Shown here: positions 1 to 64,000 of the stretch, piece after piece
Layout: each line of letters opens with the position of its first letter
How positions within the stretch are numbered: position 1 is the first letter of the stretch
Source: Eledone cirrhosa
Lineage: Eukaryota
DNA length: 64,000 bases
Assembly: GCA_964016885.1 (NCBI GenBank)
Contig: OZ024741.1
Location: 118,048,001 to 118,112,000 of the forward strand
Direction: 5' to 3'
The notes under the pieces: model-generated
What the model saw: only the letters and a program-made list of their open reading frames with translations
Database searches by the model: none
What the model was told of the DNA's origin: nothing
Program-made: the position numbers and the translations under genes

Positions 1-1448
1 TAACTTTGCTGTTCATATACACGCATCATACAGTCTGCCTTTCATTTTGAGGGAAAAGCCTTTTGCAACTAGCAGTGGCAGTAGCTCCCTGAACTTCTTC
101 CATCCCGTTCTTACCCTAGTTAATGTACATTCTGAACACCCACCTCCGCTGCTAATTTGGTCACCTAGGTAGCAGAAGCTGTCTACTTATTTCTACAGAG
201 CCCTCCCAGAGTTTGGTGGTACTTGTTTCCTGTGGCTGTTTGCTGCTTGCTGTCCCAGCACAGCTGCTACATGTGAAGCCTAATTCTTAGTTAAGCTTCC
301 TGAGATCCCGCTACATCTCTTGTATACCCATTGTTTGCATTTGGGGCAGAGAATGGAGTTCCTACCTACACCTTTCCTACATACTGAGGAGATCTGGGTT
401 CTGTTTTCTCATCTACTTACAAGGACCTTAGTCTTTGTCAGGTTGACTTTGAGACCCTTTCTTTCTAGTCCCTGCTCTGCTTCCAAGTTTGGAATTTCTT
501 CTCTAGTTCTACCATAGATTCAGCTATAAGTGTGAGGTCATCTGTATAGAGGAGTTCCCATGGGCATCCGGTCTTAAACTCCTCCGTTATTGCCTGCAGG
601 ACTATGATGAACAGGACAGGGCTAAGAACAGAGCCCTGGTGGACACCGACCTGTATGCTAAATTCCTCGCTATACTCATTGCTAATCCTAACTTTGCTGA
701 CTTCTCCCATATACATGGCTTGTACAGCTTTCACAAGCCATTCATCTACTCCTAGTTTTCTAAGAGCCCACCAGATTATAGCATGGGGAACTCTGTCAAA
801 GGCTTTCTCGAGATCGACGAATGCCAGGTAGAGTGGCTTACTTTTAGCTAGGTACTTTTCCTGTAATTGCCTCACAAGGAAGAGGGCATCAGTGGTGCCT
901 TTTCCTGGCACAAACCCAAATTGTATCTCATTTAGTTTCACCCAGTCCCTAATCAACTGTGATATGAACTCTTTCTGTTACTTTCATGACCTGGTCCATC
1001 AGCTTTATACCTCTATAGTTTCCTCTATCTAGTGCATCTCCTTTACCCTTGTAGCAGTTGACAATGATGCTACTGCACCAATCTTTTGGTATGACACCTA
1101 GTATTATCTGGTTAACAATACGTGTGGTTATGGTGTGACCTACCGACCCAGATGCCTTCAGCATCTTGGCAGCTATACCCGATGGACCGGTTGCCTTCCC
1201 TGTCTCCATATCTTTGATTGCCTTACTTACTACGCTGTGGCTGACTTGTACTGCTGGCCCCTCTATAAGGTCCACTTGGGGTAGGATCTCTTCCCATGCA
1301 TTCTCCTCATTTAGTAATCTATCATAATGGCTCTTCCACGCATCTTTCTTCTCAGCACTTGTGAGGGCAAGCTCACCTTTATCATTCCGGATACACTTCT
1401 CTCCAATGACATCACAATTCTCTCTGACACACTGGCTCGCGATCTTGA
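1..1448 (-). mobile_element. Degraded RTE-clade non-LTR retrotransposon (RT region plus downstream PHD-like Cys cluster), running off the window start
   Basis: ORFs 949-1464 and 465-956 give NYRGIKL, QFGFVPGKGTTDA, AFVDLEKAFDRV, GVHQGSVLSP and YTDD (a YADD variant). Further downstream I read VDSFCYLG and GWKKFRELLPLL. Frameshifts and stops are present. Confidence 0.93.
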
Positions 1449-1552
<104 letters not shown>

Positions 1553-1688
1553 AGAGAGAGAGAGTGAGAGAGACATATAATACACTAACCTATCTATCAA
1601 TCTTTGTCTCACAAATATTTTAGTCTGTTATATTATCTTATATATTAGATTATACTACATTATATATGTTTCCCATCTATTTTTGTAG

Positions 1689-1772
1689 TTCTAAAGCAAC
1701 ATGGATTTGGAAAGCATAAATATTTCCATTTGCTGGTAGCGGAATGTAGCCCTGACGATGATTCGGAACTAG
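1689..1772 (+). CDS. Diamine/spermidine-spermine N-acetyltransferase (SSAT, GNAT family), internal exon; earlier exons lie upstream of the window
   Basis: Acceptor ttttgtag| and donor |gtgaga. The 84-nt exon reads LKQHGFGKHKYFHLLVAECSPDDDSEL, resembling the SSAT segment DGFGEHPFYHCLVAE. Its phase fits the next exon. Confidence 0.88.
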
Positions 1773-1809
1773 GTGAGACTTTTATATTTGTTTTATTCCT
1801 TCATTGAAA

Positions 1810-4610
1810 AACTTGTAGAGATTTAGTAATACAACTAACTTCCTTTGACCAAGAATTTGGAATGGTTTAGTAATACAACTAACTTCCTTTGACCAAGAAT
1901 TTGGAATGGTTTAGTAATACAACTAACTTCCTTTGACCAAGAATTTGGAATGGTTTAGTAATACAACTAACTTCCTTTGACCAAGAATTTGGAATGGTTT
2001 AGTAATACAACTAACTTCCTTTGACCAAGATTTTGGAATGGTTTAGTAATACAACTAACTTCCTTTGACCAAGAATTTGGAATGGTTTAGTAATACAACT
2101 AACTTCCTTTGACCAAGAATTTGGAATGGTTTAGTAATACAACTAACTTCCTTTGACCAAGAATTTGGAATGGTTTAGTAATACAACTAACTTCCTTTGA
2201 CCAAGAAATTGGAATGGTTTAGTAATACAACTAACTTCCTTTGACCAAGAATTTGGAATGGTTTAGTAATACAACTAACTTCCTTTGACCAAGAATTTGG
2301 AATGGTTTAGTAATACAACTAACTTCCTTTGACCAAGAATTTGGAATGGTTTAGTAATACAACTAACTTCCTTTGACCAAGAATTTGGAATGGTTTAGTA
2401 ATACAACTAACTTCCTTTGACCAAGAATTTGGAATGGTTTAGTAATACAACTAACTTCCTTTGACCAAGAATTTGGAATGGTTTAGTAATACAACTAACT
2501 TCCTTTAACCAAGAATTTGGAATGGTTTAGTAATACAACTAACTTCCTTTGACTAAGAATTTGGAATGGTTTAGTAATACAACTAACTTCCTTTAACCAA
2601 GAAATTGGAATGGTTTAGTAATACAACTAACTTCCTTTGACCAAGAATTTGGAATGGTTTAGTAATACAACTAACTTCCTTTGACCAAGAATTTGGAATG
2701 GTTTAGTAATACAACTAACTTCCTTTGACTAAGAATTTGGAATGGTTTAGTAATACAACTAACTTCCTTTAACCAAGAAATTGGAATGGTTTAGTAATAC
2801 AACTAACTTCCTTTGACCAAGAATTTGGAATGGTTTAGTAATACAACTAACTTCCTTTGACCAAGAATTTGGAATGGTTTAGTAATACAACTAACTTCCT
2901 TTAACCAAGAATTTGGAATGGTTTAGTAATACAACTAACTTCCTTTGACCAAGAATTTGGAATGGTTTAGTAATACAACTAACTTCCTTTGACCAAGAAT
3001 TTGTAGAGATTTAGTAATACAACTAACTTCCTTTGACCAAGAATTTGGAATGGTTTAGTAATACAACTAACTTCCTTTGACCAAGAATTTGGAATGGTTT
3101 AGTAATACAACTAACTTCCTTTGACCAAGAATTTGGAATGGTTTAGTAATACAACTAACTTCCTTTGACCAAGAATTTGGAATGGTTTAGTAATACAACT
3201 AACTTCCTTTGACCAAGAATTTGGAATGGTTTAGTAATACAACTAACTTCCTTTGACCAAGAATTTGGAATGGTTTAGTAATACAACTAACTTCCTTTGA
3301 CCAAGAATTTGGAATGGTTTAGTAATACAACTAACTTCCTTTAACCAAGAATTTGGAATGGTTTAGTAATACAACTAACTTCCTTTAACCAAGAATTTGG
3401 AATGGTTTAGTAATACAACTAACTTCCTTTGACTAAGAATTTGGAATGGTTTAGTAATACAACTAACTTCCTTTAACCAAGAAATTGGAATGGTTTAGTA
3501 ATACAACTAACTTCCTTTGACCAAGAATTTGGAATGGTTTAGTAATACAACTAACTTCCTTTGACCAAGAATTTGGAATGGTTTAGTAATACAACTAACT
3601 TCCTTTGACTAAGAATTTGGAATGGTTTAGTAATACAACTAACTTCCTTTAACCAAGAAATTGGAATGGTTTAGTAATACAACTAACTTCCTTTGACCAA
3701 GAATTTGGAATGGTTTAGTAATACAACTAACTTCCTTTGACCAAGAATTTGGAATGGTTTAGTAATACAACTAACTTCCTTTAACCAAGAATTTGGAATG
3801 GTTTAGTAATACAACTAACTTCCTTTGACCAAGATTTTGGAATGGTTTAGTAATACAACTAACTTCCTTTGACCAAGAATTTGGAATGGTTTAGTAATAC
3901 AACTAACTTCCTTTGACCAAGAATTTGGAATGGTTTAGTAATACAACTAACTTCCTTTGACCAAGAATTTGGAATGGTTTAGTAATACAACTAACTTCCT
4001 TTGACCAAGAAATTGGAATGGTTTAGTAATACAACTAACTTCCTTTGACCAAGAATTTGGAATGGTTTAGTAATACAACTAACTTCCTTTGACCAAGAAT
4101 TTGGAATGGTTTAGTAATACAACTAACTTCCTTTGACCAAGAATTTGGAATGGTTTAGTAATACAACTAACTTCCTTTGACCAAGAATTTGGAATGGTTT
4201 AGTAATACAACTAACTTCCTTTGACCAAGAATTTGTAGTGATTTAGTAATACAACTAACTTCCTTTGACCAAGAATTTGGAATGGTTTAGTAATACAACT
4301 AACTTCCTTTGACCAAGAATTTGTAGAGATTTAGTAATACAACTAACTTCCTTTGACCAAGAATTTGGAATGGTTTAGTAATACAACTAACTTCCTTTGA
4401 CCAAGAATTTGTAGAGATTTAGTAATACAACTAACTTTCTTTGACAAGAATTTGGAATGGTTTAGTAATACAACTAACTTCCTTTGACCAAGAGTTTGTA
4501 GAGATTTAGTAATACAACTAACTTCCTTTGACCAAGAATTTGTAGTGATTTAGTAATACAACTAACTTCCTTTGACCAAGAATTTGTAAAGATTTAGTAA
4601 TACAAATAAT
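1810..4610. repeat. 44-bp tandem satellite, about 63 copies, in an SSAT intron
   Basis: Unit TTTAGTAATACAACTAACTTCCTTTGACCAAGAATTTGGAATGG repeats head-to-tail (1822, 1866, ...) with no spacers. Confidence 0.98.
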
Positions 4611-5181
4611 TTCGACTTTTACATGAGTATATACGGAATATATATATATATTTTGCCACAACAAAGGCGCCCACTACACTGTAAATGTGGTTGGCATTAG
4701 GAAGGGCATCCAGCCATAGAAACCAAGCCAAAATCAGTTCTGTATGAGTAAGACACAGTCACCTGATCTGACATTTAATGGTGATGAAGATATATACATA
4801 CATATTTAAACCATAAACAGAGCTTTGTTAAAGTTTGGTGAAAAAAACTGAATGTTACTTATTCCATCTGTTATACAATTGCTTATGTACTAATCTCCTT
4901 ATAATATATAACCAGCAATTTCTCTGTCTGTCTGTCCGAAGTGGAAACATGTGCGCGCGTGGTTGCTATCTCTCTCTCTCTCCAGTTATCCCTCTTTTAG
5001 TCTGTCTGTTTCTCTCACTCTCACTCTTTCTCTTTGTAACACACTAACATCCCTCCCCTCTATCGCTGTGACGAATGGGGAGATTGAGGAGGAGGAGGAG
5101 GAGGAGGAGGAGAGAGTCACTTCGTCACTTCACCTCTGCCTTTCTTTCTCTCCCCTCTCACTCCCTCATTACGTACAGACA

Positions 5182-5354
5182 TTAGGGCGGTGGATTGGCA
5201 GAATCTGTAGAGAGTCGGACACCATGCTTCATAGCATGGAGTTACGTCCCTTTACGGTCTGAGTTCAAATACCGCCGAGGTTAACTTTGCCTTTCATCCT
5301 CACGGGGTCGATAAAATAAAGTACCAGTAATGTACTGGGTAATTGCTGGCCTTG
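5182..5354 (+). mobile_element. tRNA-derived SINE (family with core GAGTTCAAATCCCGCCGAGGTTAACTTTGCCTTTCATCC...GTCGATAAAATAAAGTACCAG)
   Basis: A-box-like TGGCAGAATC and B-box GAGTTCAAAT. The same core recurs at about 10270, 17410, 17880, 19100, 19950, 27075, 27310, 44150 and 44280 on +, and at about 6650 and 48540 on -. Confidence 0.85.
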
Positions 5355-6099
5355 TCTATATATCTAAAACAGAGAATGTCTGTCTGTCTGTCTGATTCCT
5401 TACAACTCAAGAACCACCCAACCGAGTTTTTTCAAACTTTACACATGTAATACTTATGGTTGTGTGAGTGTTTGAGCAAATAATATTTCAAATTTTCAAT
5501 ACCCTAGGGACCGCATTAAGCGCCGGTAACGTCACACCCTTATAATATCTGTCTGTATGTCTGGCTGTCTGCATTACGACATTTTGACTTCGCTATCTGT
5601 GTGTGTGTATATATATGTATGTATATGTATATATATGTATATATAGTGTGTGTATATATATACATATACAGTGTGTAACGTTTTTCGAAATATTTACTTC
5701 TGCGTTGACAGATTGATTTTTTTAGTTTCAGAAGATCTCGTTAAGGGTGAAAGCAGCGATTCTTTGCTTAAACTTTAATCTGATATTTAAATATATATAT
5801 ATATATAATTATATATTCGTGTACAGATATTTTTGCATACACAATAACAAAATATAAACAAACGTATTTATTTCACGAGGCTCGACAGCAGCAAAAACAA
5901 CAACAAAAAAGAGAGGGAACGCAATTACATGCTTTTGAAAAATCTTAATGGAAACTTATTTGCCTATTCACCCAAAGCGACTTCACTTTTTATTAGGACT
6001 TCTGCATCAATTGGTGAACGACAAAACTGTTTCAGAAAGGAAGGATAAACATGCCAATCTATGTTTAGAATCCCGAGCAACGCCAGGCCATTTTGCTAG
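5355..6099 (+). mobile_element. Non-autonomous Helitron
   Basis: Starts TCTATATA...(GTCT)n and ends CCCGAGCAACGCCAGGCC...CTAG|T. The 5' end resembles the copy at 20156. Confidence 0.75.
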
Positions 6100-6185
6100 T
6101 CTAATAATTGTGTTATAAATTGTAATTTATATCTATGATGTATTTTTATTGCTTCTTTAATTATTGTTTGTTTGTTTAATCACAG

Positions 6186-6328
6186 CTGGCAAGATTGGTG
6201 GTTATATCCTGTTTTTCTTTGGTTATGACCCTTGGCAAGGAAAATACCTTTATGTGGAAGATTTTTATGTGACCTCCTGTTGTCGAAAAGTTGGTATGGG
6301 TAGTGCCCTCTGGAAAGCTGTCATTAAG
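6186..6328 (+). CDS. SSAT internal exon carrying GNAT motif A
   Basis: Acceptor cacag| and donor |gtaaga. Reads GKIGGYILFFFGYDPWQGKYLYVEDFYVTSCCRKVGMGSALWKAVIK, matching the SSAT pattern YDPWxGKxLYLEDFxV...RxxGxG. Confidence 0.94.
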
Positions 6329-7369
6329 GTAAGAAAGACAGTAAATAATCAACAACAAATCAGATGAATCTTATCTCATTTGTTACTTCTAATAATTGTT
6401 TCTACTTTTGGCACAAGGCCAGCAATTTGAAGGTAAGGGGAAAGTCGATTAAATCAACCCTATTGAGCTGGAAACAATTTTTTTTGTATGTTCCCATAAG
6501 TCTTAGTAAAGTTGTAGGCGCTCTGTTGTGACGTGGCATTTCTTGGACATTTTTGTTTAGACCTGGTGGTGACCAGAGTGATAGAGAGGACTGGCATGAA
6601 ATAGATACAGAAGAAGAATCGACCCCAGTACTAGACTGGTACTTTTTTATCGACCTCAGAAGGATAAAAAGCAAAGTTGATCTCGACGGGATTTGAACAC
6701 ATAATGCAGAAAACGAGAACAAATATTGCAAAGCATTCTAACCAATATTCGAATGCATAGGCAACTGCTGCATGGTGAGGAATTTAGCTTTGAAACCATA
6801 TGGTTTGGGGTTCTATCCCACTGTGTGGCACTTTGAGCAAGTGTCTTCTACTATATCCTTCAGCTGTGAGTGAAAAGTGTATGGAAGCCTATCATGTGTG
6901 TATCTGTGTGTTTGTCTGTCTCCTCTTCTCTTTGAATTTCACATCAACAGCATAGACACTGATATTTTAGATTCTGCATAAACAGAGGTTCTGCTGCTCA
7001 GTGATTAGATATACAAAGATCTGACCTTACTTTTTAAAAAAGTGTAAAAAATAAATACATGCCTTGATACCAAGAAGGGCATTTGGCCATAAAAATGCAG
7101 TAAAAGAAATGTATAAAATATTACTAGCAGTCTTGAATTTCTGCTTTAATTTTTAACTATTAGTTGTTTCTCCAGATGGATGATTGGAATATCGTTTTCT
7201 CATAAACAGCAGAGGAAATAAGTTGTGATAGCCATAAGCTGTTTGAGCTAATTAAGTATCAGACAACCCACCAAACATGTCTTGCATACTCAAGATGTTC
7301 AACAGGACAACTATTATAGTTTCGATTTTTTTTTTGTTATGTGAGCACCGATCCAATGATGACGATGAT

Positions 7370-8070
7370 AAAATGTACCTTGTACACCATATAAAGGTTT
7401 TGGTGATCAAATGAAAACAATATAGGGTAGAGAGGAATCTTCAAATTGGCCACGTATATGACAACTTGGTATCTCATCTTGATACCATGATAAAATTTAC
7501 CTAGTACACTCTACAAAGTTGTAGTATTGGTGGTAGTGTTAATACCACAGAAAATGCTTCCAGTACACTCTGTGAAGTGGTACTGCTAGTGCCATGATAA
7601 AATACACCCAGTACACTTAGTAATGGGGTAGGTAATCAAATAGAAATAATATAGATTACAGATGACTCTTCAGTCTGGCCAAGTATATGACAACCCCTCT
7701 AGTGCTGATGCTATGATAAAATTTATTTAGTACATTCTGCAAAGTGGTAGTGTTGGTACTACTAAAATAATACATCCAATATACTCTATAAAGTGGTTGA
7801 TCAAACAGCACACTCTGTGCAAATACACATAGTACACTCTGCAAAGTGGTAGTGTTGCTACCATGAAAAAAATATATCCAGTACACTATAAATTGGTTGG
7901 TGATCAAACAATACACTCTCTACCATGATAGAATATACCTAGTGCACTCTGCAAAGTGGTAGTGCTGGTGGTCCCCCAAAAATGCACCTTGTACATTCTA
8001 TAAAGTGGTTAAATGCATCCAGTGCACTCTAAAGTGGTTAGCATTAGGAAGGGCATCCAGCTGTAGAGAC
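7370..8070 (+). repeat. Degenerate tandem expansion of a retroelement tail motif (AAATGCACCCAGTACACTCTGTAAAGTGGT)
   Basis: About ten imperfect copies, ending in the TTAGGAAGGGCATCCAGC motif also seen at about 4700, 14240 (-) and 17120 (-). Confidence 0.65.
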
Positions 8071-8437
8071 TATGCCAAAAATGGAACATATGGGCAATAA
8101 GTGGCTCCCAGGTCAATCTAGTCTCAGACTGTGACAACACATCCAACCCATGCCAACAAGGAAAATAGTTGTAAAATGATTGCACATGTAAGTATTTAAT
8201 AAATTCACTTGACAATCATGAGGATCTGGGTTCAATCCCACTCAGTGGCAACTCGGGCAATTAACTTCTACTAAATTAGGATGATGGCATCCCTTCTGAA
8301 GAAAGAGCTCCATGAGGTAGAATGGCTAATGCGGCAGGTATCACTGGCTAGCTATTTATTCTTCTAGGCAATACTTATACCATCTTGACCACTTGAGAGA
8401 CACATCTTAGATATACTGTATAGCTAAGAGTGTAAAG

Positions 8438-8740
8438 CAGTGGTCTCCAACCTTTTTTATACCACAGACAGGCTTCATGCTGGACAATCTTTCCACAGAC
8501 TGCTAGTTAACGTGCATTTCCATAAAGAGAGCAATAATAAAAATAACAATTTATTTAAGGGAAGAAAAAGGGTATTGAGTAGATGAATATTGAATATTTA
8601 AACAAATCTTTTTAAATTAAAGCTCAATATTCAATTTATCTATTATATAATTTTAAACAAGTTAATTATTTCTTTACAGCCCAGTAGCAAATGATCCACA
8701 GACTGGTACTGGTCCGCAGCCCAGTGGTTGGGGAACTCTG
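8438..8740. mobile_element. hAT (Charlie/MER1-like) MITE
   Basis: Terminal inverted repeats CAGTGGTCTCCAACC ... GGTTGGGGAACTCTG, with a perfect 8-bp TSD GTGTAAAG at 8430-8437 and 8741-8748. Confidence 0.9.
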
Positions 8741-9144
8741 GTGTAAAGATTGCCCCCCTCCCACCCCCACTATTTTTGTTTTTTAATTCTGTTCCATTTA
8801 ATCAGCATTCATTGGAATGAATAAATATAATCTACTCTGTTATGTAATAAATAGGTGGTACACAGTAGGATGGGAGATTGTGATGGGACTGGAGATAAGT
8901 GAAGAGGTGTAAACCACCTACTTTGATGTAGCTGTTTTCTCACCCTGCATACCCTCCCATCCTTACCCACTTCAAGAGGGATGAACTTGCCAAGCTGTAA
9001 CACATTCCACCCTCACCTCCCCGGAAAGGCACCTCATTAGCAGTGTCCTTTTGACCTAAACAAGCTTCATCAGACAAGACACAAGAAAATCTTGTTTCCT
9101 GTGTAAAGGTTATACCAGAGAAATGGAACTACAAGCTTCTGAGA

Positions 9145-9455
9145 AATACTACTACTACTACTGCTGTTGCTTGTACTAGTACTACTATTACTGTTACCAC
9201 CACCACCCCTACTACTACTACTACTACTACTTCTACTACTACTTGTACTAGTACTACTGTTACTGCTACCAGCACCACCCCTACTACTACTACTACTACT
9301 ACTACTTGTACTAGTACTACTATTACTGCTACCACCACCACCCCTACTACTACTACTATTGCTGCTGCTATTACTGCTACTACCACCATTATTATTACTA
9401 CCACCTCAAGTACTACTACCAATACCACCACTACAATTGCTACTACTACTATAAT
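9145..9455. repeat. (ACT/ACC)n trinucleotide low-complexity tract
   Basis: Read directly from the sequence. Confidence 0.9.
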
Positions 9456-10679
9456 TTGGAGGTATTTTTGGATTTGCATTCTGGATTCTTTTTTTGGTGC
9501 ATTATGTGGGGGAGGAGGAAGGGGAATTGAGAGAGGAGGGTAGAAATATGACAAGGAATGTAGATAGACATATACTATGGGGGGGGGGGGAGGCAAAAGG
9601 ATGGGTAGATAGATAGACAGGAAGGCAGATAATTTAATGAAGTACTTTAATAATGGTAAGATTCTTACAGAAACTTGTGGAACAATGAAGGTTTTATGGA
9701 GAATTCTAGATACAGAGAAGATGAGAAATATTAATAGTAGAGCTATATATATAGAGAGAGAATTAAATAGATCGAAGGCTATATGCAGTTGTATTCAGGT
9801 TTATTTTCATTTCCATGATAGATATTTTGTTGATGGCTAGATTTCTTCCTACCCATTCTGAACTCATCAAATGATATAAAAAATACTTGAACAATTTCAC
9901 ACAACTAAAAAATTATAAAAAATTATTTTAAAACTTTTCTCAAAAAGATTTTCAAAAAATTCCCTTGAAAAAATTTCTGATACAAGGGACCGGCAGTGGG
10001 TTGTTGTTGTTTCCATGCCAGATGGTCCCAGGGAAATTTTTAAAGATCTTTGGAGAAAATTGTTATTTTAGGAGAGAGTCATGTCCTAATATTGCCAAAA
10101 AAAAACTTTGCAAAACATCACCATTTTGAGAAAATGTTTTTTATAATTTTTAAGTTGTGTGAAATTGTTCAAAGATTTCTATATCATCTGACGAGCTCAG
10201 GCTAGTGGAATGAGTAGGAAGACAACTACCAAATAGAATGCTTTGTGGTATTTGTTTCAGCTCTCTGCTCTCTGAGTTCAAATCCTGCCAAGGTCAACTT
10301 TGCCTTTTATCCATTTGAGGTTGATGTAAAAAGTACCTGTCACATACTGGAGTCGATTCTTCCACTACATCTCTTTCTCATTTCCATTCTCTCACTCTCT
10401 ATCCTTCTTTAGAAGAAATCTGTTGAATTCTGACTTGGAGAGGATGAGTTCCGCCAAGTTTAAAAACGCCCTAAAAGTACTGTGTCAATAAGGTGCCCCT
10501 ACAAATCCTCCAAGATTTATATATACATACATATATATATATATAATATACATATACAACCCATGAAAGTGTTGAAAAACAGACATAAAAGCTATGACGA
10601 TATATATATATATAATATATATAATATATTTTATTTATATATACATATGTATACATATATATATATATATATTATCATT

Positions 10680-12440
10680 ATGACCAGTCAAACATTCCTG
10701 ACAAAATTTCTCCACAAATCATGATTTTCCATTGCTCCTGGCAACTGCTCTCTACTGAGGTTTGTATTATCTAAGAGTTGATCAATAAATGTTCAAGCAG
10801 GTTTTCTACTCTGTCTTCTGTTAGTTGGTTCCCACAATAGTAGCATATGTATAACTTCCTGCTTACTTCTCCAGCAATGTCCTGCAAATTATAACTGTCA
10901 TTGAGTAATTGTAGTTGTTAACTTGGGCAAGTTTCTGTATAAACTTTCATTTGTAATACATTGATGCCAGTTTATGTTTTATAAAACCCTAAGCATTTTG
11001 CATTAAGTATATGCACCAACTAGTTTTCTCTCAGGTGCATATGTCAGGGTCCATGTACCCCATCCATACAACACTTATTCAACAGATGCTCTAAGAATGA
11101 TATTTTTCTTTTTCTGGGTAGATCTGACTTCATATTCTTTCCATTTTGTTCATTGCAGCCCAGACTTTGGAAATTCTAATGTCAATGTCCTTTTTTGATA
11201 AACTTATCCAGCTGTTCAAATATAGAAAATCATCAACTCGATTTAGTATTCCGCCATCCAGTGTGACAAGATTTCCATTTTCTTGGTTTACTGACACGTA
11301 CTCTGCCTTGGTAACATTTATGTGTAGACCAATTTTCCTGGCAAAGAATTTGATTTTATGAAGAAGTTCTTGAGCTTCATCAGTGTTATTTGATTGAAGA
11401 GTTATGTCATTAGCAAAGTCTGTATCACATATAACAGTTGATGGGTTTCATTTACTTCCCTTTTGTGTCAATGTAAAGCTGAGATCTTGTTCATTAACAA
11501 TGGCTTCCATCATGGCATAGTCCAGAGTGATTATATAAAGATATGGTGCCAATGTGTCACCTTGAAGGACACCTGCTAAGATTTAAAAAAACTTTGTTTC
11601 ACCGTCAGGAGAGAGAACTTAAGTCTCCGTGTTTATGTAGAGTACATTTATAGTAGGAACTATGGCATCAAGTATGCCTTATACAACTAGGGCTGGATAG
11701 CCTTTTTGAAGTCAATGAAAGTTTGTACAGCTTTCAGGTTCTTTGATCTGATGCCTTCTAGAAGCCTCCACAGTGTCAATATTTGTGAAACAGTTAATAT
11801 CTTCTGCCTGAAAACATTTTGATTTATCTTGAGTTTCAGGTCTATTTGTGGTCTTATTCTGTTTAGTAGCTTTCTGTTGTAGATTTTAGCTGCAACTACT
11901 GACAAAGTAATTTCTCTGTAATTTGTTGTATATCCCAGGTCACACTTCTTGTGTAGAGGCACTATTCTTCCTTTTCTCCAGATTTTCAGTACATCTCCTT
12001 TGAATGTCTTCGGCAAATTTCAAGCAGCTCATAGTTCATTCATACTTTCCATGCTTCTGTTGGTGTATTATCCAAGCTTTGTTGTTTTTTGTCGACTTGA
12101 TTGCATATTTCAACTCCTCCATTGTAAAAATCACCAATATCAACAGGCAGTGGGTCAAATACCATGTCAATATTTCCTTCAACTATGAAGGGAGGTTGTC
12201 CAAGTATTTTAGCAAATGCACCTTCCACAACTTTACTCTTTCCTTGGAATTTTCAACTTTTATCTTACCTTAGTTGTATCTCTTTCCTCCAGCTATTTCA
12301 TTGATAACACTCCATGCAATCTTTTAGATTTAAGTGGGCATTATGTAGCTTTCTTGATCTTTGAAATAAGCATCATCCAGATTCCTTTTAACTTCAACTA
12401 TAAACAGTTTGTTTCTTTCAGTTGGATGAAGCATGTGTGC
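10680..12440 (-). mobile_element. Degraded RTE-type LINE (RT to 3' end)
   Basis: IVPLHKKCDL...NYREITL, FIDFKKA, GVLQGDTLAPYL and DTDFANDI on the minus strand, with many disablements. The 3' end abuts a (TA)n tract. Confidence 0.85.
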
Positions 12441-12739
12441 ATGTTTAAAAAACACGTGCACACACACATAAATATATAAAATTGGTAATAATTAAAGTCT
12501 TTCATGTGATTCAACTAATCTGACCTCTGACATGCTTGCAATCCACATTTTCTCCGAAAATGAAATGGGAGGGACCCTTGGATTTTTTCAACCCCAGAGA
12601 TTTCTTTAGTGGGAATTTTTTTTCTTTTTTAATTTTTTCATTTGTTTTCAACCAATCTGACATCTGACTCACTCACCAACTATTCCCTTTTCCAAAAATG
12701 GAGGCAGAGAGGGAGGGCATTCTCTGAGTTACAGATAAG

Positions 12740-13495
12740 CACCTCTCAGCCATTTAAAATTATAGAAAAGCAATCCCTTGATACTGAAAGATGTTTTGAT
12801 CTTTTGTTATTTTGTACTGTTGTGGAAAGTGTTGTAAACTTAATTAATCAAGTGTTCCTCAATTACAAAATACACCATTCCAATGAGGAGTGGCTTGTGA
12901 AAGAGCCATTCTTGGCACCCAAAACAACAGAGTGAATGCCATCAACAAAAATCTCTCACAAATGATCCCAGAAAGGAGCCAGACCTATAAACCTATCGAC
13001 AAAGTTGTCGACGAGGATGAAGCTGTTCATTATCCCGTTGAAATTCTCAACAGTCTGGTTCCTTCTGGTATGCTGCCACACAACCTTGAATTGAAGAAGG
13101 GCACAGCTATCATACTTCTCAGAAACCTGGACCAGCCATAATAGGATGCATATGGTTGTAACTGAACTACAGCCTCACATTATCGCAGTTAAAATCCTCA
13201 CTTGATGTTATAAAGGAGACATCGTATTTATGTCTAGAAAACTGCTAATACCAACAAATGTCTCCTTTCATTTCAAATGATTGCATTTCCCAGTGAGAAT
13301 CAGTTATGCCATGACCATTAACACGTGCCAAGGTCAAACACTGCAGGTTGTCAGTCTCCATCTCTAGAAGAGGGCTGTTTCTCACATGGTCAATTGTATG
13401 TAGGTTGTTCCAGAGTAGGAAGTCCCAACAAACTCTTCATATATGCTATAAAGAAAAAAGTTAAAAACATTGTATATACTGAAGTTCTGAATACA
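12740..13495 (+). mobile_element. Helitron PIF1-like helicase pseudogene fragment
   Basis: ERAIL, YPVEILNSLVPSGMLPHNLELKKGTAIILLRNL, YAMTINTCQGQTL, FSHGQLYVGCSRV and NIVYTEVL, spread over frameshifted frames. Confidence 0.9.
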
Positions 13496-13929
13496 TTTTT
13501 CTGTTATTATCTTTATTACTTTCTGTATTTAGATATTCTAAATAAATTTTTTAAATTATCGGCTCCCAAACTATAGTTCTAGTGTGAGCAGTGTATGGCA
13601 TGGCCAACTGGCCTGTCCCTCCTCATAATGGTGGCATCCAGTTCCACACTGTAAACAAGGTTGGTGTTAGAAGACCATCCAGCTACAAAAATCCCAGCTA
13701 AATTACAGTTTTGTTTGAGCAAGGTACAGGGAAATTAACTGGCCAGACTTGCCTCATGATATGGGCAACCCATTTGACCCATGCAAGCATGGAAAAATGG
13801 ACGTTAAATGGTGATGATGATGATGGTATGCAATATTTAAATACCTTTTAACATCTTTTATTTTAAGGAAAATGGGCATTACGAATAGATTTGAGCACAG
13901 TACAGACTGGGTGGCCACCAGTGTGTGTG

Positions 13930-13963
<34 letters not shown>

Positions 13964-14419
13964 CATCCCGGGTTCAATCGGGGATAACCACAGTAAGGTA
14001 CTCAATACAAATTCTTAATATAGAAATGGCTTCTACAGGACTAGAACTGTTTCATTCAAATGAAACAGTTTGAGTCATGTAGAAGCTATTTATATATATA
14101 TATCATCATCATCCATCATCCTCGTTTAGCATCCACTTTCCATGCTAGCATGGGTTAGATGGGAGTTGTCCCACTTGAGGCAAGGTTGGTCGGGTGACCG
14201 TGTCTCGCTTATATAGGACTATCTGGCAGGTTTTCTACGGCTGGATGCCCTTCCTAACACCAACCACATTTATATATATATATATATATATATAAATATA
14301 AATAAAGAGAAAGGGGTGGGGAGAGACAGGCTGTGGGGAAGAACTTGCTTGGAAAATACACAATCTCACATGAATACATTCATCTTTATATGTATTTATA
14401 TATATATATTAACATGCAA

Positions 14420-16337
14420 GGGGGCAAGTAGTAGTAGTAGTAGTATTAGTATTAGTAGTAGTGGTGGTAGTGGTAGTAGTAGTAAAGGTTTTAATGATAT
14501 TGGTGGTGGTAGTGGTGGTGGTGGTGGCTATGTATTGTGCTGTAGTTGTTGGTGTTATTCTTTAACCCCAGGTCAACCTTAATCAGTGAGACCTATAATC
14601 AATGCCATTCTAGCCAAGGCCATCCTCCCTTTTGAAGGATATCTTGGAAGTACACTATCTAATGTTTACTTTCTTTTTTCCAAGATGGTATGGTGTGGTT
14701 TGAGGGTGATTTGGCTACTCTTTCTAATAGAACAGGTGACCAGATTAAGGTAGTTCTTGTAAGTAATGATTGTTGAGGTATATGCAGTGATGGTAGTGGT
14801 GGTATTGGTGGTGGTGATAGTTTGGGTAGTGGAGGTATTAATAGTGATAGTGATAATATTAGTAGTAGTGATGGTGATAGTAGCTGTGGTATTGGTGATG
14901 GTGTTGGTGGTGGGGTTATTAAGGATGGTGTTAGTGGTGATGATGGCGATGATATTAGTGGCGGCAGTGGGGTGGTGATGGTAGTAATGGGTATGGTGAT
15001 GATGTTTGAGGTCGTGATGTTGATGATGTTGGAGTTGCAGTAGTGGTAGTAGTAGTAGTAATAGTAGTAGTAGTAGTGATGGTGGTGATGATAATTGCGA
15101 TTGTAGTGGTAGCAGTGGTGGTGATAATGTTTGTAGTTGTAGTAGTGGTGGTAGTGGTGATGATGATTGTGGTGGTGGTGATAATGTTTGTGGTAGTGGT
15201 GATGATGATTGTGGTAGTGGTGATGATGATTGTGGTGGTGGTGATGATGATTGTGGTGGTGGTGGTGGTAACAGTGATGGTGATAATGTTTGTGATTGTA
15301 GTAGTGGTGGTAGTGGTGGTGGTGGTAACAGTGATGGTGATAATGTTTGTGATTGTAGTAGTGGTGGTAGTGGTGGTGGTGGTAGCAGTGATGGTGATAA
15401 TGTTTGTGGTTGTAGTAGTGGTGGTAGTGGTGATGATGATTGTGGTGGTGGTAGTGGTAACAGTGATGGTGATAATGTTTGTGGTTGTAGTGGTGATGAT
15501 GATTGTGGTGGTGGGGTGGTAGCAGTGATGGTGATAATGTTTGTGGTTGTAGTAGTGGTGGTAGTGGTGATGATGATTGTGGTGGTGGTGGTGGTGGTAG
15601 CAGTGATGGTGATAATGTTTGTGGTTGTAGTAATGGTGGTAGTGGTGGTGGTGGTAACAGTGATGGTGATGATGATTGTGGTAGTGGTAGTGGTAGTGGT
15701 GATGATGTTTGTAGTTGCAGTAGTGGTAACAGTGATGTTTGTGGTTGCAGTAGTGGTGGTAGTGGTAATCGTGATTGTCATTGCAGTAGTGGTGGTAGTA
15801 GTAATAGTGGTGATGATGGTGATAACACATTAGATGCCATCTTGCTTGCCAAATATCAAGTACATTTGCACTTACTGGCTACAGATGCAGCAATAGGTGT
15901 AGTAGTAGTACTAGTAGTAGTAGTAGTAGATGTAGCAGTAGTAGTAGCAGCAACAGTAGTAGTAGTAGTAGTAGTAGTATTTACAGCAATAGTTGTAGTA
16001 TTAGCAGTAGTAGTAGTAGTAGTAACAGCAATAGTGGTAGTGGTGGTGGTGGTAGTAGTAGTAGTAACAGCAATAGGGTAGTGGTGGTGGTAGTATAACA
16101 GCAATAGGGTAGTGGTGGTGGTGGTAGTAGTAGTAGTAGTGGTAGTGGTAGTGGTAGTTGTAGCAGCAGTGTTGGTAGTAGTAGTAGTAGTAGCATTGCT
16201 AGAAACCCCAACACTAGTATGACATTACTAGTGTTACCAACATAGAAACATTATAGTGGTCGTGGAGGCACTGGGTAATACTAATAACAGTGGTAGTTAT
16301 TGTTAGGTGTGTTGCTATTGTTGTTTTAGTTGTTGTT

Positions 16338-16390
<53 letters not shown>

Positions 16391-16410
16391 TGTTACTGTT
16401 GTGGTAGTTG
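14420..16410. repeat. Long (GTA/GTG/GAT)n trinucleotide low-complexity region with internal duplications
   Basis: Read directly; it produces poly-T, poly-V and poly-H pseudo-ORFs in several frames. Confidence 0.9.
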
Positions 16411-19329
16411 TTGTTTTAGCAACAATAGCTTAGAATGTTTGGCTAAGATATTCCCAGTGGCACAAATAAAAAAACAACAAAGAAAACACATACTCACACG
16501 TACATACATACATACATACATACATACATACATACATACAAACATACATACATACATACATACATACATACACACACATACACACACAATGTTACTGCAC
16601 TAAACTATAGGTTGTTGATAGATATTTGGTCAATAACTTACGTTCTACATCTCTCATGTAGTCTACATTATCATCATCATCATCACCACCACCACCACCA
16701 TTATCATCGTCATCATTATCATCATCATCACCATTACTATATCATCATCATCATCAATATCATCATTATCATTATCATCATCATCAGCTCATCATTTTAC
16801 TTCTGCTTTCCTTGCTAGCATGGTTTTGATGGGTTATTGGGGTACAAGACTAGACAGGTTGAGTAAACCACATCTTACTCAAATGTTCCATATTTTAGCA
16901 TAGGCTCTATGACTGAATACTCTTCCTAATGCCAACCACTTTACAAAAAATATTGGGTGCTTTTTATTGTAGTACCAACATTACCACTTCAAAGAGTATA
17001 TTAGATGTATTTTTGATAGCACCAGTACTACCGTTTTTCAGAGTACACTGAGTGCATTTAATCATGGTACTAGCACTAAGGAGATCGTCATGTCATTTTG
17101 GGAATGGTTTCTATAGTTGGATGCCCTTCTTAATGCCAACAACTTCACCGTGTGTTGTTTGGCATGGTTTCTTCAGCTGGATGCCCTTCTCAATGCCAAT
17201 CACTACTTTACAGAGTATACAGATTCTTAGTTTTCTGAATTAGAATCTCAATATATAACTGGTAATTTATATTACTAAGCTCCGGAATGTTGAACAGCAA
17301 TTTTCACCTTAGATGTATTTCAGCTTAGAATATAAAATTCCCTCACTGAATACCACAAAATATTTTGTCTAACACAAATAATTCTGACAATCCACTCCCT
17401 TTACAGTCTGAGTTCAAATCCCGCCGAGGTTAACTTTGCCTTTCATCCTTACGGGGTCGATGAAATAAAGTACCAGTAATGTACTGGGTAATTGCTGGCC
17501 TTGTGCCTAAAGTAGAAACAATTATAATAGAGTAGTGTCAAGGGGATTAACTCTTTCGTTACCATATTTCTAATGAAGACCATTACCTATTATTTCCAAA
17601 TATTTTGGCTGGATTTAGTAATATAACTAACCATCTCATTATTAAGCTGCTGTTTGGAACATTACTTAATAAAGGTTTAGAAGGTTTTTAGATAAATACT
17701 TCAACCCTTTTGTCATTATATTTTTAAAGATGTACATTGTTTGTGATTTTAAAATAATTTTGAAAATAACCAAGAATTTGGAAGGATTTAGTAAAATAAT
17801 TAACCTTCTTATTAAGCAGTATTGGCAGAACATCAGACAACATGCTTTGCAGCATATAGTTATGTCCCTTCATGTTCTGAATTCAAATCCTGCTTAGGTT
17901 AGCTTTGCCTTTCATCCTTATGAGGTTGATAAAATAAAGTACCAGTACGCACTGGGGCCGATTTAATCGACTTTCTCCTCCCCCAAAATTGTTGGCCTTG
18001 TGCCTAAATGAGAAACCATTATCAAGCTGGTTTAGGGTGGTGGATTGGTAGAATCAGTAGAGCATCAGACAAAATGCCACATTGTAGTTGTCTGGGATCA
18101 AATTTCACTGAGGCCAACTTTGACTTTCATCCATCCAAAGTCAATAACATAAAGTAACATTCAAATACTAGGGTTGATTTAATTGACTTTCCCTTTCCTC
18201 AAAATCGCTGCTCTTCTGCTTAAATTAAAGACCATTATTCGAGGTCCATATATAAAAATATGATGAAAAGTTTTATTAGATAAATATAAACCCTTTAAAA
18301 TATTTTTACAGTTTTGTATCATAACACTTTATTTCACATTGCTCCAGTACATTCAGCTGAGAATGAGTACCAGCAGTAGCTAGGAAGTTAATCCTGGGGT
18401 AGACCAGCATCCCGTCCAGAGAGAGTCTTGTACTCGCTTAACACTAAGGAAACCAGGGATAAGTACTGGCTTGATGACGTCAGCTTAGAACAGACTTTAA
18501 CAAGCTAACTTTGTATCATAAAACCAGAAGTGGGCTTAAGCTGTTTGGCATCAAAAGGCTTAATCCTTTAGCATTTACATTACTCTATATATACTATTAT
18601 ATTTTCACGGTAAGGGCTTTACCCTACATAATTATCTCACATAATATTGAATCTATGAGATTTTGATATTATTTATTTTGAGAACAATACCTTAACATCA
18701 GTATGAATGGCCAGTGACAGCCAGTTTGAACAGAAAGAAGTGAGAGAATTCTGGCTGGATGCAGCCGGGTTAAATGCTAAAGGGTTAAATCTTTGGGATA
18801 GGGGCTGGGGTTAGTTCAAATCCTGTCTGTCAAAGTCAAACTTCACTAAACTACTTGAAAATGGAATGAATGTCACATATTCTCATTTTATTCAATCTCA
18901 AGCTAGATTCCCATTTTTCATTCATTTTCTCTGTTTCATTCCACTTTCTATCATCTTTCATCATTCTTTGTTTTTGTTTTTCTTTTGTTTCCTTCTTTTA
19001 GCTATATTCTTTCTTGTTTTCTTTACATTATTTGTTGATTGGCAGTATCGGTAGAGGGTCGGACGCCATGTTTTGCAGCACAGTTACGTCCCTTTACGGA
19101 CTGAGTTCAAATCCCGCCCAGGTTAACTTTGCTTTTCATCCTTACGGGGTCGATAAAATAAAGTACCACAAATACACTGGGATAATTGCTGGCCTTGTGC
19201 CAAAAAGTAGAAACAATTATTTCCATTCCATTCTGCTTTTATCTCCCTCCTTCATTTTCTTTCTTCTACTCCTGTTGATGCTGTTCCATCTTTTCAGTTC
19301 TCTTCCTAAACATTTCATTCCTTACATTT

Positions 19330-19605
19330 CTACTAATACTACTACTACCTGCACCACTACTACAACCACTACTACTACAACCACCACAGCTACTACCACC
19401 ACCACCACCAATACTACTACTACCACCACCACTACTATTATCACCACAACCACTACTATTATCACCACAACCACTACTACTACTACCACCACCCCCACTA
19501 CTACTACTCGAACTACTACTACCTGCCCCACCACTGCTACTACCACAACTACCACTACCACTACCACCAACACAATTACTACCACCACCACCACCACTAC
19601 CTTTA
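19330..19605. repeat. (ACT/ACC)n low-complexity tract
   Basis: Read directly from the sequence. Confidence 0.9.
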
Positions 19606-20155
19606 TCGTGACCTTTTATCATCCAGCCCAGTTCTTCAGTTAAATAAATTACATTACATTCTTAACTGTAATGTAAAACATTCTCAATGTCTTAAATCAA
19701 TCAATGAATTATCAATTATATTTATTTATTTACATTTTCTAAAAATATTTATAAACATAAAATTTGTTTATTGATGTGTATTGCTAATAAAGACACATGG
19801 CTTCGTGGTTAGAGAATTCAATTCACAATCATGAGGTTGCGAGATCAATTCCGGGACTGAGCAATGAATTATGTCCTTGGGCAAGACACTTTATTTCATG
19901 TTGCTATCAGACATGCGTTGTGGCATATAGTTACATCTCTTTACGTTCTGAGTTCAAATCTCGCCACGGTTAGCTTTGCCTTTCATTCTTACAGAATCAA
20001 TAAAATAAAGTACCAGTAATGCACTGGGGTCGATTTAATCACCCCCCCTCCTATTGTAGGCCTTGTGTCTAAATCAGAAACCATTATCTATATATATAAA
20101 GTACCAGTAATGCACTGGTTAATTGCTGGCCTTGTGTCTAAATCAGAAACCATTA

Positions 20156-20783
20156 TCTATATATATATATAACTGAGGATGTCTGTCTGTGAGTTCGAAT
20201 CCCTAAAACTCGAGAAGTACCCAACCAATTTTTTTCAAACTTTACATGTGTATTACTTATGTTTCAGGGAGTGTTATGCACATAAAAAAATTCAACGTTT
20301 TGATCGCCTAGGGCCTGCATTAGGTGAAAAACTGCGTTTTTTAAGCTTTTTAGGGGTTTTTTGAGGTGTTACGTCAGACCGATTTCCTTCAAATTGTAAC
20401 TATGTATTAGTCAGTCTCTTCTTCATACCGTAAGCAAAGAAAATCCAACTTTTTTTATGGCCTAGGGCCAGCATTAGGTGAAAAACATCAATTTTTCAGC
20501 TTTTTAGGGCTTTTTTGAGGTTCTAGCCTATTTTCCCGATATTTCAAGGCATATTATGCACATAAAAAAATTAATTTTCTTGATCCCCTAGGGCCCGCAT
20601 TAGGTGAAAACCTGCATTTTTCCTGCTTCATCGAGGAAAATCTTAAAGATTATCCAGCCATCAGAATATTCAGTTTATTTTCTTTACATAATGTCCAGGC
20701 ATGCAGTTTTTCCACGATTAGGTCTGTTGGCGGCCTGCGTTCCAAAATACTTTATCCCGTGCAACGCCGGGTACCACTGCTAG
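20156..20783 (+). mobile_element. Non-autonomous Helitron
   Basis: A|TCTATATA start, 3' hairpin CCCGTGCAACGCCGGG and CTAG|T end. It sits between A and T with no TSD and has three internal CTAGGGCCnGCATTAGGTGAAAA repeats. Confidence 0.85.
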
Positions 20784-20970
20784 TATTATATATTTTTCTA
20801 CTTCATTTTATTATATAAATGAAGAGAAAAAAGGCCCTTGACTGCCTTCAAGCATACAGGATATTTATGAATAAGAATCCCTTCATTGTTTCATCCCAAG
20901 ATACATCAAGGTGACTTTTGGTAAAAGACATAGGGAGTCTCTAATTCTTTCCCTATTATGTGGAATGTTA

Positions 20971-21420
20971 TGCAGGTTTAGCTGGCCTCTTATAAAGTTG
21001 CAAGTCATAAGGAGGTTTCATGTGTGTTTTAATGATGGGGTGTCAGTGTTGTTACAGCTCACACCTGTGCAGGTTTAGCTGGCCTCCTATTAGGTTGCAA
21101 GTCATAGGAAGGTTTCATGGGTGTTTTAATGATAGGGATGTCAATCTTACAGCTGACACCTGTACAGCTTTAGCTGGCCTCCTATTAGGTTGCATCTCAT
21201 AAAGAGGTTTCATGTGTGTTTTAATGATAGGGGTGTCAGTGTTGTTACAGCCCACACCTGTACAGGTTTAGCTGGCCTCATAAGGGTTGTATCTCATGAG
21301 GAGGGTTCTTGGGTGTTTTAATGATAGGGGTGTCAGTGTTGTTACAGCCCACACCTGTACAGGTTTAGCTGGCCTCATAAGGGTTGTATCTCATAAAGAG
21401 GTTGCTTGTGTTTTAATGAT
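20971..21420. repeat. ~97-bp minisatellite, about 4.6 copies
   Basis: CAGGTTTAGCTGGCCTC recurs at about 20973, 21070, 21164, 21263 and 21360. Confidence 0.9.
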
Positions 21421-21536
21421 CAAGCCATTGTACCTCAATTGAAAATCATAATAATTATTATTTATATTTTTATTAATATAATTGTTATTGTTGTTTATTG
21501 TTAATATGATATTATTATTTTTTATTTCTTTTGTAG

Positions 21537-21707
21537 GTTGCTGCCAGAGAACAATGTGAGTTGATGCAGTGGTGTGTGCTGGACTGGAATCAATTGGCAA
21601 TTGATTTTTACAAACGATTTGGTGCCACTGATATCACTAAAGATGTCGGAGAACTTTTCAGACTTAGCCACAACCAACTGAAGGAAATTGCTTCTAAAAT
21701 TCCTTAA
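21537..21707 (+). CDS. SSAT terminal coding exon
   Basis: Acceptor ttttgtag|. Reads VAAREQCELMQWCVLDWNQLAIDFYKRFGATDITKDVGELFRLSHNQLKEIASKIP-stop, with the SSAT motif VxxWNxxAIxFYKxxGA, in frame with the 6186-6328 exon. Confidence 0.95.
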   Translation, partial: VAAREQCELMQWCVLDWNQLAIDFYKRFGATDITKDVGELFRLSHNQLKEIASKIP

Positions 21708-22266
21708 CTACTGCCATTCTAGAAAAAAAATAAGAATAAAAATAAAACAAAAATGAAGTGTTAAAAACAATAAAAAAAATACAAAAATTAACCCCCCAAA
21801 AATATATTAAAAAAAAAATATATATATATATATATAAGACCAAGAACATTTAGTATTTTAAAAGGGAATTGGAAACACAAGAATGAAAAGAATAAGATAC
21901 AGTTTTAAAAAAAAGGAAAATGTCAGTTATCCCTGATTCTTTATTTTGTTTTATTTTATTTTTAAATTTCTCCATTAATCTCATAATCTCTTTGTTTTGT
22001 TTGGTTTGGTTTGGTTTTTCTTTTGTTTTTATTGATTATTTAATTACTTAATGTAAGGATATATATATGTGTGTATACATATATTTATATGTGTCTATAT
22101 ATATATAGACACACAGATACAATTCAACCGATTTCGTCCTTTTCTTCTTGTTAGGTTGTATGTCGTTTAAATCAGCAATCATTTGATTGGACATTCTAAC
22201 CACCATACCAGCCTAGCATTTTAACTGAGATGCAACCTAAGGAAAGGATAAGGACGAAATTTCTAT

Positions 22267-22333
<67 letters not shown>

Positions 22334-25300
22334 CACAAGAAGCATGTGTGTTTAAAAGACAGTTGTGAGTGACATTTAAAACATTGAAATAGAGGCTTTA
22401 ACCATACTTTTGCCTACAGAAAATAGTCTAATAGCAGGACATAATCCCCTTTAATGGAAGAAAATGGGTGAAAGTTGAACCCATACCTCTTGATGTCCAC
22501 TTCTTTCCTTGTTATTAAACTATTTTCTATAGTGAAAAGTATGGTGAAAGCTTCTAATTCAATTTTCATATATATATATTCACACATACACACACAAATA
22601 TATATATATACACATAGAAAGTGGGTGAAGATGTTAGGTGAAAGAGGAAGAGAGAGTGTGTGTGTGTAAGAGAGAAAAAGGGAGAGGGATGTATATAGAA
22701 AATCAAAATTAATAAATAAAAAATATCAGAGAGAGATGAATCTGGTTCCTGTCTGCTTAATGATAAATCTAGTTCTTTTTCAGTAGATTGATTGATCAAT
22801 TCTACAGACTACAGACAGTAGCACCAGACTATAGTTGGGTGGGTAGATGGCTGGCTATATGGATGGTTGCGTGGTTAGATTGCTGGCTGGCTTGGTAGCT
22901 GGTTGGATGGTTGAGTGGATGGGTGGATAACTGGGTGACTAGGTGGTGTGAAGGTTAGCTATTTTAGCTAGAATATTCTTGCACAAGAAGTGAAGACACA
23001 TTACTTAGTAGTTAAGGTGTTCAGCTCATAACCATAAGTTGTGAGTTCAATTTCCTGTGGTTTGTTGTGACCTTGTACAAGATGCTTTATTTCATGTTGC
23101 TGCAGTCCAGTAAACTGAGGAAAATGTGTGTGTTGTACCTATAATTCAAAGGAAAGGGTCAGTCTTGTCACACACTGTGTCATGTTAAGTCTCCTAGAGA
23201 ACTATATGAAGGGTACATGTGTGTGTGGCATGTTCAGCCATATTCACATTGATGTTTTGAGCAGACTGTTTCATTGATAATACTGGAACATACATCATCC
23301 TGAAGTGACAGAGCTCCAACACACACACAATAGATTAGGTAAAGAATAGGTAGATGGGCTGATTATGTGATAAAGAACTAATTGTTTGTTTTTTTAAGGT
23401 GAAGTGTGTTTTTTGTTTGTTATTTTCATTATGTGCCTGGAATATTGTCATGAATTTTTAATATTTTAATATTAAGCACTGACACATTGGCCTCAGAGAT
23501 TAAGTCTTTGAATTCCTCATTCACCACATTCCTGTGAATTCCTTCCTTCCAGACTTGTCTCTGTTACCTGGAGTTAAAGAGTTAGGCCGCCACGTAGAAT
23601 AAAATTGCTGTTTTGATTTTGTTTCCTTTTTTTATCTTTTTTTATGAGAAATTTTATTTGTTCTGAACAAATGTATTGCAACAAAAAGAAAAATGAAAAG
23701 CAAAAATCTAATTTTTTTTTTCTGCTTTTATTTTTTCTTCCATTTTTCCCTTTTTTATTTTTTATTTTCTTTAATTCCTCCAATGAGACAATTTTTTAAT
23801 GAAAAATAAAATGGCAATTTTTTTTAATGGACTTCCATGAAGGGTGCCTACTGTTGGGTTAGAAACCTTGAACCTGTTGACTTAAATTTTGATTCAATGG
23901 GATGATGTCTTAATAAACTTTTTCAATGATACCTGCTCTCGCAGAGTAGTAATTATTAATTCAATCAATAATATAGATCCTTAATTACCATTTATAATTA
24001 TATAATTGATCATAAGTTAGATATGGGAACTATTCAGTTAGTATTTAAAAAAATTGTTTGTAATAGCTGTTAACAACTCTATCTTTGTATTCTTTGAGAA
24101 AATAGCGGAATTACATAGTTTAATATTAGCATTAATCTTAGAGTGGTGAGCACTGTATTGTAAAAAAAAAAATGGAAAAGTAAACTCATTTGCTAGCCAA
24201 GTATATAACTGGTATCAAATCCTAGTTGAAGACACTATTGTTTTGATTTTTCCTTCATTTTTTCTCATCATTTATGTTGTTAGTTACTTTTGAGAAATAG
24301 CCAAGCAGATACAGTCTTTGACTACCAGTTCATATTTACTGTGGTAGGTATTATTTTATTGCCTATTTCTTGGACAGTATTATTCATTCTACAAACCTCA
24401 GCTAATCTAACTGACAGGAATAGGTGTCAGATGGTCTGTTACCTGCAGTGGATGGTAGTGGAGGACATTAGCATCCTATCCAGAAGGACTTTGTGGCTTG
24501 TAACGTTTCCTTCTTGCAAACCTTTTAAAAAATTGTTTTTCTTTCTCCACTACAAAGTGCACATACTGTAAGAGTTTTACTTGCAGATAAAAACTAACTA
24601 ACTTACACTGATTCACCAATTTCTATAATCAATCAATATTAATCAACTAATATTCTAATCAATATTAATCAATATTAATATATTAATTAGCAGGGCAGTG
24701 AGTTGGCAGAAATATTAGAGTGCACCTAACTACATGCATTACACTGTTTAGTTTCAACCTTCGCCATATCAAATTTCAAAATTTCTCTCATGCCAAGGTT
24801 CACTTTGCCTTTTTAATCCATCCTGGGTCAATAACAGAAGTACCAGTAATATACTAAGGGTTATTCACTTGATTATGTCCCCTTTATTTCAACATTTGGC
24901 CCTTGTTGTGCCTATTCCTTAGAAACTATGATAACTCACCTAATATACCACATAAAAATTCTATTAAACAGAACATCTTTAAAAAATCTTTCTTTCATTT
25001 TTTAAAACTTTTTCCTTTTAATTCTGGCCTTTTTATTTATATATTTATTTATTTATTTCAAACCCCACCTGGAGTCAACTTCACCTTTTACCTTTGATAA
25101 AATAAAATACCAGTCAAGTACTAGGGTCGGTTTACTATTCTTTATAAATCATTGTACATGTGACTGATAGAAGAAAGACTAACAGACAAGTTAGTATGTT
25201 CTAATTCTCTTATACATCCATCCCTGTTATTTAGAATGCTAGCATCATTAAAGTTAATGATGAGTCTTAAAATTAAGATTCATCAGATATCTTCCACTAA

Positions 25301-25906
25301 ATATCCATCTCAAACGAGACATCCAGTTGATTTTGTTTTTTATTTTAATATATGGTGAAAAATTACAAAATAAAAACAGCAACAGAAAACAATGTATTTC
25401 AATGATGGGGACACAGCATGGCCAAATGGTTAAGAAGTTAATTTCGCAACCATTAGCTCCTGGGTTCAATCCCACTGCATGAGATCTTGAGCAAGTCTCA
25501 TTTACCATATCCTCAGTTCGACCTATGACTTGTGAGTAAAATTGGGTAGGCTGAAACTGTATAGAAGCCCATCAGATGAACTCTACCTGGAATTCAAAGG
25601 GCCAGCCTTGTCATGCTGAATCTCCCAGAGAATTAATTACATTAAGGGTACACATGCCTGTGGAATACTCGACCACTTGATTATTAGTTTCATGAGCATG
25701 CTGTTCCATTGATTGACTAACTGGAACAAAGTTGAAACCAATAGAGATCCATTCCATATGAACTGAATGGTCATATGACATTAAGGCAAAAATAAAAACA
25801 GAAACAAAAAAACACATGTTCAAGCAACTACTTTTTATGCGATGTTATCAAGGGAGAATATCAAAATGTCAAGCAGTGTTTCTTATTGCATTGTTTTTTT
25901 CCCCCT

Positions 25907-26035
25907 CATAGTACTGTAAACTCTCTATTACAATACTCCATAGTACAGTAAACCCCCTACTTCAATATCCCATAGTACTGTAAACCCCCTACTTTAATAC
26001 TCCATAGTACTGTAAGCCTTCTATTTCAACACTAA
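25907..26035. repeat. 32-bp minisatellite (CATAGTACTGTAAACCCCCTACTTTAATACTC), four copies, decaying further to about 26200
   Basis: Units start at 25907, 25939, 25971 and 26003. Confidence 0.8.
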
Positions 26036-28954
26036 GTAGAATGGCATATTTTCTGTTATAGTGCACATTAATATTACATACTCCCTATTGCAATATCTCA
26101 TATTAGAACTATACTCTTTTCTACTACAATACTCACTATTGAATACTCACTAATATTGTATACTCCCTTCTACTACAATACTCAGTAGTACTGTCACTCT
26201 TTGGTAGTATTGTAAACATATTTAAATATTCATCAGTAATGGCTTTTGCTCAGTTGTATTTATGATAATAATATGAGGGCTAGCATGGATCTCCCTGAGC
26301 TCTATTACTTTTCTGATTCCAACTCAATGTTTTTGGTATTCGTTCCAATTTAACTATTTAGAATATAACAATTTTACTGACTTAAAACCAACTCTCTTCT
26401 TCATTTATGTAACCATTCCTTAACGTTTTTTTTTTTTTATATTTTTATTTTATATTTTTTATTACTTATTTATCAAATATATAGATACTTTCCATTGAGC
26501 TATCATTTCTCTCCTTTTTCCCCAACAGTTATCAGGAAATATGCATTATGCCAAATGTATCTCCATTAAAGTGATTATATCTATCATATATCCATTGTAA
26601 CAGGATAGTTCTTTCTTTTCCTTTTTTTTGTTTTGTTTTATTTTTATTTTACAACTTTCTCTTGAAAAATTCATTAACATTTTCAAACATTCAATAATTT
26701 TATCATTGTTTTCTTTTCTCTTTTGGGATTGTTAAGAATAAACAATAAACATTATTAAATTAATAAACATTATTAAATTAAAAATTTAATTAAGACCCCC
26801 CCCCCCCCCAAAAAAAATATATATATATATATACCTTTCTAAGTATTTCAGTGAAAATGGTAAAATGGAGAATGTTTATGGACTTCCAGCTGGGGAATAG
26901 CTGCTATCTATAACATAACTTTTCTGTATTTAAAATATAGCTATAGATTTTATACTAGGGTATATCAAAGTTAGGGAAAATGTTCTGTTTCTTTATTATT
27001 ATAACCAGGGTGGTTGATAGACAGAATCGCTAAAAGTTTTGGAAGAAATGCTTTATTCTAGCTTTTTACATTCTGAGTCCAAATCCCACCAAGATCAATG
27101 TTGCCTTTCATCCTTAAGGGGTCAGTCAATAAAGTACCAGTAATGCACTGGATTCGATTTAATCGACTTTCCCCTCCCCAAAAATTGTTGGCCTTGTGCC
27201 TAAACCAAAAACCATTATTATTTGGTTAATGAGAACAGTGGATTGGCAGGATTGTTAGTACTTGAGATGAAATGCGTTGCAGTATTTCATTACGACCTGC
27301 TATTCTCTGGTTTCAAATCCCACCAAGGTCAACTTTGCCTTTTATCTTTCCAGGGTTGATAAAATAAAGTACCAGTAAGATACCGGGTTCGATATAATTG
27401 AACCCCCCCATCACACATCACATATCACATACACAAATGTCTGACCTTGTACCTAAATTAGAAATCATTATTATTTGGTTAACGAATACATTTCATAACT
27501 CTTGTGGCTAATTTTGTTATTTCATTCAAAGGGATTTATAAATAAATCCTAAATATTTTCTAAATTACAATTCTTTATTTCTAAGGTTCCTGTTTGACTC
27601 TGTTCTCCATAGTGTCAAGTGAAAATCCACTCTTAGTCTGTTGCAGCTTTTCTCGTCAAAAGAACTAAATACAACACTGCAAGCCAAAGAAAGAAAAGAC
27701 ACATCAATTTGACACTTGCTGTAGTTTACAACAGGAAAAATTATACCACCTCTGGTACTCAATCATTTACAAGTTAGGTGGACTTGGGCATTCATTCAAA
27801 AACTAAGTGGATACACAATACTAAGACAGGATACAATTCGCTGAACCCCTTGGTCAGTCGTCCATGTAACCTATAAACTTCAGCACGAACATACAAAAAA
27901 AATAAACAACTATAACAGCCAAAAAACATCTGAATGAAACACAAAAAAAATCAACTGTAACAAGATTTAAAAGAAAACATCCCCTCTCCACCAAAATGAA
28001 AACATTTCTTTAACAATATCACGGAATTTTTTTCTATTAAAATAATTAAAGTGAAAAATCAAAACTGCTCCATATTATTATTGATTTCGTTTTTGTTTGT
28101 TTTAGGTACAAAACCAATTTTTATAATTGACAAAGGGAAATACCTGATTCAACTATGTCCAGTATATTATCTCTAAAAGGTGACAAATTGATTGAGTCAT
28201 TAAAGTACCAGGTGACACAATCTCGATATTCAATGGCGTGCGAAAAATGGTGCTCTATCGTTAGAAAGTAAATTTAATGCAGCCATGTATACGCAAGAGA
28301 AGAGTGGATTTGAACTTAGCACCGAAAGATAAGGAAATGGTCGTCAATTATACATTTTCCCACGAACTGTAACACGTTATTTTCTTAGTGATGTCTTATT
28401 TATTGTTATGTCAAGTCATTGAGAGTTACCTGCTCCTTGACAACGTTATACAGCATTGCTTCAATGGTCTGTTTACAACTTTCGCCTTGAAAATAATTTT
28501 GTAAAAAAAAATACATTTAAATAAATAGTAATTAGAAAGGATAAAACAAAAACAGGAGATTGTGTTAGTGCTGTAGAATTCAATTTACTTTATTGGCGTT
28601 ACTGAATACGGTCGGTTCGTTCGTAATATAGAAACACAAGTTCTAAGGGAATTAACTCTTTCATTTGCAACCGATTCAATACTGCTGCACAGACTTACCA
28701 TATATATATATAGATACACAGGATGTACCCCCCCCTCCCCCCCAAAATGTATACAGATATTTATTAGAATGCTGTTGAAGTGTGTATATATTTTGGAGGG
28801 ACACCCTGTGTGTATGTATATATATATTCAGGAGGACTGAATCTTTTCATATTACCCACTCTACTTCCCCAGGTATCGAATACTCTGGCGGGTTGTGGTC
28901 CACCTGGTATATATATATATATAGTGACGAAACATAAGTCAATTGCATGAACTC

Positions 28955-29205
28955 ATAATCCTTTATTTACTGCTATATATATTTCGATGATAGCCATTGA
29001 ATGGCTATGACCTCATCAGGCAGTTAGTCAGTTCTTAGATATGCCAGCTCTGTGTTTATGGTGATGACATATGTCCCAAGGCTCTGATACCATCAACACC
29101 ATAAACACAGAGCTGGCATATCTAAGAACTGACTAACTGCCTGATGAGGTCATAGCCATTCAATGGCTATCATCGAAATATATATAGCAGTAAATAAAGG
29201 ATTAT
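28955..29205. repeat. Perfect 109-bp inverted repeat with a 33-nt loop, Penelope pLTR-like
   Basis: 28955-29063 is the reverse complement of 29097-29205; (TA)n lies on both sides. Confidence 0.95.
29136..29191 (+). ncRNA. Type I hammerhead ribozyme (identical mirror copy on - at 28969-29024)
   Basis: ACUGC-CUGAUGA-GGUCAUAGCCAUU C AAUGGCUAUCAUC-GAAA-UAUAU-AUA^GCAGU. Stem I is ACUGC/GCAGU, loop 3 is palindromic, and AATAAA follows. Confidence 0.8.
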
Positions 29206-30410
29206 ATATATATATATACACACACACGGCAAATTGGCAGAGCCGTTAGAACGTCGGATAGAAATGCTTTGCGGTCGTTTCGGCTCTCTGAGTTCAACTT
29301 TGCCTTTCATCCTTTCTAACTCGATAAAAAAAAGTGTCAGTCTAGGACTGTAGTCAATTTTTCCTCTACATCTCTTTTCCACTTTCTATCCTTCTCTAGA
29401 AGAGATCTGCTGTATTCAGACTTAGAGAGGAGATGGGCTCTGGCAGGTTTTTAAAAATGCCCCAGAAACGCCGTGTGTCAATATGGCGCCCCTACGACTC
29501 CCTCGGGAGTTATGGGATCATACACATTTACGGTAATGTAAGATGCGACAAGTAATCACAGGTGTCAATACTTCATTACATAATTTTAAAAAAATTCGTC
29601 CTTCCTACAGTAAGGGCGAATGACAATGACGAAATTAATGACGATGATGAATTTAATATTGGCGTTGATACTGGTGAATTTATCGGGTATGATCGTTATT
29701 TCATTTCTTGTATTTTTCTCCATTATCAATTTTCCTCCAACAGTCACACGAAAAAAGACATATTGAATACTTTGACATCAAATAAATTAGAGATCAGCAT
29801 TGCAGAATAAGGAACTATTTCAGACACAAAAAATATAAAGAAAAAGAAAAGCTTTCTCCTGCTACCACCCCCCACGGTTTGTCAGTATTATTTTCTAAAT
29901 TCATGTTCTCTCTATCTATCTTTATCTTCTACAACAGAACAACAATACACTGGTACCGCGCTTAAATCGAATAACTCCATATAATTAAATTCCTAACTCT
30001 TATTCCACTTCTATTTAATTTTAAATGAATACCGTGTGTATTCGTGTAAAGTCGCGCCTCCGTTTTACATACAACGTACCATATATTTAGAACTAAGGTT
30101 TTGTAGGTCTCGTAGATATATCACACATATACATACACATGTATATGTGTCTACGGTTATATTTGTGTCTGTGTTTATGTCCCATAACTTAACAGTTCGA
30201 CAAAAGAGATCAATAAAATAAGTAGTGGGATCGATAAGATCAGTGCAGTACTCCAGCATGACCACGGTCTAATAAGTGAAACCTGTAAAAAAAATATAAT
30301 TTTCTCGACGTTTTTACCGACGGCATATACATTTAGCTAGTCAAGACAAAAAATTACAGAATTTTCGAATTCTGACAATATTTCCAGCAATGATCTATTA
30401 TACAATAGAG

Positions 30411-33369
30411 CAGGGATCGGCAACCTTTTGGAGAGAGAGGGCCAAACAGTTATGCAGTGTCATGGAGGAGGGCCATGTTATTAAATATGTAAATAAATTT
30501 TCTGGAGGTTTAAAGCAAAACAAGGAATTTAATATAATTTTATTTTAACAAGGAATAATAAAAAAAAAAAACTACAAACACATTCAACAAAAAGAAAAAG
30601 CAAATTCCTTATTTTACTGCAGGAATAACAGAAAAACAACTACTATCACAATCAACAAAAAAAAAAGCAAATTCCTTGCTACAAACAAAATACAGTTAGA
30701 AATGGTAAATGATTTAATGAGACACTTGTTTCTGCTTATTGTGCGATAACTTCTCCACATCAGGTGAAATATTTGTCGATGACAGGAGCAAAACATCATC
30801 CAGGTGGTCGTCACGCAACCTTGTTCTTAAATGACTTTTAGTGTATTTCATTTTGGAAAAAGGTTGTTCACAAGCATATGTACTTCCAAATAATGATATC
30901 ATCAGTTTCGCATTAGTCAAGATGTTTTTATATTTTCCGCTTGGCAATATATATTTCTTGTAGAAGTCAGCAGTGGATTCGAACTGAAATTTCAATTTCA
31001 AAGATTCGTCGCACTGTAAGTCAATTAACTCCAACTGATATTCTTCTGCCACTTGCTCCACATCTGTTTCGTAAGGAGTACCAAATAACTTAAATAGAGT
31101 TCCATATTGCCGGAAGTCAGCAAAATGAGAGGAAAACTCGCTTCTCAAATCCTTAATAGAGCTCACAAAGATGTCTGGTATTATATCTCTCTTATGATTT
31201 TGGAGACTTGGGAAATGAGAGTAGTTTCCTTTTTGAAGTTGTGATTCCCACAGTCGAATTTTTGTCTCAAAAGCAGTAATTTGACCAAACATCTCAAATA
31301 CAACCTTGTTCTTTCCTTGAAGCTCAAGATTCAAAGTGTTCATGTGGGTCGTGATGTCCACTAAAAAAGCTAACTTGACAACCCACTGTGCATCCTGAAA
31401 GTAAGGATTATCTTGGTCTTTGCTCTCTAAAGACATAGAAATCTCTTCTCTCAATGCCTATACTCATTCTATCATTTTTCCGCGGCTAAGCCATCGAACA
31501 TTTGAAAAATATGTAAGGTCGCCATACTCTGCTTCAATTTGTTTTAGAAATTCTTGAAACTGGCGGTGATTTAGTCCTCTTGACAGTATAAAATTCACTG
31601 TTTTCACGACCACTGCCATGATGTCTTAAAATTCAGTGACTTTGCACATTCTTGATGAATAATGCAATGAAGTTTGATTAGTTTTTTATCAATACCGATG
31701 TGGTTTTGGAGCAATGCAACAAACCCTTTTTTTGTCCAACCATTGCTGGTGCTCCATCTGTGATTACTCCAGAAAGCTTTGATAAATCCAGATTCATTTC
31801 GGTAATCCATTTTATTATGCTTTCCAAAATATCTGCTCCAGCGCTAGTGTCCTTCATAGGAATCAATTGTACAAATTCTTCCACAATATCAAATGTTGGT
31901 GTTACACCCCTCACAAACACTGCAGGTTGACAAGTATCCTTCATATCTGTGGTTTCATCGATAGCAATGGAATAATACTCCAGATTATTTAAAATGCCCT
32001 CCAAGCCACTTCTGACATTTGCTGCCAGCTCTTCAATTCGCCTTGTTACTGTTCTTGCCGATAAGCTGATCGCAGAAAATAATTCCCTTTTTTTCTGGAC
32101 AAACAACATCTGCTACCTTCAACAATAATTCTTTGAAGAAATCTCCATCAGTAAAAGGTTTCATCCTTTCTGCAATTAGTTTTGACACCTCGTAGCTAGC
32201 ACGAGTGTTTCGGTCACTTTCTTCAACTTTTCTAGTGAAAAAGGATGATTGCTTTGTTACATTATTTCTCAGCCGTGCAACTTCGTTTACTCGTGCTTTT
32301 CCAGTAAAACTGTTGTAATGATTATGACGAGTTTCATAGTGACATTTAATATTTGAAACTTTCTTCACGGCAATGGTTTCTTGACAAATTAAGCAAACAC
32401 ATTTTCCGAAGTGCTCAATGAAAAAATAGCTAAGTGTGCAACCATCGTTAAAAGTTCGGCACTCCAAATCCACTTTTCTATTCTTAGCTTCCATGGGCTT
32501 GTTTTTGTTCAAACAAAAAATATTTATGGAAAGGAAAAAGAACAAAAAGTATAATAATCAGAATGAAGAAATAAGAAACAACGAAAACAAATGTAAATGC
32601 AAATACAATAATGCGATAAAATATGATAATTGTGAATATATTATATAAAACCAGGTTTCTAACGACGTTGTTAGATCAGGGTTGCCATTTGTTTTTTTAA
32701 ACCACTTTTGGCCTAATTCTAATAATAATAATTCACACAATTTATCACAAATTAAATAAATGTTATTATAGAATAAAGATACCTACTGAATAGTTGTTAT
32801 ACCACCAGACAACAAACTCAAATGAAAATACTCTGGGGAGGAGGGAACGAAGTAATTTTTCCAAAGACAGCTTTACCTTGTGTCGATGGGGGGGGCACAG
32901 GTAAGGTCAAGCAAACGAAGACGACAATAATTCACGAGTGATTTTATTGAATGACAATATGGGTATAAAAGCGAGTCATGCGTACCGTAAGGTAGTATAC
33001 ATTCCAGTCGCTGACGAAAATGCATACTTCCAGCCAACATTTGTGTTTGTTGACTGGAACAAAAACACATACATGAAATTACAGGAAATAATAATACAGG
33101 TGATATAATGCTTGGCGGAAGGCCCAGAAAAAGATGGATAAGAGGAAGTAATAATAAATGGAAAATATAATAAGGTTACAAAGGTATCTGTAAATATATA
33201 CGGTATGAGCAGCGATTTGTGATGGGCATCAGGTCGGCACAACCGTGAAGTGAACTGTATCTGTATTCGATACTAATTAGATAATTAGTGTCCAGTGTAA
33301 AATGGCGGGCCAGACAAAAATCACTCGAGGGCCGGATGTGGCCCGCGGGCCGGGGGTTTCCGACCCTTG
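30411..33369 (-). mobile_element. hAT DNA transposon (Charlie/Buster/SPIN-like), full length
   Basis: TIRs CAGGGATCGGCAACC and (reverse complement) CAAGGGTCGGAAACC, with 8-bp TSD CAATAGAG at 30403-30410 and 33370-33377. Confidence 0.95.
30714..32494 (-). pseudogene. hAT transposase pseudogene (GTF2IRD2/EPM2AIP1-like)
   Basis: BED-type finger (CLICQE...HYETRH), YSIAIDETTD, TDGAPAMVG, HCIIHQ, VRWLS and FGSTYACEQ. Broken by frameshifts at about 32090, 31730 and 31625 and by stops near 31460. Confidence 0.92.
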
Positions 33370-33432
33370 CAATAGAGCATTGTTTCTTTGTTTCTGCTTT
33401 AAAGGCGAGGGCTAGTTAAGGGTCCTTTAAAT

Positions 33433-33584
33433 TTATTTCCGGTTTTTGCGTAGTTTGTTCCTCGTATCCTTTCTTTGTTTAACCCGGAACAATATAAATG
33501 TCGGCAATGTGAAGACTATTGTCATTGTCGCCAGAATGTAAAAGGCTATTGAGTAGTCGTTGTTGTTGTATCGGGTAATGAGGC
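33433..33584 (-). CDS. SLC16/monocarboxylate-transporter-like MFS protein, exon 4 (last; TM12)
   Basis: Acceptor ttttgcag|. Reads (G)LITRYNNNDYSIAFYILATMTIVFTLPTFILFRVKQRK...NRK-stop, and the phase matches exon 3. Confidence 0.85.
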
Positions 33585-33684
33585 CTGCAAAAGATGGAAT
33601 TTAAATGTTTAAGATACTCATTCCAAAAATATCTTGCATCGTAGTAGCAGTTATTATTTATTTGTGTGTGCACATGTACGCAGA

Positions 33685-33718
<34 letters not shown>

Positions 33719-33895
33719 ATTTTGATGGTCCAGTGGACCGATTCGATTCGGGGACAGCCTGCTAATTTGGTGCGTGTGTCAGTGTGTGTAAACATCACGT
33801 GGTTAGAAGCCGGAGGTGGAATTTAAAAATTCAATTGAATTAGTAACTTAACTGTATTTTCTGACTACAGAATGGGCATTAGTGGTCTATTTATA

Positions 33896-35890
<1,995 letters not shown>

Positions 35891-36165
35891 GTATATGAGC
35901 TTCCAACCGACATGGTCGCATTCTTTAAGGGTATGTCAATATTTTTTTATAAAACTGATCTATATTAGATTTTATCTGATGAAAGCGCACCATAATTTGC
36001 TTTGGTGTCCTTAAAATATGTATAATGAAATAAATATGGTTTTATAAATATAGTTTCCATTTGTTAATATATTGTATTTTTACTCCAATAATTTGTTGAG
36101 TGCTTTATATCAGTTATAAAAATATTTGCTTGTTGTATCCCAACAAATTAAATATAACTTCTACA

Positions 36166-36209
<44 letters not shown>

Positions 36210-36218
<9 letters not shown>

Positions 36219-37345
36219 ATGCTTTGGTAGGGTCATGTTGTCAATAAGAAACACACGCACCAGTTGCTTTCACTTCAATTTATTATAAATTAAATTTATA
36301 AATTTAAGAATTTATAAATTTCCGGTTGGTTGGTTGGTTCCATAACCAGACGATTGTTCATATATTGTCAAAGTTCTTTCGCCACACATTCTGTGACCTC
36401 TTCAGTGACTGGGGATTCTTTTCTTTGTTTTTGTGCCTCTCCTTTGTTCTGTCCTACGCCTTCTTGTTTGTGTGTGTGTTGTGTGCTTAGTTTGCGCATG
36501 TGTTACATCCGGGTGTCTGTGTGTGTTTATATTTGTTTATTTATTTGTTTATTTACATGTTACTGGTTGGTTGTTTGTTCTATGTGTGTGCGTGTTTTCA
36601 TTTTGTCCTTAATTGTAAGTTGTGATGTTGCTATTCCATTCATGTTTTCTATTTAATTTTGGTTGGAGTTCATTTATGTTTATTGCCTCTGTGATTTGTC
36701 TAAACATTGCGTCTTTTCTGTGTGAGGATTCTATTTTTATTTCTATGTTCTCTAATTTACCCTTATGTTCTATTTTAGCATGTTGGTGGAGTACAGATGA
36801 TTCTTTACTATCTTGAAGCTCTCGCCAGTGTTCATTTATCCGTTCTCCTATACTACGAGCTGTCTCACCTATGTACACTATATTCTTATCTCTACATTGT
36901 CCTTCAGTACATCTTATGCTATATACTACATTTCTAGTTTTACAGTTAATATGGGGACTTAGTTTACAGATTATACATTTCTTATGTATACAGGGAGGTC
37001 TTTGAAAAGGGTATGTATTGCTAATAAGTGTTTTTATGGAGGTACCTGGTCTTTCTACTATCTTAATATTGAGTTTATGTTTATCTAGGGCCCTTCTAAA
37101 TTTGTAAGCTAATTCACCTCTAGGGGTTGTATTGATGAACATTACACTCTGGTATTTATTGCTATCATACCATGAGTTTATTCTATTAACCTTATTCCTA
37201 GTTCTTTCTATTCTATTCCAAAATTTGCTCCTATACAAGGGGCAGGTCCCATTTGTATCATTATTTACCATTTTTTCCCATTTGGTTCTGGCTCCTCTAT
37301 ATATTCTGATTTTATCTCTCTGATTGTAACCAGAGAACTGCATAC
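36210..37345 (-). mobile_element. 5'-truncated Penelope-like element (GIY-YIG endonuclease ORF 36609-37343 plus 3' pLTR)
   Basis: CIHKKCIIC...CKTRNVVYSIRC...YIGETARSIGERINEH...RQITEAINI...LNRKHEW. A hammerhead-like motif lies downstream and (TA)n lies at both ends. Confidence 0.9.
36367..36409 (-). ncRNA. Minimal type I hammerhead ribozyme in a PLE pLTR
   Basis: GUCA-CUGAAGA-G-GUCAC AGAAUGU GUGGC-GAAA-GAA-CUU^UGAC. Degenerate relatives occur at 40694-40737 and about 50565-50603. Confidence 0.65.
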
Positions 37346-37374
37346 GGTGGATGAAGTATTGTATCTGTCTCTCT

Positions 37375-37411
<37 letters not shown>

Positions 37412-37422
37412 GTATACGTACA

Positions 37423-38040
37423 TACATATATGTATACAGACGTACAGTAGTATGTATATATATACATACATGCACACATATATATATGCACGTATCGGTT
37501 TACCGAACATTTATTATAATTACGCCGTAATTAGGCAACCACGTCACCTTTTTGTTCAACACTGACACAGGAACGATGTGCTAGTTTAAAGCTTATTAGC
37601 TATTGTCAGCATCGTATACCTTCCTGCCAGATGGTTGAACGTCTGAAAGTATATACTTTCCTTATGCATATTAACGGTTGAGCAGCCTAATTTGTATATC
37701 GAGTGAGTTCAGTCGGCCGGGCAAATTAGGCTGCTCAACCGTTAATATGCATAAGGAAAGAATATACTTTCAGACGTTCAACCATCTGGCAGTAAGGTAT
37801 ACGATGCTGACGATAGCTAATAAGCTTGAAACTAGTACATCGTTCCTGTGTCAGTGTTGAACAAAAAGGTGACGTGGTTGCCTAAACACTGTACGGCGTA
37901 ATTCGGGCTGTTTGTTTGTTTACAAACAAACAAACCGAACATTATAATAAATGTTCGGTAAACCGATACGTGCATATATATATATATGTGTGTATGTATG
38001 TATATACATACTACTGTACGTCTGTATACATATATGTATA
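37423..38040. repeat. Long inverted repeat (arms about 270 and 320 bp, 27-nt loop)
   Basis: 37423-37694 is approximately the reverse complement of 37722-38040; the right arm has a small hairpin insert. Confidence 0.93.
37801..37843 (+). ncRNA. Minimal type I hammerhead ribozyme
   Basis: ACGAUG-CUGACGA-U AGCU AAUA AGCU U-GAAA-CUA-GUA^CAUCGU, with a 6-bp stem I and a palindromic ACUAGU stem/loop III. Confidence 0.8.
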
Positions 38041-38238
38041 CATACATACATACTTACATTTAAGTAACTGCCGTACTAAGAGTGAGAAATGAAATTTCGT
38101 TTCATTCTATTCCATTTATATATATATATATAAATGGAATAGAATGAAACGAAATTTCATTTCTCACTCTTAGTACGGCAGTTACTTAAATGTAAGTATG
38201 TATGTATACATATATGTATACAGACGTACAGTAGTATG

Positions 38239-38319
<81 letters not shown>

Positions 38320-38330
38320 ATATATTTATA

Positions 38331-38938
38331 TGGTGGCTGCCAACTCGTTTTCGAGTACGGCCACTACTTTATATCCATGTAGGAGAACCCCTACCGATGC
38401 GCTGAACGAGTGACTTTTTAGTCCAGCCAGCGACTTGAAAACTCTGGTACAAACACTACACTTGTGACAATTACTGACACATAGTGCTGGGCCCATGGTA
38501 CCATGTGACGACAAGTGCAGAGAGATCTCCAGATATAAAGCAATGCCTGTGCCGTGAAGCTTTTATAGTGAGCAAAGGCACTGCACAAAGCCAGTCCCAC
38601 TCTCTTAACCAAGATGATATTTACCAAAAAGAAGAACAAGTCAACATCATTGGATACCATCAGGGTTGCAGGTGTTATATCAGAGTTTTCCTTCTCCTAG
38701 AATTCTGCCTTGACAAAGGCTAAGGGGTCATCTCTCCCGGTGATTTTGGATGGTCATTGACTCTTAAGAGCTCCTTTGCCCTTTGACAGGTTTTGTTTTT
38801 AGTCCTGCAGGATGTCCAAAGTCACCCTCCTCACCAAGAAACCTTGGTGGGGTTGCCAGTTTAGTCGCCAACGACCCGACCATGGGACAGGTTGTACTGG
38901 GATACATGTTACCAGTAGCACCAACTGGTGACCTGACA
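38331..38938 (-). mobile_element. ~610-bp non-autonomous two-part RTE derivative, copy 1
   Basis: The 5' part has the RTE-5'UTR-like CTAGGAGAAGGAAAACTCTGA. The 3' part encodes a Zn-finger remnant [17 protein letters not shown]. Near-identical copies lie elsewhere in the window. Confidence 0.75.
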
Positions 38939-38966
38939 TAATATATATTTATATATATATATATAT

Positions 38967-39086
<120 letters not shown>

Positions 39087-39479
39087 GAGAGAGTGGGTGA
39101 AAATTTTCAAGGTAGTACAAGACTGCTTTTACCCTTTCCCGGACGAGTGGGGATCGCTCTCGATATTGAAGTTATTTTAAATTCCCAATTGTCTTTCCGA
39201 TAAAGATGAGATTTTCAAGTTGTAGTTTTTTTCCCTTCTTTTCCGAAACTTATGCTAAGCTTATGATAAATTACTAAACTAGACATATTATGAAAGCTTA
39301 ATTGAACATAATGGCTAATCTCAAGCTATCTAAACATGATCACTGGTAAACGCCTGTAAATGTTTTATTTCCTGTGTGCTAAAAGGACCAAGATATGTGA
39401 TACAACGATAAAATTAATCATATAATAAAAAGCGTTTTGGTTATTTCTATCTGCAAAATCCAGGGCTTTCTCACTCCTG

Positions 39480-40190
39480 TTGGAGGGGACACCTCCATGG
39501 TTGACCTCCACAGCTTCCTATCTCTGGCCATATTGGACCATATGGGGCCGATGTAGCGGGTCAGATCAGCGCCATCTGGCCTTTGGTAATCTTCTGGTTC
39601 TTCTCCACTGCCTTGGTGCCTACTCTGTCACTCTAATAGTCCACTTGTTGTCTCTGAAACAAGAGACATAGCCAGCCCATTTATGTTTGCCATTCTCGAT
39701 GGTCTTGATTATGTCCTTCACTCCAGTCTGCTGTCGAATCCAGATGTTGCTCTTCTTGCTACGTAAGGTGATGCTGAGCATGACTCGCTCCATTTTACGT
39801 TGAGCCACTACAAGAGTCTCTGCAGTGTTGGTGTCGAGTGTCTATGTCTCACTTCTATATGTCATCACCTGCGGAACATATTCATTAAACAGCTTTCTTT
39901 TGGATTCGATTGTTGGTTTGGGACGTCTAATGATGTTATAAACTTTTCCAAAAGCTGCCCAACCAAGCACAATCCTTCTTTTGACCTCTGGAAGTAGGGC
40001 ACCATCTCTTGCAACCTTCTTTCCGAGGTACACATAACTGTCTACTTCCTCGATGGTCTTTTCATTTACAATAACCTGTGATGGTTTATCGTGGCTGTTA
40101 AATTTGACCTTGGTTTTTCCCAAGATGGGTGTTAAAGCCTACTGGCTGGTTCACAATGCATTGAGGATATCTCCAATTTCTAATAGCACT
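39480..40190 (-). mobile_element. Degraded RTE LINE 3' fragment
   Basis: KTKVKFN, IEEVDSYVYLG, EVKRRIVLGWAAFGK, AQRKMERVML and KWAGYV. Confidence 0.88.
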
Positions 40191-40556
40191 ATCAAAATCA
40201 ATTTGTCTGGCAATGCTTGATTCAATATCAAGTCATTGTTTGTGATACGTCTGAGTTTGCTATTGTATTGATAGGGCTGGTGATGCTATTGTAGCTGGAA
40301 GTGTCAACAATAATATCAAACTTAGAAATATTTCATAAAGTTTGTACATGCACGGCTGAAGAGTTAGCGGTTGGTTCTAGGTTCAGTCATGCTGCGCTGC
40401 TCCTTGGGAAAGTGTCTTCTACTTTAACCTCGAGTTGACCGGAGCCGTATGAGTGGAACTTATAAGATGAAAACTGCAAAAACACATCGTATATATATAC
40501 TTCGTTTTTTAATTTGTTTTGCAAGATTTCTTATCTGAAAACGTGTGTTGAAACAG

Positions 40557-40834
40557 ATATTGTTATACTTTGGGAGGGTCATTCTGCCAATTAAAATAAA
40601 TGCACCTGTTGGTTTTCACTTCAATTTATTATAAATTTTCGGCTGGTTGGTTGGTTGGGGTTGGTCCGATAACCGGATGGGTGTTTATATATTGTCAAAG
40701 CTCTATCGTCATACATTCTGTGACCTCTTCAGTGGACCAACCAATCAACAGAAAATTTATAATAAATTGAAGTAAAAGCCAACAGGTGTATGTGTTTTTA
40801 TTGGCAGCATGACCCTCCCAAAGTATAACAATAT
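40557..40834. repeat. Inverted repeat of a PLE pLTR (related to 36210-36410) with a degenerate hammerhead in the loop
   Basis: 40557-40665 is approximately the reverse complement of 40735-40834. The loop on - reads CUGAAGAGGUCAC...UGAC-GAUA-GAGCUU. Confidence 0.85.
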
Positions 40835-41130
40835 ATATATATATATAGTTAAAAGAATAGAGGTGTAGCACACAAGTTATTATATATTGGTAAACGGAAT
40901 AGAAAATGCTGACAAATTGTCCGTGCTGTTTGCTCTGATCAGAGCAAACAGCACGGACACTCTATCTCAAAATTATTTTTGAAAAGCATTTAGAAATGCG
41001 CAACCGGTAAAAACTTAAAAACTTAAAACCACAACTGAATACTAACCCATACAATTACTAATACTCTTTTATTCCTAATTAAACCATTTTTCAACTATGA
41101 ACAATTTGTCAGCATTTTCTATTCCGTTTA

Positions 41131-41181
<51 letters not shown>

Positions 41182-41219
41182 AAAATGGAGAGCTGCGTGG
41201 TTGCACATGGGCTACATAC

Positions 41220-41735
41220 GAATAAAATTAGTCCTTCATCAGTGATCTTCCAACTTTCATTGGTATTTCATCGCTTTAAAAATCATATACCTCTAGTCGG
41301 TGCGAGCAATAACACAATAAAGTTATTTGGACAAGTAAAATAGGGTGACACTCTCTGCCAGTCACACTCTCTCTCGGCTGGTCTCTTCCTCACACTTCCC
41401 ATCACTCACTCTCTTCTTCTCTCCTCTCTCACTTCTTCCCGTTTGACCTGTGTGAAATCCTTTTCTCGCTCACATCTCACCCATGTCGGATGGTCTGTAT
41501 CTCTCGTCCATGAATTCATCAAGCTTAAGCTTACAGATATCATGTACTTGTTTCTTCCTATCTTTCCGTTGCAATACCATCATTGTTTGTTTACATGTCT
41601 CGCTCATTTCATCCTATTTTACTTGTCCCAATAACTTTATTGTGTTATTGCTCGCACCAACCAGAGGTATGATTTTTAAAGCGATGAAATACCAATGAAA
41701 GTTGGAAGATCACTGATGAAGGACTAATTTTATTC
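41220..41735. repeat. Inverted repeat, ~125-bp arms with a ~270-nt spacer
   Basis: 41220-41345 is approximately the reverse complement of 41613-41735. The right arm ends CACTGATGAAGGAC... followed by (TA)n. Confidence 0.9.
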
Positions 41736-41844
41736 ATATATATATATATAACAAAAAGTGTAAGTCAACAGGCTAAAATTAACTTCGTTTATTCATATTC
41801 GCTGCAAATTACTCAGGAGGAAACAGACTCACCTGCGCACTTCG

Positions 41845-41914
<70 letters not shown>

Positions 41915-43043
41915 CGAAGTGCGCAGGTGAGTCTGTTATATATATATATAGCGCACTTCGTTATATATATATATAATTTGCTTTCCATACTGACGGTTTT
42001 GTTGTTGAGCCTGCTCTTAAAATTAACGTGCACGTGGCTGAACATATGTGTGCACTGTTAGCATAGTTCTCAGGGATATTCAGCGTGACACAGTATGTGA
42101 TAAGGCTGGCCCTATCAATTACAGGTACAACATATTTTCCCCATGTGAGTGGACTGGAGAACATGAAATAAAGTGTCTTGCTCAAGGACACAATACGCTC
42201 CTGATAATCAAACTCACGCCGTCATGATTGTGAGCTAAGCACTGTAAACACTAAGCAACGGTAAATGTTGCATTTTCGTTGCAAAACTTTCATCGTTAAT
42301 ATCAGTAGAACATTGGTGTGTTAACCCCTTCACTTTTCTGTAGCTCACTTTCAGATATTGTGGGACGACACCACAAGATATAAATGTTTTCAGCCAGTCA
42401 CTTAGCATAGAGTTCGACTAACCTGCAATAACATTATCGGTTAAAACATAAAATGAAGTGGCAGGATAACCAGACTTTATCTAAAGAATCAACTGTATTA
42501 GTAATTTCAACCAGGTCCACAACAGATGCCATGTGCTCAAGCACACATCTCTTCTCTGACTCCTACTTCCAAGTTTATGGGAAAGGAATTTCCCTCGAAG
42601 TTGCAGGCTTTTCTAAACAGTTTTGGAAAGTTCTACGAAACTTTGAAGTAAATAGTCACCAATAAATATAACAGCCAGTTTATTCAGCTGTAAAAATGAG
42701 TTGCGATGTTATTGGTGTCAAACTATATCGGCTTTTACCTTTCCCTGGGGCGTGGAGAGGGGAGATCGATACGTATGGGCGACTGCTGGTCGTTCACAAA
42801 AACACCTTGCCTGGACTTGCGCCTCGGAGTGGAATCTTGTGTTGCATAAGTGAATACGCTAATTCATACATTCAATTAACTGTAATTATACAATTAAGTA
42901 TAAATACAAATATGTGTATGTTTAGTGCGTTTATCACACACACACACACGCATACAAACACGCATATACACAAAAACAAGCATTTATTAAATGAACGAAT
43001 GAATGAATAAATAAATAAATAAGCAATTAAGGTTATTACTTAC

Positions 43044-44054
43044 CAATTATGTATCCGAAAATGGGGATAAAAATGCCTGAAACGGTCATTGTAAGACCTA
43101 TGGCTAAAGGATATCGTTTTGCATCAAAGAATTCCAAAATTATAATAATGCACACTGCCTGATAATGTCCGTGTGCTGTCATTTCACATACAGCCAAGAA
43201 TATCGCTCCGCCAGCAGACGATAGCGATGACATCATAGGAATAGAAGGATATATCATAACGAACACTCCACTTAGTATTGCAGATATGGAAAAAATGAGT
43301 AAGCTTTGCGTTTTGTATTTATAAAGCAACCAAGTACTGGATATGTGTGCTATAATCTCACCAGAAAAACCGATACCGTATATTTGGGCAGCTACTGAGC
43401 GAGTCGTGCCCTTGCTGACAAAGAAATCGGATGTCATGGCCGATAATGTCAATTCTGAGCTCACTACAACAGTCATAGTGAGCAGATATATAAGAAACTG
43501 TTTATTGGAGAAAATCGAGAGAAATGAATGTTTCTGGCTCATTTCACCGACGGTTGTATTCTCAATGTTTTCTACTTGTTCATTAGATTCCGAAAGCTGG
43601 CCTTTCAGTGAAGATCCGTCGTCTAATACTGATGATGTAGTTAAGTGTTGATGCAATGACCTTTCATTTATTGCTAAATTATCTGTGTCGTCTGCGTCTG
43701 TGCAGTGACTCTTGTCGATGTCCGTTTCTCCATACGAATCTTGGCGTACTTTTGAATTTTTATCTTTTTCCACCTTTAGCTTTCCCGTGGAAGTCTTTCC
43801 TCGGTGAAACTCATTTCTATTCTTAATAGAATATATTAGGCCACAAGGTAAAGAGTTTAAAGTAATTGCAGAAAATAATAATAGGCTTGTACGCCAACCG
43901 TAAATATCAATTAAAAAAGAAACCAAAGGAGGGCAAACCACTCCACCGGCCGATCCTCCCATGTCAACTAAGGGCATAAGATGCCGTCCAGATTTTTCTA
44001 GATGTGCAGCAACACCTACATTCATCGAACAATACAGAAGCGAAGAGCCAATAC
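43044..44054 (-). CDS. SLC16/MCT-like transporter, exon 3 (1011 nt)
   Basis: Acceptor taccag| and donor |gtaag. Contains GGSAGGVVCPPLVSFLIDIYGWRTSLLLFSAITLNSLPCG (the MCT TM5-6 YGWR motif), a large cytoplasmic loop and TM7-11. Confidence 0.93.
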
Positions 44055-44421
44055 CTGGTAACAGAAGATATGAAATATATTGGTTTAGTTTCACCAAGCA
44101 CAAAAGACAAAAGGTTTCTTTGGTAAATTATTATTACACCCGTCTGTTAAATCCCGCCGGGGTTAGCTATGCCTTTCATTCTTACGAGGTCGATAAAATA
44201 AAGTACCAGTAACGCACTGGAGTCGATTTAATCGATTTTCCCTTCCTCCCAAAATTGTTGGCCTTCTGTGTAAATCAGAAGAGTTCAAATCCCGCCGAGG
44301 TTAACTTTGCCTTTCATCCTTACGGGGTCGATAAAATAAAGTACCAGTAATACACTGGGTAATTTGCTGACCTTATGCCAAAAGTAGAAACAATTATTAC
44401 ATCAAAGTAAGCATGCATACG

Positions 44422-44464
<43 letters not shown>

Positions 44465-44465
44465 G

Positions 44466-44614
<149 letters not shown>

Positions 44615-45113
44615 CAAGAAAGAAGGGTAACATGGGTGGCTGTACAATAAGGGCTTTATTCACAGTGCTGAAAATTGTTTCGTTAATCTGGTAGGTCTAG
44701 AGCTCGCTAATCGCTTGATGTTGCGTCAATCGATCTCCAATACTTTGTTTACAACCAGTCAATTCATCAGAGCGTGTGGATGTGAGGATAATACGCAAGG
44801 CATGGTTTTATCATTATATTCTATTTCTTACTTCATTATTTTAATTATTCAGTATCTAGACATTTTGTTACTGATGTTATTGTTCTGGTCTAACACCACT
44901 CTTCTATAAAAGCCATGCCTTGCGTATTATCCTCACATCCACACGCTCTGATGAATTGAATTGACTGGTTGTAAACAAAGTATTGGAGATCGATTGACGC
45001 AACATCGAGTGATTAGCGAGCTCTAGACTAGACCTACTAGATCAACGAAACAATTGTCAGCACTGTGAATAAAGCCCTTATTGTACAGCCACCCATGTTA
45101 CCCTTCTTTCTTG
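44615..45113. repeat. Inverted repeat of a PLE pLTR, ~200-bp arms
   Basis: 44615-44810 is approximately the reverse complement of 44906-45113. The right arm continues to 45287 and is directly repeated at 47542-47854. Confidence 0.93.
44945..45061 (+). ncRNA. Type I hammerhead ribozyme with a ~90-nt extended stem II
   Basis: GCU-CUGAUGA-AUUGA...UCAAC-GAAA-CAAUU-GUC^AGC. The second copy at 47542-47650 has a covarying stem I (UACU/AGUA). Confidence 0.65.
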
Positions 45114-45286
45114 CATTATTATTACTCCAAGTATAACCTACATAGAAATCACCGTGAACTCACTGCATCACTATGGAAGCGTCTTGTTGAGTCAAACTAA
45201 GCCATGCGTTAAAACCATCCACAACACGAAGTACTCTAACTGGACTACCTCTAATTGGATTGCCTATAACGATAACTTCTTATCCC

Positions 45287-45365
<79 letters not shown>

Positions 45366-45368
<3 letters not shown>

Positions 45369-45767
45369 TGGCTGCCAAATCGTTTTCGAGTACGGCCACT
45401 ACTTTATATCCATGTAGGAGAACTCCTACCGATGCGCTGAACGAGTGTGACTTTTTAGTCCAGCCAGCGATTTGAAAACCCTGGTACAAACACTACACTT
45501 GTGACAATTATTGACTCATAGTGCTGGGCCCATGGTACCATGTGACGACAAGTGCAGAGAGATCTCCAGATATAAAGCAATGCCTGTGCCGTGAAGCTTT
45601 TATAGTGAGCAAAGGCACTGCACAAAGCCACTCCCACTCTCTTAACCAAGATGATATTTACCAAAAAGAAGAACAAGTCAACATCATTGGATACCATCAG
45701 AGTTGCAGGTGTTATATCAGAGTTTTCCTTCTCCTAGAAGTCTGCCTTGACAAAGGCTAAGGGGTCA
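45366..45767 (-). mobile_element. Two-part RTE derivative, 5'-truncated copy 2
   Basis: Near-identical to 38331-38730 and embedded in (TA)n. Confidence 0.8.
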
Positions 45768-45934
45768 TATGTATATGTATATATACATATACATATACAT
45801 ATACATATATATATACATATATATACATATATAGATATACATATATATACATATATATATATATACATATACATATATATATACATATATATATACATAC
45901 ATATATATACATATATATATATACATATATATAC

Positions 45935-47854
<1,920 letters not shown>

Positions 47855-47904
47855 TATATGTATATATATATGGGATAACAAGTTATCGTTATAGGTAATC
47901 CATC

Positions 47905-47953
<49 letters not shown>

Positions 47954-48031
47954 CATACATATCTATATATATATATACATACATATTCAACTCCTCTATA
48001 AAAACTAAACTACCTTCTACATTCTTTAAAC

Positions 48032-48072
<41 letters not shown>

Positions 48073-48118
48073 CATACATATCTATATACATACATACATA
48101 CATACATACATACATACA

Positions 48119-48154
<36 letters not shown>

Positions 48155-48346
48155 TATATACATACATATATATATATATATATATAGTTATGTAATATTA
48201 CATAACTATTAAGCTCTGTAACCTACATAGAGCACTCTTTTTTCCTGGACCTTTCCGACGGAATTACTTCATTCACACACACACACATATATATATATAG
48301 AGAGATAGATATACACACACATATATATATATAGAGAGAGAGATAT

Positions 48347-48393
<47 letters not shown>

Positions 48394-48774
48394 TATACAC
48401 ACACGTACATGCATATACATACGTATGGGTTATATCTGACATTTATAATGATTTCTAGTATAGGCACAAGGCCAGTAATTTGGGGGAAGGGGAAAGTCAA
48501 TTAAATCGGCCCTAGTACGTTACTGGTACTTTATTTTATCGACCCCTTAAGAATGAAAGGCAAAGTTAACCTCGGTGGGATTTGAACTCAGAGCATAAAG
48601 CACCATAACTCTATGCTGGAAAGCATGGTGTCTGGTGCTCTACCAATCCACCGCCCTATATCGGCGGACATTAATAATAATGTTCGATTCGTTTGTAAAC
48701 AAACGAGCCCAATTAGAAGTTGTGCTGTGCCGGTGACGGGTCGACACCTGTTTGTTCAACACTGGCTTTGAGGA

Positions 48775-48819
48775 ACAAGCAACATGTTTCTGGGTCACTA
48801 CCCATCATATCAGTACTGT
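48775..48819 (-). ncRNA. Degenerate hammerhead in a pLTR fragment related to 37505-37660
   Basis: ACAGUA-CUGAUAUGA-UGGGU AGUG ACCCA-GAAA-CAU-GUU^GCUUGU, with a 2-nt insertion in the core. Confidence 0.5.
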
Positions 48820-48863
48820 ATACCTCCATGCCAATGTGTTGAATGGTTGAAAATATATAGTAT

Positions 48864-48905
<42 letters not shown>

Positions 48906-49182
48906 TTTTCTGGAAGAAATTGTTCAGCCCTGGCAAGGGGGTGGGCTCCGCGAGGTCTAAGTTACTTATGACACACTGCATGGCTCTATGGTGTCCCTAG
49001 GCCTCAAGTGGGAGTTACAGGTCTGTGTATGTATATATATATATATTTACATCACACACACACACACATAACCCAGTGGATTATTACTATTATCACATTC
49101 AAACTAATGAGGAAAATTAAAATTGTTTATTTTTGTGAGAGGAAGGGGGAGATTCTATTTATATTTACACTTTGCATCTTAC

Positions 49183-49326
49183 CACTTAAAATTCCAAAGA
49201 AACACATGAGAAATATGATGTTGGGAGCGAAGCAGGAAGATCCGATTCCTATACTGAGAAAAATACTCCCCCAAACTGCCGTGGCTCGTACTCCGAACCT
49301 GTGGAGGAACATTCCTGCCAGGATAC
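49183..49326 (-). CDS. SLC16/MCT-like transporter, exon 2 (144 nt)
   Basis: Acceptor ttttacag| and donor |gtaag. Reads GILAGMFLHRFGVRATAVWGSIFLSIGIGSSCFAPNIIFLMCFFGILSG (MFS motif A, RFGxR). Confidence 0.93.
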
Positions 49327-49531
49327 CTGTAAAATTGAAAAAAAAAAATATATATATATATAAAGAGGAGATATATATCACAAGAGAGAAGGGGAGAGAG
49401 AAAAGAGTGATACAGTATGCTAAATGCCGATAGCCGAATCGAGGTGCGCTTGATGCTTAGGGTAGCAGTGTTAAATATTAAAGAGGGGTTTAATATTTAA
49501 TGAAGAAGGCAAGCAGAGCAAGTAGTATAAG

Positions 49532-49588
<57 letters not shown>

Positions 49589-49594
49589 TATAAG

Positions 49595-49669
<75 letters not shown>

Positions 49670-49677
49670 TATAAGTA

Positions 49678-49720
<43 letters not shown>

Positions 49721-49909
49721 GTTATATAAGCAATATATATATATAGTTATATTTGGGGAAGGTCATATTGTTATAATATTGCCAGAAGTAATAATAAAAC
49801 ACACTCACTGTTTGGTTTGGATTGGTTTTCGCTTCTGTATCTTTTATATCTCCCTAGTTAATTTATCTGGCAAACAATGTTTATCATTGATTGACCAACG
49901 GTTAAAAAT

Positions 49910-49975
<66 letters not shown>

Positions 49976-52033
49976 GGATATTTAATAAAATCGAATCTAT
50001 GGCGGTTTGCAAGCAAATTCGGCCTACTTATATGAAATGATGAGTTAGCAAAGCACTCGATAAGGTAGGTCCTTAGAGTAATAACATACGTTTAAATAGC
50101 TTGACAAATCGAATATTGTGGTAGGCAAAATCTAACACACAATAATATACCAAAGTAACGATAGAACTAACAGGTTGAGAAAAATACACCTGGACAAATC
50201 AAACGATTATACGTTTAAGTGTTTCTTTGAATCCGAAATCAAATATCAAACTTACGTGACTGGCAAGCTCGTGGTATTCATGATCGAACATAGGATTCAG
50301 TTCTTCAACAGGTTTTCGTTCTACCAAGGACGGGGTGGTAAGCTAAATGTTGCCGCTATGTTGCAGCGTATCGTATCTATAGCTGTTACGTGTTAATTCC
50401 AGCAAGGGAAATAACCCCCGGTTTTTGGCGGGTCATTCAAAATGTTAGACAAAGGAAATATATATATATATATATAAAGATCCTGTTAAGGGTGAAAGAA
50501 GCGATTATTTGCTTAAACTTTAATCTGTTATTTTAATAAATTAATATATATATATATAGTCTATAAAAGTTCTTTCGTCACACATCTGTGACATCATAAG
50601 TGGTACTATTATGTTTCTTCCCGTTGTATTGTAATGTCTATGCCATTTTTATTTAATTAAGTTATTTAATCTTGTCTCTGTCTCTATGTGCGCATGCGTT
50701 TGCGTGTGTGTTTTCTGTTTGGTGTATGTGTGTTTGTATTCTATCTTTGTTCACTGCTGTGTGTTTATGTGTGTTTGTTGTTATTGTACTTGTGTATATT
50801 TATTTATTTATATATATGTCAAAACGGCCGGAGCTCAGCCGACGGTGTCCTGACTCTTTTCCTATATATATATATGTGTGTGTGGGTCTGTGTGTGTGTG
50901 TATACATGTGGGGGGGGGGCATACGTGAAACCAGCCGTTGAGAAATTTTAAATCAGGCGTCCATGAAACCTACTAAACCCACGCTACTTTAGGACCATTG
51001 CACGTGATCAATGTGTGTGTGCGCGTGCGTATATACATATATATATATATATATATATAGTACACATATACATCCCAGAAACGATCGTAAAATGATGAAT
51101 TTTTTAATATAAGGAACTTGTTCTTTGTTTTTATTTCATTGTTTTTATTAATTTATATATATATATATATATATATATATCATCATCATCATCACCGTCC
51201 ATTTTCCACGCTAGCATGGATAGGACGGGCAGTCCGTTTGTGATAGATCAGGTCAGAGGACCTTGATTCGCATATACGGAACTGATTTTGGCTTGTTTTC
51301 TACAGCATAAAATAACTCTAATAACAGTCGATAACCATAGAAAATAGTTGAGAAAACTGGATAAATTACTCTTAGAGACGAAAACAAATAGGACAGAGGT
51401 ACCTACAGGTATATGTACTAGATACATAAGCCAAAGATTGAGCCTCTAGACTAAGGTTCTTATCCGAAGGTAACCACTCTCCTAGCGAGTTTGGTAATCA
51501 AAAGCTGAACGGATACAATTCGATTTCTAGCATTGTTTTCTCTAAATAAATATACCAAAATCCTCCCGATTTTCTTCTCTATTCTTTTCATAGTTATCTA
51601 TATATAAAGTATAACTAAGTTGTTGTCATCTTTTGATGTCATACTGGCAGATAATAGGACTGGTGATGACTATTTCGAAACCTGGCGAAGAGAGTTTGGA
51701 AACATACTGGGCAAACGTATGCTGATTATGTGGGATGGTGGCTGAAATCATACTGATTTTTCCACGGACATTTGTAACCTTAAAGTAATCCACACACACT
51801 GTATCAATGTGGTACAGTATGTGTGACGAACAAGGAAAGCATTTTGAATGAAAAGTGCGCTTCATCCCACGAGATTTCACAAAATTTGTCTACTAATTCC
51901 CATATACTAGATTCGTGTTAATCCAAAGTTTTGGGAGAAGACACTTGGCCATCCTTCTGAAAATCAGTGTAAAGAAATTCCGTTTAAAATAGAAAGGAAA
52001 AAAAGACAATCAAACTAGAAAGCTTCTGCTTAC

Positions 52034-52250
52034 CTACAGTAGAGAAAACACCAGTATGGAGGAATATAGTTAATAATACCATATCGTAATGTTTCGGAAA
52101 AGCCCGTTTATATTTTACGAAATACACCGACAGGCTGGCAATGAAACCAAACAATACAAAATTAATGACGAAGCCGGAAAGTACGATGAAAAATAACTCA
52201 ACCTTCTGATGAATTGAAAGCTGTGGTTTCCTAAAACAACAAAAATTCAT
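52034..52250 (-). CDS. SLC16/MCT-like transporter, exon 1 (217 nt)
   Basis: ATG at 52250. Reads MNFCCFRK...FFIVLSGFVINFVLFGFIASLSVYF...GVFSTVG, followed by donor |gtaag. The four exons splice to 1524 nt in one open frame. Confidence 0.88.
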
Positions 52251-52294
52251 AAATTCAGTAATAGTGTGAGCAATTTTCTAAACCAAGCCAAATA

Positions 52295-52476
<182 letters not shown>

Positions 52477-52950
52477 TATAAAACACAGCTTATATTAAAA
52501 GGTAAATAATTTTATGTAGATAAATTAAAGTAAATTTAATGTAGATATAACTACAGTGTTTTTTTTTAATTCCGAAAACAATCTGTGAAAAGAATGAGGT
52601 GTAAACACTAAAACGTAAGAGATTATCTTTATATGTTTCAAAGGTAATTGAGACTTCATCAGAAAATAACTATTTTATGATACGCCTTGAAAGTGATCGT
52701 TATCCATGTTTAAAAAGAGTGAGGCAGACTGTGTTTAACTTGATCCCATATAACTTCTAGTGAGTAGGAAATGAATTAAATCAAGTATGTATAATGTTGA
52801 TGTTTGTTACATTACTCTTGGGTAGGTACGAACGATAAACTTGTCTCTGGTAGTATTTGAATTTCGAATTTAGAGATGAAAATATATACCGCAAGCCATT
52901 TAGATCGATCCTCAATCACTTCTGCTAACAATGTACAATACATACATACA

Positions 52951-53550
52951 TGGTGGCTGCCAACTCGTTTTCGAGTACGGCCACTACTTTATATCCATGT
53001 AGGAGAACCCCTACCGATGCGCTGAACGAGTGTGACTTTTTAGTCCAGCCAGTAACTTGAAAACTCTGGTACAAACACTACACTTGTGACAATTATTGAC
53101 ACATAGTGCTGGGCATATGGTACCATGTGACGACAAATGCAGAGAGATCTCCAGATATAAAGCAATGCCTGTGCCGTGAAGCTTTTATAGTGAGCAAAGG
53201 CACTGCACAAAGCCAGTCCCACTCTCTTAACCAAGATGATATTTACCAAAAAGAAGAACAAGTCGACATCATTGGATACCATTAGAGTTATATCAGAGTT
53301 TTCCTTCTCCTAGAAATCTGCCTTGACAAAGGCTAAGGGGGTCATCTCTCCCGGTGATTTTGGATGGCCATTGACTCTTAAGAGCTCCTTTTCCCTTTGA
53401 CAGATTTTGTTTTTAGTACTGCAGGATGTCCAAAGTCACCCTCCTCACCAAGAAACCTTGGTGGGGTTGCCAGTTTAGTCGCCAACGACCCGACCATGAG
53501 ACAGGTTGTACTGGGATACATGTTACCAGTAGCACCAACTGGTGACCTGA
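52951..53550 (-). mobile_element. Two-part RTE derivative, copy 3
   Basis: Near-identical to 38331-38938 and flanked by (TACA)n. Confidence 0.8.
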
Positions 53551-53584
53551 TATACATACATACATACATACATACATACATACA

Positions 53585-53618
<34 letters not shown>

Positions 53619-53624
53619 CATACA

Positions 53625-53660
<36 letters not shown>

Positions 53661-53705
53661 TATATAGCTGTCGAAACGGCCGGAGCTCAGCCCTCGGGGT
53701 CCTGA

Positions 53706-53753
<48 letters not shown>

Positions 53754-53904
53754 AGTCAGTGTGTCTCGGGGTCCTGACTCTTTATATATATATATAAAGA
53801 GTCAGGACCCCGAGGACTGAGCTCCGGCCTTATAATTCAACACATACCATACTTTGTGTTTTTTCTATATATACTGACTTAAATATATATATATATATAT
53901 ATAT

Positions 53905-56883
53905 ACGATATTAAACAAATGGAAACTATATTTATAAAACCATATTTATTTCGTTATATATATTAAAAATATGTTATGCCTTCCTCAGACAAAATACAAT
54001 ACATAAGCTGTTTTATAAATAATTAGTGACATACCTTGTGATAATGCAACTTCCTTTTAAAAAGTTGATTTGGTAGTGAAACTGTTATGATAGTTATATA
54101 GAAAGAAAACGAAGATGAGAAGAAGAAGATGAAGAGATGTATGCAAATAAAAAAAAATTAAAAAAAAGAAAAAAAAAAGAAGAGGATGAAGAGATGTATG
54201 CAAAGAAAAACAACGGAGCGAGATAGAGAGACAAGGAGAGAGAGAAATACATTGATGGTGAAAAACATAGTAGGCTGCTTTTTGACAGATGATCATCGTA
54301 TATGTGAGAGGTTAAGGGAAGGGATACAGTTAAATTAGTGTATAGGAGAAAAAGAAAGAAAGATGATATATTTAAAATATATTAAAAATATATTATGTCT
54401 CATCCATTTGAATTATCAATTTTTATGAATTAGGTATTATAATGTAAATATCAGTATTCATGAATGAGACACATATCCATAATGTGTGAAAAAAATGACC
54501 ACATGCTCAGTTAAAAATTCTTAGGTCTATAAGCAAAATCTGAGATAAAACTTCAAACATAAGTATATATGCATTCTCGTGAAAAAAGAGAAAAGAGAAG
54601 GTTATCTCAAATTCAAGTTGATAAATATAGACGCACATGTGAACCTACGTGATACGCTGCACTGATTCTTATATTTCATGAAAAACTTCAATGCGTTAGA
54701 AAAGATTCCACCCTACATACATTTACATACATATATACATATATATAGACACAAAACATATAAGATATACATTAACATCTAAAATAACATTCCAGCCTCA
54801 CTTGCATGATCATCGATCAAGCATAGAGTAGACAACAGATATCAATATTAAAATTAAAAACGCCAAGAATATCTTCGTCACTCCACAGAGTATCTAGGGA
54901 CGCAAGAGAACATAGTATGCCACGCATATCGGTCATAGAATCAGAGTCAAAAGCAAACAAAACCAAAATTGTTCACCAAGCCTTATTTAGCAGAAATCAT
55001 TCAAAACTTATTCTACAAATGCTCTTATATTTATTATAGAAGTTTATCCAGCTTAAAAATTTATTCAAAAGATTGGGGACAACGCCAATTATAGGGTAGT
55101 TTATTTAATCTCATTAATTATATATTCATGCAGAAAGGTTTTAAAAAAAATTTAAGGAATCGAAATATTTATCGCCAAGTATCATAAATAGTCAAATACC
55201 TTAAGTAAATATACTACATTTTATATTACATTTTAAATTTATATTTATATTTAAATGTTGAGTTCAATCTATGTCTGCAACAGCTGAATAAATTGGTTCG
55301 TAAATTAAGGGAATTTTTAGATTTTAATATAAAGAATATCTCCTCCGCGCAGAGGTCACAAGTCTCAGAAGAGGAATTAAAAGGAATCCCTTTTGAGACT
55401 ATATTCCAGACCATCGAATATCCAACTTTATCATGCTTAAGTTGCCAGAGTAACCCTGACAGCGATGTTGAGGATTTTTTATTTGGATCCGTGAAAGAAT
55501 TTTTGTGATTATTATAGCGAAGTTTAAATTCTGTCGAGGTGGAACCAACATAATTAAAAGAATTTAAATCAGTTCTAACATTACAGTTGTATATTATATT
55601 TTTAACTAAGCAATTGTTATTTAGCGGACATTTAGATCTATCTCTACAGTTACAGTTTTTTAGTTGAATATTGTTTAGGCTATTTTCGGTATTTTGGCTA
55701 GGTTTTAGATTCCTATTATTTATTCTATTAATATTTTGTGCTAAATTTTTGGTGGACGAGTACGTTAATTTTATAGTATGTCTATTAAAAATTGAGTGAT
55801 ACTTATGTGTTCTAGGGAAGCGTTTGTCAAGAGCATTAAAAAATAGTTTAGCGATGTGGGTTTTAATGTTTAGTGAGAAAGGGGGGGGGGGAACCATATT
55901 ATATTTCTAGTTCTATTTCTTTTCTGGTTTTTGAAATTATTGTAGTGCTTTCTATTATAGTTGTTAAAGTTGTTACTGTAATTAAAATTGTTGTTATTTT
56001 GGTTAGTTTGTCTATTATCGATGTACATAATTTTATCACTATATCCTGCTCTAGCTAAAGCTTCATTATAATACTGGGCTTTTTCGTCAAAAATATTTTT
56101 ATTGGAAGAGATTCTAGAGATACGTTTTTGAACAGAGTTCACTATAGTATTTTTGACAGATCTGGGGTGATTGGAGCTAAAATTGACATAATTCAAGTTT
56201 TCATTTAACTTGTGAAATGGATAGTGAAGACATGTGTTGAGATTAAATGTTACGTCTAGGAAATTGACTATTCTATGGTTATTCTCAATTTCTATTTTTA
56301 GATTAAGGTAATTAAAAAATTGTATAATTTGTTTTCTTTTCTTATTTAGTTCAGAGTTATTATTTTCAATAAGTAAAAGCATGTCATCTCTATATAAACC
56401 TCCGGTAACACCGGGTATTTTCCTATGCAGCGAATTAATTATAAATAGGCCCACAAGGTCCGTTACCTGAGCTGAGTCTGATGATCCCATAGTAATGTCA
56501 AAATTATTATCTCTATCTGCCCTAGTCCATAGTTGGTTATTAAATTCTATCAAAGTTTTCCTTGCCGATAATATAATGTGCATTTCATTGCTAGTTAGGT
56601 CTGTATGCTTGAATGCGTAATTTAGTGCCTTATTAAGTAGATTAGGGGTAATGGATGAATAGTAGTTAGCAATATCTAGTTGAATAAATTTATTATTATT
56701 GTTATATTTAATTTCATTAAACCACTCAATGACCTCCCCAGTTCCCTTCCACAAGGTCAAGCCAGGTAAACAATTCAAGTCCTTAATTTACTGTATCACT
56801 CTGTCTAGAATGTTCTTGCTAAGTTTACCCAGGTCAGATTTTGATGGTGCAATCAACCTGACTGGCAAGTCATTTTCAAAATT
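53905..56883 (-). mobile_element. 5'-truncated Penelope-like element (Nematis-like RT + GIY-YIG; ORFs 55870-56778 and 55226-55897)
   Basis: RLIAPSKSDLGK, FIQLDIANYYSSI, FDITMGSSDSAQ, LYRDD, NFLDVTF, SNHP, CNC...CPL...IIY...YVGST...FKLRYNNH and CDLC. There is a frameshift in the G-run near 55885. Confidence 0.92.
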
Positions 56884-57051
56884 CGAAATAAATATGGTTT
56901 TATAAATATAGTTTCCATTTGTTTAATATCGTAAACCTACTCCAGAAACTGTTGAGTGCTTTTATATCAGTTATAAAATATTTACTCGTTGTAACCCAAC
57001 AATCTTAAATAAAACTTTTGCATATATATATATATATATATATTTAAGTCA

Positions 57052-57518
57052 GTATATATAGAAAAAACACAAAGTATGGTATGTGTTCAATTATAGGGGA
57101 TAGAATACCACCAGAGTGAAAAACATATTGTCTACGAAAGGAATGGAGAATACATATCAATTAAAAGAATACATTAAATGTACAAACCAACCTTTTATAA
57201 CTATAAACACCTGGACGATTTCTAATAAGAGAATGTTTCACCATAAAAAGTAAAGATCCCATATCGCTAAGAAGTGAGGACCATACTGTTATACGCCTGT
57301 TAGCGGTATGGGATCTTCACTTTTTATGGCGAAACATTCTCTCATTAGAAATCGTCCAGGTGTTTATAGTTATAAAAGGTTGGTTTGTACATTTAATGTA
57401 TTCTTTTAATTGATATGTATTCTCCATTCCTTTCGTAGACAATATGTTTTTCACTCTGGTGGTATTCTATCCCCTATAATTGAACACATACCTCTTTGTA
57501 TTTTTTTTCTATATATAC
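57052..57518. repeat. Inverted repeat, ~220-bp arms with a ~30-nt loop
   Basis: 57052-57270 is approximately the reverse complement of 57300-57518, with few mismatches. Confidence 0.95.
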
Positions 57519-57604
57519 AGTCTTATAAAAAAAATCCGGATTCTATTCCTTGAGCTCATTAAATGAGAGAGGATTAACGCGAGTTTTTAACTCCGTTTTC
57601 TTTT

Positions 57605-57706
<102 letters not shown>

Positions 57707-57809
57707 GAAAGAGAGAGAGAGATTATATATAAAACATAAGTAAGAAGTAACTATTAGGTTATATCAAATATGTACAAACACACACATATATATATATACA
57801 TACATACAT

Positions 57810-58986
57810 GTTGATGATGATGATGATGACTGCAACTCGATATTTCGAGTAATGATATCGCTTGATACTTAAGCATGAGCATCACAGATGTGGCTTTTTA
57901 GTCCTGCTAGGAACTTGCCTATGGCCAGCAATATCATGTATCGCAAAAAAATGTCACATATCAAGCCTGTGCTTGAAGTTTTTTTTTTAGTGAGGAAAGG
58001 CTTTGCACGGAGCCAATCCCACTCTCTGAATATCGAATACATTTACCCCAAAAGAAGAACTGGTCTGCATCATTGAATGCAAACGAAGTCGCAGGTTTTA
58101 TATCCTTCTCCTAGAGAGATGTCTTAATGAAGACTAGGAGTCTTTCGTTCCACAAAAAAAAACTTTATTGGATAGCCGTTGACTCTAGTGAGTTCCTCGG
58201 CCCTTTGACGGGTTGTGTTTTTTATCCGGCAGAGTGTCCAATATCACTCTCCTCACCAAGCAAGCTTGGTGGAGTTGCCGGTTTAGTCGCCGACGACCCG
58301 ACAATGCACGGGTAGTACTGGGTTATATGTTATCAGTAGCGTTGAAACGCGACCTGACATAACATACATACATACATACATACATACATACATACATACA
58401 TACATACATACATACATGATGATGGCTGCCCCCTCGTTATCGAGTGTGGCAACTGCACGATATAACATTATTAATAATTATCAATTAATTCTATCATGCA
58501 ATGCTTGTGCGTAAAGATTTGTTTTAAGGGAAGAAAGACTGTGCACTGAGCCAGTCCCACTCTCTGAGCGACAGTAGTTATAATCTGAAAAGAAGAAAAA
58601 AATCAACATCATCGGTAACTACTGAGCCGCAGGTTTTATGTTGAGATATTCCAGTTTCCTGAGTTGCCTTCTCCTAGAAGAATACCCTGACAAAGGCTAG
58701 GGGTCCTTCAGTCCCAGTGGTTTAACAGCGCGATCGGGTATCCAGCCCGATTATGTCCCCGCGCATATACACACATATGCCTACATGCATATACACATAT
58801 ATACATATACATACACATGTACATGTGTATATACATATTTACACATTTTGGATGGCCGTTGACTCTATGAGTTCTTCCGCCCTTTGTCAGGTTTTGTTTT
58901 TTGTCCTGCGGGATGTCCAAAATCACCCTCGTCACCAAGTAAGCTTGGTGGGGTTGCCGGCTTAGTCGCCGACGACCCGACCATGT
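57810..58986 (-). mobile_element. Two diverged relatives of the two-part RTE derivative in tandem (about 57810-58359 and 58418-58986)
   Basis: They share GTCGGGTCGTCGGCGACTAA, the CACCAAG/CTTGGTG hairpin, CTAGGAGAAGG and AGAGTGGGA(C/T)TGGCT with the 610-bp family, and are separated by (TACA)n. Confidence 0.7.
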
Positions 58987-59076
58987 GATATACATACATA
59001 CATACACATACATACATACATACATACATACATACATACATACATACATACATACATACATACATACATACATACA

Positions 59077-59684
59077 TGGTGGCTGCCAACTCGTTTTCGA
59101 GTACGGCCACTACTTTATATCCATGTAGGAGAACCCCTACCGATGCGCTGAACGAGTGTGACTTTTTAGTCCAGCCAGCGACTTGAAAACTCTGGTACAA
59201 ACACTACACTTGTGACAATTATTGACACAGTGCTGGGCCCATGGTACCATGTGACGACAAGTGCAGAGAGATCTCCAGATATAAAGCAATGCCTGTGCCG
59301 TGAAGCTTTTATAGTGAGCAAAGGCACTGCACAAAGCCAGTCCCACTCTCTTAACCAAGATGATATTTACCAAAAAGAAGAACAAGTCAACATCATTGGA
59401 TAGCATCAGGGTTGCAGGTGTTATATCAGAGTTTTCCTTCTCCTAGAATTCTGCTTTGACAAAGGCTAAGGGGTCATCTCTCCCAGTGATTTTGGATGGC
59501 CATTGACTCTTAAGAGCTCCTTTGCCCTTTGACAGGTTTTGTTTTTAGTCCTGCAGGATGTCCAAAGTCACCCTCCTCACCAAGAAACCTTGGTGGGGTT
59601 GCCAGTTTAGTCGCCAACGACCCGACCATGAGACAGGTTGTACTGGGATACATGTTACCAGTAGCACCAAGTGGAGACCTGACA
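59077..59684 (-). mobile_element. Two-part RTE derivative, copy 4
   Basis: Near-identical to 38331-38938. Confidence 0.8.
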
Positions 59685-59689
59685 TAATA

Positions 59690-59705
59690 TATATACATAA
59701 TATAT

Positions 59706-59737
<32 letters not shown>

Positions 59738-60178
59738 GTATGTATATATATATGTATGTATATATATATATATGTATGTATGTATATATATATATATATA
59801 TATACATACATATATATATATATATACAAACATATATATATATACATATATACATATACATACATATATATATATACATACATACATATATATATATATA
59901 CATACATATATATATACATACATATATACATATACATACATATATACATATACATACATATATATATATATACATACATATATATATATACATACATATA
60001 TATACATATACATACATATATATACATATACATATATATATATATATACATACATATATATATACATATACATACACACACATATACATACATATATACA
60101 TATATATACATATATACATATATATATATATATACATACATATATATATATATACATATATATAAACATATACATACA

Positions 60179-60252
<74 letters not shown>

Positions 60253-60299
60253 CATACATATACATACATATATATATATACATATATATATACATATAC

Positions 60300-60330
<31 letters not shown>

Positions 60331-60407
60331 CACATATATATATATACATATATATATATACATATATATATATATACACATATATATATATACATATATA
60401 TATATAC

Positions 60408-60438
<31 letters not shown>

Positions 60439-60477
60439 CACATATATATATATACACACATATATATATATATATAT
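59690..60477. repeat. (TA)n/(TACA)n microsatellite
   Basis: Read directly from the sequence. Confidence 0.95.
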
Positions 60478-60550
60478 AAAGAAAAAGGGATGAAATCGAA
60501 AATGCAACTGAAGTCTTATTTTTTTTAAAAATATATATATTTATTTGGTT

Positions 60551-60588
60551 CCTTTACCGGTTTCGCAGTTCTTCTGCTTTTCAAAAGG
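60551..60588 (-). ncRNA. Minimal type I hammerhead ribozyme with a U3-A8 core variant
   Basis: CCUU-UUGAAAA-GCAG AAGAA CUGC-GAAA-CCG-GUA^AAGG, followed by AATAAA, at the 3' end of the PLE. Confidence 0.75.
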
Positions 60589-61100
60589 TGAGTTGAGATG
60601 GAGGGTCTGTGGTTTTTCTCACATCTGGTTGGTCTCTAAATGTTACTTGTTTTATATGGAAAAACTGGCTCGAAAACCAGGTTTTTCGAGAAGTAATTTG
60701 ATTGGTTTGTCAATAATTATAATAAATTTCGCGCCAGTTCGCGTTACAATAGTTCTTCAAATAAGAGAGGGGGGGGGGTGTCACAGGTTGTTTTTTCATA
60801 TATGAGTGTTTGAATTTCTTTTTACTTGAAACAATGAGGCTCACGAAGGCTTTTTTTTGGTTGGTTATAAATGAAATTTGGCTGTCACGTGAACAAGTTT
60901 TCATTACATTTTTGCGCCCTTATTTGGAAAACTATTCTGTAGTCTTTATAGTGAATGTTATGACAATGGAGAGATAGTGGTCAAGGGAAAAGGGATTGGG
61001 AGAAATGTTCTGGTTCAGTGAATATGGCCAGCTGTCAGAGTTCAGGTGTCAGAGTTCAGATTTTCTATTGAGACTGAAGATATGTGTTTATTTGTGTGCT

Positions 61101-61133
<33 letters not shown>

Positions 61134-61626
61134 ATGTGTGTATTGGAAGATGATTCTATTAGTAGAGATGGGGGAGGGAGTTGTGTGTGTGTGTATATGG
61201 GTGTTATGTGTGTGTGTGCGAGTATGTTAGATAGAGAGAATATATATTTTTTTTGTGTGTGTATATATATATGTGTGTAGGAAAGTGGTTCTATTAGTAG
61301 AAATGGGGAGGGTGTTGTAGGTGTGGGTTTTTTTATGTGTGTGTATGGGTGTTATGTGTGTGGGAGTATGGTTAGCATGTTAAGATGAAGAGAATATATA
61401 TATATATATATATATATTGTGTGTGTGTATGTGTGTGTGTAGGAAAATGATTCCTTTAGTAGGAATATTTTTGAATGAACATATTTTCCTGACTTTTTCG
61501 TGTTTGCTGTTGTATTGCCAGTGCAAACGTATGTTTAAGGTTTATTTAGTTCGGGTTTTTATTTTCTAAAGTAGGTGTTATGTGTGTGTGTGTGTATGTC
61601 ATATTGTGGTGTTGACATAATGTATA

Positions 61627-63897
61627 TTAAACCTTATTTAATGTTGGTCTATATTTTTGAATAAACATATTTTCCTTATTTATTCGCATTTGTTCTGTTG
61701 TATTGTTAGCGCAAAGGTAAAATGGGAAGACTTGGAATTTGGGTGTCTTATTACTTGCGCAAATGTCTAGATATGCACTTAGTGGTATTTGTCTCGTGGT
61801 TGGATCTCGTAATTGTTGGCGATGAAATGTCATTCTGTTTCTGAGTGTGAGTTTAGTTTGTCCTATATAATCTTCATTGCATCCTTTACATTTAACGGCA
61901 TAAATTAGATTTTTTGATGAGCAAGTGAAGTGATTTTTTACAGTAAAATTTTGTCCTGATTTAAATGTATACGTGTTGCCTTCAATGAGGTGAGTGCAGG
62001 TTCCACAATTAGAGCGACCACATTTTTTGATACTTGGTTGTGGGTTTGTGGTAGGTAATTTGGCATTGGTGAGTAATGTTTTCAGTGATTTTGGTTGTCT
62101 TTTGCTTTTGATTATTTTGTGTGTTTCAAGGGCTTTTTTCATTCTTGGGTTTTGTTTTAGTAGTGGGATGTTATTGTGAATAGTGTTGTAGGCTTCCGCA
62201 TTTCTTGGGTTGTGTGTTGAGATATATGATAGAATATTGGACGTACCTTGAATTTGTTTCTGTTTCCGTAATTCATCAATGCCTATTGCTTTAGCCCTTT
62301 CTATTCCATTATTTATTAGTAATAGTGGGTACTCTCTCTCAAGTAGAATTTCCTTTAATTCTTGAAGTCTTTTATTTCGCGTTTCATAATTGGAGACAAT
62401 TGTGCAAATTCTTCTTGCTAGGTTAAAAGGAATGTTCGTCTTCGTGTGCTTTGGATGGTTGGAGGTGAATAGCAGATATTGTTTGGAATCTGTTGGTTTG
62501 TAGTGTATGTCAGTTTCGATATTTGTGTCTTTTTTTGTGATTAAGATGTCCAGAAATGGGAGTTGATCTTGGCTGTATTCCATTGTGAATTGGATGTGGT
62601 TATTGATGCCGTTTATTAAGTTTTTGAAATCCTTCAGTTGGTCGAGTGTGTGGGACCAAAGAATGAGGCAATCATCCAAGTAGCGTTTCCAATTCTCTGA
62701 TAAATATTTGTGGAAGTTCAATCCGTATTTTGATTTGGACTGTTCATATATCTGGACTTCTAAGTATGCCATGACTAAGTTGGCATAAGTTGGAGCGGCT
62801 TTTGTGCCCATCGCAGTCCCCGATATTTGCTTGTAAGTATTGCCATCGAAATCAAAAAAGTTGTTCTGTAGGATGAATTTTAATCCCTCGGTGATGAAGC
62901 TTTTTTCTATTCTGTCAGGTATCTCATTGGGATATTTCTCTAGCCAGAATCCTATTGCTTCTAGTCCGTATTGGTGTGGGATCGTTGTGTAGAGATTCAC
63001 TACATCGAAAGACACAATAATAGTGTCGTTGTTGACATGTTTGGGGAGGTGGTTTAAGAGGTCCAGATCGTCTCTTACAAGGCTTGGTATGTGTTTCAGT
63101 ATTGGTTTCAGTAGTATGTCTATAAAGTTGCTCAATCTGTGTGTTTCACATTGTGGGCCCGCTACAATTGGTCTTAATTTAAGGTCTGTGGGGTATTGTG
63201 TGTTCACGCAGGCTGAGGTGGATTGTTTACAGGCATCGTTGATTATTTTACATTTGTGGATCTTCGGAAGTCCGTAAAGGTTGCTGGTTTTGTATTCAAA
63301 ATGTGTTAAATAATCGCGTTCCTTTTTAGTTAGGTCTTCCTGGTATCGATAAATCAGTGTGTTTAATTTGGTCATTATTTTTGATTGCTGGTAGTTTTTT
63401 ACTCTTTTATAGTAATTAGCATTTTGTAAGAGAGAGAACATAGAATTTTTATATTTTTCAGCCTCCATAATGACAACAGTACTTCCCTTGTCCGCTTCCT
63501 TAATTACAATGTCCGGATTGTTTTTTAGTTCATGGATAATCTCCCATTCCCTTCGACTTGTGTTGGGTTTGGGTTTAGGTTGCGGTAGTTCATGGTATGG
63601 GAAGGTAGCTATGTGGTCACAAAATTTGTCCAGAACTCTGTTTCTACCTTTTGTTGGGTTGTAGCTGCTTTTATTCCGTACAATTGATTCGTCGTTATTC
63701 TCCTTGTCAAAGAATTCCTCTGTGAGACGTAATTTTCTACAGAAGTGTGAGATATCGTCATTTATCTCGTTGGGGTTAGGATATTGTGGTGTTGGTGTGA
63801 ATTTCAGACCTTTGGAGAGAATTTTTACTTGTTGGGCTGAGAGGTTTGTATTTGAAATGTTAATTATTTTCGGTTTTTCAAAATCGGTTTGTGCCAC
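61627..63897 (-). CDS. Penelope-like element RT + GIY-YIG endonuclease (Neptune-like), uninterrupted 756 aa; the element extends from about 60480 to the window end
   Basis: LSKGLKFTP, IKEADKG, LYGLPKIHK, RPIV, FDVVNLYT, GTAMGTKAAPTYANL, RYLDD, FLDI, KPTD, HP, a CxxxxCxxC linker, and LIYAVKC...YIGQT...R...E...LN. Confidence 0.96.
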   Translation of the reverse strand: MAQTDFEKPKIINISNTNLSAQQVKILSKGLKFTPTPQYPNPNEINDDISHFCRKLRLTEEFFDKENNDESIVRNKSSYNPTKGRNRVLDKFCDHIATFPYHELPQPKPKPNTSRREWEIIHELKNNPDIVIKEADKGSTVVIMEAEKYKNSMFSLLQNANYYKRVKNYQQSKIMTKLNTLIYRYQEDLTKKERDYLTHFEYKTSNLYGLPKIHKCKIINDACKQSTSACVNTQYPTDLKLRPIVAGPQCETHRLSNFIDILLKPILKHIPSLVRDDLDLLNHLPKHVNNDTIIVSFDVVNLYTTIPHQYGLEAIGFWLEKYPNEIPDRIEKSFITEGLKFILQNNFFDFDGNTYKQISGTAMGTKAAPTYANLVMAYLEVQIYEQSKSKYGLNFHKYLSENWKRYLDDCLILWSHTLDQLKDFKNLINGINNHIQFTMEYSQDQLPFLDILITKKDTNIETDIHYKPTDSKQYLLFTSNHPKHTKTNIPFNLARRICTIVSNYETRNKRLQELKEILLEREYPLLLINNGIERAKAIGIDELRKQKQIQGTSNILSYISTHNPRNAEAYNTIHNNIPLLKQNPRMKKALETHKIIKSKRQPKSLKTLLTNAKLPTTNPQPSIKKCGRSNCGTCTHLIEGNTYTFKSGQNFTVKNHFTCSSKNLIYAVKCKGCNEDYIGQTKLTLRNRMTFHRQQLRDPTTRQIPLSAYLDICASNKTPKFQVFPFYLCANNTTEQMRINKENMFIQKYRPTLNKV

Positions 63898-64000
63898 CGG
63901 GTGTCGTGAGTCCTGTAGCCTTGGTCTAAAAAATGATTTTTCTGGAATGTTTTTTCATTGGTATTATTATATCTAATGGTATTTCCCCTGTTGTTGTGTG

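Follow-up and report, generated by a model that had tools for sequence, protein, structure and literature searches.

A minimal hammerhead motif with a U3-A8 core from the terminal repeat of a young Penelope-like retrotransposon with many copies in Eledone cirrhosa

Natural covariation of C3-G8 to U3-A8 in hammerheads was reported by Perreault et al. 2011 (PMC3088659), where U3-A8 ribozymes are cited second-hand as active in vitro. In pairwise mutants of one type III hammerhead, rescue in this region was obtained by the G-C swap only (PMC9901934). Cervera and De la Pena 2014 (PMC4209133) found U3-A8 in the Cercyon Penelope element of S. mansoni (~1,300 hits), described motifs with a small palindromic helix III in shrimp, rotifer and mosquito elements, and noted that loop 1 of minimal Penelope motifs is poorly defined. 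A minimal S. mansoni motif showed no activity as a monomer and weak activity as a dimer or trimer. The hammerhead of the anole Penelope element PAc (Poseidon; Frangieh et al. 2024, PMC11167929) requires the protein of the element for cutting, and this element has two reverse-transcription starts and an uncut template. The role of Penelope hammerheads was described as unclear by Craig et al. 2021 (PMC8557442).

The motif described here lies in a window of 64,000 nucleotides of the E. cirrhosa genome (the whole stretch of DNA that was analysed, contig OZ024741.1, 118,048,001 to 118,112,000), and it is a further example of a known variant in a known setting. Novelty of the U3-A8 pair is not supported: it was already published in 2014 for the Penelope minimal hammerheads of S. 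mansoni (PMC4209133). Like Cercyon of S. mansoni, the locus has a type I motif in a pseudo-LTR with U3-A8, a short helix I, G10.1-C11.1 and a palindromic helix III region, and occurs mostly as solo or inverted copies. Unlike in Cercyon, A9 and stem II adjoin without an additional base, helix III has 2 bp and a 2-nt loop, and position 17 is A, where the two S. mansoni U3-A8 rows of figure S3 have U and G; copies are about ten times as numerous (15,841 matches versus about 1,300). Of the traits by which PMC4209133 defines Penelope minimal hammerheads, the pseudo-LTR position, the palindromic 15.2-16.2 pair plus loop 3, and G10.1-C11.1 were found; one further trait is absent here and also in the shrimp and Saccoglossus(2) rows of figure S3, so that it is typical and not universal. 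The Penelope-like hammerhead of Marsupenaeus japonicus in the same figure shares the 4-bp unbulged stem II, the 2-nt palindromic loop and A17, but it has C3-G8 and therefore no 3-17 pairing. The hammerheads of Perreault et al. 2011 (PMC3088659) show the same compensatory U3-A8, but no Penelope association is described in the available text.

Read on the minus strand from 60588 to 60551, the RNA letters of the motif are CCUU UUGAAAA GCAG AAGAA CUGC GAA ACCGGU A AAGG (coordinates of all features in Table 1). The type I hammerhead core consensus is matched except at C3-G8, where U3 (60584) is paired with A8 (60579); the core reads U3 U4 G5 A6 A7 A8 A9, with G12 A13 A14 present and A17 at position 17. 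Three helices surround the core: stem I (CCUU/AAGG, 4 bp, an open helix), stem II (GCAG/CUGC, 4 bp, with G10.1-C11.1) and a 2-bp helix III, made of an A-U and a C-G pair inside ACCGGU. The cleavage triplet is GUA, and the cut is predicted between 60555 and 60554. A descriptor in which any Watson-Crick 3-8 pair was permitted matched twice in the 64-kb window, at this motif and at a C3-G8 motif at 36405, whereas 300 dinucleotide shuffles of the 1,152-nt region 3' of the ORF gave no match. The hammerhead identity assigned initially, with a compensatory U3-A8 pair and GUA, was borne out. The stems had also been called complete, which is correct for stems I and II, but stem III has only 2 bp and, with its 2-nt loop, is absent from the predicted monomer fold. 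A second hammerhead motif with C3-G8, a bulged G, a 6-bp stem II and a non-palindromic AGAACU was observed at 36367-36409 on the minus strand, ~200 nt past a GIY-YIG fragment (~36610-37000) of another, abundant Penelope-like family.

Table 1. Features of the element and its hammerhead motif, with window positions unless a locus is named
Feature	Position	Strand	Evidence or remark
Minimal type I hammerhead motif, U3-A8 core	60551..60588	-	Descriptor, fold, covariation
ACCGGU palindrome, A15.1 to U16.1	60556..60561	-	Helix III of 2 bp with 2-nt loop
AATAAA	60540..60545	-	10-15 nt past predicted cut; genomic copies read through
3' pseudo-LTR segment	60475..61048	-	Inverted repeat beyond window, L031:5430-6005, 98.6% identical
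ORF2, 775 stop-free codons: reverse transcriptase, Cys linker, GIY-YIG endonuclease	61627..63954	-	Pfam
ORF1 3' end	63864..64000	-	400 aa in full-length copies; shortened in window copy
U UUU UUA heptamer in ORF1/ORF2 overlap	63927..63933	-	Likely -1 ribosomal frameshift site
Family Bx loci	L239-L241, L312-L315; e.g. G000:C1:49728319-49728349

The host of the motif is a young, high-copy Penelope-like retrotransposon, in whose terminal repeat (pseudo-LTR) the motif lies. The features of endonuclease-bearing Penelope-like elements were all present: a reverse transcriptase (RT), a C-terminal GIY-YIG domain, pseudo-LTRs and a tail. The pseudo-LTR position, the RT-endonuclease ORF and the dispersed copies agree with the earlier assignment of the motif to a Penelope-like element. 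It was found once per repeat, in the 3' repeat, in the inverted upstream repeat and, in full-length copies, in the direct upstream repeat. When the assembly of 3.0 Gb was searched with the motif region, the best 30 matches were copies at dispersed sites; in many of them the sequence continues into the ORF, and many have an inverted partner. The window copy is 5'-truncated ~430 nt beyond the window edge (about L031:5430). Its inverted repeat bears a hammerhead in antisense orientation (L031:5896) as well as a tail of some 64 nt, and (TA)n arrays flank both the window copy and this repeat. With its RT, CX2-5CxxC linker, C-terminal GIY-YIG, inverted upstream pseudo-LTR, tail and (TA)n flanks, the element resembles the Neptune/Nematis-type elements and the Penelope-like elements with two ORFs (Craig et al. 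2021, PMC8557442). Two overlapping frames of 305 and 226 aa were also noted at 55226-56787 of the window (minus strand), resembling the RT and endonuclease of a third, broken Penelope-like element; they gave no Pfam match at E 0.001, and no hammerhead descriptor match was found nearby.

The Pfam matches of ORF2 were RVT_1 (E 1.3e-06), slightly below the curated cut-off, and GIY-YIG, above its cut-off. The linker between them is CGRSNCGTC, a Cys-rich linker as described for Neptune and Nematis (PMC8557442), and the first Met of ORF2 is residue 163. The element had been annotated initially as carrying an uninterrupted ORF; ORF2 is indeed free of stops over its length, but it is only the second of two overlapping ORFs, lying in the -1 frame of ORF1 with an overlap of ~90 nt. 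This two-frame layout was found family-wide, and a frameshift private to the window copy was therefore rejected. The heptamer U UUU UUA was present in 29 of 29 readable loci of the element's family. Among 32 rows for related families, 29 also had it (24 of those 29 in RT phase), about half of these related-family loci having been picked by a pattern that required the heptamer; in family H, which was picked without this requirement, it was found in 7 of 10 rows, followed by A. From the sequence it is likely that a -1 ribosomal frameshift joins ORF1 and ORF2. The hairpin predicted downstream of the heptamer is weak (-7.8 kcal/mol), whereas the frameshift in the legend of figure 1 of PMC8557442, which states that ORF1 of Penelope-like elements can be separated by a frameshift, is paired with a pseudoknot. 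Beyond this legend, no relevant description of the frameshift was found in the available text of the literature, and older papers may hold one. The sequence TTTTTTAG was also considered as a splice acceptor, which was rejected as a general explanation on account of the base that follows the heptamer: 7 of 10 family-H rows have A there, and three other loci have T, C or A. At ~61773 (minus strand), the second His of the endonuclease CCHH motif, seen in 12 of 18 matching records (not deduplicated), is replaced by Tyr in the window copy.

U3-A8 is the norm of the element's family. In genome searches with one stem II pattern, there were 15,841 matches with U3-A8, 80 with C3-A8, 41 with U3-G8 and 2 with C3-G8. 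A search with the flanks only gave 6,709 matches against 0 in the control, and the exact 38-mer was counted by eye in 73 of the first 100 listed. Because the family is young, the uniformity of U3-A8 within it shows descent and not selection. A C3-G8 ancestor inside the family was considered and rejected: the 2 matches compare with 0.2 expected from the single-mutant counts, and both are old copies with a broken stem I, so that they are not distinguishable from decay.

Other families with U3-A8 and ACCGGU were found with 1,273, 224 and 528 matches, besides smaller families; in the 224-match family, U3-A8 was present in 98 of the first 100 listed. In several related U3-A8 families, the motif lies downstream of related RT-endonuclease ORFs of roughly 43-59% identity. 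Twelve representatives with different stem sequences, one per family, were picked by eye, and ACCGGU was common to all 12 by construction of the search. For stem II, whose choice was biased by the picking, 45 of 48 cells were paired against a permutation mean of 25.1. For stem I, which was absent from the listings used but was seen when the final rows were named, 40 of 48 cells were paired against a mean of 23.4. The covariation p was printed as 0.0 for both stems (20,000 permutations), a test that overstates independence since the representatives are related. N7 was variable (A, C or U), and the other core bases were constant across families; stem I was merely 2 bp in several sister families (B1, C and D3). 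The flank-only search and the covariation across the 12 families showed that the stems are preserved in other copies and families, as had been anticipated for a genuine hammerhead. They also bear on the idea that the motif is a chance resemblance within A-rich untranslated sequence. This would accord with an unremarkable folding energy (z -0.94, 37 of 200 shuffles equally stable) and with the result that the Rfam covariance models, at E up to 5, gave no hammerhead family among 150 of 243 matches listed. But the descriptor found nothing in the 300 shuffles, the stems covary across families, and the more distant family H bears a C3-G8 motif at the same position; the likelihood of mere chance is practically nil, and the comparative data refute it.

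The ends of the copies were located relative to the predicted cut. Among 101 distinct motif contexts, 35 ended at 77 nt past the cut and 39 at 141 nt, while 16 continued into ORF1 and 11 were unclassified. No copy beginning at the predicted cut was seen among 128 matches to the sequence directly past it: the exact motif stood upstream in 116 of these, and a variant with one base changed in 11 of the remaining 12. Lying 77 or 141 nt beyond the cut, the ends of the copies therefore follow neither the cut nor AATAAA. The latter had been noted initially at the motif, and it does lie directly past it (60545-60540), but it does not mark the 3' end of the copies. The two end positions match the two reverse-transcription starts of the anole element (PMC11167929). 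Like PAc, the element has a motif in the pseudo-LTR, two reverse-transcription starts that would define the tail, and copy ends independent of the cut site. Unlike here, the motif of PAc has C3-G8, overlaps the ORF start and has a measured activity; in the present element, the ribozyme is predicted and the upstream motif lies 169 nt before the ORF1 start. We also considered an intron whose donor would be the cut site (G|GUAAAG) and whose acceptor would lie in the tail. No genomic copy with the predicted junction was found (at most 1 mismatch), and GT..AG ends were seen at 0 of 10 joints listed, so this idea appeared unsupported at the sequence level.

In our assessment, the best explanation, with a probability of roughly 0.58, is that the motif is a weak RNA cutter which needs a second copy via ACCGGU and is probably aided by the element's own protein. 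The weak dimer and trimer activity of a minimal S. mansoni motif (PMC4209133), the U3-A8 ribozymes cited as active (PMC3088659) and the protein-dependent anole hammerhead (PMC11167929) speak for it. A transcript that reads through a full-length copy would carry two motifs on the same strand. A same-strand motif was found upstream in 15 of 30 loci, which had been picked for holding the ORF1 region, and the two motifs are 4,646 nt apart in the full-length copy L319. Between two motif copies, the ACCGGU palindromes are predicted to form a 6-bp helix III; with the stem I strands swapped, this would give a double hammerhead, for which the predicted energy was -18.9 kcal/mol against -12.8 kcal/mol for two monomers. 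The cut after GUA would set free a unit RNA of ~4.65 kb. As U3 is able to pair with A17, this cut would be slow or partial, and new insertions would not require it, since the copies end 77 or 141 nt downstream. The initial annotation had suggested dimer-dependent cleavage from the palindrome. The palindrome does suit a dimer by the predicted energies, but there is no tandem dimer at the window locus: the upstream motif is antisense, so that no dimer could form in cis and one could form only in trans. Being 5'-truncated with an antisense partner motif, the window copy would be a passenger.

A different way to cut would be as a monomer, in which the element's protein closes the 2-bp helix III and the palindrome arises incidentally from the 2-nt loop of a hairpin. 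The protein-assisted hammerhead of the anole Penelope element (PMC11167929) would fit with this, as would the many genomic neighbours that are inverted pairs and unable to dimerise in cis. However, the 2-nt loop does not appear in the predicted monomer fold, the loop is self-complementary as in other Penelope motifs (PMC4209133), and half of the loci that reach ORF1 have a same-strand partner. Cutting as a monomer is hence judged quite improbable, and cutting through a second copy remains the preferred reading.

The predicted folds bear on the strength of the cutting. In the monomer, U3-A17 pairing extends stem I over the cut site with a predicted probability of 0.66, and the trapped dimer is predicted at -20.3 kcal/mol, 1.4 kcal/mol more stable than the active one (-18.9 kcal/mol). 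This pairing exceeded 0.5 in only 2 of the 12 representatives, of which 5 came from a search for copies without A17. The predicted U3-A17 trap mirrors the C3-G17 trap that was proposed for minimal hammerheads (PMC3884650). Also against efficient cutting, only the G-C swap gave rescue in the type III hammerhead mutants (PMC9901934), although U3-A8 ribozymes are cited as active elsewhere (PMC3088659). The motif is likely to cut RNA only weakly.

To this can be added the sister family Bx, in whose U3-A8 motif GCAA replaces GAAA (A13C): 10,500 matches had GCAA, against 35 with GAAA. Bx has a 3-bp U-A stem I and full-length ORFs, keeps stem II and the ACCGGU palindrome, and shows a protein identity of about 55-59% in most copies. 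A13C would be expected to abolish or cripple hammerhead activity; among the papers listed by a literature search, none linked the hammerhead ribozyme to A13C. Together, the predicted U3-A17 trap and the GCAA of Bx argue for weak or dispensable cleavage.

The motif could also be the descendant of a hammerhead without useful cutting in this lineage, retained as a structural signal (stem II plus ACCGGU) that would serve RNA pairing, protein binding or the placing of the reverse-transcription starts 77 and 141 nt downstream. Several of the above results would be accounted for in this way: the retention of U3-A8, stem II and the palindrome in the GCAA-core Bx, the predicted trap, and copy ends that ignore the cut site. 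Moreover, insertion of the anole element in vitro survives catalytic mutations, and its cut site coincided with no RNA-seq read end (PMC11167929); Naiad elements do well although they lack canonical hammerheads (PMC8557442). Against it, N7 and the stems differ between families, but the unpaired catalytic bases and the 3-8 pair do not, even where single branches of up to about 0.5 substitutions per site separate the families; this constancy is in part due to the construction of the search. Also against it, other families could have helped to mobilise Bx. We regard a purely structural signal as somewhat unlikely, and a weak cutter that acts through a second copy as the better account.

In family H (~48% identity), the motif at the position of the U3-A8 motif of the other families has C3-G8. 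In trees without an outgroup, H was placed on a long branch apart from all U3-A8 families with support of 100/100; two other Penelope fragments in the window were left out of the trees because they gave no usable alignment, and single branches between families reached about 0.5 substitutions per site. One could imagine that the lineage switched its hammerhead off stepwise, C3-G8 first giving way to U3-A8, with a U3-A17 lock where A17 is present, and A13C then becoming fixed, leaving a non-cutting signal. This reading is judged somewhat unlikely. If it were true, a ribozyme would have become a non-cutting signal for RNA pairing or protein binding, and a family with A13C would still have reached more than 10,000 copies; H (C3-G8), the family of the window copy (A; U3-A8/A17), C (U3-A8/C17) and Bx (A13C) would then form a natural series, which would let one ask what Penelope hammerheads are for. 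Neither the combination of U3-A8 with A17 nor a family with fixed A13C was found described in the available text of the literature, whose coverage was incomplete, and earlier reports are possible. In any case, the genome contains closely related families of recent activity with differences at positions 3/8, 13 and 17, and these provide a comparative system for cutting versus spread.

Canonical cores are in the majority genome-wide, with 169,610 matches against 10,775 in the reversed-pattern control (~159,000 above it), and for U3-A8 the pattern with an additional T had 45,598 matches, compared with 11,087 in its control. Searches for CUGANGA in this genome would miss at least 15,841 matches of the element's family, as well as the 10,500 of Bx. 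A 141-match family beginning TTGACAATCGCC has no stem I adjoining the core and was not counted as a hammerhead. Its loci (L129-L148) show a U3-A8-like start, a 4-bp stem and GAAAGUUCUC, and 2 of 20 lie downstream of a Penelope endonuclease. Two tandem arrays were also observed. At locus L269 (G000:C1:6519946-6521556), there are six tandem 316-bp units, each with a U3-A8 core, a 4-bp stem II, an ACAUGU palindrome and C17; no stem I directly adjoins the core in these units, and the array resembles the retrozyme type. The other array, at G000:C1:1239857-1244284, consists of tandem 311-bp units in two inverted blocks with canonical C3-G8 and an ACGCGU palindrome, and is likewise retrozyme-like. 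In the window itself, an array of 44-nt tandem repeats with units about 95% identical spans ~1664-4700.
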